A stretch of DNA of 64,000 nucleotides. It comes from a virus (taxonomy: Duplodnaviria; Caudoviricetes). Positions 1-64,000 of the stretch are shown here, piece after piece. The stretch's first letter is position 1. Each line of letters starts with the position of its first letter. The stretch lies in IMG/VR virus record IMGVR_UViG_2974508059_000001, positions 160,001 through 224,000 of that record; one strand, written 5' to 3'. The position numbers were made by a program, and so were the translations under genes. The notes below the pieces were generated by a model. That model was not told the origin of the DNA, did no database searches, and saw nothing but the letters and a program-made list of their open reading frames with translations.

Positions 1-754
1 CAGACGTGGTGAGCCAATCTTTGGTGGTCCACTGCATCGAGGCGGTTGCACTACTGATACGTTTCTCGCACTTCTCACTGATGAGTTTGGTTTCGAGGTA
101 AATCGCTTTTTTAGAGAAGATGAAGACCTCCTCTTTATTGGCATTCACCTTGGACAGCATGGCGTTCTCAAACCCCACATCGTCCTCAATGGAATTAATC
201 CAATACTTGTTACCTTTGTGGTCCTGACATACCCATGTACCGTCACGTGTATTAAACTGGTGCATAAAGGCGGCTTTCTCGCCATTCACCATACAGGTGC
301 GCAGGGTAATGTGGCCTTCTTTGGGTGACACGTTCAGCATGTACGCATTCGAGAAGTCGTCCGCCATTTGGTTGGCAGGGTCCGCTGCCCAGGCGTAGAT
401 GACGTTCTCCAGTCGCTTCACGTTCGAGATGTTAAAGTCCATCCAGAAATACATGTCGGTATCACCCAACTGGAATAGCATCACCGAGTCTTCTTTACAG
501 ACATCGGGCGAGGTCACGCGGTTGGTGTTCCATTTCCACCACCGAGCACGAATGCTGTTGCCCCCTTTGATTTTCAGGTTGTCCTGTGACCCGTTACTGA
601 TATGAGTAAATTCATCCTCCGACGTTTCTGCGTCGACGTTGGTCGGATCGACAAAGTTCACCTCAATGGCGATAGCGTCGATATAATCGGTACCTTGAGG
701 CTTGTCTTTCGCCACAATACCGATTGAGTAAAACTTCACCTGTGAGTTGATCAT
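1..754 (-). CDS. Virion tail protein, probable baseplate central spike (phiKZ gp164-like); truncated at window edge
   Basis: Not in the ORF track. ATG at 754 with AGGAG SD, open frame MINSQVKFYSIGIVAKDKPQGTDYIDAIAIEVNF...RARWWKWNTNRVTSPDV... Beta-rich; position near the SbcC gene recalls phiKZ-like gene order. Confidence 0.55.
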   Translation of the reverse strand, partial: MINSQVKFYSIGIVAKDKPQGTDYIDAIAIEVNFVDPTNVDAETSEDEFTHISNGSQDNLKIKGGNSIRARWWKWNTNRVTSPDVCKEDSVMLFQLGDTDMYFWMDFNISNVKRLENVIYAWAADPANQMADDFSNAYMLNVSPKEGHITLRTCMVNGEKAAFMHQFNTRDGTWVCQDHKGNKYWINSIEDDVGFENAMLSKVNANKEEVFIFSKKAIYLETKLISEKCEKRISSATASMQWTTKDWLTTS

Positions 755-770
755 GTCGGTCTCCTGTTAT

Positions 771-795
771 CATACAAACAGGTACCTCAGTTTTT
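771..795 (-). promoter_or_regulatory. Putative phage RNAP middle/late promoter AAAAAC-N15-TATG
   Basis: Minus strand reads AAAAAC TGAGGTACCTGTTTG TATG directly upstream of the SD of the gene starting at 754. Confidence 0.6.
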
Positions 796-816
796 ACAGA
801 TAAGCGATCTATTGTG
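791..816 (+). promoter_or_regulatory. Putative middle promoter variant TTTTTAC-N15-TGTG
   Basis: Same spacing as other copies, one mismatch in TATG. Confidence 0.4.
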
Positions 817-934
817 TCTGAAATAGAACACACGGGGGTAGGGGGACTATGTGATACCCTTTGACAGGGGCGGAGTCTGAGGGACGAAGACGACTTCCTT
901 TATCTTGGGTTTGGGTTTAACGAGGAGAACAAAC

Positions 935-1351
935 GTGGAAGCGGTGTTACGAGGTATTCGACACAAAGACCCGATCGAGATGCTCGAGGGGTTTGTCAAA
1001 GAGGTGTTGCCGGCAGTCTTACCCGAATGGGTAGTGGGCAATATTGAAACCTACATTCAAGGGAAGTTGCTCTACCCCTACACGCACATGATGATGTGGG
1101 AAACGCAAGCGCCGTTAAGGACGGTCGCCGGGCCGTTACTGGACGCTGTGGAGTTGGAGATTGCCCGCACGGGGATGTTGGTCTACGGCATGAACTGTCG
1201 GGGGATGGCACAGGTGCGCTTGGCCGACCACCCGCAGTTTACGTACGCGGTGCGGGTTGAGCTTGCGGTGATTATCCAGCCGCTAGGCCACCCACCGAAA
1301 CACCCGCTGCGAATACAGGCGGTGGTCTCGTTACGTCAACCCTTAAAATAA
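935..1351 (+). CDS. Hypothetical protein, possible paralog of 1443..2099
   Basis: GAGGAG SD before GTG at 935; contains LPAVLPEWV...YIQGKLL. Confidence 0.65.
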   Translation: MEAVLRGIRHKDPIEMLEGFVKEVLPAVLPEWVVGNIETYIQGKLLYPYTHMMMWETQAPLRTVAGPLLDAVELEIARTGMLVYGMNCRGMAQVRLADHPQFTYAVRVELAVIIQPLGHPPKHPLRIQAVVSLRQPLK

Positions 1352-1354
1352 TAC

Positions 1355-1374
1355 AGATAGATATCATCTTTGTG
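1355..1374 (+). promoter_or_regulatory. Putative early (virion RNAP) promoter
   Basis: AGATAGATATCATCTTTGTG, one of five intergenic copies. Confidence 0.7.
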
Positions 1375-1442
1375 CACTAACGTTTCCTAAACCCCTCACA
1401 TTGAGTTGGGTTGGAGGTTAGTTGCTCTAAAAGGATACTACC

Positions 1443-2099
1443 ATGGCTTTTTACGATGAAGACCCATCTGAATGCAGCTCCTCTCTTGCCCGTGACTACC
1501 CTGTTTCGGAGTTCTTCCCGTCGATGGAGAGTAACTGGGAGAAAGCCTCGCGCTGTCTCCAACCGATTTTACCCCGTTGGATTCAGAGTTTGATGTACGG
1601 GAAGGTGCTTTCGCGCAACAACGTCAAAATCATTCACCAGTACGAAGAACTCGCCGAGGTGCAAAAGTTTGTGTCGAAACAACTACAGCACAATCTGCAG
1701 CAGGAACTCAAAGGCGGGTCGCAGGTCACCGTGTCGGCGGCGTATTGCAAGGTGGAGATTAATAACATCGTGTCGTTTGGTGCGATGATTAATATCACCC
1801 AAATTAACAACCCGGATAAGCCACACCTCTGTCGCACCTTTGAAGGGTTCGTGAACTTCCAAGACCGTACCAAATGGGACATCATGGAAACAGCGGATGC
1901 AGACGACCGCAGCATCAACGACCCGGCATGGCTCATTCCCTCAACCCGGACCCGTCAGAACGGCCATCCCGAGTTCCCCATGGCGATGCGCCTTGACATG
2001 GCGGGGCAGTTTCTCGTGGAGAAAGGCTGGACTGCGTACCGGGTATTGGGCCAACAGTTATTATTAACAGTTGAGCTGGTTATTAAGAAAGGGCAGTAA
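1443..2099 (+). CDS. Hypothetical protein
   Basis: AAGGA SD, 218 aa ORF followed by hairpin plus T tract. Confidence 0.8.
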   Translation: MAFYDEDPSECSSSLARDYPVSEFFPSMESNWEKASRCLQPILPRWIQSLMYGKVLSRNNVKIIHQYEELAEVQKFVSKQLQHNLQQELKGGSQVTVSAAYCKVEINNIVSFGAMINITQINNPDKPHLCRTFEGFVNFQDRTKWDIMETADADDRSINDPAWLIPSTRTRQNGHPEFPMAMRLDMAGQFLVEKGWTAYRVLGQQLLLTVELVIKKGQ

Positions 2100-2109
2100 C
2101 ATTCAGTAC

Positions 2110-2134
2110 AAGAGGGTCCCGGCCCTCTTTTTTT
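2110..2134 (+). terminator. Intrinsic terminator
   Basis: AGAGGGT-CCCG-GCCCTCT followed by T run. Confidence 0.7.
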
Positions 2135-2154
2135 CTTACCTCTAAGGAGCAATC

Positions 2155-2706
2155 ATGCTGTTACGTCGCTATAAAAAAATTGAAGAATTCAAAGCAGACT
2201 TTCCAAAGCAGTTAGCGCAGTTAGATTTTTCCAGCATTGAAGACAACATCATCAAAAGCGGTGGACGCCTGGCCGTGGCCATCGACGGTGACGCCATCGT
2301 ATCCATCTTTGCCGAAGTGCACCCCAACCCGATTGTGACGGTGCTGACCTGTGTGGCGAACTTTGCCCCGGTCATCGCCCAAGACCTGTTTAATGACTAT
2401 CGCCTTGAGCACAAGCTCGGCTTTTTGCTGGTTGATGTCCCGACGTGGTTAAACGTCGACGGTTCCGACCCGCTGTCTGTGATTTGTCGCAGCCCCCGCT
2501 CGACGCTGGGTACCCCGCTCGAACAGTTTCAGGTCAAAGACCAAGATAACCTGCGCAAGCGTCTGCGCCACATTCGCAACAGTAACCAGCCCTACGACTA
2601 CCAAATCCAAATCATGGGTTGGTCAGCCGAGGAGGTCGAGCGTGGCCGTGCGCACCTGTCTGCGCTGTCTTATGAGCCCGTACGGCATCAGTACGCGATT
2701 AACTAA
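2155..2706 (+). CDS. Hypothetical protein
   Basis: AAGGAG SD, 183 aa. Confidence 0.8.
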   Translation: MLLRRYKKIEEFKADFPKQLAQLDFSSIEDNIIKSGGRLAVAIDGDAIVSIFAEVHPNPIVTVLTCVANFAPVIAQDLFNDYRLEHKLGFLLVDVPTWLNVDGSDPLSVICRSPRSTLGTPLEQFQVKDQDNLRKRLRHIRNSNQPYDYQIQIMGWSAEEVERGRAHLSALSYEPVRHQYAIN

Positions 2707-2717
2707 GAGGCAAACCA

Positions 2718-3254
2718 ATGAAGGTCACCGCATTTCTGGCAGTTCCCGGTAAATCTGATTCCCTGCCGGAACTCACGCCCAGTTACACACTGGTAAAAGA
2801 CGCCAATGCACTCAAGGCATCTATTGACCGCCAGCGCGGCGAGTCAAGTGACCCGTACACGCTGATTGAAACCGAAGTGAACATCAACCGTTTCTTCGTC
2901 AACGATCGCAAAGGCACTTACGTCAAGCTGCAACAGATTGAAGATTTGATGGGCCGTGATTTCGCCATCACCTTCGCTGTGCGTAACGAACACGAAGTGC
3001 AAAAGACCCCGCACTACAAAAAGATTCGCGAACTCAATCCGGGTGTGAATCTGCGTAGCCTGCTGAAAGACACCCTGCCGGTGCTGCCGGACGTTGACCT
3101 GTTACCGGGCACCGTGTTTGGCAACAAGCAGATTGTCGAGCGCCTGATTAAAGAAGGCTACGACGGAGCCAGCCTGCTGGGCAGCGACGGCATCCCGCAA
3201 TACTTTGTCTTCAGTGCTGAACAGCTGAAGGTCAAACGTACCAGCACCGTCTAA
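2718..3254 (+). CDS. ADP-ribosyltransferase-fold (ART-PolyVal-like) protein, possibly degenerate
   Basis: C-terminal LIKEGYDGASL...YFVFSAEQLK matches the GYDG...YVVF.PEQIK signature; no N-terminal YHGT motif. Confidence 0.5.
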   Translation: MKVTAFLAVPGKSDSLPELTPSYTLVKDANALKASIDRQRGESSDPYTLIETEVNINRFFVNDRKGTYVKLQQIEDLMGRDFAITFAVRNEHEVQKTPHYKKIRELNPGVNLRSLLKDTLPVLPDVDLLPGTVFGNKQIVERLIKEGYDGASLLGSDGIPQYFVFSAEQLKVKRTSTV

Positions 3255-3259
3255 GAGTA

Positions 3260-3298
3260 AAGGTTACACCTTCGGGTGTAACCTACTTTTATTTTTTA
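3260..3298 (+). terminator. Intrinsic terminator
   Basis: AGGTTACACC-TTCG-GGTGTAACCT plus T-rich tail. Confidence 0.85.
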
Positions 3299-3344
3299 CG
3301 TCTAATTTTCATCCTTTGGGGTATGTTTGAACGAAAATGATTTC

Positions 3345-3364
3345 AGATAGATATTATTTTCGTG
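3345..3364 (+). promoter_or_regulatory. Putative early promoter
   Basis: AGATAGATATTATTTTCGTG. Confidence 0.7.
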
Positions 3365-3478
3365 GAGTTGTGCATTACTCCTTTCATCCTAACTTAACTC
3401 GTCGCTATCGACAGGACCTCCCACATGGCCTTTGGTTCCGTGTGCCTGCTTCGAATCCGACACCCAGAGTATTACCGC

Positions 3479-4999
3479 ATGAACAACCAACAGAAATTCC
3501 AAACCATCGTCGAGCGTGAACTTGCCAACTTAAAAGGTAAGTTTCAAAAGAGTTCTGAACTGGCAGTGGCGCTGCACGAAGCCGTTGTGGCAGCCGCAAA
3601 GAAAGAAACTGATCTTTCTGTTATCCGGCTTTCAATTCACTCGCCCGACCTGAAGAACAATGTAACCGATATCAATGCCGATTTGCGACTGTGTCTTAGT
3701 TTAGCCAACGGGGAAGAATTAACCGCTTACATTGCCACCGAAGCATGGTTAAACGCCCTTCCACTTGAGTGGAGTTTCCAAGGCATTCTTCCAGGGCAGG
3801 TGACGACTACCATTGGCACGCTTCTCGTAAACATTGATGGGGCAAACAGTCTCGAAGAGGCGGCGCTAGTCGTTGCGCAAACTGCCGCCAAAGAATTCCC
3901 GGGCTATGTCATCTACCACACAATGGACCGTGACGGGATGTGGGTGGTCTATTTCCTTGAAAGAAAAACCACTAAAGTAGCGATTGTCGGTTCGTGGGCG
4001 TTAGCGGATTTCTTCCCGCGTTTAGCCACACAATCTACACAGTCTGCCATTAAGGTCACGGTCGACAGTATCCTGAACATGTTAACTCCACCACAAGAGC
4101 TGCAGGGGTTGGGTGGGATACAACGTTCGCCTGAGAACCTTTTCATCGCAGTCAAAACCTACCTGCGAAATCTGCGGGACTATTACCGTGTGGCGTTCCC
4201 GTTCACCTACCAAGTGCTGTGGGCAACCTCCACCGATAACTTGGCGAAACCGGTGTTGGAATTGATTGGCAGTGCTGAGCTGTCACTGGTTGCTGAAACA
4301 GATGCCATCATTAGCATCATCGAGCGTAGGATTGGCGATGATGCGGAACTGCGCGAGAAGTTCATGGCGCACGTGCGCAACCCCATGCATATCGCAACCC
4401 ACATCATGGTCCGTATTACCGTTGACGTAGGGGTTACCAAAACGTGGTTCAGTCCGATTGCGGGCATGGTTCGAGCCTCGGGGTCTTATGATGTCAACAC
4501 CAATAACCCACACCTGCCTTTGTGGGTCGTAGCGTCGTTCCGTGAGGTCATGACACCACCACCTCGGCCGCGTAACACACGCAATGCACTGGAAGACCAT
4601 GTTCATGACTCGGTTGAAAGGCTGGGTCAGGAGTTTGGTAAAGGGTCTGTCTTTGTCCCGTGTCTGAAGGCCAACATTGCGACACTGTGGGGTTCAGTCG
4701 TTGAGAACCACGCGAAGCCGCAGTTAGGTTTCCAAGCGCCGTACCGCATGGTGCGCACCATCGTTGCGGATTTTGCTCAGTGGCTCGACCACCACGGCAA
4801 AGATCTGATGATGTCTGATGACGACTTCTCCATGCATGTTGTGCCAGCGCAGTTCGCAATTGAAGTTGTCTTCACCGACCACAGGACAGGCCGTACCGAA
4901 ACCGTGTTGTTCACCTATGCGGATTTAGACGGGCAGATTAAAGCGGGTCTGGATTGGCACCCTGAAGCGCCAACCTTCTTCATCCCCCGCGAGTTCTAA
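3479..4999 (+). CDS. Hypothetical protein, about 506 aa (start may be 3425)
   Basis: Long ORF after early promoter and structured leader; ends at a terminator. Confidence 0.8.
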   Translation: MNNQQKFQTIVERELANLKGKFQKSSELAVALHEAVVAAAKKETDLSVIRLSIHSPDLKNNVTDINADLRLCLSLANGEELTAYIATEAWLNALPLEWSFQGILPGQVTTTIGTLLVNIDGANSLEEAALVVAQTAAKEFPGYVIYHTMDRDGMWVVYFLERKTTKVAIVGSWALADFFPRLATQSTQSAIKVTVDSILNMLTPPQELQGLGGIQRSPENLFIAVKTYLRNLRDYYRVAFPFTYQVLWATSTDNLAKPVLELIGSAELSLVAETDAIISIIERRIGDDAELREKFMAHVRNPMHIATHIMVRITVDVGVTKTWFSPIAGMVRASGSYDVNTNNPHLPLWVVASFREVMTPPPRPRNTRNALEDHVHDSVERLGQEFGKGSVFVPCLKANIATLWGSVVENHAKPQLGFQAPYRMVRTIVADFAQWLDHHGKDLMMSDDDFSMHVVPAQFAIEVVFTDHRTGRTETVLFTYADLDGQIKAGLDWHPEAPTFFIPREF

Positions 5000-5008
5000 T
5001 ATCGACAC

Positions 5009-5033
5009 GGGCAACCTTCGGGTTGCCCTTTTT
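5009..5033 (+). terminator. Intrinsic terminator
   Basis: GGGCAACC-TTCG-GGTTGCCC-TTTTT. Confidence 0.85.
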
Positions 5034-5051
5034 CATGGCAAGGAGTAATCA

Positions 5052-5297
5052 ATGGAACTGGTTTATACCGATAAGAATCACGAAGTCATCGATAGCTATC
5101 GGGTGATTTCTTGTAGCAAGAATCTGGGCGACGTGGAAACTGTGGTCATCACGTCAGCGGGAAAAGTTGCACTGTTGTTAAGCAACGGACTCTCACAGCC
5201 GAACCTTTCGGACTTTAGCCTGCATCTGGCTCACTCAGACAAAGACCGCATTAACCGTCGTGTGAACGTCGTGGATAACCACGTACAGCCACACTAA
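5052..5297 (+). CDS. Hypothetical protein
   Basis: AGGAG SD, 81 aa. Confidence 0.7.
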   Translation: MELVYTDKNHEVIDSYRVISCSKNLGDVETVVITSAGKVALLLSNGLSQPNLSDFSLHLAHSDKDRINRRVNVVDNHVQPH

Positions 5298-5304
5298 CCT
5301 TACC

Positions 5305-5327
5305 GGAGACAGATGTCTCCTCTTTTT
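5305..5327 (+). terminator. Probable intrinsic terminator
   Basis: GGAGAC-AGAT-GTCTCC-TCTTTTT. Confidence 0.55.
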
Positions 5328-5340
5328 GGGATTACAAGCA

Positions 5341-5706
5341 ATGCGCAAAGCAGTTCTTTTGGCGTTCCTGTTGGTCGCCACCACCACCGCCGTTTCAGCC
5401 CCGAGTGTGTTACCGGCCGTGTTTAAACCCACCGAAGACTCTATGCCGGTTGACCCGGATGAAGTTGTTGTCGAGCTGGCCAGTAAAAGTGAATGGACGG
5501 TCTATCGTCTTGCCACGGTCACCAACCGCTGTACGGGTCTGGTACTGGCGAACACACGTACCCACTATTTCCAACGCTTACGGGATATCTCCTGTGACGA
5601 TGGTGTGACCTCTGCGCACATCATCCCACTGCGTCAGAATGGGGTGTACGCGGTGGACTTCTACAACGAGTCAGAGCTTATCGGACGCTTAACCGTTAAG
5701 CGTTAA
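5341..5706 (+). CDS. Secreted Cys-containing protein (periplasmic array member 1)
   Basis: Signal peptide MRKAVLLAFLLVATTTAVSA; two Cys in the mature part. Confidence 0.7.
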   Translation: MRKAVLLAFLLVATTTAVSAPSVLPAVFKPTEDSMPVDPDEVVVELASKSEWTVYRLATVTNRCTGLVLANTRTHYFQRLRDISCDDGVTSAHIIPLRQNGVYAVDFYNESELIGRLTVKR

Positions 5707-5776
5707 ATTTACGTGTTCACCTCATCCTTTATAGGGTGGGGATTCCTTTATTTATTTTCCTATAAGGAAAGTCAAA

Positions 5777-6172
5777 ATGAAACGAGTCTTTATCGCCCTA
5801 GCGCTCCTCATGAGTGCATTCGCTGCCCAAGCATTGACATTGGAAGTGCCCGATGTTGTAAAGGATGGGGACGCTCCTAAATCTAACGCGCAGTTCTGGT
5901 GTAATACAAAGACCACCGCTACCGGCCAGTGTGAAACTGTGCAGGTTGACCAAACCTTTACTTACATCTTAGTTCACCAACCCGGTACGGAACAGTGCCA
6001 AGCCGGCCGTTGGAGCTATATCAACATTGATACCTCAACAGGTTATCGGGTTCACACCAAAACCAACACCTGTCGGGGTAACATCCATGCGAAGCTCTTT
6101 ACCGTGGATAACAAAATGGCGGTTGTCTTCTTAGATGACACCACCCCTGTTGAAATCGTTTACATTAAATAA
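5777..6172 (+). CDS. Secreted Cys-containing protein (array member 2)
   Basis: Signal peptide ending AQA; 4 Cys; ILVHQPGTEQCQAG motif. Confidence 0.85.
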   Translation: MKRVFIALALLMSAFAAQALTLEVPDVVKDGDAPKSNAQFWCNTKTTATGQCETVQVDQTFTYILVHQPGTEQCQAGRWSYINIDTSTGYRVHTKTNTCRGNIHAKLFTVDNKMAVVFLDDTTPVEIVYIK

Positions 6173-6190
6173 TCTTTTTAGGAGAAGTCC

Positions 6191-6589
6191 ATGTTTCGTG
6201 CCATTCTGATTGTTATTGGTTTTATCGTTGCTGCGGCTAACATCTCGGTTGTGCGTGCTGCCCCCTCGTTTGACGGTGTGTTGATTAAGCCCTACAAATA
6301 CCAGCCAGCGGGCTTTGACAAATGCTCCAGCAATCCACTTGTGGCGAACAGTTGCCGGGAAACCGAGAAGATGGAACAGTTCACAATCCTGCATCAGCCG
6401 GGCGGTGAAACCTGTCCTGCGGGCTACTTCTATTTACTCGACGACAAACAGCAAGCCGCGTCAGCCCTGCCCACCGAGGAATGCGACCCCTCAGTTGTAC
6501 TCAATTTTGTGAAGAACCCCACGAATAATCAGGTCTTCATTGTCATGTCACTGCATGGAGAGCCAGTGTCGAAGTTCACGATACAATAA
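6191..6589 (+). CDS. Secreted Cys-containing protein (array member 3)
   Basis: Signal peptide ending VRA; 4 Cys; ILHQPGGETCPAG motif. Confidence 0.85.
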   Translation: MFRAILIVIGFIVAAANISVVRAAPSFDGVLIKPYKYQPAGFDKCSSNPLVANSCRETEKMEQFTILHQPGGETCPAGYFYLLDDKQQAASALPTEECDPSVVLNFVKNPTNNQVFIVMSLHGEPVSKFTIQ

Positions 6590-6601
6590 AAGGTAGGTCG
6601 C

Positions 6602-7009
6602 ATGTTCAGATTGTTTGCTTTGCTTGGGATATTAATTGCGGGGGTCGCACACGCAGAATTCGATGGGGAGCAAATTCCCCATTACCGTGTGAACAACGGC
6701 ACCCCGATGAAACGCTGCACAGTGGAAGCATTCAAAGATGGACGCTGCTTCGAGGTTGCCGAACAGGGCAACCTCGTTATTCTGGCGTTCGAGCTTGGGC
6801 CCTGTAAACTCAAACGACCAGAAGACTACGGGTATGTCTTGTTGAATACCCGCTCTAAACTGGTCACCCCATTGAACATCACTGGCGAGCACTGTGGCGA
6901 AATGCCGGTGCCACGTTTTAGTGTGTCGACGGATAACGAAGGCGAGACCCAGCCGGTTATTTCATTTTTTGCCAATAACCAACAGATTCAAACCTTCTAC
7001 TTGAACTGA
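6602..7009 (+). CDS. Secreted Cys-containing protein (array member 4)
   Basis: Signal peptide ending AHA; FDG..I..Y start shared with member 3; 4 Cys. Confidence 0.85.
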   Translation: MFRLFALLGILIAGVAHAEFDGEQIPHYRVNNGTPMKRCTVEAFKDGRCFEVAEQGNLVILAFELGPCKLKRPEDYGYVLLNTRSKLVTPLNITGEHCGEMPVPRFSVSTDNEGETQPVISFFANNQQIQTFYLN

Positions 7010-7018
7010 GGGTAGTCT

Positions 7019-7399
7019 ATGTCTCAGAGTGAACTGGCAGAGTATGCCGAATCGTATCGAAGCGATAACAACGACGGAAGCGAATTCTTCTTTCCCGCTC
7101 ATGAAGGGCATTGGGAGGAACGGGTTTTACACCCATCCGACTTTTCTGATTTGTGGTCAACTTCGGCTGAAGCCAGAGAGTATCTGGAAGCCGAAATCCG
7201 CATGCGAGTGAAAGATGAACTGCCCCACGCTGATTTTGTAGATATGTTACGCCACGGGGTTAAGTGTGCGGTAATTGCCACCTGCATCAATGGCCGGTAT
7301 CGACTCTGGGATGGACACCACCGAGTAGCCACGGCTATTATCCGAAACGAACCCATCACCGCCGTGGTGGGTTACCGTTGTCTATCCCAAGTAATTTGA
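7019..7399 (+). CDS. Stand-alone ParB/Srx-like N-terminal domain protein
   Basis: GRYRLWDGHHRVATA motif. Confidence 0.65.
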   Translation: MSQSELAEYAESYRSDNNDGSEFFFPAHEGHWEERVLHPSDFSDLWSTSAEAREYLEAEIRMRVKDELPHADFVDMLRHGVKCAVIATCINGRYRLWDGHHRVATAIIRNEPITAVVGYRCLSQVI

Positions 7400-7418
7400 G
7401 ATAGATATTACCTTGGTG
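7399..7418 (+). promoter_or_regulatory. Putative early promoter
   Basis: AGATAGATATTACCTTGGTG. Confidence 0.7.
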
Positions 7419-7501
7419 AGAGAACACATCACTCTCTCACATTGGTAGTCTGTTGGCCCTGTAGTTCAACCCCCAGAGTTTTTGGCTACAGGGCCCTTTT
7501 T
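7416..7501 (+). ncRNA. Candidate small RNA or attenuator leader
   Basis: Two hairpins (GTGAGAGA/TCTCTCAC; GGCCCTGTAG/CTACAGGGCC) then CTTTTT, immediately after the promoter motif. Confidence 0.35.
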
Positions 7502-7538
7502 AACTTAATCGACTTTTGTTACACCCTAGGAGCCCATC

Positions 7539-8048
7539 ATGTTAGAAGTTAAAAATATCCACGACCATGCGAAGTATTTCGTTAATCTGATGACAGCGTT
7601 TAATGTTGACGGCGATGCCCTGCGCAGTATGGTATCAACGACTACCAAAGTGCTGGAACTGCAGCAAATGATGCACCGGAATGAGAACGTCGGGGTTATC
7701 GCGCAAGCTGCTACGAAAATCAGCCTGACGTGGTTTAACCATGCGTTCCGTCATCCTCTCTTTAACAAACACACGCAGAACTTCTTCTACGTGAAGCGTC
7801 AGCTCCATGCACTCGACATCGAGTTGCAGGACACCTCACGCAACTACCCGCACGACGCCACCACGCGCTACATGGTCATTGCTGACCCGACAGCCGGCGG
7901 TATGGAGATTCTGGATTTAGAATCCGGTGAGCGTCTCCCGGCAGTTGCGGCCTTTACCACCAACGGTGCACTGTCTTCGGGCAAGGCCACCATTAACCAC
8001 AAAGAGGAGCGCGTCTGGAACAGTTCTCCAGATGCTCGCTTCCTCTAA
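7539..8048 (+). CDS. Hypothetical protein
   Basis: AGGAG SD, 169 aa, followed by GGCCCC/GGGGCC hairpin and T tract. Confidence 0.8.
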   Translation: MLEVKNIHDHAKYFVNLMTAFNVDGDALRSMVSTTTKVLELQQMMHRNENVGVIAQAATKISLTWFNHAFRHPLFNKHTQNFFYVKRQLHALDIELQDTSRNYPHDATTRYMVIADPTAGGMEILDLESGERLPAVAAFTTNGALSSGKATINHKEERVWNSSPDARFL

Positions 8049-8096
8049 CAGTGGCCCCTGCGGGGGCCCTTTCTTTTTGTTTGATGAGAAGAGAAC

Positions 8097-8645
8097 ATGA
8101 CCGACATCAAATTGATTGCCATGCTGGAAACGCTGACCAGTCTTAAAACCAACAGCTACATGAAAGTCCGTGTCGAGATTTCCGAAGACGAGTACAAAAC
8201 GCTGGTGAAGAATGCCTTCATCAAAGCCTACCTCGACAAAACCTTCCCCGAGCAGATCAAAGTGCTGGACGAGTGGGTCGCCACTCCAACGAACCTGCGG
8301 GATGCCAGCAAGAAGCCGTTCTGGCCACGTGCGATGACAGGCCGTATGCCACAGCGGGTTGTCTGGTTCTACAAAGACGGTGACCGCCTGAAAGGGAAAA
8401 TCATCGGCTGGGATGCACCCGATGCGGATATCGATATTTGCCCAGTGGGTGAGTGTCAGCAGCCTACCTTCGTGGGCGCACTGTATCCGTACAACAATCC
8501 ATCGACCGGGTACCTGACACCGGTGTTTGTGGATGGCGTGGTGCCGCCGTATTATCACGAGCTGGCTATCTGGCAGACCGAGCAAGGCTTAAACGTCATG
8601 CGCTCGTCCGATGGCTACACATGGGGTGACATGTTAGAGGCATAG
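8097..8645 (+). CDS. Hypothetical protein
   Basis: 182 aa ORF followed by CGGGAATCC-TTCG-GGATTCCCG hairpin. Confidence 0.8.
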   Translation: MTDIKLIAMLETLTSLKTNSYMKVRVEISEDEYKTLVKNAFIKAYLDKTFPEQIKVLDEWVATPTNLRDASKKPFWPRAMTGRMPQRVVWFYKDGDRLKGKIIGWDAPDADIDICPVGECQQPTFVGALYPYNNPSTGYLTPVFVDGVVPPYYHELAIWQTEQGLNVMRSSDGYTWGDMLEA

Positions 8646-8684
8646 CGGTGCAGCGGGAATCCTTCGGGATTCCCGTGGTACTAA

Positions 8685-8712
8685 TTTTTTTACAGCAAGG
8701 GTCTAGGATATG
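8685..8712 (+). promoter_or_regulatory. Putative middle promoter TTTTAC-N15-TATG
   Basis: TTTTTTTAC AGCAAGGGTCTAGGA TATG upstream of SbcC. Confidence 0.65.
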
Positions 8713-8747
8713 GTAGATGTTTTGTTTCCTTTTTGGAACTCTTGCAA

Positions 8748-11261
8748 ATGTTAAAAGTCGAACGCATTATTCTCAAAGGTTTCACCGGTATGGGCTTGCA
8801 CGATATTGTCAAGTTCGACTTCACGGTGACCACCCCTGTGACCATTATTCTCGGTGGTAATGGCTCAGGAAAAAGCAGTCTCCTTTCCGTATACCTTCCT
8901 TTATGTCCCGCAAAAACTGATCTCTCTGATGGGGGTGAGTACACAAACTTTTCTCTTGTTGGTATCCAACGTTTTAAATTCCATGTCCGCCGTAAAGGCA
9001 GCAGTCTGATTTGTTGTATCGATAACCTCACCACCGGTGAGAACGTGGTCACTGACGTTAACCCGAAAGTGTATAACACCCACGTGGAATCCATGACCGG
9101 TCTTACCAAAGAAATCAAAGAACTTATTAACGGTGAGATCCAGCTGACGCGCGCGAATACCCCGCTGCGTAAAACGTGGTTCAGTAAAATGTCCACCTCG
9201 GACTTGGCCCACGCCTTGGGCTTTTATACCCGCTTGCGCAAACACTACAATGCGCTCGGTAACCAGATTGATTACGTCAGTGGCAAAATCTCGGACTCGC
9301 GTGTTCGCGTCATCGAAGACCAAGAGGCCCGTGAACGTTTAGAAAGTCGCATGGAAGAGATGCAGCAGGAAATCTCGCAACTCAACCGTGTGCTGGAAAA
9401 GCGCCCACCCACTGACCGTGCAATGACCCCCGCTGCGTTAAAAGAGCAGATGGAGAAGATGCGCAAAATCACCGACATGATTCTTGACGCAGACACCGTC
9501 ATTCCGACGCAAGAAATGATTGATGAAGAACAGCGTCTGTTGTTGGAAGCCCGTGAATGGGTTGCCTCCTCAGAAGCCACGCTCAAGGCGTATAACCGTG
9601 AACTGTCACAGTTAACCGATGAGCAAAACCGTCAGTCTTATTTGATGCGTAACCACAGTGGCCTGCAGACCACCATTGCCAGACTGGATGGTGAGTTGAC
9701 GACCCTGAAAACGGTGCGTCGGGTCTTCAGTGATTTGTTCGATGCCCAACGTTTCGTGGTGCCGGTGTTAGTAGATGCGGAAAGTCATGCCACTGAATTC
9801 ACAACGACCCTGACTCGCCTGATTGACCGCTTGCAGACCAACCGCCGTCTCAAGGAGATGGAAGAGGAATTGCAGCAGTACGACGTCAAGTGTTCGTACC
9901 AGAACGAAAAGATTGGACGCTGTGAGAATGTGTTGCGTAACCTGCAACACGATTTAAAGCATTACCACGATACCAGTGAAGTGGATTGCCCACAGTGCCA
10001 GTTCCATTTCCGTCCGGGTGTGACCCGCAGTCTGGAAGCGTTAACCGGTGAGTACAACCAGAACGAGACGTATCTGGCCCAGCTCAAAACGGACATGGAC
10101 ACGTTGATGCGTGACCGGGGTGAGATAGAGGAGGAGGTATCGAATCTGCGCAACATTCGCGGCATCATCATGACCTACTCCCGTGACCCGGTGCTGTCTA
10201 TCCTCTTCAAGCGTCTGCAGGAAGAGGAGGCGTTTACCACCAACCGTTCACGCTTCGGTAGTTTAGTGATGGCATTCTTTGATGAGCTGCGCGAAGCCCA
10301 GCATTATCTGCGCTTGGTGGAGCAGCTGGATAAGGCCAATCGGGAGTGGCAGGAAGCCGCCATGACGGTCGGGAATGTCGATACGGTGTTGCCTGAGAAG
10401 ATCCGTCGTTTAGAGGAACAAATCAACACTACCACACAGGCGCTCTCAGAGCACCGTCAGTACGCGCAAGAGAAAAACCAGAGTGTGAGTCGACTGAGTG
10501 TGTTAAACACCTCTGTAGCGGCGTTTGAGGCTTTCTACGCGGACTTCCAGCGCAGTTTGGTTGTTGCCCGTAACACAACGATTGTCGAGCACCTCAATCA
10601 AGCCCGTGAAAGCAAGCTGGATGCTTACGCCACGGCCCGCGACCGTTATCGTCAAATGACCAACGAGTTAGACCAGTTGGCCACCATGGAAAAAGATTTG
10701 GCTGCCCTGCAAGCTGAACGCCATGAGGCAAGGCAGATGATAACGGCATGGTCACCGGAGCAAGGTGTGCTGCGCAAATATTACTACAAAGCCATCGTGC
10801 GTATCACCGAGATGATGAACCACTATGTTGACTTGGTCTGGTCGTACCCAATGCGGGTCATGCCCTGCGACATGTCCGACGGCGAGTTGGATTATTTATT
10901 CCCCTTTAAGCTCAAAGACAAGGAAGAGCTGGCACCCGATGTCTGTAAAGGATCGAAAGCCCAAAAGGCAATGTTTGACTTGGCATACCGCTTAACGAGT
11001 TACAAGGGACTGGGTTTACAGAATTTCCCCTTGTTATTAGATGAGCCTTCTGAGGGCATGGATGAAGCCCACCGTCACCGTTTGGTTGATTTTATTAAAC
11101 GGTTATCTTCCAGCGGTGAGTTTTCTCAGTTGATCGTTGTATCGCACGATTCGGATGTGCATTCCAAACTGAACGAGGCCTCGTATTGCGTGGTCGAACC
11201 AGAAGGCGTGACGTTGCCGGACGTGTATAATGAACATGTCAAGATTCAATACGCGGAATAA
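8748..11261 (+). CDS. sbcC: SbcC/Rad50-like SMC-family ATPase
   Basis: Walker A GGNGSGKS, long coiled coils, zinc hook CPQC, Walker B LLLDEP, H-loop VSHD. Confidence 0.92.
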   Translation: MLKVERIILKGFTGMGLHDIVKFDFTVTTPVTIILGGNGSGKSSLLSVYLPLCPAKTDLSDGGEYTNFSLVGIQRFKFHVRRKGSSLICCIDNLTTGENVVTDVNPKVYNTHVESMTGLTKEIKELINGEIQLTRANTPLRKTWFSKMSTSDLAHALGFYTRLRKHYNALGNQIDYVSGKISDSRVRVIEDQEARERLESRMEEMQQEISQLNRVLEKRPPTDRAMTPAALKEQMEKMRKITDMILDADTVIPTQEMIDEEQRLLLEAREWVASSEATLKAYNRELSQLTDEQNRQSYLMRNHSGLQTTIARLDGELTTLKTVRRVFSDLFDAQRFVVPVLVDAESHATEFTTTLTRLIDRLQTNRRLKEMEEELQQYDVKCSYQNEKIGRCENVLRNLQHDLKHYHDTSEVDCPQCQFHFRPGVTRSLEALTGEYNQNETYLAQLKTDMDTLMRDRGEIEEEVSNLRNIRGIIMTYSRDPVLSILFKRLQEEEAFTTNRSRFGSLVMAFFDELREAQHYLRLVEQLDKANREWQEAAMTVGNVDTVLPEKIRRLEEQINTTTQALSEHRQYAQEKNQSVSRLSVLNTSVAAFEAFYADFQRSLVVARNTTIVEHLNQARESKLDAYATARDRYRQMTNELDQLATMEKDLAALQAERHEARQMITAWSPEQGVLRKYYYKAIVRITEMMNHYVDLVWSYPMRVMPCDMSDGELDYLFPFKLKDKEELAPDVCKGSKAQKAMFDLAYRLTSYKGLGLQNFPLLLDEPSEGMDEAHRHRLVDFIKRLSSSGEFSQLIVVSHDSDVHSKLNEASYCVVEPEGVTLPDVYNEHVKIQYAE

Positions 11262-11264
11262 TTA

Positions 11265-11444
11265 ATGCGCACTTTACTCACAGCAATCATTTGGGTTTTT
11301 GGTTTCCTCATCGCAATGGGTTCGATTATCGCCCTTGCCCTGGCCTCGTTTTTGTATTACATCGTGCCAATGGTCTTTGTTATTCCCGGTCGCGTCATCG
11401 GCTGGACTGAACAAGGTGCGGAGCCATGCCTAAAGAAACGTTAA
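11265..11444 (+). CDS. Small membrane protein (59 aa)
   Basis: Below ORF-track cutoff; MRTLLTAIIWVFGFLIAMGSIIALALASFLYYIVPMVFVIPG. Confidence 0.6.
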   Translation: MRTLLTAIIWVFGFLIAMGSIIALALASFLYYIVPMVFVIPGRVIGWTEQGAEPCLKKR

Positions 11445-11812
11445 GTAAACTACACGACGTTGCCATTCCGCTGTACGGCATTAACTTATTGGTGGCGGTC
11501 TGTCCTGACGCTGCCCGTGAGTTTGACCCGTACATGGACCTGCACCCAGATTGTTCGGCTGAGGTGTACGTGTTCCATCACGGTGAACGCCGTCATGCGT
11601 ATATCGGTGTGGTGTTTGAAAACGTGAACGCTGCGGATGCGAATACCGTGGCGCACGAAGCAGTTCATGCGGCGTGGCGAACGTTGGAGTGGGTTGGGAT
11701 TAAGGCTACGGTTGACAACCAAGAAGCGCTTGCGTATCTGGTGGGATGGGTGGCTCAGGAAATAACTGATTTTGTTACGCCTCATCGTAAGGCAAAAAGG
11801 AAGAAGAAATGA
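11426..11812 (+). CDS. HExxH zinc-metallopeptidase-like protein
   Basis: TVAHEAVHAAW followed by NQEALAYLVGW. Confidence 0.65.
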   Translation: MPKETLSKLHDVAIPLYGINLLVAVCPDAAREFDPYMDLHPDCSAEVYVFHHGERRHAYIGVVFENVNAADANTVAHEAVHAAWRTLEWVGIKATVDNQEALAYLVGWVAQEITDFVTPHRKAKRKKK

Positions 11813-11916
11813 TTACTGGACTCGTGTTATCGGGAGTATGTCTGTGGATTATCGCCAAGGCATTCGGTTATATCCTCCGGGATGTAAAACGCAAGGAGGC
11901 CTTTCGTGAAGGGTGA
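11809..11916 (+). CDS. Small membrane peptide (35 aa)
   Basis: ATGA overlap with previous stop; MITGLVLSGVCLWIIAKAFGYILRDVKRKE. Confidence 0.55.
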   Translation: MITGLVLSGVCLWIIAKAFGYILRDVKRKEAFREG

Positions 11917-12046
11917 CTTGTGGTTTAGTGTTCTCACCAAAGGTGAGATGGTAGTAGGCGGCCTGATGGCCGTGGTGTTTGGTTTGGCCGTGTTACTTGA
12001 TCAATATAAACGGAGAAAGCGTCATGGAAGAGATGACCATTTTTAG
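11906..12046 (+). CDS. Small membrane peptide (46 aa)
   Basis: AGGAGG SD, GTG start; hydrophobic VVGGLMAVVFGLAVLL then basic tail. Confidence 0.6.
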   Translation: MKGDLWFSVLTKGEMVVGGLMAVVFGLAVLLDQYKRRKRHGRDDHF

Positions 12047-12329
12047 AGTAATCTGCAACAGCATCTGTTTGTTTGCGTTGTTTGGTGAACTGGCGCTGTT
12101 GACATTGGTGCGCGCTCGTTGTAATTGGGTTTGCCCCTGCACAGCGGAACTGCGACCGGTTGCTTGGCTGATTGTGATTGACACCATTGGCTTCACAGTC
12201 GGTATGGTCTACGCCAACTTGAGTGTCATGATACCGTTGACGTTGTTTGTCAGTACGTTATACATGGGACGCACAATCTGGCGTTGGGAAAAGAATGTTG
12301 ATACAAAGCGCGGATCTTCCTTATGCTAA
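12024..12329 (+). CDS. Membrane protein (about 3 TM)
   Basis: GGAG SD; three hydrophobic segments. Confidence 0.7.
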   Translation: MEEMTIFRVICNSICLFALFGELALLTLVRARCNWVCPCTAELRPVAWLIVIDTIGFTVGMVYANLSVMIPLTLFVSTLYMGRTIWRWEKNVDTKRGSSLC

Positions 12330-12430
12330 AATTTATCGTGTGGTGTGGTAAGATGGTAATCTACGTTGGCGCAGCCAGCGTAGCCACTGTTTTCGGTGCT
12401 GTCTTAGCACTCACGCAAGGCTGGTTCTAA
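12323..12430 (+). CDS. Small membrane peptide (35 aa)
   Basis: MLKFIVWCGKMVIYVGAASVATVFGAVLALTQGWF overlapping previous stop. Confidence 0.5.
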   Translation: MLKFIVWCGKMVIYVGAASVATVFGAVLALTQGWF

Positions 12431-12447
12431 TTTCAGAGGAGTAAGGT

Positions 12448-12639
12448 GTGGACAAATCTGAAGGACGATTGATACGACGGGTTGGCGGTGCGGTTATGCC
12501 GGACAGATGTCGAACGTTCACGTTCGAGGTCGAGCAGCAACCAAAGGAGAACCCCGAACGAATGCGGGGCGATGGGCGAAGGGAACTTCGCAGTACGCGG
12601 TCTGGGTTTACCTACCCGGTGGCGAGGCGACGTGGCTGA
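12448..12639 (+). CDS. Hypothetical basic protein
   Basis: GAGGAG SD, GTG start. Confidence 0.55.
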   Translation: MDKSEGRLIRRVGGAVMPDRCRTFTFEVEQQPKENPERMRGDGRRELRSTRSGFTYPVARRRG

Positions 12640-12850
12640 CGAACCGTTAGATGAACGTGAAGTGGTAGTGGTGGGCATGGGTTACATCGGTTTGGTTGGT
12701 TCCAGGCTGCGACCCGACCCTGCCAGCGGGTTTCCTTTTGCACAGGAAGCTGAGGTCATGGGTACTCGCAAACTAGCACGCTACGAATCCGGTGAAGACT
12801 GGAGAGGGACTCAGCGACGCCATCAGGCGAACCGTAAGTATCGGAGGTAA
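12632..12850 (+). CDS. Hypothetical protein
   Basis: GAGG SD, GTG start overlapping previous stop (MADEPLDERE...). Confidence 0.5.
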   Translation: MADEPLDEREVVVVGMGYIGLVGSRLRPDPASGFPFAQEAEVMGTRKLARYESGEDWRGTQRRHQANRKYRR

Positions 12851-12867
12851 ATCTGGAACTTTCGGAT

Positions 12868-13323
12868 TTGGGTGTAGAATACGTGACGGACGAGCAAGCG
12901 CTAGCTCAAGCAGATCACAATACACTCTTAGCTATGTATCAGCACTTTCTGGAAGAACACGGCAGAATGGTGCAGGGTACAGACGTAGTAAAACCAAGTG
13001 TGCATGCGCTGCTGGATAACGACATGTGCCTTGTTACTGCCCGATGGAAGGGCGGCTTAATCGGTTTTGTGACGTTCGGTATAACGGAAACACGCAATAT
13101 AGCGTTGCACGTTGTCTATACGTTACGCGAACGACGAAGGCGGGGCGTTGCGTCTGCATTGTTGGATGAAATACGCAGACAGCATCCGGAAAAAAGAATG
13201 GTAGCGGAAGTCTACCAGCGTAACCAACCTGCTTTACGTTTGTTCACGAAACATTATTTTACTTTCGTATTCTGTACTGGCTGGGCTAGTGCAGTTCGAG
13301 AAATAGGAAATCCGTATCCATGA
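12868..13323 (+). CDS. GNAT-family acetyltransferase
   Basis: LIGFVTF, VVYTLRERRRRGVASALL (motif A), NQPALRLFTK. Confidence 0.8.
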   Translation: MGVEYVTDEQALAQADHNTLLAMYQHFLEEHGRMVQGTDVVKPSVHALLDNDMCLVTARWKGGLIGFVTFGITETRNIALHVVYTLRERRRRGVASALLDEIRRQHPEKRMVAEVYQRNQPALRLFTKHYFTFVFCTGWASAVREIGNPYP

Positions 13324-13802
13324 CCACCGTTACAATTTTGGCAGACATTCATTCGTTATCTGATTCACAGCAAAAGCAGTTGTTGGCATTGCATTATAAA
13401 TTTCTTAACTATCAGCGAATGGTTTTGAAAGTCGACCATGTTGTACCAAATGTAACGCTGGCGGCCATCGCTGCAGGCAACCAGTGTGCAGTTGCATTTG
13501 ACGATAACCAGACCGTTATCGGTTATTGCTTCTTCCGTTCGAATGCTGTCCAGATAGGCTTGCGTTGCCTGTTTGTCTCTGAGGCACATCGTCGTAAGTA
13601 TGTAATGACTGCTATCCTTTCTGCCGTGTCAGAAAGTTCGAACCACGAGTCTATTTCAGCCACTGTCTTCAAAGACAACTACCTCGGTGTGCAGATGTTC
13701 AAAGCACTGGGGTTTGTTGATGAAGAACGCAACGGATGGCTTGACTTTAACCTGAAAGTCAAAGCAGGCATTACTCATCCTAATGCCCTGCAGTCTGCCT
13801 AA
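13320..13802 (+). CDS. GNAT-family acetyltransferase (paralog of upstream gene)
   Basis: VIGYCFF, LFVSEAHRRKYVMTAIL, DNYLGVQMFKALGF. Confidence 0.8.
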   Translation: MTTVTILADIHSLSDSQQKQLLALHYKFLNYQRMVLKVDHVVPNVTLAAIAAGNQCAVAFDDNQTVIGYCFFRSNAVQIGLRCLFVSEAHRRKYVMTAILSAVSESSNHESISATVFKDNYLGVQMFKALGFVDEERNGWLDFNLKVKAGITHPNALQSA

Positions 13803-13815
13803 GTAACACTACCTC

Positions 13816-13884
13816 GCTTCCCTTACGTATTGAGCCTATTACTCTGAGAGTAAATTCGCTCTTTTTACGTAGGGGAAGCTTTTT
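13816..13884 (+). terminator. Long hairpin plus T tract (terminator or structured element)
   Basis: 14-bp outer stem GCTTCCCTTACGTA/TACGTAGGGGAAGC, inner stems GAGC/GCTC and TTACTC/GAGTAA. Confidence 0.6.
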
Positions 13885-13887
13885 ATG
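13862..13887 (+). promoter_or_regulatory. Putative middle promoter TTTTTAC-N15-TATG
   Basis: Exact spacing, embedded in the 3' arm of the hairpin. Confidence 0.5.
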
Positions 13888-13990
13888 TTAAAACGCCAAA
13901 TTGCTGTCAACACAAAATCCTCCGGTATCAATACGGATCTGTGTTGGAATGAATACCAGCGCGCTGCGCCATTCTTACAGGAGTTTCTCA

Positions 13991-14290
13991 ATGGAGTTAA
14001 GTCAAAACGAGCGGATGTTGGACGGGTCGAAAGGGCACCCCTGCTCGCTGGTCCTGAGTTGGCAGCCGCCTGAGCCCGTGAGTCGTCGTAACGTTCTGGT
14101 TTCTTTTTTTGCCCAGAACGGAAACACCTTTTGTAACGTGGGCACTATTGGTCACGTTGATTGGGGGATGTCGCCTTTAACGGCTGCTGTACTTTATAAT
14201 CTCCCCGCTGCCCGTCACAAACTAAAAAGAGGTCGCGACTGGCTGATGCCTGATCACGTCCCCTATTACACACAAGCCCCAGTTTTTTAA
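13991..14290 (+). CDS. Hypothetical protein
   Basis: AGGAG SD before ATG at 13991 (MELSQNER...). Confidence 0.65.
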   Translation: MELSQNERMLDGSKGHPCSLVLSWQPPEPVSRRNVLVSFFAQNGNTFCNVGTIGHVDWGMSPLTAAVLYNLPAARHKLKRGRDWLMPDHVPYYTQAPVF

Positions 14291-14302
14291 GCAGGTAGCC
14301 GT

Positions 14303-14689
14303 ATGGATTGGCCCATTTACCACGTCTTTGGAACATCGCAGTTGGATGACTCTGATTACGCTGCGTTACTGAATCAATTGGCACGTATTGAGTCTACGCG
14401 TCTTCACATTGGCAACAGTGTCGAGACGCCGCTTTCTCGTTTAGTCGGTTCAGACTTTCGGTTGTTCGATGCAGAACACCTGAGGGAGTCTTGGATAAAC
14501 ACAGCACTGTGGCGTGAAGCGTACATGCTCCAGTGGGCAAAAGTGGATATCGAGAAAGTATGGGATTCCTTCGTGGATGACCGCCAGAAAGCCCAAGTCA
14601 TGCACGTGATTGAACTCATGAATCGCAAGACGGTTCGGCATGAGGGCTTGGACGCCGTTTTTGCGAGTTGGCAAAAAAGGAATAAATAG
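14303..14689 (+). CDS. Hypothetical protein
   Basis: 128 aa, operonic. Confidence 0.75.
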   Translation: MDWPIYHVFGTSQLDDSDYAALLNQLARIESTRLHIGNSVETPLSRLVGSDFRLFDAEHLRESWINTALWREAYMLQWAKVDIEKVWDSFVDDRQKAQVMHVIELMNRKTVRHEGLDAVFASWQKRNK

Positions 14690-14946
14690 TGGTAGACGAG
14701 AAAGGGGATTGGCTGGAACGATTGTTGCGGCCTTTCCATTCGAAGAAACCCGAGGAGAGAAAAGAACCGGAGTTGGCATACACTGCCATGGCGGCCCTTG
14801 AGTTGGATATCGAGCGGTCGATGGCGGATGAAGGCTATACGCAGGCGTTTGTGCGGGTGAGTACCAACACAACCACGATGCGCTTTACGGGGGACGGTAG
14901 ACGCACCCCCATCACGGTAACTATCAAAGTAGAGGAGGGATCATGA
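14689..14946 (+). CDS. Hypothetical protein
   Basis: Start overlaps previous stop. Confidence 0.7.
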   Translation: MVDEKGDWLERLLRPFHSKKPEERKEPELAYTAMAALELDIERSMADEGYTQAFVRVSTNTTTMRFTGDGRRTPITVTIKVEEGS

Positions 14947-15188
14947 AGATTATCAGTATTAAGTCCATGCCGGATAACTCCGGTATCGTTGAGATGTTTA
15001 ACGATGATGGCACGCTGTTTGGATTCGCTTTTGAGCCTTCGAAGGCCCACCGCGACGCGATGAAAGCTTGGACTGTCCCAACGCCCATCCCGAGCGGGAA
15101 TTTGCAGTGGGGTCAGTGGACGACGTACAACTCGCCCCTCACGGCAAAAATGGCACAGGTCACGTTGGCGGGGTTGCAACATGGATAA
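14943..15188 (+). CDS. Hypothetical protein
   Basis: GGAGG SD, ATGA overlap. Confidence 0.7.
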   Translation: MKIISIKSMPDNSGIVEMFNDDGTLFGFAFEPSKAHRDAMKAWTVPTPIPSGNLQWGQWTTYNSPLTAKMAQVTLAGLQHG

Positions 15189-15273
15189 CGAACAGCGAAA
15201 ACACCTCAAGGTGATCGTTGCTCGCTATGCCAATCGCCTTCTCAAGCAAATGAAAGAGAAAGAGAAAAACTAA
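15181..15273 (+). CDS. Small basic peptide (30 aa)
   Basis: MDNEQRKHLKVIVARYANRLLKQMKEKEKN exactly fills the gap between neighbours. Confidence 0.5.
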   Translation: MDNEQRKHLKVIVARYANRLLKQMKEKEKN

Positions 15274-15274
15274 T

Positions 15275-15766
15275 ATGTTAACATTGCACGATGAACTGAC
15301 CATACGTCAGAATCTGTTTAATGCGCCTCAGCGCTATAAGGTTGTGACGGTCAATTGTGTCGGAGCAATGGGCAAAGGCATCGCTCTCGAATGCCGTGAA
15401 CGCTACACACAGCTCTACCATGATTACCGTGCGCGTTGTCGCGCGGGTGAAATCGTCGTTGGTGAACTGACGGTTTATCAAGACGAAAACGTTATACTCT
15501 TCCCGACGAAAGTCCATTTTAAAGACCCCACACAGGTGTCTTATGTAACTCCTGCTTTGCATCGCCTAGCAGAACTTGCAGAACGGCTCGAGGGTGGCAT
15601 CGCACTGCCGCCTCTGGGTATGGCAAATGGTTGGCTTAAGTATTATCAGCGGGTGGAGGTTTGGAAAGGCTTACAGAACATTATTGCACCACTTGACGCG
15701 ACCGTGGACATGTACTTACCAACATGGCTACTGGAAGAAGCACAGCAAATATTCAGTGAAAAATAA
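15275..15766 (+). CDS. Macrodomain (ADP-ribose hydrolase, DarG/Appr-1-p-like)
   Basis: TVNCVGAMGKGIAL, ILFPTKVHFK, IALPPLGMANG motifs. Confidence 0.88.
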   Translation: MLTLHDELTIRQNLFNAPQRYKVVTVNCVGAMGKGIALECRERYTQLYHDYRARCRAGEIVVGELTVYQDENVILFPTKVHFKDPTQVSYVTPALHRLAELAERLEGGIALPPLGMANGWLKYYQRVEVWKGLQNIIAPLDATVDMYLPTWLLEEAQQIFSEK

Positions 15767-15769
15767 TTG

Positions 15770-15789
15770 AGACATATTTTATCAGCTTG
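15770..15789 (+). promoter_or_regulatory. Degenerate early promoter
   Basis: AGACATATTTTATCAGCTTG, four mismatches to consensus, intergenic. Confidence 0.35.
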
Positions 15790-15877
15790 AACTATCACAG
15801 AGGAGTGAATTGGCTGACCGCGCCGTTACGAATCGTTCGAAACGGAAAAGAAATACATCCTTTCGGAGAACCCATCC

Positions 15878-16585
15878 ATGTTTAAGTTTCTAACCATTTC
15901 CCTGTTAAGCTTAGTCGCCTTTACTGCACAAGCTTCTTATCAGGCAGAATACCAGGACCACTTGCAAGACCGTTTCGAAAAAGTACAGCCACTCATCTTA
16001 GAAGTGGCCCGTCAGCAGAATGTTGACCCGGTGTTACTCACCACCGCAATGTATAAAGAGTCGCGCTTTGACGTCAAAGCCAAGAACCCCAAAAGTACCG
16101 CCCGGGGTGGCATGCAAATGCTCAAGGGTACTGCGAAGGCCATGATTAGCAAACACGGCAAGGAGTTAGGCATTGCGCACGGCGCGAACCTAAACAATCC
16201 CCGTGTGGCGTTGAAACTCTCAGCGGCCTACCTTAAAGACATTGAACAAGAAATGAACGGTCGTCTTAAACGACCAGTGTCGAACAGCGAGATTTACCTC
16301 GGCTATAAGTTTGGCCCCGGTACCGCCGCTTCACTGATTAAATCCGGTAAACACCGCAAACGCAACGGCACCATTGCACAGTTCCGACGTGCAGCTGCTT
16401 TCTACGCAGACCTTACTCCAGCAGCCCCGAAGAAAAAGGCTGGGAAGTCCGTGCGGTTGGCTTTTGCGAAGACAAAGGATAACGACCTGAAAGAACTCCA
16501 AGGGGTCTGGACATCGCTTTACGGTAACGCTGTAACGAAACCGAACCCTGACACTGTACTGGCATCAAACCGCAATCTCTTTTAA
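15878..16585 (+). CDS. Lytic transglycosylase (SLT family) with signal peptide
   Basis: KESRFD catalytic Glu motif, ARGGMQML, AAYLK; N-terminal MFKFLTISLLSLVAFTAQA. Confidence 0.88.
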   Translation: MFKFLTISLLSLVAFTAQASYQAEYQDHLQDRFEKVQPLILEVARQQNVDPVLLTTAMYKESRFDVKAKNPKSTARGGMQMLKGTAKAMISKHGKELGIAHGANLNNPRVALKLSAAYLKDIEQEMNGRLKRPVSNSEIYLGYKFGPGTAASLIKSGKHRKRNGTIAQFRRAAAFYADLTPAAPKKKAGKSVRLAFAKTKDNDLKELQGVWTSLYGNAVTKPNPDTVLASNRNLF

Positions 16586-16596
16586 TAAGGATCAAT

Positions 16597-17112
16597 ATGA
16601 ACATCGTAGAACAACCGTGGTATCCTAAGCTGGTTCTCGCTGCCCAAGAAACGGCACGCGACGTTTACCAATTGGTGAAGGGCAGTGTGTCCGCAGAAGA
16701 CTCAGAGCAGTTTGATGAGAACTTCGCCGAGCTGCATGATTTCTTTGATGCGTTCCCAAGCGCCTTTGGGGATGACGAAGAAGAGATGATCGAGTTCGAC
16801 TGGAATGCGAACTTAGCACTGCTGTGGATCTGCGGTCTGCGTCCGGTTGTGGAAGAGACCGAAGTGGGTCATGTGCTGCTGTGGTTGCCGAAAGCCGGTT
16901 ACAGCCAAGACCTTATCTTCCGCGACGCGTACATGCAGGCAACGGTTGAACTGCAAAACCTCTTCTTTGAGAAGAGTGAGTATGCACAGCGTAGCTTCCT
17001 GACGATTCTGGAAAAGCTGGCCCGTACCCACACCCTGTGGCGTTCGGACGAAGCCCCGGAACATCAGTTCGTACTGGAATATAAAGTGGTGCCAAACCAA
17101 CCACTTATCTAA
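16597..17112 (+). CDS. Hypothetical acidic protein
   Basis: AAGGA SD, 171 aa. Confidence 0.8.
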   Translation: MNIVEQPWYPKLVLAAQETARDVYQLVKGSVSAEDSEQFDENFAELHDFFDAFPSAFGDDEEEMIEFDWNANLALLWICGLRPVVEETEVGHVLLWLPKAGYSQDLIFRDAYMQATVELQNLFFEKSEYAQRSFLTILEKLARTHTLWRSDEAPEHQFVLEYKVVPNQPLI

Positions 17113-17123
17113 AAGTAATCCTA

Positions 17124-17158
17124 CCCCGGTGGACTTCGGTCTGCCGGGCTTTTATTTT
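17124..17158 (+). terminator. Intrinsic terminator
   Basis: CCCGGTGGAC-TTCG-GTCTGCCGGG-CTTTT. Confidence 0.75.
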
Positions 17159-17170
17159 AAGGAGTGCCTG

Positions 17171-17482
17171 ATGCAGGCTTTCTTATCATTCATCTCCGGT
17201 CGTGTTTGGTTGTGGTTAAACCGCAACGAACATTGGTTGATTCCGCTTCTACGCAAAGCAGAGCACCCCATTCCTGAGAAGTCAGTGTGGCTTGTGTATT
17301 TCACACTGTGGATTCTTTTCGTCACCTTGCCGTTCCTCATTGTAGGATGGCTCTTTACACTAACACCCATCGCCGAGATATGTCGGATGGCCCTGTACAC
17401 AGTCTGGCTGATTTTGATGGTACCTGTCAGTCGCGCTGTGTTCGACCCGTTTACAGTCTGGCGTCGCACCAGGATTAAGTAA
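17171..17482 (+). CDS. Membrane protein
   Basis: AAGGAG SD; two hydrophobic helices. Confidence 0.7.
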   Translation: MQAFLSFISGRVWLWLNRNEHWLIPLLRKAEHPIPEKSVWLVYFTLWILFVTLPFLIVGWLFTLTPIAEICRMALYTVWLILMVPVSRAVFDPFTVWRRTRIK

Positions 17483-17749
17483 ATGAAAACCCCCACCACG
17501 TTAGAACGCGCGGTCGCCCGTGATTTGTTTCTCGCACTGGCATGTGTACTTGGGCAGTTGGCGTATACGTCAATTGCAGTATTGGTACTGTACCATTACA
17601 CGAAAGTGGATCTTGATGATTTGCTAGCGTGGTGGTTTACCTATTTAGGTATTGGTCTTCCTTTAATCACAGCTTACGTGGTTGACTATGTCACCACACT
17701 CGAAGAACGCTCCCACTACGGTCGTCGTCTGGGAGACATTAAGCAGTAA
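17483..17749 (+). CDS. Membrane protein
   Basis: Two hydrophobic helices. Confidence 0.7.
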   Translation: MKTPTTLERAVARDLFLALACVLGQLAYTSIAVLVLYHYTKVDLDDLLAWWFTYLGIGLPLITAYVVDYVTTLEERSHYGRRLGDIKQ

Positions 17750-17779
17750 ACCCTCATCTACCTTTAAGGATACTTTATC

Positions 17780-18700
17780 ATGTCTTTACCTTTAGTCGTT
17801 ATCGAGCAACTGGCCCGTACCCTGCGTAACCGCGAAACCACCATCGCCCTGCAAGCCATGAACGCCTATACCCGTATCGCACGTCGTGCGCTGCTGGCCG
17901 TGGGTCAGTTCACTGCCGTCGACGCCATGGAAGTTTACACCAGCCGTGTCCATGACGTGCTGCCACTGCCGTTTGCTGAGCACACCTTCTCTGATGACCA
18001 CTCTTACGTCAAGTTCGATTCCCACCATCTGGTACCCAACGACGGTGTACGCACCGGCCCGGTTGAGTGGATGATTGTTGCCCGTGGTGACCTCGGTGTG
18101 AGCTATGTGCTGGCTGCGCAAGACCCGCATGTTTTCAATCCGGGTGAGCTGGTTGCGCCAATCGACTTGGCGGCGTACGAACGTGAAACCCCAGTCAAGT
18201 ACAACAACCTGATTCTGGCGTCGAACGTTGCCATCTACATCATTGATAGCTGGGCAGATGCCGCAGTGATTCTGAACGGCCTGTTCAACCCGGTCGGTAA
18301 CGAACAGTTCACCATTGACGTTACGGTGGATATTGCGCCAAAAGAACCAGAGCAGACCACCGCCGAACTGACGCTGCCGGGCACGCATGTGCATCCAAAC
18401 GGCGTCTCTATTCTGGGTGGCGTGCAGAAGAGCAGCGGTGTGACGATTGATCTGCCAGAAGACTTCACCGCAGAGCAACGCGGTCTGGTAATCGAATACG
18501 TTGAATCGTTGGCGGCTAAAACTTCTGCGCCGGCCGATGAGAAAGACGCCGCAGTGGATGCGCTGGTTAGCCGCCTGTACACCCTGTACGGTGCGGACTT
18601 CCGTAAACTGCTGGGTCGTATTGACGGTAACGTGTCGGATATCAAAATCCGCAAAGCGTTCAAAGACTACTTCGTTGCGAAGTGGAACCTGAACAAATAA
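17780..18700 (+). CDS. Hypothetical protein
   Basis: AAGGA SD, 306 aa. Confidence 0.85.
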   Translation: MSLPLVVIEQLARTLRNRETTIALQAMNAYTRIARRALLAVGQFTAVDAMEVYTSRVHDVLPLPFAEHTFSDDHSYVKFDSHHLVPNDGVRTGPVEWMIVARGDLGVSYVLAAQDPHVFNPGELVAPIDLAAYERETPVKYNNLILASNVAIYIIDSWADAAVILNGLFNPVGNEQFTIDVTVDIAPKEPEQTTAELTLPGTHVHPNGVSILGGVQKSSGVTIDLPEDFTAEQRGLVIEYVESLAAKTSAPADEKDAAVDALVSRLYTLYGADFRKLLGRIDGNVSDIKIRKAFKDYFVAKWNLNK

Positions 18701-18750
18701 AATAAAGGTGACCCACTCCTTCGGGAGTGGGCACTGCCTTTCTTATTTTT
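18701..18750. terminator. Bidirectional terminator between convergent genes
   Basis: A-rich flank, CCCACTCC-TTCG-GGAGTGGG, T-rich flank. Confidence 0.85.
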
Positions 18751-19378
18751 TTGCCTCGGGAGCGTTCTCGGCATTAGCAGCAACAATCGCCATCAGGCTA
18801 TCATTGAGCTTTTGCAGTTCGGCATTACGAGACAAGGCATTCTCCAGTTGCTCAGACAGCGGAATCGTTTCGCGAATCCGGGCTTTGCGTTCAGCTTCCA
18901 TACGTACGTGGTCTTCATCACTGATAACCCCCTCGTACGCAAGCGTGGTCACACTGGCGGTGACCTGCACACCCAATCCCTTTGCCAACACAGCCACAGC
19001 ATCGGCATTCATCGCATTGATATCCACGTAGTCCGGTACCGGGCCACAATCCCACACCAACACATTCCTTACGTAACTGACCCCGGCAGCACCGGGGTAG
19101 GTTTCGATGTAGGTATCGGGGATAAACACCAACTGTCCGTCATTGGACTTAAAGGTGATTATCGAGGCCCCGACTTTGGCATCCTCCAAGTAATCGCTGT
19201 TGCTGATTCCCAGCGGGGCGTAATACTTGGCGTACGGGTCTTCGTTACGGCGCACCACGTCAGCGAAGTTCGAGATGGCATCCACCCGGAACATCACATC
19301 TTGCGGTAAACTAAACGGGGTGTTGACTTTAAAGATACCCTCGGTGTTTACCGGGGGCGTCAAGGGTATACGCGCCAT
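18743..19378 (-). CDS. Probable virion structural protein
   Basis: GGAGG SD, 211 aa, C-terminal coiled coil; co-oriented with the 460-aa gene, opposite to accessory genes. Confidence 0.6.
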   Translation of the reverse strand: MARIPLTPPVNTEGIFKVNTPFSLPQDVMFRVDAISNFADVVRRNEDPYAKYYAPLGISNSDYLEDAKVGASIITFKSNDGQLVFIPDTYIETYPGAAGVSYVRNVLVWDCGPVPDYVDINAMNADAVAVLAKGLGVQVTASVTTLAYEGVISDEDHVRMEAERKARIRETIPLSEQLENALSRNAELQKLNDSLMAIVAANAENAPEAKK

Positions 19379-19388
19379 TTAGCCTCCC

Positions 19389-20771
19389 TTAGCTATTGGT
19401 GGGTGCAGCAGGTGTACCCCAGACCGCTTTGCGGGCGACGATACGATACTCCACGTTCTGGTATTCGAACACAAAGAAGTAGAGTGCCGGGTCCGTGTCG
19501 TCCACGAGTTTCACCACATCCAACGGCGTGTCGTACGGGTGGTATTCTTCGGCCGCAACCAGTGCTTGGAAGAACAGCTTCAGCCACTCCGTTGTGTTCT
19601 TCGACACACGAGCAATATCTGCGTTCTGGGTAGAGATAAGTGCGTAGTCAGGGATGACCTTGTTTAAGGTATCCTTGTCAATCGCATTCTCTGGCCCCGC
19701 AATCACTGCACATGACAGTGACTTATAAATGCTCGGGAAGAATTGCACATCGGTTGTCGGTTTCGGCAACTCGTTGGAATTTTTTTGTGCGACGGTTTGT
19801 GCGCCCCACTCACCAAACGCTGTAACGGCATCCGCAAGAAAATCATATGGGAGGATGGGCGAATACAATGCCGCAATGTCTTCTTCGTTGGGCACTCCTC
19901 GGATGGCCCAACCCGGCACGAACGTGAACTTGGTCGTGGTGAAGATTTCTGGAAACACTTTCACCCAATCCGACACCGGGTAGTCAGAGTTCTCGAGGAT
20001 GTACTCTCGCAGTGCCTCTTTCTGCTTGGTCGGATTTAGCCCCGCACGACCATAGATGAGTAGGGAGATGGGGACCAACAACGTTGCATCGTAGTCCTCA
20101 CGATCGTGCCATGTATAATTATGGGTCACCAGTGCGGTGTACGGGTAGCCGGCCGCACGGGCATTGATGGCATTATGATGGTCGGGTAAGTTAAACGCCT
20201 CCATCGCTTTCGCCACCGCAGATTTGACACCCATGAACACATCCACCGGTGAGATGGGCATTTGGGGATAAATCTCACAACCGGTGTAGTTCTGACTGAA
20301 GTCGGCATCGTCGAACCAAACGATAATGGTGTTATCCACATCGCTTGGGTCTTCTACCCCCGACGCCGTGACTTCTAATTTCCAGCTGACCCAACGCGGG
20401 AACCAGTTCGAGCCCGAGGCAATCATGGAACCCGATTGAACATCGCCAATCGTGGTACTGAATTGACCTAACAGGAGACGCTGGAATTCAACTTCATCAT
20501 TTTTGAAGTTACCATTAATGGACTGGGTGTAAATCCATTGACTCAAAGTTAAGATGTGGTCTGAAAAGACCGAAGGAACAGTGATCGTTGTTTTGTCACG
20601 CTTCGATGTGAAGGAAACCAACTCCACCTGAAGGCCTGCTTTGGTGAAGTATTGTTTGCTGCGCGCGAAGGAATGTGACAGTTCTGACAGCTCGCCCACG
20701 ACCGCTGTCTGACCGGGTTCGTTGTTAATTAGCGCCCCGATTTGGATAAAGCCTTGTATATCTAAACTCAT
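19389..20771 (-). CDS. Probable virion structural protein
   Basis: 460 aa; position next to exonuclease and RNase H recalls structural genes of phiKZ-like phages. Confidence 0.6.
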   Translation of the reverse strand: MSLDIQGFIQIGALINNEPGQTAVVGELSELSHSFARSKQYFTKAGLQVELVSFTSKRDKTTITVPSVFSDHILTLSQWIYTQSINGNFKNDEVEFQRLLLGQFSTTIGDVQSGSMIASGSNWFPRWVSWKLEVTASGVEDPSDVDNTIIVWFDDADFSQNYTGCEIYPQMPISPVDVFMGVKSAVAKAMEAFNLPDHHNAINARAAGYPYTALVTHNYTWHDREDYDATLLVPISLLIYGRAGLNPTKQKEALREYILENSDYPVSDWVKVFPEIFTTTKFTFVPGWAIRGVPNEEDIAALYSPILPYDFLADAVTAFGEWGAQTVAQKNSNELPKPTTDVQFFPSIYKSLSCAVIAGPENAIDKDTLNKVIPDYALISTQNADIARVSKNTTEWLKLFFQALVAAEEYHPYDTPLDVVKLVDDTDPALYFFVFEYQNVEYRIVARKAVWGTPAAPTNS

Positions 20772-20795
20772 TATAAAAATACCTCGAGGTGAGCA

Positions 20796-21296
20796 ATGTT
20801 AGCATCACTGTTAAAATTACTTCCAATCTTGCAGTTGCTGATGGAAGTCTTTCGGCCGGGTGACGGTGAGAAGGTTACCCGCACAGCAAAAATTACTTCA
20901 CTTGCAATGACGTTAATCTTGGTCTATTCCGGCTTCGTCTCGTACCTGTACTTCCAGCAGTATCATTTACTGGTGCAGGTGCGCGAGCACGATCGCTACA
21001 TGGCGACCGGATACGACGAGAAAAAAGGCCTGGCTGACAAGCAGGCCGATGACATAAGAGACCTGTACAGGCAACTGTTTGTCTGCTTGGGCAAGGAGCC
21101 ATATGATAGTTCGAAGAGTGCACCTGTAACGATGTCTACCATGCCCCCACCTCCGGTGGTTGCGCCCGAAGTGCCGGTTCACTCAGACCCAGCACCCGTA
21201 AAGAAGCGCGAAGCAGCCAAACGCCCCGTTGGGGTGGCTGAGACCAACATGTTTCGTCAATCCATAATCGACCATCTCAATGGGGAAATAAAATGA
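20796..21296 (+). CDS. Putative i-spanin (Rz-like)
   Basis: Single TM helix, helical periplasmic part with Cys, Pro-rich linker; overlaps downstream lipoprotein gene. Confidence 0.55.
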   Translation: MLASLLKLLPILQLLMEVFRPGDGEKVTRTAKITSLAMTLILVYSGFVSYLYFQQYHLLVQVREHDRYMATGYDEKKGLADKQADDIRDLYRQLFVCLGKEPYDSSKSAPVTMSTMPPPPVVAPEVPVHSDPAPVKKREAAKRPVGVAETNMFRQSIIDHLNGEIK

Positions 21297-21763
21297 AACC
21301 TTTCTGTCTGGGGGCACTCCTGCTGTTGTTGGCAGGCTGTGTCCCTCACGACAAAGGTACCCCGCTGCAACCGCAGCGGGCATGGCCGACGAGGCAGCTA
21401 GACAGCCCACCAGTGGCCGCGAAATATCCTTTGGGTAACGACGATCAGAAAGCGTTTGAGACATATGTTATCGACGTGAACATCTATGCGTATTATGTCT
21501 ACACGTACGCACGTAACCTTAACGAATATGTCGCCGCGCGTGGTTGGCATCCACCTCGGGTCGCACCTTTGTGTGAAGAGTTTGAAACACCGGACCTCCA
21601 TCCGATTCCAGACCGCATTACGCTTGACCGCAACTCACGAACCCCGGAGCAGATTAGTCAGGACATCGCTAATCAGTTTCGTCAAATTCTTGAGAACTAC
21701 CGGGCAGACCGTAAGGCGTTTCGGCATAACTTCTCACAGCACGAGCAGACTTGTTTAAACTAA
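21293..21763 (+). CDS. Lipoprotein, putative o-spanin (Rz1-like)
   Basis: Lipobox LLAG-C, Pro-rich segment, additional Cys. Confidence 0.6.
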   Translation: MKPFCLGALLLLLAGCVPHDKGTPLQPQRAWPTRQLDSPPVAAKYPLGNDDQKAFETYVIDVNIYAYYVYTYARNLNEYVAARGWHPPRVAPLCEEFETPDLHPIPDRITLDRNSRTPEQISQDIANQFRQILENYRADRKAFRHNFSQHEQTCLN

Positions 21764-21768
21764 GCGTA

Positions 21769-21809
21769 TCCTCCACCTCCTTCGGGCGGTGGAGGGTATC
21801 TTTTATTTT
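21769..21809 (+). terminator. Intrinsic terminator
   Basis: CCTCCACC...TTCG...GGTGGAGG plus T-rich tail. Confidence 0.75.
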
Positions 21810-21830
21810 ACATCATCAACATTTCTAATG
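21806..21830 (+). promoter_or_regulatory. Putative middle promoter variant TTTTAC-N15-AATG
   Basis: Same spacing as other copies. Confidence 0.45.
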
Positions 21831-21853
21831 TATATCCAATGGAGCGCAAAATA

Positions 21854-22552
21854 ATGCAAAACGTAGTTATCCCCTCAATTGTAGTAGGCACAGACGTTGA
21901 AACCAAGTCGTTACGACCGGATGCGTATATCCTGAGTATTGGCTTGGCTGCGTTCGATATCGCAACTCTGCGCCTAATTGGGGCGTCGTATCAGGCCATC
22001 GATCCTAACGATGCAGACGCCGATCGTGTCTTCCATACTGACCCTGCAACTATCGGTTGGTGGGAAGGTAAAGATAATCCGGACTATGCTCCGTCTGAAG
22101 CCGCTCGCAAAGAAGCGTTCTCAGGCACCACGAACATCAAAGATGCACTTTGGACGGCTAAGAAGTTCCTCGACGATTTGGGGAATAAGCCGATCGTATT
22201 GGCTATGCGTGGCCCAGACTTTGATTCACCGATTTTGATGAACGCCTTCGCCCAGTGCGATGTGCCACCGGGTAAGTTCCGTAAGTTTTCTATGCTGGAC
22301 TCTGACCGTACCACAGAACGTCTGGCACATGCGTTTGGTCTGCAACCGGATATGGAAGCAGAAGCCCACAACTGGACACGCGGCAAAGACTTCGTCCTGC
22401 ACCACTCAGGTTTCGATGCTGCTAAAGAAGGGTATCTGACGGCACGTTTCTATCACCTTGCGCTAGTTGCGCGTACGCACGGTTTCCCGCGCATGCTGGA
22501 AGCTCACGAGCAAATGCGTACCGGTGAGTACATCCCGACGATGTTCCTGTAA
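21854..22552 (+). CDS. DEDD-family 3'-5' exonuclease
   Basis: DVET (ExoI), GPDFD (ExoII), HHSGFDA (ExoIII). Confidence 0.82.
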   Translation: MQNVVIPSIVVGTDVETKSLRPDAYILSIGLAAFDIATLRLIGASYQAIDPNDADADRVFHTDPATIGWWEGKDNPDYAPSEAARKEAFSGTTNIKDALWTAKKFLDDLGNKPIVLAMRGPDFDSPILMNAFAQCDVPPGKFRKFSMLDSDRTTERLAHAFGLQPDMEAEAHNWTRGKDFVLHHSGFDAAKEGYLTARFYHLALVARTHGFPRMLEAHEQMRTGEYIPTMFL

Positions 22553-22562
22553 GAGAGGATTA

Positions 22563-24083
22563 ATGAAAGAGTACGACGTCGCCGTGCTATACACGGACGG
22601 GAGTCACACCACTGCCCCCTTAGGTTCGGGGGCGGGTATTCATGGCTACCTGTACAATAAAGCTGATTTTAAATCAGAACGTGGCTATTTCGCCGACGGG
22701 GTACCGGAGGCGGTTACGCCAGAAGAGTACCAAATCATTTCGCAGGCGGAGAAATTGCCTGCTATGCCTGAGGGCTTAGTCGAATGGGTTAACTGCACGA
22801 TTCCTGTACCCAAAGAACAATTCTCGGATGTCGGTGAACTGGTGGCCTTTATCTCGGCCTTTGATGGTGCACCGTTTAAGGCAAAGAAATACGTTATCCA
22901 CGTGGATGCGACCTACGTACTGAACTCCTTCAATAAGTGGCTGGAAGGTTGGGCCAGTCGGGGTTGGTTACGGGCTGACGGGACACCGGTTGCGAACCTC
23001 AAACTGATGCAGCGTATCTGGGAGCTCAAACAGGGCTTCAAGAAAGACGGCATCTCAGTTAAGGTCGTGAAGATTAAAGGGCACTCTGACCGCTACGGCA
23101 ACGACCAAGCGGATAAGATGGCCCGTCTTGGTTCGACTATGACGGCGACGTTTGAGAATGTGGAGTATCGCCCATTCTGGACAACCGAAGAGATGCCTGC
23201 GAAGGAAGAGAAAGAGCAGGCAGTCGATGTTGGTATCAATCTCTCTTTACTGCCGGCTATCAACACGCAGAAGTTCCACTACGTGCAGGTGAATGAACCC
23301 CACCCGATGTGCACCGTGAACGGCGAGCAGTGGTATTATCTGTCCTCAGGCAACCATGCCAAAGACAAAGACGATATCGTGCTGCTTGGGAAGATGATTC
23401 CCGATGCGATGTTCTCGGTGACCTTTGCTAAGAAACCGTGGGAGAACCTTTACTTCCTCGCCAACGCCCATGCCAACACCGCGTGGCAGGACACCCCGGC
23501 ACTGAAGCGGTTTGACCCGATTGCGATCATCACCGGTGATTTCCTGAAGCGTAAGAAGTTTCAGGAGGCGTGCAAGGAGGGAATACCGATTGAGCGCATG
23601 ACCTTCTCAGAAGACCGCAACGTGTGGTTCTTTGAGGACTTGGCCATCAGTCGTATTCTGCGCCCTGCGCTGCTGTCGTATCGGGCGATTGGTTTTCGTG
23701 ACGAACTGGCTCAGATGCTGAAGTCGGTCATGCAAAAGGAAGCGCATATCGTTTTAAACGACATCACCGATCTTCTCTTTGATGAGAAGGGGAAACCTTC
23801 CAAAGAGGTCTACCGTAACGTTGATAAGTCGTTTGAGATTCAGGCGAAGATTCCCTTCAACGACACGCAAACCATTCCCATCATCCTGACGCGAGGTATT
23901 GACCTACCGCAACGTACCGACATTAACCGCATCAAAGAACCCACTGGTCGCTTCTACGTGGCTTGCTGGCGTCCTGAGGAGCGTTACGTGCGTTATGCAG
24001 TGATTTATCTCGGGGAAGAGTATAACGGGTTATGGATAGCCTACTACGCTGCAAACCGCATCCTGCCGACTGACATTAAGTGA
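22563..24083 (+). CDS. rnhA: RNase HI with long C-terminal extension
   Basis: LYTDGS, GELVA, VDATYV, GWLRADGTPVAN, KGHS...GNDQADKMA. Confidence 0.88.
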   Translation: MKEYDVAVLYTDGSHTTAPLGSGAGIHGYLYNKADFKSERGYFADGVPEAVTPEEYQIISQAEKLPAMPEGLVEWVNCTIPVPKEQFSDVGELVAFISAFDGAPFKAKKYVIHVDATYVLNSFNKWLEGWASRGWLRADGTPVANLKLMQRIWELKQGFKKDGISVKVVKIKGHSDRYGNDQADKMARLGSTMTATFENVEYRPFWTTEEMPAKEEKEQAVDVGINLSLLPAINTQKFHYVQVNEPHPMCTVNGEQWYYLSSGNHAKDKDDIVLLGKMIPDAMFSVTFAKKPWENLYFLANAHANTAWQDTPALKRFDPIAIITGDFLKRKKFQEACKEGIPIERMTFSEDRNVWFFEDLAISRILRPALLSYRAIGFRDELAQMLKSVMQKEAHIVLNDITDLLFDEKGKPSKEVYRNVDKSFEIQAKIPFNDTQTIPIILTRGIDLPQRTDINRIKEPTGRFYVACWRPEERYVRYAVIYLGEEYNGLWIAYYAANRILPTDIK

Positions 24084-24090
24084 GGTCTTT

Positions 24091-24828
24091 ATGCTGCGTG
24101 TTTTTAGTCACGTATTGACGCTACACAGCGACAAGTTAGTTGAAGCCTTGGCCGAGTATTACGCACTGACGTTTTACCGCTACGGCAAAGCCATGAAGCT
24201 TACCCCAACGGAGCAGAAGGCGATTGAGGAAACCACCACTGCGGCAGCGCGGTGGATGGTGGCCAACATCCTGCTGGAAGGGATAGCGCTGGCAAACGCC
24301 CGGACACATCTCTCGCCGTCATTGAAAAGCTTCGATGTTTATGGCGATGCGATGGCTGATTACTTCACCGACCCCGCGTTAGAGAACCACCTGTCGCCGA
24401 GTGTGACCGTGGGTGAGTTCTTTGCCCACATCGTTTCTACCCGACCCCTCTCGGCGTTGCTGGAAGGGGCGATGAAATGGTTCGTCGATCAGTTCATGGA
24501 CGAGGTGTATAACCTGCTGGGGAAAGACTCCTTCTCGATTGATAAGTACACGGGTATCTACATGACCCGCGACATGCTTATCAAGCAGATGGAAAACCAT
24601 AAGGTTATCCTGCCGTTCATTGAGCCGTTGGAGTGGACGTTCATTGCCATCGTCAAATGTGAAGATGCGCATGAAGCAGTGCTGGGTCTCGACCACGCGT
24701 TTGTCGTGCAGGGCGATGCGTTTATCCTGCCGGAAACTTTCCCCACCATGATTGCCCCCGTGCCGGGTGAGGATGTCGAAGTCTACGAGCTTCTGCCCCG
24801 TATCGTTGAGGAGCTGAAAAAGCTTTAA
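24091..24828 (+). CDS. Hypothetical protein (possible paralog of 24869)
   Basis: GAGG SD; MLRV start. Confidence 0.8.
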   Translation: MLRVFSHVLTLHSDKLVEALAEYYALTFYRYGKAMKLTPTEQKAIEETTTAAARWMVANILLEGIALANARTHLSPSLKSFDVYGDAMADYFTDPALENHLSPSVTVGEFFAHIVSTRPLSALLEGAMKWFVDQFMDEVYNLLGKDSFSIDKYTGIYMTRDMLIKQMENHKVILPFIEPLEWTFIAIVKCEDAHEAVLGLDHAFVVQGDAFILPETFPTMIAPVPGEDVEVYELLPRIVEELKKL

Positions 24829-24847
24829 GATAGATATTATCTCCGTG
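24828..24847 (+). promoter_or_regulatory. Putative early promoter
   Basis: AGATAGATATTATCTCCGTG. Confidence 0.7.
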
Positions 24848-24868
24848 GTAAATCGTTAGGAGTCATTT

Positions 24869-25588
24869 ATGTTACGTGTGGTTATGCCCGAACTCTTTCA
24901 GTTTACAACGCCTACCGCGACGAAGCTGTTTGAGAAGATATGGGATCGCTACTGCCCGGAGAAGCTTGCTACTCGACCTGAACTGTGGGTACGCCGAGAT
25001 GAGTTCTATCTGGGCGCTTTCCCACTGTTCGTTAAAACGTTTGCAGTGGCCATTACCGGGATGTTGGATGCGGTCAACCTTGGTCGTGATTTTGACATTC
25101 ACGAGTTGGAATTTAGCTACGAGGATATTTATAACGATTATCAGCATGAGGAATTCGACGGTGAGATGGAAGGGGAAGTGTTACTCTTCATGAACTTCGT
25201 CGAAGGTGTGTTGGGTGAGAAGGACAAGTTCTTAAACGAGCTGGCGGATAAACTGACAGGGGCGTATCAGAACCTGTTGGCACTGCGCAAGCAACACGAC
25301 ATCGTTGGCTTTTGGCTGGATGTCTATTCGATGGACATGCGCATCTGGGAAGACAACCCGTCGGTGTTCGCTATTCAGAACGGGGACTTTGAACCGCAGT
25401 GGCATGACCGTTACACCACCGGCCCCGGCAGTATGTTCTACGAGCTTTCAAAAGACGACGGTATGGAGTTCTACCTGTGGATGGATTGCATCGTGGCCGA
25501 GTCGCCACGCATCACGATTCCCGAAGGCGAACCGGTAACGTTGTGTCATTTAACCCATGAAGCCATTGCCTTTATGGAACCCGTCTAA
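24869..25588 (+). CDS. Hypothetical acidic protein
   Basis: AGGAG SD; MLRV start. Confidence 0.8.
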   Translation: MLRVVMPELFQFTTPTATKLFEKIWDRYCPEKLATRPELWVRRDEFYLGAFPLFVKTFAVAITGMLDAVNLGRDFDIHELEFSYEDIYNDYQHEEFDGEMEGEVLLFMNFVEGVLGEKDKFLNELADKLTGAYQNLLALRKQHDIVGFWLDVYSMDMRIWEDNPSVFAIQNGDFEPQWHDRYTTGPGSMFYELSKDDGMEFYLWMDCIVAESPRITIPEGEPVTLCHLTHEAIAFMEPV

Positions 25589-25610
25589 AATAAATCGTAA
25601 GGAGTAATAC

Positions 25611-25991
25611 ATGAAACTGAATGACCTGATTGCAACGATGATCAAAACCAGTCGGAAGAACACCACTTTTGAGGGGGGGCTGATTCTCCTCACGGTTGAC
25701 CAGAATGCCGAGCCGCTAGTGCGCCTCCAACTTCCGGACGCGCTGGTCGCGGAACCCAACGATCGTGGTCTGCTGCGTACCCTGCGTGAGGACAGTGTGC
25801 GTGACCGTACTGATTGGCCGCGGGTTGTGGTGTGGTGTCACAATCCGCACATCTCCCTTGGTAATGAAGCTGACATTGTGCTTCACGTCTGGAAGGATGG
25901 CGACGATGTCAAAGTTCGCTGCGAGAAGTTCCGCAGCCTGATGGACCGCCCAAGCGATGTGTGGACACTCGGGGAAGAAGCTACCGCGTAA
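25611..25991 (+). CDS. Hypothetical protein
   Basis: AAGGAG SD. Confidence 0.8.
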   Translation: MKLNDLIATMIKTSRKNTTFEGGLILLTVDQNAEPLVRLQLPDALVAEPNDRGLLRTLREDSVRDRTDWPRVVVWCHNPHISLGNEADIVLHVWKDGDDVKVRCEKFRSLMDRPSDVWTLGEEATA

Positions 25992-26003
25992 CCTGATTGA
26001 GGA

Positions 26004-26450
26004 GTGGTGATGTTAACCGTTCAAAGCGAAACACTGATGAACGTGGATAGGCTCTTCCTCCGTAAGTACGATAAGATAATCGCCGCCGAGCCCCTTAACT
26101 GGACCCGTGTGGCGGTTAAATATTTTTTAATGCGTACGGTACTGGGCGATCGGGATATTGCAGGTGAGGAGTTGGTGACAGCAGTCCAAGAAACCAAAGC
26201 CTGCTGGGTGGAGGCCGGTCTACCTGATATCAGTTGGTTTCGGGTAAACCAGTTCTTGCTTTACCTCGGGCAGTTCTCGCAGCATCCCATCCACGCACTT
26301 AACCACGAGCTGCAACGTATGCTCGAACAGAATTACGTTGAAATACAATACAGTGCCCACAATCTGGTCTTCAATCAGTATCAGGTTGTTCGCGCAACTG
26401 ACTTGTTGATGTCCCATGCATTATTGGAGCCTTTCAATGCAGCAAGTTAA
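26004..26450 (+). CDS. Hypothetical protein
   Basis: GAGGAG SD. Confidence 0.75.
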   Translation: MVMLTVQSETLMNVDRLFLRKYDKIIAAEPLNWTRVAVKYFLMRTVLGDRDIAGEELVTAVQETKACWVEAGLPDISWFRVNQFLLYLGQFSQHPIHALNHELQRMLEQNYVEIQYSAHNLVFNQYQVVRATDLLMSHALLEPFNAAS

Positions 26451-27069
26451 GATGCACATCCTCATGTCGTTGGAATCTTATCTCAAAGGTCTGTCGTTTC
26501 ATGAGGAGGCCGTGAAAACTGCCTACCTTATTGTTGCAAGAGAAATCGCAAAGCAGGATTACATCGAAGATTGGGCACCCCTTTCCGGAATGTGGCAGGC
26601 GATGCGCTTTATTGTTCACGAGGGCGGCCTTGAACTCGCCTTGGCCGAAGAGTACGTCGAGCCGCGGATGGTGAAAAAAGTACGTCAGCTTCTCTTAGCT
26701 TTGATGGGGGACTTTGATAACTTTCCGCGACACTCCATGGATGTGAACCGCAGTTACCTCGGTAGCGTCAGTGAAGTGAAAGCCGCACTCGACATGCCGC
26801 TTGTGTTTGCGCGGGATGAAGACCTGCTGAATCACAACCTGTGGTTTGCCGGTTCCATGGAGAGTCCATGCTACGTGGAAGAGCGGGAGATTATCAGCTC
26901 AGAACAAGAGTGGGGTAATCTGGTTGTCAAATACCCACACGGTCCGTATATGTGGCGAGCCGATTGGGATGCGTTTGTACCGCGTGCTGACTCGATGCGT
27001 CACAAGCACGTTATGATTCTTGATGTTGAAGCAGAGCGTGAGCGTTTCTACGCGCTCTTTAAGGAGTAA
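26437..27069 (+). CDS. Hypothetical protein
   Basis: GGAG SD before MQQVKMHILMSL. Confidence 0.75.
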   Translation: MQQVKMHILMSLESYLKGLSFHEEAVKTAYLIVAREIAKQDYIEDWAPLSGMWQAMRFIVHEGGLELALAEEYVEPRMVKKVRQLLLALMGDFDNFPRHSMDVNRSYLGSVSEVKAALDMPLVFARDEDLLNHNLWFAGSMESPCYVEEREIISSEQEWGNLVVKYPHGPYMWRADWDAFVPRADSMRHKHVMILDVEAERERFYALFKE

Positions 27070-27071
27070 CC

Positions 27072-27674
27072 ATGCAAGTCATTTTAAACATGGCTCTCGG
27101 TGAACAGGCTAACCAAATCAGCGAACTGATGGTCGACCTGCGTAAAGACCTGAACTTTGAGCTGCACGACATTATCAGTAAATACGAACGCAGTCTGCGC
27201 GAGGACACCGACAAAGTGCACCACGTTGTTGATGCTCCGAAGATTGTCGATGAGTTAACCGCGCTGATTGTTGACCAAGCCAAGGACGTGTTGCAAAAGA
27301 CGTTCACCATTGGCATCAACGGTTGGGACACCGTGGATGAGCTGGCCCTGCGGGTAGAAGAAGCGTTCACGAAGGGGGTAACGGACTTAGAAAGTTACGT
27401 GCACCTGAATGCCCACGAAACCTTTGTGGCCTGTGGCAACTCCGGTGAACGCACACTGACGTTCCAAATGGAATCGCTCCACGATCTCTTTGGGGCAACC
27501 GACACCATGAAGGTGGAAGGCATTGTGATGAAAGCCAAAGAGAAGGTTGGCATCCTTGCCCGTCAGGAAATGGAAACCCTTCTGAGCAAGCTCCAACTGT
27601 ACAAACTGACGCCAGAGCAAGTGGATGGTGTTCATGAGATGGGCCGTGGTGAAATGACCGTTAGTCGTTTCTAA
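27072..27674 (+). CDS. Helical acidic protein, array member (MQVILNM)
   Basis: AAGGAG SD; shared N-terminal strand pattern. Confidence 0.8.
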   Translation: MQVILNMALGEQANQISELMVDLRKDLNFELHDIISKYERSLREDTDKVHHVVDAPKIVDELTALIVDQAKDVLQKTFTIGINGWDTVDELALRVEEAFTKGVTDLESYVHLNAHETFVACGNSGERTLTFQMESLHDLFGATDTMKVEGIVMKAKEKVGILARQEMETLLSKLQLYKLTPEQVDGVHEMGRGEMTVSRF

Positions 27675-27718
27675 GAAAGGCGCAGTTAATAATCAACTTC
27701 AACGAGTAAGGATAAATC

Positions 27719-28396
27719 ATGAAATTGTACCTAAATCTGACTACCGATGAAAACCGTAAAGTTTGGCCTGCTCTGATGATGTCGATGTACGACGATGTCG
27801 AGCACATCATTGCCCACCACTACGCCTCTCAGCCAGACAAAGGCCCGCTGATCCGTCAGGCGGCTACCCAAGCGCTGTTACCGATCACCATGGGCATGTC
27901 TCGTTTGCAGGATACTTTGCTGGAATTCCGCTACGATGATATCGACAGTGCTGAAGGTGTTATCGACACCACCATCGATATCTTTACGGCAGATAACAAC
28001 GCAGCACGTATCCGCGATGAGTGGGTAAAAGAAATGCGTGAGCGGACAACGGTACACTTCCAAGACTCTGTCGGTGATGAGCATGTTTTGAATCTCAAGG
28101 AAGAAGAGATTGAAAACTTCATCGAAATGGCGGACGAACGCGTGAAAGAAATTACGGCATCTCTTTGGGCGTCGGTATCGAAGCAGATCAAATCGATTAC
28201 CATGCGTTTCACACCACACACTCACTTCCCCGCCACCGGCCGGGCAGTTGGGCGGGATGTTCCAAATACCCAGAACGCGCCAAGTGAAAGCGGTGTCGAC
28301 ATTCATCTGGATGACTCCAATGTCGATCTCGAGCTGACCCCTCCTGCTGCTGACGCGGTTGAAAAGCTGAAAGAAGAGCTGAATAAGGACGACTAA
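27719..28396 (+). CDS. Helical acidic protein, array member (MKLYLNL)
   Basis: AAGGA SD. Confidence 0.8.
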   Translation: MKLYLNLTTDENRKVWPALMMSMYDDVEHIIAHHYASQPDKGPLIRQAATQALLPITMGMSRLQDTLLEFRYDDIDSAEGVIDTTIDIFTADNNAARIRDEWVKEMRERTTVHFQDSVGDEHVLNLKEEEIENFIEMADERVKEITASLWASVSKQIKSITMRFTPHTHFPATGRAVGRDVPNTQNAPSESGVDIHLDDSNVDLELTPPAADAVEKLKEELNKDD

Positions 28397-28869
28397 TGCG
28401 CATCTATATCTCGTTTGATACCGATGATGTCCTAAAGACCATTGGTGAATTGCGTCGAGATATCGTGGTGTTCGGCCGTCAGTTTCTGATTGACGCCATG
28501 CAAGAGGAGCCGGCCTCACTTAAAGAGTACGATGACTTCGACTTCATCAATAGGCTGTCTGTGGCGTTGGCTTCAGGCTGGACAGAGTTTCTGGAAGCGG
28601 TGCAGCACAAGCTGTGGCTGCTCGATGAAAAGACGCTTGATAGCGGGGACAGCTTAGACTGGTGCGTGAAAGAGTTCACGCCCATCTTTGAAGGAACCCC
28701 ACCTACCATGCGTCGGAACGTCTTAGCGCTGAACTGTCCGGTTTACGACATCATGGTCATGGAGTTGCTTACTGAACGTGCCGAGGCGGGTTATCGTGAC
28801 ATGCTTAATACGCTCACTGCTGAGTTGGAGCAAGTCTTCGAAAAGGCGTGGCAGCTCTTTAAGAAATAA
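28396..28869 (+). CDS. Helical acidic protein, array member (MRIYISF)
   Basis: TAATG coupling. Confidence 0.8.
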   Translation: MRIYISFDTDDVLKTIGELRRDIVVFGRQFLIDAMQEEPASLKEYDDFDFINRLSVALASGWTEFLEAVQHKLWLLDEKTLDSGDSLDWCVKEFTPIFEGTPPTMRRNVLALNCPVYDIMVMELLTERAEAGYRDMLNTLTAELEQVFEKAWQLFKK

Positions 28870-28877
28870 GGAGGGTT

Positions 28878-29354
28878 ATGGTAATTTACATTGACACTGC
28901 ATCTCCTAAAGTGAAGAAGCGGCTCTTTGGGCATCTGGAGAAACTCCACGACAAACTTTGCCAGAAGATGCTGAAGGCGATGCCGTTTGAGGAGTTCGCA
29001 AAAGGAAAACCCCACACTCGCATTAACAACACGGTGTCGCGCTGGATACGCATTTTAGCGGAGCCCTACAGTCGGGTGCTCACTGGACAACCGCTGAAGG
29101 TAGGGGTTAGTGATTGCACCGCCAAGCGCGTCGAGGAATTCTGGGCGGCTTTCTGGGGCATGGGTGAGGACATCTTGAGTAATATCATGGAAGAGGTCCG
29201 GGAGGGCAAGTTGAACTTCTCCACGCTTTTTAATGAGCAGGAGAAGAAAGACGTTGCCGCCCTGATAAGGCATACCCAAGCCGACATGCAGGGGACGTTG
29301 GAGGGCTTGATAAACCAACAGGTCAATGCGTCGCTGCGACTTGTGGAAAGGTAA
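28878..29354 (+). CDS. Helical protein, array member (MVIYIDT)
   Basis: GAGG SD. Confidence 0.8.
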   Translation: MVIYIDTASPKVKKRLFGHLEKLHDKLCQKMLKAMPFEEFAKGKPHTRINNTVSRWIRILAEPYSRVLTGQPLKVGVSDCTAKRVEEFWAAFWGMGEDILSNIMEEVREGKLNFSTLFNEQEKKDVAALIRHTQADMQGTLEGLINQQVNASLRLVER

Positions 29355-29357
29355 CGG

Positions 29358-29852
29358 ATGCGCATTTACGTAGACATGAACACCACCAACATCTACGACG
29401 CCTTCTCCATCGGTTTCGAAGGTATGCTGGAACGCACACTGGAGTACCACCGGATGTTGGTCTCGGGGCATGAGAATGAACGCGTCAGAGAAAACGCTGA
29501 CTACTTCAAATCGAAAGCCTACGAGGGTCACCTCTCTGCACTGCTGTTAAAAGGGTTTGGGCATTTCCATACCCTCATCAATTCACAGTTGGTGTGTTTC
29601 AACACCGAACTCACACGGGTGTCGCAAGATGACCCGGTGACGCGGTTGATGAATACCTGTACCGCAGATGTGGTGGGTGAACTGGTGAATTTCCCCGATG
29701 GGACGAAGCTTGAGTACGCGCTCTTTGACGAGGCGGTGATGGATGACCTGTACGTGGAACTGGAAGCGTTTCGCGAAGAGCTCATCCGTATCGTTAATGC
29801 CGAAGTCAACGACGCGCTCAAAGCCGCTATCCTCATTGTGAAAAATAAATAA
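29358..29852 (+). CDS. Helical acidic protein, array member (MRIYVDM)
   Basis: AAGGT SD. Confidence 0.8.
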   Translation: MRIYVDMNTTNIYDAFSIGFEGMLERTLEYHRMLVSGHENERVRENADYFKSKAYEGHLSALLLKGFGHFHTLINSQLVCFNTELTRVSQDDPVTRLMNTCTADVVGELVNFPDGTKLEYALFDEAVMDDLYVELEAFREELIRIVNAEVNDALKAAILIVKNK

Positions 29853-29896
29853 AAGTCACCCTACTCCGAGTGGAGTAGGGTACTTCTTCTTATCTT
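29847..29896. terminator. Bidirectional terminator
   Basis: CCCTACTCC-GAGT-GGAGTAGGG with A-rich and T-rich flanks. Confidence 0.85.
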
Positions 29897-30652
29897 TTAT
29901 TTTTTGCCTTCACGCAACAGTTTCAAACGATCGGCGGTGGCGTTCAACGCTTCCAGCAGTTCGTTGGTTTGTTTCATGAAGAGACCGAACAGCTCAACCC
30001 AGTTAGAGGCCATGTCGAGTGCCAGTGTGAGTTGCTCAACCACCTGCGGATGCACCTCTTGGTCAGCCAGTGCGTCTGCAGAAGCCCCGATAGAGTCAAC
30101 CAGGCGGGTAACGTCTTTGCGAAGCTTCTTGCTGATGTCCGCACGCAGGGCACGGGCACGGTTGAAGGTGGCGTCGATTTCACTGGCGCTGTGATACGTC
30201 TTTTCAATCGGACGCTGGTCAACGACCGCGTTGCTGTAGGACTGGGCGAGCTTTGCCACCAAGTCCTGTGGCTCGATGTTCTTCAGCGGGTATTTGAAGT
30301 CCTTGAAGCGAAAGCCCACAGGCAGGGTCAGCATCCCTTTCTGGTGCGTCATGCCGGCCAGCAACTTATCAATCGGTTGCAGCACACCCGGCAGGATATC
30401 TTGCAGCACATCCCACACAGACTCCAGACGCTGAAGGTGGTCCATCACGTAGGTGTTGAAACCCGGTGGCACCGGTACCAGCATACCTTGGAAGTTCAGG
30501 AACTTCTCTTTCTGCATCCAGTTCGCCATGTTCGACATGTCGTCGTACGTGGTCAGGGCCAGCTCTTGGTCGTTGTTGGTAAAACCTTTGGGTAAAATAA
30601 CCGACGCTTTGGAAGCAAATGCTTGGAGCGCGGCGATGGGATTCAGTGTCAT
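29897..30652 (-). CDS. Probable virion (head) protein, phiKZ gp153-like by position
   Basis: 251 aa helical; divergent from uvsX as recalled for phiKZ-like phages. Confidence 0.55.
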   Translation of the reverse strand: MTLNPIAALQAFASKASVILPKGFTNNDQELALTTYDDMSNMANWMQKEKFLNFQGMLVPVPPGFNTYVMDHLQRLESVWDVLQDILPGVLQPIDKLLAGMTHQKGMLTLPVGFRFKDFKYPLKNIEPQDLVAKLAQSYSNAVVDQRPIEKTYHSASEIDATFNRARALRADISKKLRKDVTRLVDSIGASADALADQEVHPQVVEQLTLALDMASNWVELFGLFMKQTNELLEALNATADRLKLLREGKK

Positions 30653-30694
30653 TATACTTCCTCGGAGACGGGTGATTGGGCTACATACTAAGTC

Positions 30695-30720
30695 TTTTTA
30701 CGTGTCGCCGTGTCTTTATG
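30695..30720 (+). promoter_or_regulatory. Putative middle promoter TTTTTAC-N15-TATG
   Basis: TTTTTAC GTGTCGCCGTGTCTT TATG upstream of uvsX. Confidence 0.65.
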
Positions 30721-30753
30721 TAGAACACAAACCTAATAAACACGGAGCTTTCG

Positions 30754-32244
30754 ATGGCAGGTCCAGCTAACCAAGTAGTGGGTGAGGTAATCCGCCCTCG
30801 CTTTAACGTCTATACCATCATGGACCACGCTTTAGGTGGTTACGAACGCGGTTCGGATGGTCTGTATTACCTCAATGGTGGCTTTGCACACATCATGGGC
30901 TTCTCAGGTCGTGGTAACAGCTTTAAGAGTACGTTGCTCGACTTCTGTATCTTCCAAATAATGTTGCGCTACCGTGCAGCGTGGGGCTCTAAATACGACA
31001 CCGAAGTTTCGGCGGCATTAGACCGTCTGGAAACCGGCTACCGTTCCGCCCAGCGTGCATCCGGTATCGAAGATGGCACCAGTGTGCTGTCCATGATTGA
31101 CGAAGGTCGTTATAACTTCGTGGCGTCTGATATGTTGCCGGGTGAGCAGTATTACTCCGAATACATCCGTAAAGAAATCGAGAAGCGCTTCGCCGATTAC
31201 GTCAAGAAGAAAGACGTGCGTGAGTCGCCGTTCCCAGACCCGGTTCGTCGTCAGAACAAAATGATGCTCGACCCGTGGTTCTATACCATCGATTCCCTGT
31301 CTGAATTCCACACGTCTGATATCGAAGGCAAACACGCCAAGACCGACGTGGGTGATTCCGATCAGAACATCCTGAACGCCCACGACTCCCTGCAGAAATC
31401 GAACATGATGGGACGTTGGCCATCTGGTCTGGCACGCGGTCACATGTACATGGGCTTCGTTGTGCATCTGGCCGATGACATGGGCGGAGCCATGAAGAAC
31501 GGCGGTAAGCCGTCTGCGGATAAACTGCTGGACGATATCTCCGGCGAGTTGAAATTCTCGAACGTTCCACGTCGTGCGATTTCCTTCTTAACGAACAGCC
31601 TGATTGTTGCCACCAAAACCGGTGAGCTGAAAGCAGACAGTTCGTACGATGCGAAAACCGCGACCAACGAACCGATGTACCCAACGGCCCGTAGCCGTAC
31701 CATGAACTCGTCAGCCAATGACTTGAAACTGGTTCGCTACACGCAGTTCCGTGCCAAGGGTGGTCCAACCGGTGTTAAGTTTGAGCTTATCTTCTCGCAG
31801 TCGCTGGGCTTCTTCTATCACTTATCCCTGTGGCATTACATCTCTAAAACGCTGAGCACCGACTACGGTTACACCCGTACAGGCGCTAACTATGAGCTCC
31901 ACATCTTACCGGGTGTTAAGTTCATGCGTACCACGATTCGCGACATGATTGATGAGAACCCGCGTCTGCGTCGTGCGTTAGAGATTACTGCGGCCATGGC
32001 TTACATGCGTAACAACTTCCACACGCTGGAACTGAAGTACGCTGATGTGACGCCTGACCTGTTGTACAAAGCCATTGCTGATAAAGGATGGGACTGGGAC
32101 GAAATCATGGACAAGACAGTGGAATTCTGGATGTTCAAAGACCAAGAAGAGAAGGGCGGGAAACGCACGCTGACAGCTATGTCCTTACTGGCCATGGCAG
32201 TTGATGATGATTGTGTTCCTAAATTCCTGACTCGCAAAAAGTAA
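30754..32244 (+). CDS. uvsX: UvsX/RecA-like recombinase
   Basis: Walker A GRGNSFKST, YDTE, Walker B TIDSLS. Confidence 0.8.
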   Translation: MAGPANQVVGEVIRPRFNVYTIMDHALGGYERGSDGLYYLNGGFAHIMGFSGRGNSFKSTLLDFCIFQIMLRYRAAWGSKYDTEVSAALDRLETGYRSAQRASGIEDGTSVLSMIDEGRYNFVASDMLPGEQYYSEYIRKEIEKRFADYVKKKDVRESPFPDPVRRQNKMMLDPWFYTIDSLSEFHTSDIEGKHAKTDVGDSDQNILNAHDSLQKSNMMGRWPSGLARGHMYMGFVVHLADDMGGAMKNGGKPSADKLLDDISGELKFSNVPRRAISFLTNSLIVATKTGELKADSSYDAKTATNEPMYPTARSRTMNSSANDLKLVRYTQFRAKGGPTGVKFELIFSQSLGFFYHLSLWHYISKTLSTDYGYTRTGANYELHILPGVKFMRTTIRDMIDENPRLRRALEITAAMAYMRNNFHTLELKYADVTPDLLYKAIADKGWDWDEIMDKTVEFWMFKDQEEKGGKRTLTAMSLLAMAVDDDCVPKFLTRKK

Positions 32245-32287
32245 CCCTACGCGGGGTGGCGTGTACCACCCCGTATTGGAGGAAACG

Positions 32288-32584
32288 ATGCAGTATCAAC
32301 GAGTCATTATTCAGCGCCTTGAACAGGGCTTGCGTGGCATTGATCCGAATGCTGCCGATGCTCTGGTTGCGCACTTTGCCGCACCTGCGGAATCACTCGG
32401 GACATTTTGTCCTCAGGTGGTTTCCTTTTACCAGAACTTACTGCGCGAACGTGGTATCCCGGATGTCTGGGGTTATCCGTCTGTGCCTGAAAACAACGAA
32501 GCCATCGCGTATTGGATTGAGGACTTAGAGAATACCGCTCTGCCTCACTTGCGTGTTGCCCGTCAGTTTCAAACTGCGTCATGA
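32288..32584 (+). CDS. Hypothetical protein
   Basis: GGAGG SD. Confidence 0.75.
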   Translation: MQYQRVIIQRLEQGLRGIDPNAADALVAHFAAPAESLGTFCPQVVSFYQNLLRERGIPDVWGYPSVPENNEAIAYWIEDLENTALPHLRVARQFQTAS

Positions 32585-33252
32585 AGCTCAACCCAGTACG
32601 TCGCAAGGCGGCGGAGAAATTCATACTGGAATTGCTGAACCTGATTGACACCTCCGGCATCAATGCCAATGCCATGGCGAAAGCCTTTACGCGCATGACC
32701 GATGAAGAGTTTGCCACCATTCCGACCAAGGGTATCCCGATTTACAACCCGGCCGGTAGCAAAGTTCAAATCGACCACATGCGAAACGTAGAGATTGCCA
32801 AAGCGTTGGGCTTGGACATGAACCAGCGTATGTGGTTCACCGACTCCAAAACCGGGCTTAAGCACCGTACTCGACACCCTCACCTTTATTTCCCCGTGCC
32901 TGCTCGTCGTCAGACGCAGATGCAGGAGAAGAAGATGGCGGTGGCGAAGAACGACAAAGTGCGTGACAAGCTTTCCGGTCAGGTGGTCGGCCCATCTAAA
33001 GCCTCTGGGGTCTCTTTCCCCGAAGCGTACGTGATGTTTGCCGATGGTCTTGATGAGACCCTGCAAGAGTTCCTGCACGCGCGCGGTGGTAACGATGCAC
33101 TTCAACGTGCGTTCTACCAATCTATTCGCCAAACCGGCCAAGGTCGTATCCACATTGAAGGGGCTGAGCGTACGAGTGCGAAGAGCACCCGAACGTGGAG
33201 TGCCTACTACAAACAGATGCACATTGGCAACAACCTCGGACGACCCCAATGA
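32581..33252 (+). CDS. Virion RNA polymerase subunit, beta C-terminal part (phiKZ gp149-like)
   Basis: RRQTQMQEKK...RDKLSGQVVGPSKASGVSFPE resembles the RpoB C-terminal region; gene order after uvsX. Confidence 0.75.
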   Translation: MKLNPVRRKAAEKFILELLNLIDTSGINANAMAKAFTRMTDEEFATIPTKGIPIYNPAGSKVQIDHMRNVEIAKALGLDMNQRMWFTDSKTGLKHRTRHPHLYFPVPARRQTQMQEKKMAVAKNDKVRDKLSGQVVGPSKASGVSFPEAYVMFADGLDETLQEFLHARGGNDALQRAFYQSIRQTGQGRIHIEGAERTSAKSTRTWSAYYKQMHIGNNLGRPQ

Positions 33253-33977
33253 AATTAACTCGCCGCATCTTAGCGGACATTGATGTGTTCTTTGATACAC
33301 GACTGGGACATGTCAAGGCCACTCAGCCTGAAAAGCTCGCGCTCTTGGATGAGCAAGCTTACGTGAAGCGTTTTACGGAAGCATGGGCGGCGGTTATTGG
33401 TATTGAAGACTGGGCAACCTCGTACCGGTCACGAACTAAAGCGGCTTTGATGAATGCAGAGCCGACGCCTTTGTTACATGTAATGAAGGATTACATCGAG
33501 CGGGAGCTGTTGACGATTGCACTCTCCTCGCCGATAGAGAAACCTGAACTCACGATTAACCTTTGGCCGTACACGGACTTAACCGAGAGCGAACGTCAAG
33601 CGTTCTTGGACATGTTCCGTAAGTTCTACAGCAGCGTCAAAGTCACACTCGTGTGCGAAAGCTATACGCGCCTAACACCAGGGCGTTTACGTGCGGCATG
33701 GGATGCGTGGTATACGTACGATTGGTTCTTGTGGATTCGACAGAACGTTAGTGAATTCCAGACCTCGCGTATTCCGGATTTCGTGATTAACCGTCCGAGC
33801 CTCTTAACCGATGAGCTCACCGAAGAGACGGTAGCCACAATAAAAAAAGACCGAGCCAACCCCTTTGTGGAGTCGACCCGGTTTATGGCGGAATACGTCA
33901 CGTTAGACGTATTTGATACAGCGCTGTTTAGTCGTCGTCCTCATCAATTGGACGCTGAGAAAACGCCGTCCGCATGA
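33249..33977 (+). CDS. Hypothetical protein with HAD-like N-terminal DxD motif
   Basis: RILADIDVFFDTR; ATGA overlap. Confidence 0.6.
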   Translation: MKLTRRILADIDVFFDTRLGHVKATQPEKLALLDEQAYVKRFTEAWAAVIGIEDWATSYRSRTKAALMNAEPTPLLHVMKDYIERELLTIALSSPIEKPELTINLWPYTDLTESERQAFLDMFRKFYSSVKVTLVCESYTRLTPGRLRAAWDAWYTYDWFLWIRQNVSEFQTSRIPDFVINRPSLLTDELTEETVATIKKDRANPFVESTRFMAEYVTLDVFDTALFSRRPHQLDAEKTPSA

Positions 33978-34401
33978 TTGCCTCGACGTCCACTTGTGAG
34001 CCGACCGGTGACAGTTCTCCGTCTTTGTGTGCCACACTTGGCAGCACAGGGATTACAGGACGGTAACCGGTATCGCCGCCGGGGGCGTCGTGGCGCTGTA
34101 TTTTTGCACCTGCTTTACCTGTGACCCACTGGTTCAGGGTGTTCGCCACATCGCTGCTGATTTCGTTGGCCTTCTGTGCTGTGGCAATACGGCGCATGGT
34201 CAGGATTTGTTTGTCCATCCCGTCCGCCAATTTTGCCAGCGAGTTGACCGCCTTGGGATCAGTACCCAAGTCTTTGATGTTCATTACCTGATTCAACGCA
34301 AACATACGCGCCAGTTGTGTAAAGCGGAGCGCATCGTCCTCGTTAGTAATGTCACCATTAAAGCCGACAATCACCTCGGCAGGGGTTTCTTCTCCGCTCA
34401 T
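33928..34401 (-). CDS. Hypothetical protein (possibly virion)
   Basis: GAGG SD before MSGEETPAE; acidic C-terminus. Confidence 0.7.
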   Translation of the reverse strand: MSGEETPAEVIVGFNGDITNEDDALRFTQLARMFALNQVMNIKDLGTDPKAVNSLAKLADGMDKQILTMRRIATAQKANEISSDVANTLNQWVTGKAGAKIQRHDAPGGDTGYRPVIPVLPSVAHKDGELSPVGSQVDVEAIMRTAFSQRPIDEDDD

Positions 34402-34425
34402 CGCGTACCTCTTCAATCAGGTTTC

Positions 34426-34445
34426 AGATAGATGTTATCAAAGTG
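34426..34445 (+). promoter_or_regulatory. Putative early promoter
   Basis: AGATAGATGTTATCAAAGTG. Confidence 0.65.
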
Positions 34446-34488
34446 AGATATATCACACTGAGGTAATTATGTTTTAGGAAAATTGACC

Positions 34489-35013
34489 ATGTTAAACTGG
34501 CTTTCGCGTGTTATTAAATCAAAGGCTTTTAAACGCCGCAGAAGCATGTTAGAGGCCGAGTACCATAAGAATACCCCTAACAGGCTGAACCGGGTACTGA
34601 TAGGCTTAGAATTGCTTACAGCCCCGCTTGAGTATAATGGCAATGCGTACCTGCCGCTGTCGCTGCAAGGTACCCTTGACATGCGTACTCAAACCATGGA
34701 CATCCTCACGGCCCGCCTTGAGTTCTTGTACATGGAGTATAACCGTGTGTTGGCGTCACCGGGTTCGTACCCGGAATGGTCTACCCTGCCGTCGAGCTTG
34801 TCAAAGAAACTTGACACCGATGAACAGAAATGGCTCGATGATTATTTTCAGACAGCACGTGAAGACGTGGTGCGTGAGAAACTCATTCGGCCGTGGGTAA
34901 TCCTCACCTCGTTCAAAGAGAATGAAAGTGAGAGCCCAGAACGGGATGTGTTTTTGAACCAAACATCACACATCCTGCGCGAGTTAGAAACCATAGTGGA
35001 ACACTATCTCTAA
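34489..35013 (+). CDS. Hypothetical protein
   Basis: AGGA SD, 174 aa. Confidence 0.75.
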   Translation: MLNWLSRVIKSKAFKRRRSMLEAEYHKNTPNRLNRVLIGLELLTAPLEYNGNAYLPLSLQGTLDMRTQTMDILTARLEFLYMEYNRVLASPGSYPEWSTLPSSLSKKLDTDEQKWLDDYFQTAREDVVREKLIRPWVILTSFKENESESPERDVFLNQTSHILRELETIVEHYL

Positions 35014-35047
35014 CTTAATCCATCCGCTCCTTGGAACAAGGTGTAAA

Positions 35048-35875
35048 ATGGGAAAGATATCAGACTTTATCCTTAACGGGCCACCGGAAGATACCCCTGC
35101 GGGTGTTGAGCTTCGGTCGGCTTACTGGAAGCTTGTTAACCTTATGCCGATATCCCATTCGGACTGGAAGATACTCGCACAGCAATACGTCGAGAGTCCC
35201 CAGTACGTTGGGAAGTCAACCGCTGAACCCCGCGAACGTTTAGGTCGACTGGCGAATGCCTTGTCGGGCGGTAACGTCAAAGGGCTGAGTGTTGACTTTA
35301 CGTGGAAACGTTTCATCGAAGGCTTGGTGCTGGTTAATGTGGAAACACTGACCATGTCCATCAAAACCTACCGGGGACGTTTCGAAGACGCACGACTGGC
35401 CAAAGGTTACTGTCATCCGCAACGTGACTTATTACGCACTCTTAACGGTGAAGATGATGAGGACTTGCGAGGCAGCGCTTCTGATGCGTTGAACCTTTAC
35501 TTTCAGAACACGCAACAGACCGCTGAGCAGGTCATGGAGCATATTCTGTTAAAGGTCTTGTGGTCGTTGTTTGCGGCGTATGGTATCACGGAGTCGCAGT
35601 GGCGACAGCTCGTGGCCAAGTACGTGAACAACCCACAGAACTGTCCACAGATTACCAGCCGACGAAGTGACCGTCGGCATAACCTGCAACAGTCTATTCG
35701 CCACACCAAGAAGCTCAGCTGGAAACGTTTCTTAGAAGCGCTGAAAGCTATCGATGTGCGGAAGTTCGAATGCACATTCTTAACCCACGTGCCGGGACAA
35801 CCGGATGTGGAAGTTTACTTCGAGGTTGACATCACCACACTGTCTTTCAGGAGTAATAAGAATGAACCCGAGTGA
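35048..35875 (+). CDS. Protein with internally duplicated domain
   Basis: Two copies of W..L...YV..PQ...[TS]WKRF[IL]E[GA]L...V. Confidence 0.8.
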   Translation: MGKISDFILNGPPEDTPAGVELRSAYWKLVNLMPISHSDWKILAQQYVESPQYVGKSTAEPRERLGRLANALSGGNVKGLSVDFTWKRFIEGLVLVNVETLTMSIKTYRGRFEDARLAKGYCHPQRDLLRTLNGEDDEDLRGSASDALNLYFQNTQQTAEQVMEHILLKVLWSLFAAYGITESQWRQLVAKYVNNPQNCPQITSRRSDRRHNLQQSIRHTKKLSWKRFLEALKAIDVRKFECTFLTHVPGQPDVEVYFEVDITTLSFRSNKNEPE

Positions 35876-37202
35876 TTCGAGTTTAACGGGGCGGATCTCC
35901 AAAGTGCAATCCGCCGCCACCGATCGTGTCAATCAGGTGGGCAACGCTGCGGACCGTGTGCAGCAAGGTGCTCAGCAGGCGGTCTCCCGCGTCACCAATA
36001 CCGTTGACAGTGCCGAACGTGGCATTAAGAATGCGGCCGACACAGCGACTGGACTTTATGACAAAGCAGGCGAAACGTTTAATAAACTCAGCGATGGGGC
36101 ATCGACACTGGGGTCGAAAATCGGCAATCTCTTTGGCGGTGGGGACATCGCTAGCACTGGCGGGACTAAGACCGCCGGGTCTGGACCCAGTGGTGCATCT
36201 CCGGGAAATAAAATCCCCGGATTCGCATCTGACCCGAAGAAAGTCCTCCCCAGTATTGACCCGTTAAAGCGTGAAGTCGAAAAGCCGTTTGAGGCGGCGA
36301 ATAGCCAGGCGAAGAGTGCTCTGGATTACCTTAAGCCCAGCAAAATCTCCAGCTTGCTTGGCGAAGGCTTTAGCACCCTTACCACCTTGCGTGATAAAGG
36401 ATTGGCGGCAGTCGGCACCGACTACGCGTCAGTGAAATCCCGCATTGAACAAACCATGAACATGGCCGGTCAAATCTCACGTCTCCCCGGAGAAGTGCAG
36501 CAAGAGATTAACGGCTACGTGAGTGATTTCAATCAGGCGAAGTATCAGGTGCAGTCCGTTGTCGATGGTGCCAAGCAGACGTTCAACTCCTACAAGGACT
36601 TGGATGACTATCTGGCGATTGACAACTTCATCAACAGCTTCAAAAGCTCGAGCTCAGATTCCGGCTACGGGGGTTCGTATTCCGTACGGGACGTGGGCAC
36701 GACCACGGCCTTGGTGTATGGCTTGTCCAGTAAACTGGCGACCTACAACTTGCCACAGAAGATCACCCCAATGGTTGAGTCCATTGCAGACCCTGCGATT
36801 CAGGCACAGATGTACCGTGAGTTAACGGTGCAATCCTCAGCCTTGGGCAGTCTGACCTCGGTGGAATTCTACGTCTCGAAACTCACCGAGAGTGACAAGG
36901 CGTTGATTTCTGCAGAAGTGATTGTGAACCTGTTGATGAATCTACAGACAGAAACCAACCCACCGTTTAAGAGTTACGGTACCCGGTTGCTGTCCCTATT
37001 CACCGCATTGGATAGTCGCTGGGATAAATCTGATGTGGTTGGCCAAACGGATTCGATTGAGCTCTACCCGTACACCTTCTGTAACGTGAATGCTATTCAG
37101 TCGTTGTTGACCACTGAGAAGCGTCCGTTTGTGTGTGCAGCCGGTGACCTCAGTTACCAACGTGCCGACACATTAGTTAACCGCTTCTTTCCTGTCTTTT
37201 AG
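35862..37202 (+). CDS. Probable virion protein with low-complexity helical N-terminus
   Basis: AGGAG SD; Ala/Ser/Gly-rich N-terminal region. Confidence 0.6.
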   Translation: MNPSDSSLTGRISKVQSAATDRVNQVGNAADRVQQGAQQAVSRVTNTVDSAERGIKNAADTATGLYDKAGETFNKLSDGASTLGSKIGNLFGGGDIASTGGTKTAGSGPSGASPGNKIPGFASDPKKVLPSIDPLKREVEKPFEAANSQAKSALDYLKPSKISSLLGEGFSTLTTLRDKGLAAVGTDYASVKSRIEQTMNMAGQISRLPGEVQQEINGYVSDFNQAKYQVQSVVDGAKQTFNSYKDLDDYLAIDNFINSFKSSSSDSGYGGSYSVRDVGTTTALVYGLSSKLATYNLPQKITPMVESIADPAIQAQMYRELTVQSSALGSLTSVEFYVSKLTESDKALISAEVIVNLLMNLQTETNPPFKSYGTRLLSLFTALDSRWDKSDVVGQTDSIELYPYTFCNVNAIQSLLTTEKRPFVCAAGDLSYQRADTLVNRFFPVF

Positions 37203-37211
37203 GATACGTAG

Positions 37212-38252
37212 ATGACCAAACCTGTAGACTTCGACGACCCTCAGGCAAAAGCTGTACTGCGTGACCTCATCCTTGAGATAAGCGCGATGCAGAACCTGAC
37301 CGGGGACGATAGTGTGCCGCGGTTGCTGAAACGGTTATACCACGATCAGCTCTGCGGTGTAAATCCAGCGGTTTTCGATACCAGCCTGCATGTGGCGGAA
37401 CGCATCGGGGCGTACCTGATTGGTGCGAACGACGTCCGCTTTGGGGTGGCCATGGCAAACCGCTACGGCTTTATGTTAGGGCCGGAAGCTGCACACCGTT
37501 ATGACGTAATGAAATTCCCGGGCGATATTCGTCTGGACTTAATCGGTGAGGTGCGGGATGACTTTATTCGTTACCTGCGCAACATCGGGGGCGTCCCTAA
37601 GAACACCGCCATTACGGTACCCATGGATGGGGTGAATCACCTCAACATCTATTCACGCAGTCGGGTGGTGCTGGGTCGCAAAATCAGTAACTTCTGGCAA
37701 GACGAACAACCCTTTCGCACGCAGCACGGGGAGTTCGCTACCCTCGAAGGGTATTACCACGTACTGCGGTTGATTGACTACGCCTACACTCAGCACGACC
37801 TTGCGTACAGCGTTGAGAGTGACATGTATCTCTTGGACGTCTTGATTCGCCGCTACCCGGGCATCCATCGACTCATCCACATGGACGGGTTGGAAGCCAT
37901 TGCGTACGGTCGCAAGATAAAGTCGGAAGTGTATGGCGGCACCGCGTATAAACCGGGGGCGTTCTCACCCCACATCGAACGTTGCTTTGTTTGGGCCATG
38001 GCGGGTAAGTTCCATCAGGTCAAAATGGGCGACGGGACACCGTGTGGTGTGCGGGTTGCTGAATTGGTTCACGCCCACGTACCGCTGCTGCACTATTATG
38101 TGAAACACGACGGCCCTAAAACGCCGGCGTTTGCAGAATGGTTGCCAAACATCTGCCAATGGTTAGGGGAAAATATCGACCCGTTCGATAACGACTTTGA
38201 CGTGGCGGCTTTACAGCAGAAGGTACTGAGCGAATATGAGCCGATTGGGTAA
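37212..38252 (+). CDS. Protein with NADAR/T4 gp30.3-like domain
   Basis: HLNIYSRS...LGRKISNF...FATLEGYYH resembles LSNF...F.S.E.YY of NADAR proteins. Confidence 0.5.
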   Translation: MTKPVDFDDPQAKAVLRDLILEISAMQNLTGDDSVPRLLKRLYHDQLCGVNPAVFDTSLHVAERIGAYLIGANDVRFGVAMANRYGFMLGPEAAHRYDVMKFPGDIRLDLIGEVRDDFIRYLRNIGGVPKNTAITVPMDGVNHLNIYSRSRVVLGRKISNFWQDEQPFRTQHGEFATLEGYYHVLRLIDYAYTQHDLAYSVESDMYLLDVLIRRYPGIHRLIHMDGLEAIAYGRKIKSEVYGGTAYKPGAFSPHIERCFVWAMAGKFHQVKMGDGTPCGVRVAELVHAHVPLLHYYVKHDGPKTPAFAEWLPNICQWLGENIDPFDNDFDVAALQQKVLSEYEPIG

Positions 38253-38898
38253 TATCCTTGCCGGGATGGAGCGTGACAAAGAGGAGGGCATTCTCAAGGT
38301 CGCGCGTGAATCCGTCTCGGTTGAAAAGGAGCGGGAGTATTGCATGTGGGTGCGTCCAACCGAAGAAGGTTGGGCGTGGTTACAAGCACAAGCAGGTGAG
38401 TATCACCTTGACGTGATGATGCCTATGTTGGGGGGTCGTCGTCGGGTTCGTGTCCATGCGGACAAAGCGGAACTGACGGTGAAGACTTTCCAAGGGCAGG
38501 AGCGCGAAGAGGAGAACTCTGACATCGGGATGAAAAGCGCACTGTCGTTTTACGGGGATGAATTTTTAACCCACCTCGTGAAGCGCGTGACAATTGACCC
38601 AACCGATGAGGTCAAAGCCAGCGGCGGTAAACATTGGGACATTGATGTCTTCTACGTGAGCCAAGGCCATCCTGAAATCCCCGACGTGGACGCACTGAAA
38701 GCCCTGTTCGAGACAGTGGCCCAAGGCACCTCGTTCGGTGACTGGGTGAAAGTTGAACTCGAGGTTGAGCGGTTTGAAATGGAAAGCATCGCGGACGTTA
38801 TCCCGTTTGCAGTTGCTGAGGCAGTACCGTCCAAGCCGTCTTCGCCCGACCTTCAGGAGTTCTTGAGGAACTACTGGGACAACGAAACCCGGCTTTAA
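38236..38898 (+). CDS. CYTH / triphosphate tunnel metalloenzyme
   Basis: EKERE (ExExK-like), RVR, LTVK, REEEN, KR, WDIDVF, VELEV. Confidence 0.75.
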   Translation: MSRLGNILAGMERDKEEGILKVARESVSVEKEREYCMWVRPTEEGWAWLQAQAGEYHLDVMMPMLGGRRRVRVHADKAELTVKTFQGQEREEENSDIGMKSALSFYGDEFLTHLVKRVTIDPTDEVKASGGKHWDIDVFYVSQGHPEIPDVDALKALFETVAQGTSFGDWVKVELEVERFEMESIADVIPFAVAEAVPSKPSSPDLQEFLRNYWDNETRL

Positions 38899-38903
38899 GA
38901 TAG

Positions 38904-38936
38904 TCCCCTACTTCGGTAGGGGATTCTTTATTTTAT
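38904..38936 (+). terminator. Intrinsic terminator
   Basis: TCCCCTAC-TTCG-GTAGGGGA plus T-rich tail. Confidence 0.8.
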
Positions 38937-38956
38937 TCACACCAAGGAAAACCCCC

Positions 38957-39262
38957 ATGAAAGTTGAAGTGCATGCAACCAAGAATGGTATTGAAGTCGT
39001 GTGTCCGACGTCCCGCAAGAACGTCTTTGTGGCCATCGACAGCAGCTGGACAAGCTGGTACAAAGAACTCCAGTCGGAGCTGAATTGTGCTAAGACTCAC
39101 CACGCGGTTTTTATGCTCCCCGAACGCACCCAGTTGCGGGTTATGGTCTATATTGCCAAAGACCGGATACCGCGGGTCTCCACCACACTCCTCGCCAACG
39201 CAGTCGGTATGTTTCTGGCCGAGCACGGCGACGAGAATACCCGGCTTACCATTATCGAGTAA
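38957..39262 (+). CDS. Hypothetical protein
   Basis: AAGGA SD; followed by terminator. Confidence 0.75.
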   Translation: MKVEVHATKNGIEVVCPTSRKNVFVAIDSSWTSWYKELQSELNCAKTHHAVFMLPERTQLRVMVYIAKDRIPRVSTTLLANAVGMFLAEHGDENTRLTIIE

Positions 39263-39267
39263 AAGAC

Positions 39268-39304
39268 AGGCCGCCGTAGGGTGGCCTTCTTTTTTTTTAT
39301 TTTT
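39268..39304 (+). terminator. Intrinsic terminator
   Basis: AGGCCGCC-GTAG-GGTGGCCT plus long T run. Confidence 0.8.
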
Positions 39305-39325
39305 ACAAGTGAGACCTCTGTTATG
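39300..39325 (+). promoter_or_regulatory. Putative middle promoter TTTTAC-N15-TATG
   Basis: TTTTAC AAGTGAGACCTCTGT TATG upstream of the thyA operon. Confidence 0.65.
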
Positions 39326-39359
39326 TCGAAATTCCCCATTTTAAGTAACGGACGTTATA

Positions 39360-39761
39360 ATGAATAAGATTGAATACAAAGACGGCGAAGGTGCCTTCAT
39401 TAACGGCGTATTGATTCCGAACTCCCACAACGGGCATTGGAAAGACGCAGCATTTGCTCTGGCCACCGGTTTCAACATGACCATCACCAACGAGCTGTCT
39501 CTGAACAATTCGCTGGATGCCATCACCAAGGGCGGTTGTTTTCGTATCAACGCAGAAGCGGCGGGTGCGCTGTTACAGAATGCGGACTTCACCAGCGGCA
39601 TGTACGCCTACCGTCAGTTGGGTATTCTGCGTACCCTGTCTGGTAAGCATATCGGGCAAGGGCATCCGCCATCCACTTTCAAGCCGAACTCCATTGTCCT
39701 GGTCAGCTACTTCAGTGACCGCGAAGAGATGTTGGGCTTCAATGTTATCTGGGGTATCTGA
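39360..39761 (+). CDS. Hypothetical protein, family shared with 43929 and 44413
   Basis: MNKIE...AFINGVLIP...FRINAEAAGALLQNADF. Confidence 0.75.
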   Translation: MNKIEYKDGEGAFINGVLIPNSHNGHWKDAAFALATGFNMTITNELSLNNSLDAITKGGCFRINAEAAGALLQNADFTSGMYAYRQLGILRTLSGKHIGQGHPPSTFKPNSIVLVSYFSDREEMLGFNVIWGI

Positions 39762-40336
39762 TGACTGACTTTAATCCCGTAGCCGTTGTTCGCCAAGTCG
39801 AACAGTGGAACGACCGTGCCTTGGTTTACCAGTTCGGTAACATCCGTCAACAAATCACCAAATACTACCGCATGTTGGGCATGGTTGCGGAAGGTGTGCA
39901 GAAGATGGACAGTCTGTTGGTCTCAGCGGGCGTAGGACAGGCTGTAACGACGTTAATAGGTGTCCTCGGGTTCTACTCGCGTAAAACGGACATCCCCGTA
40001 GAAGCCGTTACAGAGGTCGTGCTGCACTCTGCCCTGAATAACATCCCACCGGGCATGAAATACGGCAACGACTATAACACGATTCTGTTTGAGCACAACA
40101 AGGCTATCACCCAGTTGTTCGATGCCCTGCTGGCCAACGAGCAGGAGAAGCAGCGTCAGGACATCGTGTTCTACTCCAAGCTTGCAGAAGCACTGGCGTT
40201 GTTGCTGTCGATTGCCACCGCCAAAGACATCATCGTGACCCGCAGCATTCTGAATGCGGTGAATAAACTCGAAGCGACTGAGGGCGTGATGAACGAACTC
40301 GGTCAGTTTGTCAAAACAGTGACAGGAAACAAATAA
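39761..40336 (+). CDS. MazG-like protein lacking catalytic acidic residues
   Basis: Aligns by eye to the MazG domain of 42538 (QW...Q.TK.Y...G..A.GV.K...GVG; G..N..G.FVK). Confidence 0.55.
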
Positions 40337-41358
40337 TGCGCCAGTATCTTCAATTGATGGAATCCGTCCTCTCTTTCGGTCATGAAAAGAAAGACCGTAC
40401 CGGCACCGGAACGCGCTCCTTGTTCGGGGCCCAGATGCGCTTTGACCTGACCGAAGGCTTCCCACTGGTGACCACGAAAAAGGTTCACCTGCGCTCTATC
40501 ATTCACGAGCTGCTGTGGTTCCTGAAAGGTGATACCAACATCGGTTACCTGAAAGACAACAACGTTTCCATCTGGGATGAGTGGGCTGATGAGAACGGCG
40601 ACCTAGGACCGGTGTACGGCAAGCAGTGGCGGGAGTGGATGGATTACCGTGTCATTGGCGAAGACAACGCAGAGCAAGCGGCGTTGTTGAAGAAAGCAGG
40701 CTACAAGTTCTTCGGTAGTGAAACGGGTGTTGCGTTAGAAGAGCCTGATATCTGGGTCCGTAAAACTGACCAAATCTCCAAGGTCATCGACCAACTGCGC
40801 AACGATCCGGACAATCGCCGCATTATTGTCAGTGCGTGGAACGTAGGTGAGTTGGACCAGATGGCGTTGGCCCCGTGTCATTCTTTCTTCCAGTTCTATA
40901 CGCGCGAGCTGACGCTGTACGAGCGTGCTCTTGCTGCAAAAGAGAAAGGCACCGAAGACTACTACCTGAATCTCAATGAGAAACATCAGGAGCAGCTGCA
41001 TTACGAGTTCGATGAATTGGCTGTTCCCCGTCGCGGTCTATCGTGTCAGTTGTATCAGCGCAGCGCCGATGTCTTCTTGGGCGTACCGTTTAACATCGCC
41101 TCGTATGCTTTACTGACTGAGATGATTGCTCAGCAGGTCAACATGGTGGCCGAAGAGTTCGTCTGGACAGGCGGTGATACGCATCTGTATTCCAACCATC
41201 TGGAGCAGGCACGTCTGCAGTTAACACGTGACCCGCATCCGTTACCGCGTCTGAAAATCAAACGCAAGCCCGACTCTATCTTTGACTACCAGTTCGAAGA
41301 CTTTGAAGTCGAAGGTTACGTTTCACACGACGCTATCAAAGCGCCAGTTGCTATCTAG
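40336..41358 (+). CDS. thyA: Thymidylate synthase
   Basis: [61 protein letters not shown]. Confidence 0.97.
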
Positions 41359-41366
41359 GAGGTCAC

Positions 41367-41762
41367 ATGACTATTTGTGCTTACTTCTATTCTTACCCAA
41401 AAACCTCGGTCAGTAGTATTGTGCGCAATGCTTGGGATCACAACAAGCCGATTAGCCACATCGACCATGTCTACGGTGAGGTCGAAAATGACCAAGACAA
41501 AATGGAGTGGTCGGCTCGAACCTCATTCTGTTACGAGGCGCTGAAACTCATTACGCCGAAAGACAAAGAAGGTTGTTATCACGGTGACGAGGAATTCTCT
41601 ATCAGTCGTGAGACACTCATTGCGTTTAAAGCGAATGTCGAACAGCTCGATCAAAAAGACGCGATGGGTGAAGATTGGGTGAAGGTAACACTCTACGAAC
41701 TCCAGCAACTCATCGATACTTTCAACTTCGATGAGAAGTATCTTACCGTCCAGACCGATTAA
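41367..41762 (+). CDS. Hypothetical protein
   Basis: AGGAGG SD. Confidence 0.8.
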   Translation: MTICAYFYSYPKTSVSSIVRNAWDHNKPISHIDHVYGEVENDQDKMEWSARTSFCYEALKLITPKDKEGCYHGDEEFSISRETLIAFKANVEQLDQKDAMGEDWVKVTLYELQQLIDTFNFDEKYLTVQTD

Positions 41763-41785
41763 AAACGTGATTCCGCAGTTCTATG
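41761..41785 (+). promoter_or_regulatory. Putative middle promoter AAAAAC-N15-TATG
   Basis: AAAAAC GTGATTCCGCAGTTC TATG. Confidence 0.55.
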
Positions 41786-41818
41786 CTGAAACACACAACT
41801 GAAAAGAAGGAAAGCGAG

Positions 41819-42010
41819 ATGTCCCAGAAAGAAAGCTCCATGCAGTCTACCATCAACCAGCACAACCAGATGGTTGCGGATGACGCCGACGACAGTTTCG
41901 ACCTGCCGGGTCTGGACGACGCCGAAGCGCGTGTGGCTGAGAAGCGCGATGCCGAAGAAAATCAGGAAGACATTTCTGATGAAGCGGATTGCGAAGGCTG
42001 CAAAATCTAA
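41819..42010 (+). CDS. Acidic peptide with C-terminal CxxC resembling the NrdA redox tail
   Basis: AAGGA SD; ends ...QEDISDEADCEGCKI-stop. Confidence 0.7.
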   Translation: MSQKESSMQSTINQHNQMVADDADDSFDLPGLDDAEARVAEKRDAEENQEDISDEADCEGCKI

Positions 42011-42018
42011 GTAGTGCT

Positions 42019-42050
42019 TGCCCCGCCACGTGCGGGGTATTCTTTTATTA
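42019..42050 (+). terminator. Intrinsic terminator
   Basis: GCCCCGC-CACGT-GCGGGGT then ATTCTTTT. Confidence 0.7.
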
Positions 42051-42065
42051 ACCCAAGGAACTAAG

Positions 42066-42524
42066 ATGTCTACGACTCGAATCAATTACGATTTGGTAGT
42101 GCAAGAACTTACCCGGAACATGTACCCATTAGACCACACCGTTGTCCACGCCTGCAACATGTCTCTTCCACAGAGACTACTTGCCTTTCGCACCGTGCGT
42201 TTCGGCGCAGGACGCCAGCAGGGAATCACGGAGTGGTTGGCAGAAGATTTCGTTCGTAATGAAGGGCACTCTCTGGTACTCCAAACGAGTACCGAACTGC
42301 GGGCCGATTTACGTTACCGTATCCTCGCGAAATCTAATGAGGCAAAGGTCGACTCCGGGATGTTCCTTGCGAGAGATATTCCTGACTATGTCAAACACTT
42401 GAAGTTTAACCGTGTGTATATCGACGACGCGGGGCATTACTTCAACCTGTTCAAATTGAGCAAGGTGTACGAACATCTTGCAACCTGTACAACTGACGAC
42501 GTTATCATCTATCATCTTAATTAA
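42066..42524 (+). CDS. Degenerate P-loop NTPase-like protein
   Basis: GAGRQQGIT (Walker A-like, no Lys), RVYIDDA (Walker B-like). Confidence 0.5.
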   Translation: MSTTRINYDLVVQELTRNMYPLDHTVVHACNMSLPQRLLAFRTVRFGAGRQQGITEWLAEDFVRNEGHSLVLQTSTELRADLRYRILAKSNEAKVDSGMFLARDIPDYVKHLKFNRVYIDDAGHYFNLFKLSKVYEHLATCTTDDVIIYHLN

Positions 42525-42537
42525 GGGCTGACTTCAA

Positions 42538-43920
42538 ATGGGCGAGCAATTTGTTATCCAAGTGCCATACGTTGCACTGTTTAATCCGAACAACTTCCTG
42601 ATGGAAGTCAACGATGCGCTGAAGGTACTGAAAGAGGAAGGGCGTGCGAACATCCTGTTCCGCACTATCCGTTCACTCGACCGCAATGTCGAAACCGGCA
42701 CATGGTACATCGAAGGTGACTTGGCACCGGAAGAGGGCGACGTCGAAGAAGATCCGGAGATGCAGTTTAACCGCATGCGTGACCTCGATAATTACGACTG
42801 CGAACTGAACCTGCCGCTGCTGCACGTTCTGCTGGCCGCACCGTTGTACGATGCACAGAAAAACATCGTGACCCATCCGCGTTATATCCGCCTGTTCCAA
42901 ATTCCTGAGCTGATTCAGAAAATCAAAGGCTGGTCACAAGCGCGCGGCATTCTGGACAACGGCATCTGGTACACCCAAGCCACCAAGATGTACGAAGAAG
43001 ACGGTGAGATTGCCCCGGGTGTGGCCAAGTCCAAACGTAACATGGTTATCGACGGCGTCGGTGACATGATCGTGGTAATGGTTAACCTGCTGGAGCTGAC
43101 GAACTTTAATTCCGAGGCCATTACGGCGATGGTTGCTTCTGTCCGTAAAGAAGCACCGCCTATGGGTAATGCACACTACCTGTACCACAAGCTGCGTATG
43201 TCGAACACGCTGTCCGTCGACTACATGTGGGAAGTCGCTGGCGTGGATTCGCCGAAGCAGTTGACCCGTACGATGTTTGATGAAACACAAATCAAATACG
43301 CTATCGGTCATCTGGGCGACTGTTTGATCTTTGCCAATGCGCTGGCTAATGCGTACGAGTTCACGCTGGAGCAAGCCCTGTCCATGGCGTGGGATGAAAT
43401 CAAAGACCGCACCGGTTTTCTGAACGCAGACGGTGTGTTTGTGAAGGAGTCTGATATGTCTGAAAACGATCGTATCCAACGTGCCCTGAAAGACACCGAA
43501 AAAGCCGGTAACTTTGACGGTGATAATAGCCCTGCGCGCAAACTGGAAGTTGACCTTTCAGGCGAACACGCAACCACGACCGCCCGTGGAATGACCTCAG
43601 CCTTCACGGCGGTTGATGAACTGGGAACTGTCGAGCCACCAACCAAAGAGATCTCTTACTTCCCGGTTGTGCCGACTACTGAACAACTGAGCGCAGCGAC
43701 CGATGCTATTCATGCAACACTCGGCGGTGACTCAGTACAGTTTGTCCGTGTAGGCACCTACTACGGTGGTGACACGTTCTACCCTCGTCCGCACATCCTG
43801 TTTGAATTCACACTCGACGGTCGTCCGGGAACGCGCCATCAGCAGGTTGAAGAAGGCGAGTATTGGGAATTTGCTGACGATGCGGCGTCTTACATCGTGC
43901 GTGAGCCTATCAGCGACTAA
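42538..43920 (+). CDS. MazG-like NTP pyrophosphohydrolase with extra domains
   Basis: KIKGWSQARG...TKMYEEDGEIA...DGVGD; AWDEIKDRTG...GVFVKESD. Confidence 0.8.
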   Translation: MGEQFVIQVPYVALFNPNNFLMEVNDALKVLKEEGRANILFRTIRSLDRNVETGTWYIEGDLAPEEGDVEEDPEMQFNRMRDLDNYDCELNLPLLHVLLAAPLYDAQKNIVTHPRYIRLFQIPELIQKIKGWSQARGILDNGIWYTQATKMYEEDGEIAPGVAKSKRNMVIDGVGDMIVVMVNLLELTNFNSEAITAMVASVRKEAPPMGNAHYLYHKLRMSNTLSVDYMWEVAGVDSPKQLTRTMFDETQIKYAIGHLGDCLIFANALANAYEFTLEQALSMAWDEIKDRTGFLNADGVFVKESDMSENDRIQRALKDTEKAGNFDGDNSPARKLEVDLSGEHATTTARGMTSAFTAVDELGTVEPPTKEISYFPVVPTTEQLSAATDAIHATLGGDSVQFVRVGTYYGGDTFYPRPHILFEFTLDGRPGTRHQQVEEGEYWEFADDAASYIVREPISD

Positions 43921-43928
43921 GGACAGTC

Positions 43929-44426
43929 ATGAACCGTATCGAAGTGATTGATGTCATCCCCGATGACAATGAAATCGAAATCAACGGTAAGGTGATTGGC
44001 TCAGTGAACGACCGCCACGCGATGTTGTGGCGGTACTTCTCGAATGCCGAACACATCTTCATTATCGAGGATGTGAGCCTGACGTTTGATGAAACACCGA
44101 CCGAGCAGATTACCGTTCCGCTTGAAGAATCAATGCTGCGTAAACTCATTGCGTGTGCCGACTACCGTAACGAAGACAATGACCCGAACAGTCTGTGGGA
44201 TGAAATTGACCCCTCACTGCCAAAGGAAATTGGTCTGCGGGCGGTCGAAACCATCAAGCTCGATTCCATGTGGTTGGACTGCAACAGCAAGATTCCGGTG
44301 TGTACGCCCATTCTGGTTATCCACGTCGACCGTGACGAAGTAGACATGCCGGTGCTCTGCATCAGCTACCTGATTCTGCGCCACCCTGACGATCGTGAAA
44401 TAGGAGACAACATTGACCGAACTTAA
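43929..44426 (+). CDS. Hypothetical protein, family shared with 39360
   Basis: MNRIE...IEINGKVI...VPLEESMLRKLIACADY. Confidence 0.75.
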   Translation: MNRIEVIDVIPDDNEIEINGKVIGSVNDRHAMLWRYFSNAEHIFIIEDVSLTFDETPTEQITVPLEESMLRKLIACADYRNEDNDPNSLWDEIDPSLPKEIGLRAVETIKLDSMWLDCNSKIPVCTPILVIHVDRDEVDMPVLCISYLILRHPDDREIGDNIDRT

Positions 44427-44823
44427 TCGCATCCATCGGGATGAAAACAGTAACGTCTTCATCAACAACAAGCCTGTGCCGTTCAATCTCGGTATTGCGG
44501 ATTGGGTGTGGGATATGTTTGTGCCGAAGGCGAAGAACGGGTTTGAGATTGTGTTTGTTGACCAGCCCCATGCGGTCGGTCCGTGGGCACGTATCGGCAA
44601 TCCTCGCTTCTTTGAAATTGATGAGCAGCAGGCCGGTTTCTTACTGCGCGAATGTCAGTTCCGGGGTCACTGCACTGACGGTAAAAATGCGCTGGCGGTG
44701 TCACAAGAGCTGGGCATGGAAATCCCCTACCTGAACGTGCCTGTGAAGGAAGCGGACCACAACGCCATGATTGTCTGGTACAGCAGCGGTGCATGGCAAA
44801 TCGTGACCTGTGACCAACCCTAA
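44413..44823 (+). CDS. Hypothetical protein, family shared with 39360
   Basis: AGGAG SD, TTG start; LNRI...VFINNKPVP...FEIDEQQAGFLLRECQF. Confidence 0.75.
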   Translation: MTELNRIHRDENSNVFINNKPVPFNLGIADWVWDMFVPKAKNGFEIVFVDQPHAVGPWARIGNPRFFEIDEQQAGFLLRECQFRGHCTDGKNALAVSQELGMEIPYLNVPVKEADHNAMIVWYSSGAWQIVTCDQP

Positions 44824-44825
44824 AC

Positions 44826-44873
44826 AAATAAAAGTAACCCACTCCCGTAAAGGAGTGGGTACTTCTTTTTTTG
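44826..44873. terminator. Bidirectional terminator
   Basis: ACCCACTCC-CGTAAA-GGAGTGGGT with A-rich and T-rich flanks. Confidence 0.85.
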
Positions 44874-47072
44874 CTATCGTGCCGGAGTTGAGAAGATGTT
44901 CGCCAAGACACGCGCCGGCGGCAAGTCAAACACCGAGTTCACCACCGAGCCTACCGAGAAGGCAGACTTCCACGACTGTTTCCAGTTCAGGGCGTTCATG
45001 ATGGTACGGTCAATACCGTTGGTACGTTGGTGCAGCGTTGCACCCCCCAACACCGCCATGAATTCCGTGAACTTGTTATCGTCATCCCAAACTGACTGGT
45101 CAGTGACAATCGGCATGTACATCACACGCGACATGTCACGGATGGTGACGGAGATGTCACACGACAACGGACAGCCGTCCACACGCCAACCCAAACCACC
45201 GACACCGAAGTTCATGCTGACCGAGGTCACAATCCCATTACGGATGGAGTGACGACCACGTGAATACGCCTCCACGTAGAACGGGTGCGTGAACGACTGC
45301 TTACCGGTGGCAATCGGACAGGCCGCAGCAATCCAGAACGACAACGGGACGATAAGGTCTTGGAATACATCCAAGTCATTACCTGACCAGCAACGCAGGG
45401 GAATCGTCAGCGTGACATCATCACCGTCGGTTGAGGAACTGTCCCACACTTCAGGAAAGTCAATCACCGAGGAGTTGTACAGCGACATAATCCCTGAGAG
45501 GTGCAGGAAGTCCAATGCGCCGGTAAAGGCAGACTTCAGACCCGTGATAAGGCCGTCCACCGCATCAAAGCCTGTCTTACCACCCGAGAGGTTCACCTCA
45601 AGGCTACGGGCTTTCTGCGTGGCGGAGTTCACGGTACCGGAGATTTCAGGTTCTTTGGTACTGTTGGAGAAGTTACGACTGACCGTATCTCGCCCATCAA
45701 TTTTCCACGTTACCCACTGGGAACCGTTCTTGAATTCTGCCTCTGCCTGTGTGGCAATCGAATTCGTAAAGCGTCCCACGGTCCCTTCCGCTTCTTTGGC
45801 GTAGTCCCCGAAGAGGTCACCCCACGTCTGCTTCTGACCGCCGTCCATCCAGTTCTGAATCTGCTCTTGGTTCGGCTGGTCACCTTCCCCGCCCTGAGCT
45901 TGACTCGCCATCTGGTTCTGCAACGCCTGACGTTCGGTGTTGGTTGCGTTGTCGTACGCATCCGCCGTGCCACCACCTTGGTCAGCCTGTGAGTACACGC
46001 TTCCCACACTCTGCAGTACCGCATCTTCCTGATTGTCAACGTTGGTAAAGCCTGCGTAGTAGCCCGGTGATTTGGCAAACGCCGCTTCCATCGCCGCCAG
46101 TGAGATTTCCATTCCCGCCATGGCCTTGCTGTTGGGGTCAATCGAATTGGTGAACAGGGCTTCTTTATAAAACGCCTGTACACGACTCGCTTGGTCTTCC
46201 GGTGACGTCGCCTCTTTGGCAATCTTGTCAAGCGTGTCAGCCTGATAGTTCGCCAACACCTGATAACGGTTAATCATCTTGTAGATATCAAACTCGCCGT
46301 TAGCTTTCCAGATGTCAGGGAGGGCAGAATACAAATCGGCTTTCGACTTGTAATACTTGTTCGCCGGATCGTTCACATCCCCTGACCCTTTTCCGCCAAA
46401 GAAACCGAGGATATTCGTCGGCACCAGTTTGCGGTAAATCAGCTGGGTGTTTACGATGTTCTGCACCGCGCGCAAGTACAGGTGCATTGTCGGCTTCACG
46501 TAGTAGTAACGCGAGGCCTGTTTGTTCAGGGCTGCTTTCAACACGCGTGGGATAATCAGTAACGCACCAAACGCCACGGTACCCAGTGTGGCCCAGATGG
46601 CAGCTGCGGTTACCCATGTCCCCAATGTCCGCACCATACCCGGATAGTCACCCGTACGGGCGAGGTAGGCGAGGTTGGAGTCGTACATGTTTGCGAAGAA
46701 GGCCGCAACCCCTAAGTATTTCGGTTTGCCAAAACGGCAGTGGATATAGAAACTGTTTTGCTCAATCGCCTCGGAGTAGAACGCACCGTTGCGATACGAT
46801 CCTTGTTGTTCTTGGCTGTCATGCCACTTACGAAATGAAGCACGGGTCTCATCGTAGGGCTGCGCGAAGACACCACCGACAGGCGGATCGGCAAACAGGG
46901 TAAAACCCGGTGGGGTGTTAATCGCCTGCCCACCACCCACGGTGGTATCGGCAAACGACAGTCGAGCGTCGCTGTACACACGCAGGTTTGTGAAACGCGT
47001 GTCGCGTTGGGTTATCGCACCGCCGAACAGGGCCGTGACCCAACCGGAGTCGGTAATCGTTCTCGCATCCAC
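44874..47072 (-). CDS. Virion tail/baseplate protein (phiKZ gp182-like)
   Basis: 732 aa directly downstream of the large tail transglycosylase gene. Confidence 0.65.
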   Translation of the reverse strand: MDARTITDSGWVTALFGGAITQRDTRFTNLRVYSDARLSFADTTVGGGQAINTPPGFTLFADPPVGGVFAQPYDETRASFRKWHDSQEQQGSYRNGAFYSEAIEQNSFYIHCRFGKPKYLGVAAFFANMYDSNLAYLARTGDYPGMVRTLGTWVTAAAIWATLGTVAFGALLIIPRVLKAALNKQASRYYYVKPTMHLYLRAVQNIVNTQLIYRKLVPTNILGFFGGKGSGDVNDPANKYYKSKADLYSALPDIWKANGEFDIYKMINRYQVLANYQADTLDKIAKEATSPEDQASRVQAFYKEALFTNSIDPNSKAMAGMEISLAAMEAAFAKSPGYYAGFTNVDNQEDAVLQSVGSVYSQADQGGGTADAYDNATNTERQALQNQMASQAQGGEGDQPNQEQIQNWMDGGQKQTWGDLFGDYAKEAEGTVGRFTNSIATQAEAEFKNGSQWVTWKIDGRDTVSRNFSNSTKEPEISGTVNSATQKARSLEVNLSGGKTGFDAVDGLITGLKSAFTGALDFLHLSGIMSLYNSSVIDFPEVWDSSSTDGDDVTLTIPLRCWSGNDLDVFQDLIVPLSFWIAAACPIATGKQSFTHPFYVEAYSRGRHSIRNGIVTSVSMNFGVGGLGWRVDGCPLSCDISVTIRDMSRVMYMPIVTDQSVWDDDNKFTEFMAVLGGATLHQRTNGIDRTIMNALNWKQSWKSAFSVGSVVNSVFDLPPARVLANIFSTPAR

Positions 47073-47121
47073 AGTGGACCTCTCTTGAAAGAAATGGGGG
47101 CAGTTGCCCGCCCCCGTTTAA

Positions 47122-50100
47122 CTACGACGCTTTCCGGTTCAGGTTAAGCGTTGGTGCCGGTGCTGTGGTTTGTGTCTTACGACTGGCAGCGCCGGGCGCA
47201 GTTGCAGCTTGAGCCGCAGGTGGTGCCCCGTTGAGCGTCCCACCTTTCTGGAGGTATTCCCAAATCTTCGAGAGGTAGTCGCGACTCTGCCCCTCGATGT
47301 CAATGAGTTCATCCATACGGCTCACCGTGACCATATCACCTGCCGAGACAGGCATGTCGTTAGCGGCTTTACGCGGTTTGGCCTGTGCCGTTGCCTGATT
47401 GGCATAGCCCGCCCCGACCTTGGCTGCATCTGCTGGAGACATTCCATCTGCCTCCGCGGCCGCTTGGATGTTATCGGCATCTTTAGCAATATCCGACGGC
47501 GAGTTCGCCGCTGACACGCCCGCAGGATTCGGTGCTGTCACAGACGCACTTTGCGTGGCCGCATCGTTCGCCGCCTGTGCACCTTTCTGCGCCAATGCCA
47601 CATCCTTGCGCTGTGCTGTCTGGATTGCACCATCAGCATCGTTGGCTGCCGGAGCACCTGCTGCCCGTGCTGGGTCAGTCGGTGTCTGGCCCGACATGGC
47701 TTGCTTCGCCAAATCGGAGTTCGAGGTGGCAATGTTCGCAACCTGTGAACCCATACGCCCGTTCAACTCTTGCATCACCTGTGCAAAGCTTCGAATACGT
47801 CCGCCGGAGGTGAAGACCGACATGTTGTTGCCTATCACGCCGCTACTGGAATAACGGATAGAGTTGGCCGGTGCATTCGGGTTGGCTTTGTAGGCTTTCA
47901 TGAACTTGGCCGCATCGCCCGCACCCAAGAAGTGATACAGGTACGCCACGCCCGGAGGGACTTGGCCGCCGTAATCGCTTTGGGCTTTGGAGATGTTGTT
48001 ACGAATGAAGTTAATGCCGAGCAGGGTATTCGCGTACGGGTCGAGCTGGGTTGCCCCATTCGGAATCCCGAACTTGTTACCGTAGTTCTGCAATTCTCCA
48101 GGCGCATTGCCTTTCCCTGACCACGTGGATTTGATGAACTGATACAGTCCACCGGCTCCCGAGTCTTTGTTCCATGCTTTATAGTTGAACTTGGATTCGG
48201 CGTACGCCATCCCCAATGCAACACCCGGTGGTACTCCGAGGCGTTGCGCCACATCCACAATCATGGCCTTCACGTTGGCGACGTTATTCAACGACGCGCG
48301 TGGATACTTCTCTGCCAACTCTTTGTAGTTGCCATCGCCCATCTGTCCCAAGGAGATGTTGGTACTACCGGTGGTCATCGCGGCATAGTTTCCAATCCCG
48401 CCGGCTGCAGCAATTTCACTGCTGCCATTCCAACCGCCACCACCCCCGTCGTAACCGCTCCGACCGTTTAAGCCTGCGGCACGCAATGCCTCTGCTGAGC
48501 CCGGGGCGTACGAACTCACCCCGTTATCGCTCATGGCGTCACCGCCGTAGAGGCCCTTGGTCAGTTCCTTCTGTTTCCACTGCGCACGGCCTTGCTTCTT
48601 CTCGTTTTCACGCATCAGGTTTCGCACTGCCAAGTCCGCTTCTTTCGAAAGGACGTGCAGGGATTCCAGTTCTGCGTTAACCGAGGAGGCTACCGTGTTT
48701 GCATCGCCCCCGAACGGGTTGATGGCAATGTCCCAAACAGACTGACGAATGTCATTCTTCATGGAGTAGGCACGCGAGGTCATTAAACCGACTTCGTAGA
48801 GATACCCACCCGAGAGTTTCAAGTCCAGCGGATTGGCGGTAGGCTGATAGCGATACACACCCACCACGTACGTCATGAAGACCGGCAGGAAACGGTTGTA
48901 GAACCAGTATTTCAACCGGTCGGCTTTCTCGGAAGTGGAACCCCCCGGTACTAACGCATCAATCGCTTCTTGCCATCTGCCTTTATACGTGTTGTTCTTG
49001 ACATCGATACTCGGGTAGACCAGCCGCTCCATCAGTAACAGGGATTTCACCTGTGCCGGATTGAGGGTGGTTAAACCGTATGCCTTCATTCGGAGTGACT
49101 GCAAGGCATCGACGTCTTTTTGCTGGACCACAGAGTTGTAATCAACCTGAACCGTAACCTGTTCGTTGCCGTCTTCCCAACCTTCTTTCTTGATGGTGTG
49201 GTCACGGCGTTCTTGGTCAAGGGTAGCGAGTCGGTTAACTGACTCTGCCACACCGGAGACTTTGGTGCCGTCGGCCGTTGGGGGTGCCAAGTGATTGCGC
49301 ACTGCCGCTGACCCTTCTGCACGGAACTTAATGGATTTCTCCACTTCGTTCTGCACATCCATCACATCGTCCGCACCCAGTAAATCCGGTGAGGTGAAGG
49401 TAATCGTATCCCATGCCTTCGAGAAGAAACCTTGGTTCGTTTTACGGGGGTCTTCGATGGCTTTCAGGTATTGCGAGTCCTTGCTCAATTTGTTTTTGGC
49501 AAACAGCGTCTTCATGTCTTCTTTGCTGACTTTGGTTACATCACCTAAGTCTTTCAAGGCCACATCGCTCTCAAGCTGACGCAGAGAACTCATCCACCGC
49601 AGGTACAGTGGAATAAAGCGCTGGAGCATAAACGCATGGAAGGAGACCAGTTCCGATTTCTCGTCCTTGTTCACCCCGAAGCCTGCTGCAAGTTTCTCCA
49701 CATCGCTGGCAGAAAGGCCACGTAACGTTGCCGCCCCGTCGTTGTTGTAGGAGATGTACCCTTTCAGCTGGTCTTCCAAGTATCTCGCCTTCGCGCCGTC
49801 GTCGCTGTTCCAGCTTTCGTAATCACGGAAGCCGTACTGGGCCAGACGCATACGGTCAAGGTATTTCGCCGGGACGTTGGTGGCGATTTTGTACGCGGCG
49901 TAGCCGATACCGGCCACCGCGGCACCCACGGCAATCGCCGGCCAACCAATCGCGGTCACCAAGGCGGCCGCACCCGAGATAAGCGGGGCTGCAATGGCCC
50001 GTGCCGCCCACGGCAGTGCTCGGGTAGCCAATGCCCAACCACCGCGTGCCAAGAGCTTACCGGGCTTCCAGAGGCCCCATTTGCCGACAAAGCCCAATGC

Positions 50101-53100
50101 GCTACCCAGTGTGCCGAGCACCCCACCAATCCCACCGATAACACCCGTGAGTTTGTCAAGGACACCCATCACACCACCGCGTTGACCACCACCCGATCCG
50201 CCTGCATGCCCTTCACCGCCTTCACGGTGTGACTGCTTACGACGGAAGAAGTTGAGGTAGTCTTTCTTCTCGGTTGAATCGCCAAACTTGTTGCGTCGGG
50301 TGAACTTGTTCATCATGCCACGAACAAACCCTTCCGACCCACCGGCGTCCAACGTTGACGAGCGCATCTTGTCAAACCACGTAATCTCTTGCAGCCCAAC
50401 CATGCGGTTGAGTTTCTCGAGCATGGCCTGACCAACCGACTGGACCTTCTTCTTGCCGGTGTTGATAACCCGACCTGCGGCATCAGTTGCTTCTTCTGCG
50501 GTGTCATTCAAATCAGAACGCAAGCGGTTCGCGTTCAACCCTTTACGACGGTGCAGTCGGTCACGGTAGAACTCGGCACTTTCATCGTCGCGTCCCGCCA
50601 AGCGTTGCTCGACCAGATAACGCAGACCGATGTCATGCTCCGCCCCGGTGTAACGGTTCGCAATATCACGCGCGGTGTCCGCACCACGACCGTAGAGGTC
50701 AGACGCCGCAGCGCGACCCCGACCAAACCAGCCACTGACGCGATTACGCACATTGTTAAAGCGACGGCCCCAACGACGACGGGACATCACCCGACCCCGG
50801 CGGAAGGCACGACCGATGCCACCTTTGACACGTCCGAAGGTGTTTCCCCCGCCCACACCCGCTTCCATGGTATCTGCCCAACTTTCGTCTTCCGGCTCAC
50901 CGGACAAACGGTTGTTCAGGAGTTTGTAGATACGCAGTAAGATGTGGTTGGTTTTCTTCGAGCCCCCGCCTAAGCCTCCAAAGAAGCTGTTACCGGAGAA
51001 CCATTTGCTGTCTGAAGACGAGCCGCGATTGTTCCACCAACGGGTCAACGGGTTGTTTTGTGCCATCCCCTTGATACGGTCGATCCCCCCACGGATCATA
51101 GACGGGATGCGGCCTGCGGCGTTTAAAGCGAACCTGCCGATCCCGGTCACCCGACCCACAATCCGACCCAGTGGAGACTTCACCGCACGACCAAAGCGGT
51201 CAACCAGTTTGAAGTTCGGGTTAGCCAGCTCTTCGGCGGTGATGACATCGTTGCCTTGCGCATCAACCACGGCACCGGTTACCTCACTGGCCTTATAGAT
51301 GATACGACCGCCTTCTTTCAAGCGGTACTCACCTTCACGCATCCGGTTAGCAAACAGGCGAGGATTGGTTTCGCCTTTGACGTAGATATCGGGAGCCTGA
51401 GTAAACCAGTCCTTCACTGTGCGAAGTGGATTTTTGATTTTACTCGCCAGACGACCGGGCAGTGACAATATACCCCGCCCTGCTTCGCCGGCTTTGTTGC
51501 CGATAACATCAAAGAGCTTCTTCCAGTTCGAGCCGTTGTAAAACGTCAGCTCGCCCCCTTGGGCCAAATCGGCAGCAGAGAGAATCACGTTCCCCTGCGC
51601 ATCGATAATGTCCCGCCCCATGCGGATATCACCGAGGGCATGCAGTTGGGTCATCTGACTCCCTTGGCCGCTGCCCATCTGGTAATAGTCACCCGCGGCT
51701 AAACGTTTACCGTTTAAGACCACTTTGCCTTGGGCATTGTAGATGTCCCGGGCACCCAGTAACCCTTTACCGAAGGAACGGATACCGGACAGCGCATTAC
51801 TGCCCGCGCCCAGTACACGCTGGAACATACTCGTCCCGGCAGCACCACCGCCCGAGAAGCGACCGCGTAGCCACGACGCCAAACGACCCCCGCGTGCACG
51901 CGCACCGTTAAAGCCCCGCTTCGCCTGACGCCATCCACCTGCGGCGGTGTCACGACCTAAGCGACCCCAACGACGGAACAGTCCACCGCCAGAACCTCCC
52001 CCGCCCCCTGAGCCACCGGGGGCCGGACTTGGGCCGTGCAAGTCATCGCCACCCATGTTGAGTGAGTTCAGGATAAACACCCCTTCCTCATTCATGTCAC
52101 GGACGTGGTCAAGGATTTTGCTCAGCAGCTCGCCTTGGTTGTTTTCACGGATAGCCCGGATAAGGTCATCGTTTGAGGACGCACCACCGGAGCCGAGGGT
52201 ACTTTTCATGCCCTCAAACAAATCCGGTAAGGTAGTCGGCTTGTCGCCGTACAAGACGTTTGACAACGCAAGGGCGGATAGCCCACCGCGCATGCCACCC
52301 CCAAAGCCCGCACCCCGACGACGTTCCTCTTCTTTCTTGGAACCATCCCCCATGCCACGACGGCGCAGGAGGTCACCCAGTGCTGACCCGTTTTGCAACT
52401 TACGCTGAATTTCCTGCTCACGGGTCAATGACCGACCGCTTCGGGTTTTGCCCATGGCCAAGTCATTGAACAATGTATGCGGGTCATTCAAATCACGGTC
52501 AACGTGGAAGACATCGTTCTTGTCGTCGTAGTGGAAGATACCGGCATCACGCAGGGCACGTTCCCCGTAGAGACCCGCAGCCGCATCAATACGCCCTTGA
52601 CGACGACTGATGGACGACTGAATCGCCGCCATGCGGTTCGCCAACTCATTAGAGAGCTCGTAACCGCCACCCACCCCTTGACCGGGATGTGAGTTCATCA
52701 GTTGCTGGATTTTATCCGCACCTTCAAACCCCATGAACCGCTGAAGGGCTTGCGGGTCACGCGACAGGGCTTGGACGTCAATGGCTTTACCGGTTGAGGC
52801 ACGCTCTTCGATAAAGTCCGCCAGACGTTGACGCTCACGTTGGTTCAGGCTCTTGTTGTGGTCAAGGTAGTCCACCGTGGAACCGATGCTGCCCTGCAAA
52901 CGTTTACGCTCATCATCGTTGGCAACCGACTTACGCACACGGTTACCGATAACCTTGCGGTCAACAAAGCCCCGGCTCGTGATGTCGTATTCCATGTCGG
53001 CGTGTTCGCCATAACCCCGACGAATCGATTTGTTGATTTCACTCAGCCACGCAGGAATGATTTCGTTAATCGACAGCCACGTCCGGTGGTCGAACTTAGA

Positions 53101-54426
53101 CGCCCGAGACAACATCCCCGGTTCGCGCTCATCCAACATCCCTTGCTCACGCTGCAGTGGGTTGATAATCCCAAGCATGTGCAAGGCACGGAAGATGCTA
53201 CCTGCCGCACCCATGTCTTCCCCGGCAATCGCTGAGTTAGAAATCGAGGACAGGTTACCGAACATGAACTTACCACGCTGGGCTTGTTTCATGAAGTCGG
53301 GGTTCATCTCGAGCTTTTCGCGGGTGTGCTTTTGCAGCTTTTCAATCTGTGGACCCAGCAGACGTTTAGCTGCCTGAGAAGACAACCACCCTACAGCCTT
53401 CTGTGTGCCATTCTGCCGACGTTTGTCTGCAGATAAGGAAGAACTATCATCGAGGTCGAAATCGTCCTCTATGGCGCTTCCCATGAGCATTTCGAGCATA
53501 CCACGCGCATCGCCGAATCCTTCGGAGATTTTCTTCTTGGTATTGTTGCGAATCTGGTCAATGAACCCGTCTGCGTATTTCAGGGGGTTCATCCAGTCGG
53601 CGGCTTTACGCTTGATGTTCGCCCAGTGAATCTCGGAGAACTCTTCCTTGGCGTAATCCGGCAGCGCCGTGTTCTTGACAATCGCTTCCAGTGCCGGGGT
53701 GTTACGGTCGAACTGGGTCTGGTTGAGTTTGTTTGCATCTTCCAATGCAAAGAGAATACGGTACTGCAATTCCAACTGCTTACGGGAGATGTTGAGCATC
53801 ACCCCTTTTTGCAACGAGGACTGCAGATGGATGTCTTTGGCGATCGCGTTGACCACCCCAAACATCGCATCAGACTTCATCTCACGAATCGAATCGCGGA
53901 CACGGTCTTCGACGGCCTGCTCACGGGCATCGGCTTGGTCACGAACGGCGTCTTTGTAGTCGCCCTCGCCACCCATGACACCACTCATCTCGCGATCCAT
54001 CTGCGCTTGACGTGGGTCGTAATTGTTGTACTGCTGGTCGTCGGACTTTGACCAACGTTCCATTTTACGGGTCAGGCTATCAGGCAGGTACCGGCGCATT
54101 GTCGGGGTAAGCTGACGCACCTGCTGCTTGATAACCCGGTTGGTCTTGACGACCTCCTCTTTGGTATGAGCAGCAATGTCCTTTGCCGCTGCCGACACGT
54201 CCTGATAGCCTTTATAAGCATCAGCCGCGGGCTTTGGCATACCCTTCATGATCACCTGATCACGCTTACCTTTTGGCCACACGGCCGCCAGTGCCGATTT
54301 ACGCACAGTGTTAAGTGTATTCAACACCGGATTGCGTTTCGTGTCCTTCTGGCGCGGTGGCTCACCGAAGTCATCCCAATCCATGTTGTCGAGATCAAGA
54401 TCGTCGAAATCGCCTTTTTTAGCCAT
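47122..54426 (-). CDS. Large tail (tape-measure-like) protein with lytic transglycosylase domain (phiKZ gp181-like)
   Basis: 2434 aa; hydrophobic Gly/Ala segment; C-terminal AESKFN...AGGLYQFIKSTW...DPYAN...YLYHFLG. Confidence 0.88.
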   Translation of the reverse strand: MAKKGDFDDLDLDNMDWDDFGEPPRQKDTKRNPVLNTLNTVRKSALAAVWPKGKRDQVIMKGMPKPAADAYKGYQDVSAAAKDIAAHTKEEVVKTNRVIKQQVRQLTPTMRRYLPDSLTRKMERWSKSDDQQYNNYDPRQAQMDREMSGVMGGEGDYKDAVRDQADAREQAVEDRVRDSIREMKSDAMFGVVNAIAKDIHLQSSLQKGVMLNISRKQLELQYRILFALEDANKLNQTQFDRNTPALEAIVKNTALPDYAKEEFSEIHWANIKRKAADWMNPLKYADGFIDQIRNNTKKKISEGFGDARGMLEMLMGSAIEDDFDLDDSSSLSADKRRQNGTQKAVGWLSSQAAKRLLGPQIEKLQKHTREKLEMNPDFMKQAQRGKFMFGNLSSISNSAIAGEDMGAAGSIFRALHMLGIINPLQREQGMLDEREPGMLSRASKFDHRTWLSINEIIPAWLSEINKSIRRGYGEHADMEYDITSRGFVDRKVIGNRVRKSVANDDERKRLQGSIGSTVDYLDHNKSLNQRERQRLADFIEERASTGKAIDVQALSRDPQALQRFMGFEGADKIQQLMNSHPGQGVGGGYELSNELANRMAAIQSSISRRQGRIDAAAGLYGERALRDAGIFHYDDKNDVFHVDRDLNDPHTLFNDLAMGKTRSGRSLTREQEIQRKLQNGSALGDLLRRRGMGDGSKKEEERRRGAGFGGGMRGGLSALALSNVLYGDKPTTLPDLFEGMKSTLGSGGASSNDDLIRAIRENNQGELLSKILDHVRDMNEEGVFILNSLNMGGDDLHGPSPAPGGSGGGGGSGGGLFRRWGRLGRDTAAGGWRQAKRGFNGARARGGRLASWLRGRFSGGGAAGTSMFQRVLGAGSNALSGIRSFGKGLLGARDIYNAQGKVVLNGKRLAAGDYYQMGSGQGSQMTQLHALGDIRMGRDIIDAQGNVILSAADLAQGGELTFYNGSNWKKLFDVIGNKAGEAGRGILSLPGRLASKIKNPLRTVKDWFTQAPDIYVKGETNPRLFANRMREGEYRLKEGGRIIYKASEVTGAVVDAQGNDVITAEELANPNFKLVDRFGRAVKSPLGRIVGRVTGIGRFALNAAGRIPSMIRGGIDRIKGMAQNNPLTRWWNNRGSSSDSKWFSGNSFFGGLGGGSKKTNHILLRIYKLLNNRLSGEPEDESWADTMEAGVGGGNTFGRVKGGIGRAFRRGRVMSRRRWGRRFNNVRNRVSGWFGRGRAAASDLYGRGADTARDIANRYTGAEHDIGLRYLVEQRLAGRDDESAEFYRDRLHRRKGLNANRLRSDLNDTAEEATDAAGRVINTGKKKVQSVGQAMLEKLNRMVGLQEITWFDKMRSSTLDAGGSEGFVRGMMNKFTRRNKFGDSTEKKDYLNFFRRKQSHREGGEGHAGGSGGGQRGGVMGVLDKLTGVIGGIGGVLGTLGSALGFVGKWGLWKPGKLLARGGWALATRALPWAARAIAAPLISGAAALVTAIGWPAIAVGAAVAGIGYAAYKIATNVPAKYLDRMRLAQYGFRDYESWNSDDGAKARYLEDQLKGYISYNNDGAATLRGLSASDVEKLAAGFGVNKDEKSELVSFHAFMLQRFIPLYLRWMSSLRQLESDVALKDLGDVTKVSKEDMKTLFAKNKLSKDSQYLKAIEDPRKTNQGFFSKAWDTITFTSPDLLGADDVMDVQNEVEKSIKFRAEGSAAVRNHLAPPTADGTKVSGVAESVNRLATLDQERRDHTIKKEGWEDGNEQVTVQVDYNSVVQQKDVDALQSLRMKAYGLTTLNPAQVKSLLLMERLVYPSIDVKNNTYKGRWQEAIDALVPGGSTSEKADRLKYWFYNRFLPVFMTYVVGVYRYQPTANPLDLKLSGGYLYEVGLMTSRAYSMKNDIRQSVWDIAINPFGGDANTVASSVNAELESLHVLSKEADLAVRNLMRENEKKQGRAQWKQKELTKGLYGGDAMSDNGVSSYAPGSAEALRAAGLNGRSGYDGGGGGWNGSSEIAAAGGIGNYAAMTTGSTNISLGQMGDGNYKELAEKYPRASLNNVANVKAMIVDVAQRLGVPPGVALGMAYAESKFNYKAWNKDSGAGGLYQFIKSTWSGKGNAPGELQNYGNKFGIPNGATQLDPYANTLLGINFIRNNISKAQSDYGGQVPPGVAYLYHFLGAGDAAKFMKAYKANPNAPANSIRYSSSGVIGNNMSVFTSGGRIRSFAQVMQELNGRMGSQVANIATSNSDLAKQAMSGQTPTDPARAAGAPAANDADGAIQTAQRKDVALAQKGAQAANDAATQSASVTAPNPAGVSAANSPSDIAKDADNIQAAAEADGMSPADAAKVGAGYANQATAQAKPRKAANDMPVSAGDMVTVSRMDELIDIEGQSRDYLSKIWEYLQKGGTLNGAPPAAQAATAPGAASRKTQTTAPAPTLNLNRKAS

Positions 54427-54458
54427 GATATTTTATTTCCAATTCGGGAGCTTGCAAC

Positions 54459-56072
54459 GTGAAAAAGCTAAACTGGGTTGACTTCTATTTGTTGAACGTC
54501 AACAGCGGACTCGTGTCTAACCTTAAGCCGGTTACTACCACTGACACGTATCAGGGGATGACGAAAAACTTCCACCCAGAAGGACTCTACTCCACCGAGA
54601 TTTTTGGCCTCGTCGGTAGCGAGGAACGTGATGCCACGTTTTCGTACATCGATATCAAACTCGACATCATCTCTCCTACCGTGTGCTTGGGGCTGTTTAA
54701 ATTAAAAGCCCTGTACGAGGACATTTGTGCGGGTCGCCGTTTTGCCGTGTGGAATGAAAAAGAGAAGGACTTTGAGCCTGCTCTTCCGGGTGACAAAAAC
54801 GCGGACACCGGCTTTAACTTCTTCTTGAAATACTACAAACAGTTGACCCCTGCCCGTAACGATTCCCTGCGTCGTGATGACACCCTCGACTTCTTCTTCA
54901 AATTCCGTGACATGTCTTTGTCACGTTATGTACTGGTTCTACCTGCCGGGTTACGCGACCTTGTGGTTCGCGAAGATGGCCGGGACCAAGAAGAAGATGT
55001 GGGGGGTTTATTCCGCCGAATGATTTCCCTTTCCCGTGCGATTCCAGACCGTAACGCGCGCGTCGAATTAACCGACCCCGTACGCTGGAAACTGCAAAGC
55101 ACGTTCAACGATATCTGGATGTACTTCTTTAACATCCTGGATGGGAAAGGCGGATTTGCACGCAGGAAGGTCACCCGTCGTCGGTTGATGAACGGCACAC
55201 GTAACGTGTTGTCATCGTTCCCAACCGGGTCGAAGGTGATGGGGCGTGAGGATGAGGTCAGGCCAACTGACACCCGTGTAGGTTTGTACCAGACCCTGAA
55301 AGCCCTGCTGCCTGTGGCGCAGTTCAATATCCGCGAACGTTACTTAGGTAACATCCGGGCAGGTGACGGCAACCTCTACGGGGTGAACACCAAAACATTA
55401 CGTCGTGAGTTCTTGGAAGTCAAAGGACGCGTCTACGACCTCTATACCACCGATGACGGTATTGAGACATTGATTAACCGGATGGAAGCGCGTGAACTCC
55501 GCCACCAACCGGTGATGATAGATAAAAACCATTACGTGGCCCTTATCTATCAAGACGCTAATTTCTTCAAAGTGTTCTACGACATCACAGACTTGCCAGC
55601 CAACCTCGACAAGAAAAATGTTCGGGGCATCTCGCTGGCAGAACTGCTGTACCTGTCGGGTTATGACCTGTGGAATGACTATTTCTCATTCGTCACACGT
55701 TACCCCGTAGCAGGCCGTGGTTCGACGTACTCCTCGACCATAAGATTGGAGACCACCACCTCATCTCTTTACTTAAAAGAGCTCGAAGACGACTGGATTA
55801 CCGTCAAAGAGAAAGGGGCTGTGAGCTTCCCAGACCGTACAGTGGAAACCTTCGTGGAATCGATGGCTCCCCACCCAACGCGTCTGGCCGGTTTAGGCGG
55901 TGACTACGATGGTGACACGGGTTCGTTCAACGCCCCGATGTCGCAAGAAGCCGTAGACGAAAACCGCAAATGGTTACGTTCGAAGAACTACTGGTTTGCA
56001 ACAGATGGCAGTTTTAAAGTTAACCCGGTGAACGATGTGATTGCACGTTCCATGAACGCACTGTTGCGATAA
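54459..56072 (+). CDS. Virion RNA polymerase beta-prime N-terminal subunit (phiKZ gp180-like)
   Basis: GLYSTEIFG, VTRYP, catalytic GGDYDGD. Confidence 0.9.
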   Translation: MKKLNWVDFYLLNVNSGLVSNLKPVTTTDTYQGMTKNFHPEGLYSTEIFGLVGSEERDATFSYIDIKLDIISPTVCLGLFKLKALYEDICAGRRFAVWNEKEKDFEPALPGDKNADTGFNFFLKYYKQLTPARNDSLRRDDTLDFFFKFRDMSLSRYVLVLPAGLRDLVVREDGRDQEEDVGGLFRRMISLSRAIPDRNARVELTDPVRWKLQSTFNDIWMYFFNILDGKGGFARRKVTRRRLMNGTRNVLSSFPTGSKVMGREDEVRPTDTRVGLYQTLKALLPVAQFNIRERYLGNIRAGDGNLYGVNTKTLRREFLEVKGRVYDLYTTDDGIETLINRMEARELRHQPVMIDKNHYVALIYQDANFFKVFYDITDLPANLDKKNVRGISLAELLYLSGYDLWNDYFSFVTRYPVAGRGSTYSSTIRLETTTSSLYLKELEDDWITVKEKGAVSFPDRTVETFVESMAPHPTRLAGLGGDYDGDTGSFNAPMSQEAVDENRKWLRSKNYWFATDGSFKVNPVNDVIARSMNALLR

Positions 56073-56081
56073 GGTTTAGAC

Positions 56082-59000
56082 ATGCTGCAGATTCGCCAAT
56101 TCAACCAACACTTCTCGATTCGTAAAACGGATGAGTACAGCACCCCGCGTATCATCCCGCTTGAGAAGTTGCAGATCCCTCGCGGCTCTGTACTCCACAC
56201 GGTCGACCTCGACCAAGTGGTATTGGCACCACCCAGCACCCTGCCGTACTTCAAGGAGCTGACCAAGCCTGCTCAGGTACGCCACCATTACCGTCTGGCA
56301 ACAGACGGCATTACCGGGAAACCTATCCCGGTGCCGGTACAAGGCCAAGAGCGGGCTATTCTGGCGTACCACCGTGAGAACCGTACCTTCCGTCGGATGC
56401 AGTCTGATGAGCTTGTGCGTCGTGATGACCTGACCCTGCTTATTGAGAACTACACCCCGCTGCTGCCGCACTACCGTTATGCCGACACCCTGCTGAGCTG
56501 GTATGACCGTCTGCACAACGTGGTCGTGACCATTGCGGAGCAGATGAAGTACGACACTAACGAGTACACCCGTCAGAACTACTACATTCTGAATGTGGGC
56601 TCTCGTCTGCCAGCGTTTGAGAAGTTCAAGAACACCTACAACGATCGTATCAAAACCCGTCTGGAGCATTTTCAGACCTTCGATCTGCAGTGGCTGTTAG
56701 AGCTGTTTGCTTGGGCACACGGCGAGCAAGAGCTGTCGGTGTTTGCCGGCATGGACTTCTCCCAATTGTCACGCATGAACTTCATCATTACCCACAACAC
56801 CGGTTTCACCGTGATGAACATGGGTGTGGTGGAGCGTATGCGTAAGGACTCGGGCGGTCGTTTCAACGACGACATGATGGCCCGTAAGTTCCACAAACTG
56901 ATTGCACAGGTGTTGACCCGTAACCCAGACCCGGTTGCTGATATCGACTTCGTAAGCCCAAGCGGTGAAGAAGTCACGCTTATCGAATCGGCTGCACCGC
57001 AGGGCAACATCGACGGCTTGGACGATGAAGCGGATCTTGAAGACGCGGAAATCACCGAAGACGATGACCACTTCGATGAGAAAGCCGATTTGGTTATTCA
57101 GGAGAAAGTCGAGGACGTCAAGCCGACCACCATTACGGTTGAGAAAGCCATTGACCACGGACAAATCATCAAGAACGAAGTTGCTCGACTGGCTGAGGCG
57201 GGCCGCCTGTCAGTGAAAGCCTTCACCTTCTTGAATGAGTCGTCTGAGCGATTTGTTTCTCTGCCAAACCCGTATGACAAAACGGGCAAAGAGACTTACG
57301 GTGATGCTCTGAAGTACACCGAAGCCGATTTGAAAGTGGAAGCCAAAACACTGGTTAAAAATCCCACCGTCATGACAGAAGCATGGACGCAGAACACCAC
57401 CGATGCGATGACGAAGAAGTACAACCGCACTATGCTCCCAAAAGACATCTTGGGTGCTGTTGCGTCGTCTCAGCGTTTGGGTCTCGTGGTTCACAACCAC
57501 ACCGTGGATAAAGAAGTGGCTGTCACGGGTAACGTCGAACACCACACACTCCGTCTCCAGCCAGTGGGCGGGGAACCTGTAACGGTCCGTTTCAGTGTTC
57601 CTTCCCTGACAGAAGATGGTACGTGGATGGCGAACGGCACCGAATACACCATGCGTCGTCAGCGTGTTGATATTCCTATCCGTAAGGTTAACTTTGATAC
57701 CGTGGCCCTCACAACGGCGTACGGCAAAAACTTTGTTTCCCGCTCTGAGAAGGCAGTAAACGATTACGGTCGCTGGATAACCAACGCTATCATTACGCGT
57801 GCGGTTGATCCGAAGAACACCGAAATCACCGATGCGAAGTTGGCTAACGTGTTCAACCCGGAACTGACACTCCCACGTCAGTACACCATGGTTGCGCGTC
57901 GTGTGTCGACCTTTAACGCCATCGGTTACCGCTGGAACTTTGAACATGCGGTGCGCGATAGCTTCTTTGGTGAAGCAGTCGTGAAAGACCTTGAGAAGAA
58001 AGACCTTGTACCTGTGGCTACCGGACGCGGTGGTGTACTGGGCATGGACGAACACTCTCAGGTTTACCGTGTCAAGGGTGACAGCGTTGAGCCACTGGGT
58101 TCTTTGGCCGATACCTTGGGTATCGATCAGGTGAAAGCCCCACGTGAGGTCAGTGAGTTGTCGATTATGGGCCAGAGCCTATCGCTCGGGTTTGTGTTCT
58201 CCTTCTATCTCGGGTTAACCGGGATGCTAAAACACTTCGGGATTCGCTACGAGGTGTTACCGCCGGGCCAACGTGTCGATAAGACCACGTTTGATTCGGT
58301 GATTCGTTTAGCGGATGCGAAGATTGTCGTGATGTGTGACAACGACAAACAACGCATGGTCGTCAATGGGCTTGACAAGTACCTGAAACACTTGGTGATG
58401 TATACCGAGTCGGAAGTGGAACGTGAAGATATCTACCTGAACCTGATTCGCGATGCAGACAGCCTCACCCCGAGGTACGTCAATGAGCTGAAACAAATGC
58501 GGTCCGCGTTTGTCGATGACATGCACGCCCGAATCCTGCGTCAGATGGGTGAGCCAGAGACGTTCATTGGTTTGCTGGAGCGCAGTAATGAGCTGCTGCA
58601 GACCGACCACTCGAAGCCGGAGATTAACGGTGACGAGATGATGTTTGTTGGCAACCAGCGTATTGCTTACCACGTTTATACGGCGTTGGTTCGTGCGATG
58701 CGTAACTATCAAAACGCGCCGGGCTCGTCTCGTAAGTTCGAGCTGCCTCAAGACATGGTGTGGGGTGCTATTAACTCCGACCCGTCTGTGCTGCTCGCAC
58801 CGGGAGCGAACCCGATTCAGAACATTAAAGAGAAGGACGTGATTACCATGGGAGGTACGGGAGGCCGTAACCGAAAAACCATGGTGTACCACACGCGTGA
58901 ATTCCAGCCCAGCGACTTGGGTGTGGTATCAGGCAACACCGTCGATAACGGTGATGTGGGTATTACTGCGTTCTCCACTGCCAACCCGTGCTACGCCACG

Positions 59001-60254
59001 GTGGATGGTATCACCGCACCACGTAACGTAAAGGACCTGCAACCGGGACAGCTGCTGTCATTCATTGATGGCCTCGCCCCCGACACCTTGATGGACGATG
59101 CGAAGCGTCAGAACTTCGTCGGTATCCAATGGGGTTCCGCTATGGCTTGTGTGGGTGCGACCACGCTGCCGTATCGAACCGAAATGGAGAAACTCGTGGC
59201 TCACCGTACGTCGGTGAAGCACGCCCGTGTGGCTGAACAAGCCGGTAAAGTGTTGGAGGTCAGCGAAGACCACATCAAAATTAAGTACGACGACGGCAGT
59301 GAAGTGTCGTTTGAATTGGGTCGTTGGTTTGGTGCCCACGAGGGGAGCAATTACCCTCACACCTTAATCACCGATTTCAAGGTCGGCGATAAGTTCCCAG
59401 AAGGCACGGTTGTGACCTTCAACGAACAACACTTCGAGCGTGACCTGATGGACAGAACGCAGGTTAACTTGAAGAACGGTATCGTCGGTTGGATGGCACT
59501 CATTGAGGGTGAGGAGGTTATCGAGGACTCCAACGCAATTTCTGCACACGCAGCGCGACTGATGGCGGCAGACGTTACAAAGGCGAAAGAAGTCACCGTA
59601 CGCTTCGACCAAAACATCATGGAAATCCTCAAGGAGGGCGACCATGTTGATGTCGACAGTATCCTATGCACCTTCAATGACCAAATGTCTGACGACTCTG
59701 CGTCCTTTAGCGAAGAATCGGCAGCGACACTGTACGGTCTGAGTGCGTATGCGCCACAAGCAGGTCTGCGTGGGTTTATTGACAAAATCGAAGTCGTCTA
59801 CCACGGCGATATCGAGGACATGTCCCCGAGCATTACCTCACTGGTGCAGAAATACGACCGCGTTCGCAAGAAGCGAGCCACCGCACTGAGCAAGGACGAC
59901 GTCCCTACCTCAGGCAGCGTAAACGGCGACTACCGTGTTGATGGTGTCCCACTGGCTTACCAAAATGCGGTGATTAAGTTTTACATCACCCATCGGGTTG
60001 ACATGGCAGCAGCGGATAAGTTGGTCTTGGCCAACCAGCTAAAAACCACCGTCTACCAAGTCATGCCCGGTGAGAACCACACCGAGGCGGGCGACCTGAT
60101 TGATTTCAAATTCGGTCGTACGTCAGTTGATGCGCGTATCGTTGGGTCGGTCATTAAAATCGGCACGACGAACGGGGCGTCATTAAAAGGTGGTGAGTGG
60201 GTCGGTCGCATCTTAGAGGGTGAAGCCCCGCCTAAGTTGCCTAGCAAAGTGTAA
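56082..60254 (+). CDS. Virion RNA polymerase beta subunit (phiKZ gp178-like)
   Basis: 1390 aa; NGTEY, DDAKRQNF, IEDS, DKLVLANQLKT motifs; adjacent to the DxDGD subunit. Confidence 0.88.
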   Translation: MLQIRQFNQHFSIRKTDEYSTPRIIPLEKLQIPRGSVLHTVDLDQVVLAPPSTLPYFKELTKPAQVRHHYRLATDGITGKPIPVPVQGQERAILAYHRENRTFRRMQSDELVRRDDLTLLIENYTPLLPHYRYADTLLSWYDRLHNVVVTIAEQMKYDTNEYTRQNYYILNVGSRLPAFEKFKNTYNDRIKTRLEHFQTFDLQWLLELFAWAHGEQELSVFAGMDFSQLSRMNFIITHNTGFTVMNMGVVERMRKDSGGRFNDDMMARKFHKLIAQVLTRNPDPVADIDFVSPSGEEVTLIESAAPQGNIDGLDDEADLEDAEITEDDDHFDEKADLVIQEKVEDVKPTTITVEKAIDHGQIIKNEVARLAEAGRLSVKAFTFLNESSERFVSLPNPYDKTGKETYGDALKYTEADLKVEAKTLVKNPTVMTEAWTQNTTDAMTKKYNRTMLPKDILGAVASSQRLGLVVHNHTVDKEVAVTGNVEHHTLRLQPVGGEPVTVRFSVPSLTEDGTWMANGTEYTMRRQRVDIPIRKVNFDTVALTTAYGKNFVSRSEKAVNDYGRWITNAIITRAVDPKNTEITDAKLANVFNPELTLPRQYTMVARRVSTFNAIGYRWNFEHAVRDSFFGEAVVKDLEKKDLVPVATGRGGVLGMDEHSQVYRVKGDSVEPLGSLADTLGIDQVKAPREVSELSIMGQSLSLGFVFSFYLGLTGMLKHFGIRYEVLPPGQRVDKTTFDSVIRLADAKIVVMCDNDKQRMVVNGLDKYLKHLVMYTESEVEREDIYLNLIRDADSLTPRYVNELKQMRSAFVDDMHARILRQMGEPETFIGLLERSNELLQTDHSKPEINGDEMMFVGNQRIAYHVYTALVRAMRNYQNAPGSSRKFELPQDMVWGAINSDPSVLLAPGANPIQNIKEKDVITMGGTGGRNRKTMVYHTREFQPSDLGVVSGNTVDNGDVGITAFSTANPCYATVDGITAPRNVKDLQPGQLLSFIDGLAPDTLMDDAKRQNFVGIQWGSAMACVGATTLPYRTEMEKLVAHRTSVKHARVAEQAGKVLEVSEDHIKIKYDDGSEVSFELGRWFGAHEGSNYPHTLITDFKVGDKFPEGTVVTFNEQHFERDLMDRTQVNLKNGIVGWMALIEGEEVIEDSNAISAHAARLMAADVTKAKEVTVRFDQNIMEILKEGDHVDVDSILCTFNDQMSDDSASFSEESAATLYGLSAYAPQAGLRGFIDKIEVVYHGDIEDMSPSITSLVQKYDRVRKKRATALSKDDVPTSGSVNGDYRVDGVPLAYQNAVIKFYITHRVDMAAADKLVLANQLKTTVYQVMPGENHTEAGDLIDFKFGRTSVDARIVGSVIKIGTTNGASLKGGEWVGRILEGEAPPKLPSKV

Positions 60255-60305
60255 TTAACTCTCTTGGCGGGTCGCTCCCGCCAAGCCATTAACTCCGGAG
60301 TAAAC

Positions 60306-60599
60306 ATGAGCATCCTGGATAGCATTCGTCTACGCAACGGCTTGCCGGTATCGCGTAACAACCAAAGCCGCGAGACGCAGGGTTTCTCTGCTCAGCAGCG
60401 TAAGAACTTTGTCGCCCTCGGCAACACCATTGAACTGGGCACCGAGATTCTGTTTGAACTGCTGCACAAGACCGACGGTCTGAGCGGTTACGTTGGTGAC
60501 CAGCGTTTGTTTAAACGTGACATCGCCGATATGATCGGGGGCAAGCTGGCCGCCCGTATCCAACAGAAAACCAGCACCGATAATGGAGGTGTAGCGTGA
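60306..60599 (+). CDS. Small protein, probably virion
   Basis: GGAG SD; inside the vRNAP-protease operon. Confidence 0.65.
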   Translation: MSILDSIRLRNGLPVSRNNQSRETQGFSAQQRKNFVALGNTIELGTEILFELLHKTDGLSGYVGDQRLFKRDIADMIGGKLAARIQQKTSTDNGGVA

Positions 60600-62056
60600 T
60601 TAACCAATATTCCCTGAACGCTGCCACCAACGCGATGCTGTTGGCAAAGCAAGCTAACCTGCACATCACAGCTGATGAAGGTTCGCCCGTTTCACTGCTG
60701 AACAAAGCAACCCCAAGCGCCACGATTTACGACTCGTCTATCACCGATGAACAGTTTTACCAGAATCTGGCGAACGCGACCAAAGCGCGCAAGCCGACCA
60801 TGGGTACCGGTGAAGAAACGATCGTCGTGGATACTGCCGCGGGCGCTGAAATGCTGCGTGTCGATGACCACGAACCGACCCTGTTCGAACTGAAGAACAT
60901 GGCGGTACAGCGTGTGAACGGTATGGTCGATTTTGGCCGTAACGTGGTCCAGCCGTTTATTGATGACGTGTTGAAGAACATGGACGTGCGTCCGGTTCAG
61001 GACACCTCGGAAGACTGGTCACTGGAACCGGTATCGATGGAAGCCTCTATCGATGACCCGCTGGTGAATGCGCTTATCAACAGCGTGGCCAAACCCACCG
61101 CGTTTGATTTCGTGCGTGAAGCTGCCGGTATTAAAGTGCCGGAAGGTATCGAGCCACCAGTATCGGGTAGCCGTGCGCTGGACGATTTGGTTGCGCGTAT
61201 CCTGAACGAAAAAGGCTGGAGCATTGGTGATGCCCTGAGCCGCATGGTGGAACCGTTTAACGTTTCCCCAGCGAACCCCGATGCCCCGAACTTTGCCAAA
61301 GACCAAGTGCTGTTTATGCTGCTCTCGTCTTACTACGTGGACAACCCGTGGGAAGGCAGCGGCGTAACGGCCAGCAAATGGGAAAACATCCTCAACGGTA
61401 TCTTCTACTCCACCGTGAGCTGGACGTACCTGTTCGCCCAGAACATTGTTGAGCGTGCCCATTCTGGTCAGGTCGTGTACTCGTTCTCCCGTGCGGACAA
61501 AACCGTTTACGTTTGTCAGGAAGCGTTTGACAAGTACCTCGAAGATGGCGGTACCACCGAAGCGCTGCTGGGTGCTATCTACGCCAACGACGAAGGCGAC
61601 ATGAAAGCGTCTCTGCTGGGCTCGTCCATCATTGACCGTCTGGCCCACTACACGCAGGTGTGGGAGCGTCGCTCTTCAGTGAGCCGCATGAAGGAAGACA
61701 CCGATTGGTTATCTGCAAACCGTCAGGCGTTGAAAGCCGCGTTTACTGTTGCGCTGAATAATGCCGACCCGGAAACCTTCGCGCGTAACGCAGCGGACGA
61801 GCTCTTCACACTTGAGCAGATTCGCATCGGGGTGTTCTCCTCTATCGACTATCGCTTCAACCGTGACTGTACGGACATTGCGGCATTCGTTATCCCACTG
61901 ACCGCTGCGGAAGTCTTTGGCGAATACGAAATCAGTAAACTGCTGATGGCGATTCACGAGGGTATGATCAGAAATGATAACCCAGCCGAAGTCGCGTCCG
62001 AGTGGGCAGCGAACTACATCATCGAATGGTTGATGCTGGGTCTGCTGGTTGAATAA
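60596..62056 (+). CDS. Probable virion head protein (phiKZ gp177-like by position)
   Basis: GGAGGT SD, 486 aa. Confidence 0.6.
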   Translation: MINQYSLNAATNAMLLAKQANLHITADEGSPVSLLNKATPSATIYDSSITDEQFYQNLANATKARKPTMGTGEETIVVDTAAGAEMLRVDDHEPTLFELKNMAVQRVNGMVDFGRNVVQPFIDDVLKNMDVRPVQDTSEDWSLEPVSMEASIDDPLVNALINSVAKPTAFDFVREAAGIKVPEGIEPPVSGSRALDDLVARILNEKGWSIGDALSRMVEPFNVSPANPDAPNFAKDQVLFMLLSSYYVDNPWEGSGVTASKWENILNGIFYSTVSWTYLFAQNIVERAHSGQVVYSFSRADKTVYVCQEAFDKYLEDGGTTEALLGAIYANDEGDMKASLLGSSIIDRLAHYTQVWERRSSVSRMKEDTDWLSANRQALKAAFTVALNNADPETFARNAADELFTLEQIRIGVFSSIDYRFNRDCTDIAAFVIPLTAAEVFGEYEISKLLMAIHEGMIRNDNPAEVASEWAANYIIEWLMLGLLVE

Positions 62057-62079
62057 CCTGCCTACACGGGAGGGTTGCC

Positions 62080-62802
62080 ATGAGCGCCATTGAAACAGCA
62101 ACGCGGAATCCCAGTAAGGTGCACGCGGATTTGATGAAGCAAGGCGTGGCGACATTAACCAAAGGGGGGTGTTTCATTTACATCCCCGTTGGTTTCGCAT
62201 CAAAGGAGCTGGCGTTTATTTCCAGCACGGTTGAGATTGTTGGCATGTTTGCTATCAGTACCGACCGTAAAACCTTTGGCGTGAGTAACGTCACAACGCT
62301 GATTGAAATCACCCCTTCCTCTTTTGAGGAAATTACGGTTCACGGCGAGCCGTACTACGAATTCCGATTCGACCCGGGGACGGTAGTATTCCCGAACCGA
62401 CAGCTACAGGTCGTCTCCAACCACGTCTACAACATTGCTTCCTTTGTGTATGACTTTGGTAACCGTCCGTTCTGGATGAACGCGGTGGACGATGCTGAGC
62501 TGCTATCGAATACAAAAAAATGGAATGGCTTCCAAGTATTCGCAGACCAGATTACCGCTGACTGTTATGCTGCACACACACAGCGTACGCTCGGTGACCC
62601 GCGTCAGTTCTTTCGTTATTCGTTGAAGAAGGACTCGGACTTGTTCAAACCTGTCCAGTTCATTCCTCTGCGCGACGGCAGCCTAAACAAAACATCTCGT
62701 TTGGCGAAACTCGCCGACGTTGAATTACGTCGCGGTATTATGTCCGCGCTGTCAGTCGACCCGGTACGAGCCGAACCACTCGAAGATCTCTTTATGCGGT
62801 AA
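62080..62802 (+). CDS. Conserved virion protein (phiKZ gp176-like by position)
   Basis: GGAGG SD; directly upstream of the protease. Confidence 0.6.
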   Translation: MSAIETATRNPSKVHADLMKQGVATLTKGGCFIYIPVGFASKELAFISSTVEIVGMFAISTDRKTFGVSNVTTLIEITPSSFEEITVHGEPYYEFRFDPGTVVFPNRQLQVVSNHVYNIASFVYDFGNRPFWMNAVDDAELLSNTKKWNGFQVFADQITADCYAAHTQRTLGDPRQFFRYSLKKDSDLFKPVQFIPLRDGSLNKTSRLAKLADVELRRGIMSALSVDPVRAEPLEDLFMR

Positions 62803-62814
62803 TCAGGAGCGGTC

Positions 62815-63630
62815 ATGGAAAATTTATCGATGCGTTACAACTGTGTAGCGCTCGCCGGTGTCAACGCCGGGGCTTCACTGCAAAAAGACAGCGACGGCTA
62901 CTACCGCGTGCTGCTGGCGGCGCTGAACGTGTTCAACTCCGAAGGGGTGTTCTACGCGTTCAACGAATCCAAGCACGTGTTCGATCGTTCGAATGTCTTT
63001 ATGCGCAAAGTACAGGCAGGTAACCTCTACGGTGAAGAGGATCACCCACCGTGGGAACAAGGCATGTCGGATTCGGCGTTTATGGAACGCAACGAATGGA
63101 TTGAAACCAAAAACGTTTCACACCACATTCGTGAAGTCGAACTCGTCAACACCACGCAGACCTGTAATGGGATGCCTGTGGTCGAAGTGTGGGGTTGGGT
63201 TAAACCTAACCGTGAACGTGGCCCGCTGTTGGCGGAAGCGCTGGAAAACCCACACCAGAACGTCTGCTTCTCACTGCGTGCCATCGTACGTGAGAAACGT
63301 GTCAACGGTGTTGTCACTCGTCGTATTGACAAGCTCATCACCTTTGACTGGGTTATTGAAGACGGTCTGCAGATCTGTAACAAATACTCCGCGATGCAGC
63401 GTGGCTCTAAAGTCGCGCAAGAATCGACCCGTATGTATTTGGACCGTGTCATCACCCGTGAAGCGCTGGAAGATATCCTTTACAGTGCACGCGAGAAGAC
63501 ACTGGTCGGAACAGAGTCGACCCGTCAGAATCAACTGCGTTCCATCGCAGAGGAATACTTAGGCTTTGCTGCGCAAGCTGAGCAACGCTCTAACTTCCGT
63601 GTGATGGGCTTAGGGACGAAGCGCTGGTAA
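62815..63630 (+). CDS. Prohead serine protease (phiKZ gp175 / SPN3US gp245-like)
   Basis: LYGEEDHP (His), NVCFSLR (Ser), ITFDWV (Asp). Confidence 0.88.
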   Translation: MENLSMRYNCVALAGVNAGASLQKDSDGYYRVLLAALNVFNSEGVFYAFNESKHVFDRSNVFMRKVQAGNLYGEEDHPPWEQGMSDSAFMERNEWIETKNVSHHIREVELVNTTQTCNGMPVVEVWGWVKPNRERGPLLAEALENPHQNVCFSLRAIVREKRVNGVVTRRIDKLITFDWVIEDGLQICNKYSAMQRGSKVAQESTRMYLDRVITREALEDILYSAREKTLVGTESTRQNQLRSIAEEYLGFAAQAEQRSNFRVMGLGTKRW

Positions 63631-64000
63631 TGGACACTTACGCCGCGTCTCTTGAGAAATGGCTTCAGAACCAGATGCCCCGTGTGGCGAAGAAATCAAC
63701 CCTTCGCCTGCTGGACACCCCGCCGCTGCACATCAGCACCGCGCGGATTAAAATGTTCAGCCCACGTATTCCGTTGTCATTAACGAATGATGAAGACAAA
63801 ACCGTTCCGCGGGTTTGTTGTTCAGTAGACTTAGCCCGGTGTCTTGCATCGGCCCGTCACATTCTGAGAACGGATGAACCGCCTCGACAGATTTTCATCT
63901 ACGCGTTTACTGAACGAAGTGTTGTTCAGCCGTCGATAGAACTCAGTCAGGAACCGGTACGTGCTGGGGAAGTGTGGATTGTGCCACATCGCATGGGGAA
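63630..64000 (+). CDS. Probable virion protein (gp174-like by position); truncated
   Basis: TAATG coupling; open frame MDTYAASLEKWLQNQMPR...LHIST...FSPRIP...EDKTVPRVCCS...GEVWIVP to window end. Confidence 0.65.
   Translation, partial: MDTYAASLEKWLQNQMPRVAKKSTLRLLDTPPLHISTARIKMFSPRIPLSLTNDEDKTVPRVCCSVDLARCLASARHILRTDEPPRQIFIYAFTERSVVQPSIELSQEPVRAGEVWIVPHRMG

Follow-up and report, generated by a model that had tools for sequence, protein, structure and literature searches.

The gene at positions 41819–42010 (+ strand) of the 64-kb stretch of DNA analysed here (the window) encodes an acidic micro-protein of 63 residues, P0002, which ends in a close imitation of the redox tail of class Ia ribonucleotide reductase (RNR). 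It belongs to a family that is present both in phages lacking an RNR large subunit and in the chromosomes of Erwinia-type bacteria. On the basis of these observations, we suggest, with a probability of roughly 40%, that the protein is a dithiol tail that would act in trans in the relay from host glutaredoxin (Grx) or thioredoxin (Trx) to the host reductase NrdA.

The open reading frame extends from an ATG at 41819 to a TAA at 42008–42010, as read from the sequence, and is confirmed as a real gene under selection. Comparison with three orthologues gives dN/dS values of 0.10–0.32 (Nei–Gojobori), indicating purifying selection, and the orthologue in Erwinia phage pEa_SNUABM_11 is likewise 63 residues long, is 82% identical and has the same end. 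The start conserved in orthologues is the ATG of the 63-residue protein and not the upstream ATG at 41783. A Shine–Dalgarno-like site, GAAGGAAAG, lies 5–13 nt 5′ of this start (41806–41814, +), with similar sites 5′ of the orthologues, and the gene is followed by a strong intrinsic terminator (42019–42049, +), with a G+C-rich stem of 8 pairs at 42019–42039, 6 of them G–C, and then a T-run, TTCTTTTATT. The initial annotation had given the gene a Shine–Dalgarno site, a terminator and a promoter of its own, of which the first two are borne out. The proposed promoter, AAAAAC-N15-TATG at 41761–41785, was rejected, because it has no likeness to sigma-70 promoters and occurs only twice in the window.

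P0002 contains 19 Asp and Glu residues against 5 Lys and Arg, giving a pI of 4.05 and a charge of about −14. Its only cysteines are C58 and C61, within the C-terminal sequence DEADCEGCKI. AF2, run with the family alignment, predicts two modest helices (residues 3–23 and 32–47), with the last 16 residues as coil (pLDDT 55–57). Two segments stand out. Residues 52–63 (ISDEADCEGCKI; 41972–42007, +) form the NrdA-tail-like end, with its C58-x-x-C61-K-I terminus, identified from profile comparison, from identical ends of phage NrdA proteins and from the predicted coil. Residues 24–38 (DDSFDLPGLDDAEAR; 41888–41932, +) form a second, acidic-hydrophobic motif that runs into a helix. This motif is common to the family members in alignments A1 and A2, where it has the form [DE][DE]xF[DN][LI]..L[DE]xAE (DDxFDxDxxxLxxAE).

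The genome from which the window derives is 244,950 bp long and 99% complete, and the closest relative of the phage in GenBank is Erwinia phage pEa_SNUABM_11 (Wellingtonvirus). The gene had been placed between thyA and a MazG gene. The first of these neighbours, a nucleotide-metabolism gene encoding thymidylate synthase, is clear (40336–41358, +; PF00303, E 7e-115). The second is not supported: the 460-residue downstream protein (42538–43920) has no Pfam match at E≤0.01, and neither has its putative paralogue (39761–40336). Two additional open reading frames, of 131 and 152 residues, intervene among thyA, the peptide gene and the gene for the 460-residue protein. The 131-residue frame (41367–41762, +), which lies between thyA and the peptide gene, has no match in Pfam or PHROG and is missing from a close relative, in which a 3.5-kb metatranscriptome contig joins position 41351 to 41759 with only CAT between them, so that the peptide gene comes directly after thyA. 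It therefore looks like an inserted or optional gene.

Contigs from RNA libraries, belonging to relatives that are 90–97% identical and coming from two studies (X1 and X3 from one, X5 from the other), cover the peptide gene. They were rejected as evidence of expression, because contigs cannot prove transcription and DNA may be present in the libraries.

The class Ia RNR alpha tail, as seen in E. coli NrdA (Cys754/Cys759), in T4 and in phage NrdA proteins ending ...EDC[ED]GCKI, consists of an acidic flexible stretch, a pair of cysteines 2–4 residues apart, K-[IL] and a free C-terminus. P0002 has the same layout, C58-E-G-C61-K-I-stop, as do the NrdA proteins of E. coli, Erwinia, T4 and 13 other phages, and its acidic pI and the predicted coil of its last 16 residues provide the flexible acidic segment. 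The NrdA C-termini of E. coli, Erwinia, Pantoea, Serratia and Rahnella are D(D/G)CESGACKI, and that of T4 is DDCAACKL. The host-like Cx4C spacing also occurs in some members of the family, such as that of pEa_SNUABM_25, which ends ECEGGACKI. A comparison of the family alignment (A2) with NrdA tails (A3) using hhalign gave a probability of 94.4% (E 8.9e-8), confined to the last 12 columns; there is no NrdA match beyond these, and the first 30 or so residues of the family core have no counterpart in NrdA. Judged by sequence, the resemblance to a class Ia redox tail proposed in the initial annotation therefore holds, as a true look-alike of about 12 residues only.

The same heptapeptide was sought throughout IMG/VR, by scanning for D-C-[DE]-G-C-K-I-stop. 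This produced 111 places, comprising 13 true NrdA proteins, 32 small acidic members of the present family, 9 proteins of family PF13876, and 57 copies of an unrelated prophage frame. The 13 are genuine phage reductases, which possess the ATP-cone, all-alpha and barrel domains of NrdA and terminate in DC[ED]GCKI. The 57 were set aside as an S/R/C-rich, non-acidic frame of one repeated enterobacterial prophage sequence. This frame, found at L013, L016, L019 and 54 other viral loci, has 134 codons, ends ...FTYLDCEGCKI and recurs with hardly any change in contigs of enterobacterial prophages; it probably does not code for protein but lies within a conserved gene, and it has no relation to the P0002 family.

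The family itself corresponds to PHROG 10239, which its database labels as phage proteins of unknown function. P0002 matches this profile with E 3.2e-5, residues 25–63 aligning with profile positions 10–47 of 47, and DIBBI_002 matches it with E 3e-19. Searches using tblastn matched 67 phage records (phages of Erwinia, Serratia, Pantoea, Dickeya, Pectobacterium and Xanthomonas) weakly but over the full length, every alignment extending as far as the final residue. Using a Cx4C member as the query adds jumbo phages of Klebsiella, Raoultella, Yersinia and Salmonella, and tblastn with a family member as query also reaches the reductase C-termini of Colwellia and Pseudoalteromonas phages, with weak E-values. 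A profile (A1) of 23 members was then searched against 1.84 billion protein representatives, giving 51 clusters at E≤1e-3. Both terminal cysteines are kept in all 51 representatives, and loss of these cysteines among homologues was one of the findings that the initial annotation had named as telling against it. Most representatives end in DC[ED]GCKI, while a few have Cx3C or Cx4C spacing, or K-L, S-I or T-I ends. The members of A1 were collected using a DNA pattern for the end motif, and the invariance of the end within A1 is thus by construction; the tblastn and profile matches are free of this bias. Some members carry unrelated N-terminal domains of 90–420 residues. The tail was previously treated as a stand-alone gene, and P0002 is indeed free-standing, but that treatment missed both the large family and the second motif, and the part shared with NrdA is short.

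Neither Pfam nor NCBIfam has a model for the phage protein or its bacterial relatives. Searches with P0002 of PDB sequences, and of a word index for longer fused relatives (using the single sequence as query), gave nothing at E≤10, and the ESM Atlas contains only unnamed clusters, below 0.9. The name TraD on a few UniRef entries is automatic and unsupported, and was discarded. We found no paper containing the terminal motifs or the PHROG number, and a search by concept likewise gave no relevant paper. The family thus appears to be without prior publication, and what is new here is a free-standing RNR redox tail with no tail-less partner.

The genes around the family members vary with the phage. 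In AH04 and three relatives from IMG/VR (L024, L057, L060), the peptide gene begins 5–7 nt after the end of a Grx gene whose product has a CxFC active site. The initial annotation had proposed a search for small open reading frames with such an end near thyA in related phages. Family genes were found near thyA or the gene for dCMP deaminase in Y3, Yoloswag and Y2, and the gene in the window adjoins the thyA region, but in DIBBI-like phages the family gene instead precedes the small terminase gene. In Y2-like phages it is beside lysis-region genes.

Several of these loci have features of their own. In Erwinia phage Y2, the open reading frame of the member (L007:2501–2611, +) is unannotated and overlaps the annotated start of gp40, an 'Rz-like spanin', and several records related to Y2 annotate only the spanin at that site. 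In pEa_SNUABM_25 (L003:3553–4174), the last 14 nt of a 166-residue gene are shared with the peptide gene, an arrangement suggestive of translational coupling. In Yoloswag (L010:2728–3168), the peptide forms the C-terminal portion of gp34, a protein of 146 residues.

None of the carriers appears to encode a reductase to which the peptide could belong. The initial annotation noted that the window holds no nrdA catalytic body, and this extends to the whole 99%-complete genome, which lacks PF02867, PF00268 and PF13597 and in which neither an RNR of any class (I, II or III) nor a Grx or Trx was found. The large-subunit domain PF02867 was not found in AH04, DIBBI, Moabite, Y2 or Y3, nor in 24 additional carriers, of which 17 are at least 90% complete. 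It is thus present in 0 of 30 carriers tested, spread over about 12 lineages, whereas NrdA homologues are encoded in at least 5000 of the 50,697 phage records. The suggestion that the peptide complements a tail-less phage NrdA is refuted by this result, since the genome contains no tail-less nrdA, nor any other RNR, and none of the 30 carriers encodes PF02867.

The DNA pattern that identifies the phage genes also matches at least 120 bacterial genomes, almost all of Erwinia, Pantoea, Tatumella, Mixta, Serratia, Rahnella, Ewingella, Hafnia, Budvicia and Sodalis. Each match is an open reading frame of 43 residues, M[SNK]DD[IM]F[DE]FDIDAxLxxAE...DEADCEGCKI, annotated at source as 'hypothetical protein'. 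In A2 these frames are collinear with the phage proteins over the whole core of about 43 residues, including both motifs, residues 24–38 of P0002 aligning with the bacterial DDIFDFDIDAxLxxAE. The bacterial 43-residue proteins (of Erwinia, Pantoea, Serratia, Rahnella, Hafnia and Budvicia), like the members of PHROG 10239, are thus true homologues of P0002, from which P0002 differs by a 20-residue N-terminal extension (MSQKESS...). Examples are found at L125:6205–6333 (+) and L177:5082–5213 (−), and at about 115 others (L122–L241).

The gene order is steady within genera, being ylaC-X-nhaP2 in Serratia and yedI(DUF808)-X in Erwinia and Pantoea (62 of 119 loci), and the bacterial homologues are therefore chromosomal genes and not prophage cargo. 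In a profile search, 76 of the 401 species sampled from Erwinia's GTDB family, about a fifth, had a single copy, which is broken in 2 of the 76 (G462, G546); homologues were also found in 9 of 401 for the order. E. coli K-12 has no homologue by profile A1; there, the gene after yedI is yodC, which is unrelated. In the neighbourhoods surveyed, the bacterial homologues are never beside nrdA, nrdB, yfaE or grx, and the neighbours that they do have (yedI/DUF808, ylaC, nhaP2, nhaB and dcuA) give no functional hint. The NrdA proteins of Erwinia, Pantoea, Serratia and Rahnella are intact at the tail, all having CESGACKI. It is worth adding that RNA-library contigs from seed metagenomes, matched by window positions 41977–42011, also hold a bacterial homologue (...KAAEVPADLG followed by DEADCEGCKI), and that a host-type gene is therefore present alongside the phage in those libraries.

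The tail is also found on a quite different protein. Nine PF13876 proteins of N4-like phages of about 73–75 kb carry the extension ...[ND]DL[VI]xxLxxDDC[ED]GCKI, which is close to the ...DDLVPSIQDDGCESGACKI of E. coli NrdA. PF13876 is the Acb4 family of anti-CBASS sponges (bioRxiv 10.1101/2024.12.30.630793), and such sponges are often fused with other counter-defence modules (bioRxiv 10.1101/2024.12.30.630793, 10.1101/2025.07.12.664507). The tail extension is not mentioned in the portion of the Acb4 preprint text that was searched. Tail carriers of the Acb4 family include L055:1913–2266 (−), L045, L118, L037, L093, L104 and L109, which are Erwinia-type contigs ending ...DDC[ED]GCKI, while gp21 of E. 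coli phage IME11 (L251:1453–1875) ends NNECEGGGCKI, with the Cx4C spacing of the host. NrdA is absent from the N4-like phages that have tailed PF13876 proteins. P0002 itself has no Gp49/Acb4 domain (there is no Pfam match) and shares only the tail with the PF13876 proteins.

How might such a peptide work? In class I RNR, Trx or Grx reduce the cysteine pair of the alpha tail, which then reduces the active-site disulfide (PMC5704485, PMC11903788). We envisage that the acidic peptide would build up after infection, and that host glutaredoxin or thioredoxin would hold its C58-x-x-C61 pair reduced, with a phage NrdC-like glutaredoxin perhaps taking the place of the host reductant in AH04-like relatives. 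The free CxxC-K-I end could then enter the active site of host NrdA and exchange with the Cys225/Cys462 disulfide, in the manner of NrdA's own tail, while the upstream DDxFDLxxLDxAE helix would provide the docking. Because the phage has no RNR and the same family is found in Erwinia-type chromosomes, the peptide would probably act on the host's supply of DNA precursors. The effect that we favour, tentatively, is support of host dNDP synthesis, because the phage depends on host RNR, because of the nucleotide-gene setting, and because one clade brings its own Grx. The occurrence of the tail on many N-terminal fusions is what would be expected if a free C-terminus suffices.

Several observations are counted in favour of this reading, namely the match of the tail to NrdA ends, the conserved cysteines, the lack of RNR in every carrier tested, the adjacent Grx gene and the proximity of thyA or dCMP deaminase. 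Others count against it. The likeness to NrdA is short, and host NrdA already has a tail, which makes the benefit of an extra shuttle doubtful. The bacterial homologues are away from the reductase and glutaredoxin genes, the DIBBI-like and Y2-like genes adjoin terminase or lysis-region genes and not nucleotide genes, and the Acb4 fusion could indicate counter-defence.

There is a precedent in Pseudomonas aeruginosa, whose class II RNR is split: the redox cysteines that serve NrdJa are supplied in trans by a second chain, NrdJb (Crona et al., 2015; PMC4520616). NrdJb resembles the proposed tail in being a separate polypeptide with C-terminal cysteines. However, NrdJb has 229 residues, is encoded in the same operon as the tail-less NrdJa and is required for its activity (PMC4520616), whereas P0002 has no tail-less partner in phage or host, no cognate catalytic subunit being encoded alongside it, and no sequence relation between the two was found. 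P0002 also differs from the class Ia alpha tail. It is not covalently part of a catalytic subunit, being detached from any reductase body; it has the extra conserved N-terminal motif; and its family is found in hosts whose NrdA proteins already bear tails. The possibility that this N-terminal motif mimics the C-terminus of NrdB (DDLSNFQL) was considered and dropped, because its hydrophobic residues are in a different register and it does not stand at the C-terminus.

The absence of RNR from the carriers fits an inhibitor equally well as an activator, and the peptide could be a brake on host RNR, docking on NrdA and filling the active-site pocket or the path of the tail so as to block re-reduction or the access of substrate. 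The host copy would then be a checkpoint regulator, and the phage copy would put a stop to host DNA synthesis. A small inhibitor of this sort is not without parallel: Sml1 and Spd1 of yeasts are small, acidic and largely disordered and act on the RNR large subunit, and Zhang and colleagues are said to have found, in 2007, that Sml1 interferes with regeneration of the active site by the CX2C tail. These proteins are eukaryotic and, unlike P0002, lack a terminal pair of cysteines, and we know of no sequence likeness between them and the P0002 family. In the reductase, the alpha tail and the nucleotide substrates compete for the same pocket (PMC11903788). A host copy beside an intact NrdA tail is also easier to see as a regulator than as a spare shuttle, the second conserved motif could be an anchor, and its carriage only by phages without an RNR would avoid self-inhibition. 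On the other hand, such phages would starve themselves unless fed by the breakdown of host DNA, and the pairing with a phage Grx, together with thyA and dCMP deaminase, suits supply better than blockade, which leads us to think this role unlikely.

The fusions raise a different possibility, that the tail is a portable epitope, a handle or decoy that traps Trx or Grx by a mixed disulfide for a purpose other than RNR, possibly counter-defence. It is attached to PF13876/Acb4-family proteins and to several unrelated N-terminal domains, it would join an anti-CBASS sponge of a kind often fused to counter-defence modules, and in small phages its gene lies outside nucleotide clusters. We regard this as rather improbable. 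To our knowledge, no defence system relies on Trx, Grx or the NrdA tail; it would be odd for a phage to encode its own Grx next to a Grx decoy; and the strict retention of the NrdA-type K-I end suggests that the NrdA pocket matters too. Least likely of all is that the likeness has no bearing on RNR, the cysteines binding Zn or Fe and perhaps bridging two peptides, or that the peptide is a degenerating vestige of an nrdA that has been lost. An acidic peptide with one CxxC knuckle can act as a metal chelator, little of the protein resembles NrdA, and the bacterial genes follow genes for membrane proteins (yedI, ylaC) and not redox genes. Yet NrdA tails are mirrored in the last seven residues, in the acidic stretch ahead of them and in the two spacings, CxxC and Cx4C, and a remnant would not persist under purifying selection, as a single intact copy, in about 12 phage lineages and 76 of 401 host species.

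A role as a trans-acting tail for host NrdA is therefore the reading that we prefer, and it leads to a broader and more doubtful one. Enterobacterial hosts and their phages may share free RNR-tail micro-proteins that form a control layer on the re-reduction of class Ia RNR, acting either as a shuttle or as a counterpart of Sml1, and phages without an RNR (jumbo phages, and N4-like phages by way of Acb4 fusions) may use their copies to seize the dNTP supply of the host. Of the two halves of the RNR cycle, re-reduction through the alpha tail is the less well understood, and it is thought to limit steady-state turnover, and we know of no bacterial or phage protein that acts in trans on this step in class I RNR. 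The family is conserved, under purifying selection and easily synthesised, and occurs in many phages without an RNR and, within one enterobacterial family, in roughly one in five of the species sampled. If the target is Trx or Grx, it would be a new kind of phage redox decoy. More generally, it offers a handle on whether the tail acts as a diffusible shuttle or as a competitive plug, and on how phages without an RNR obtain their deoxynucleotides.
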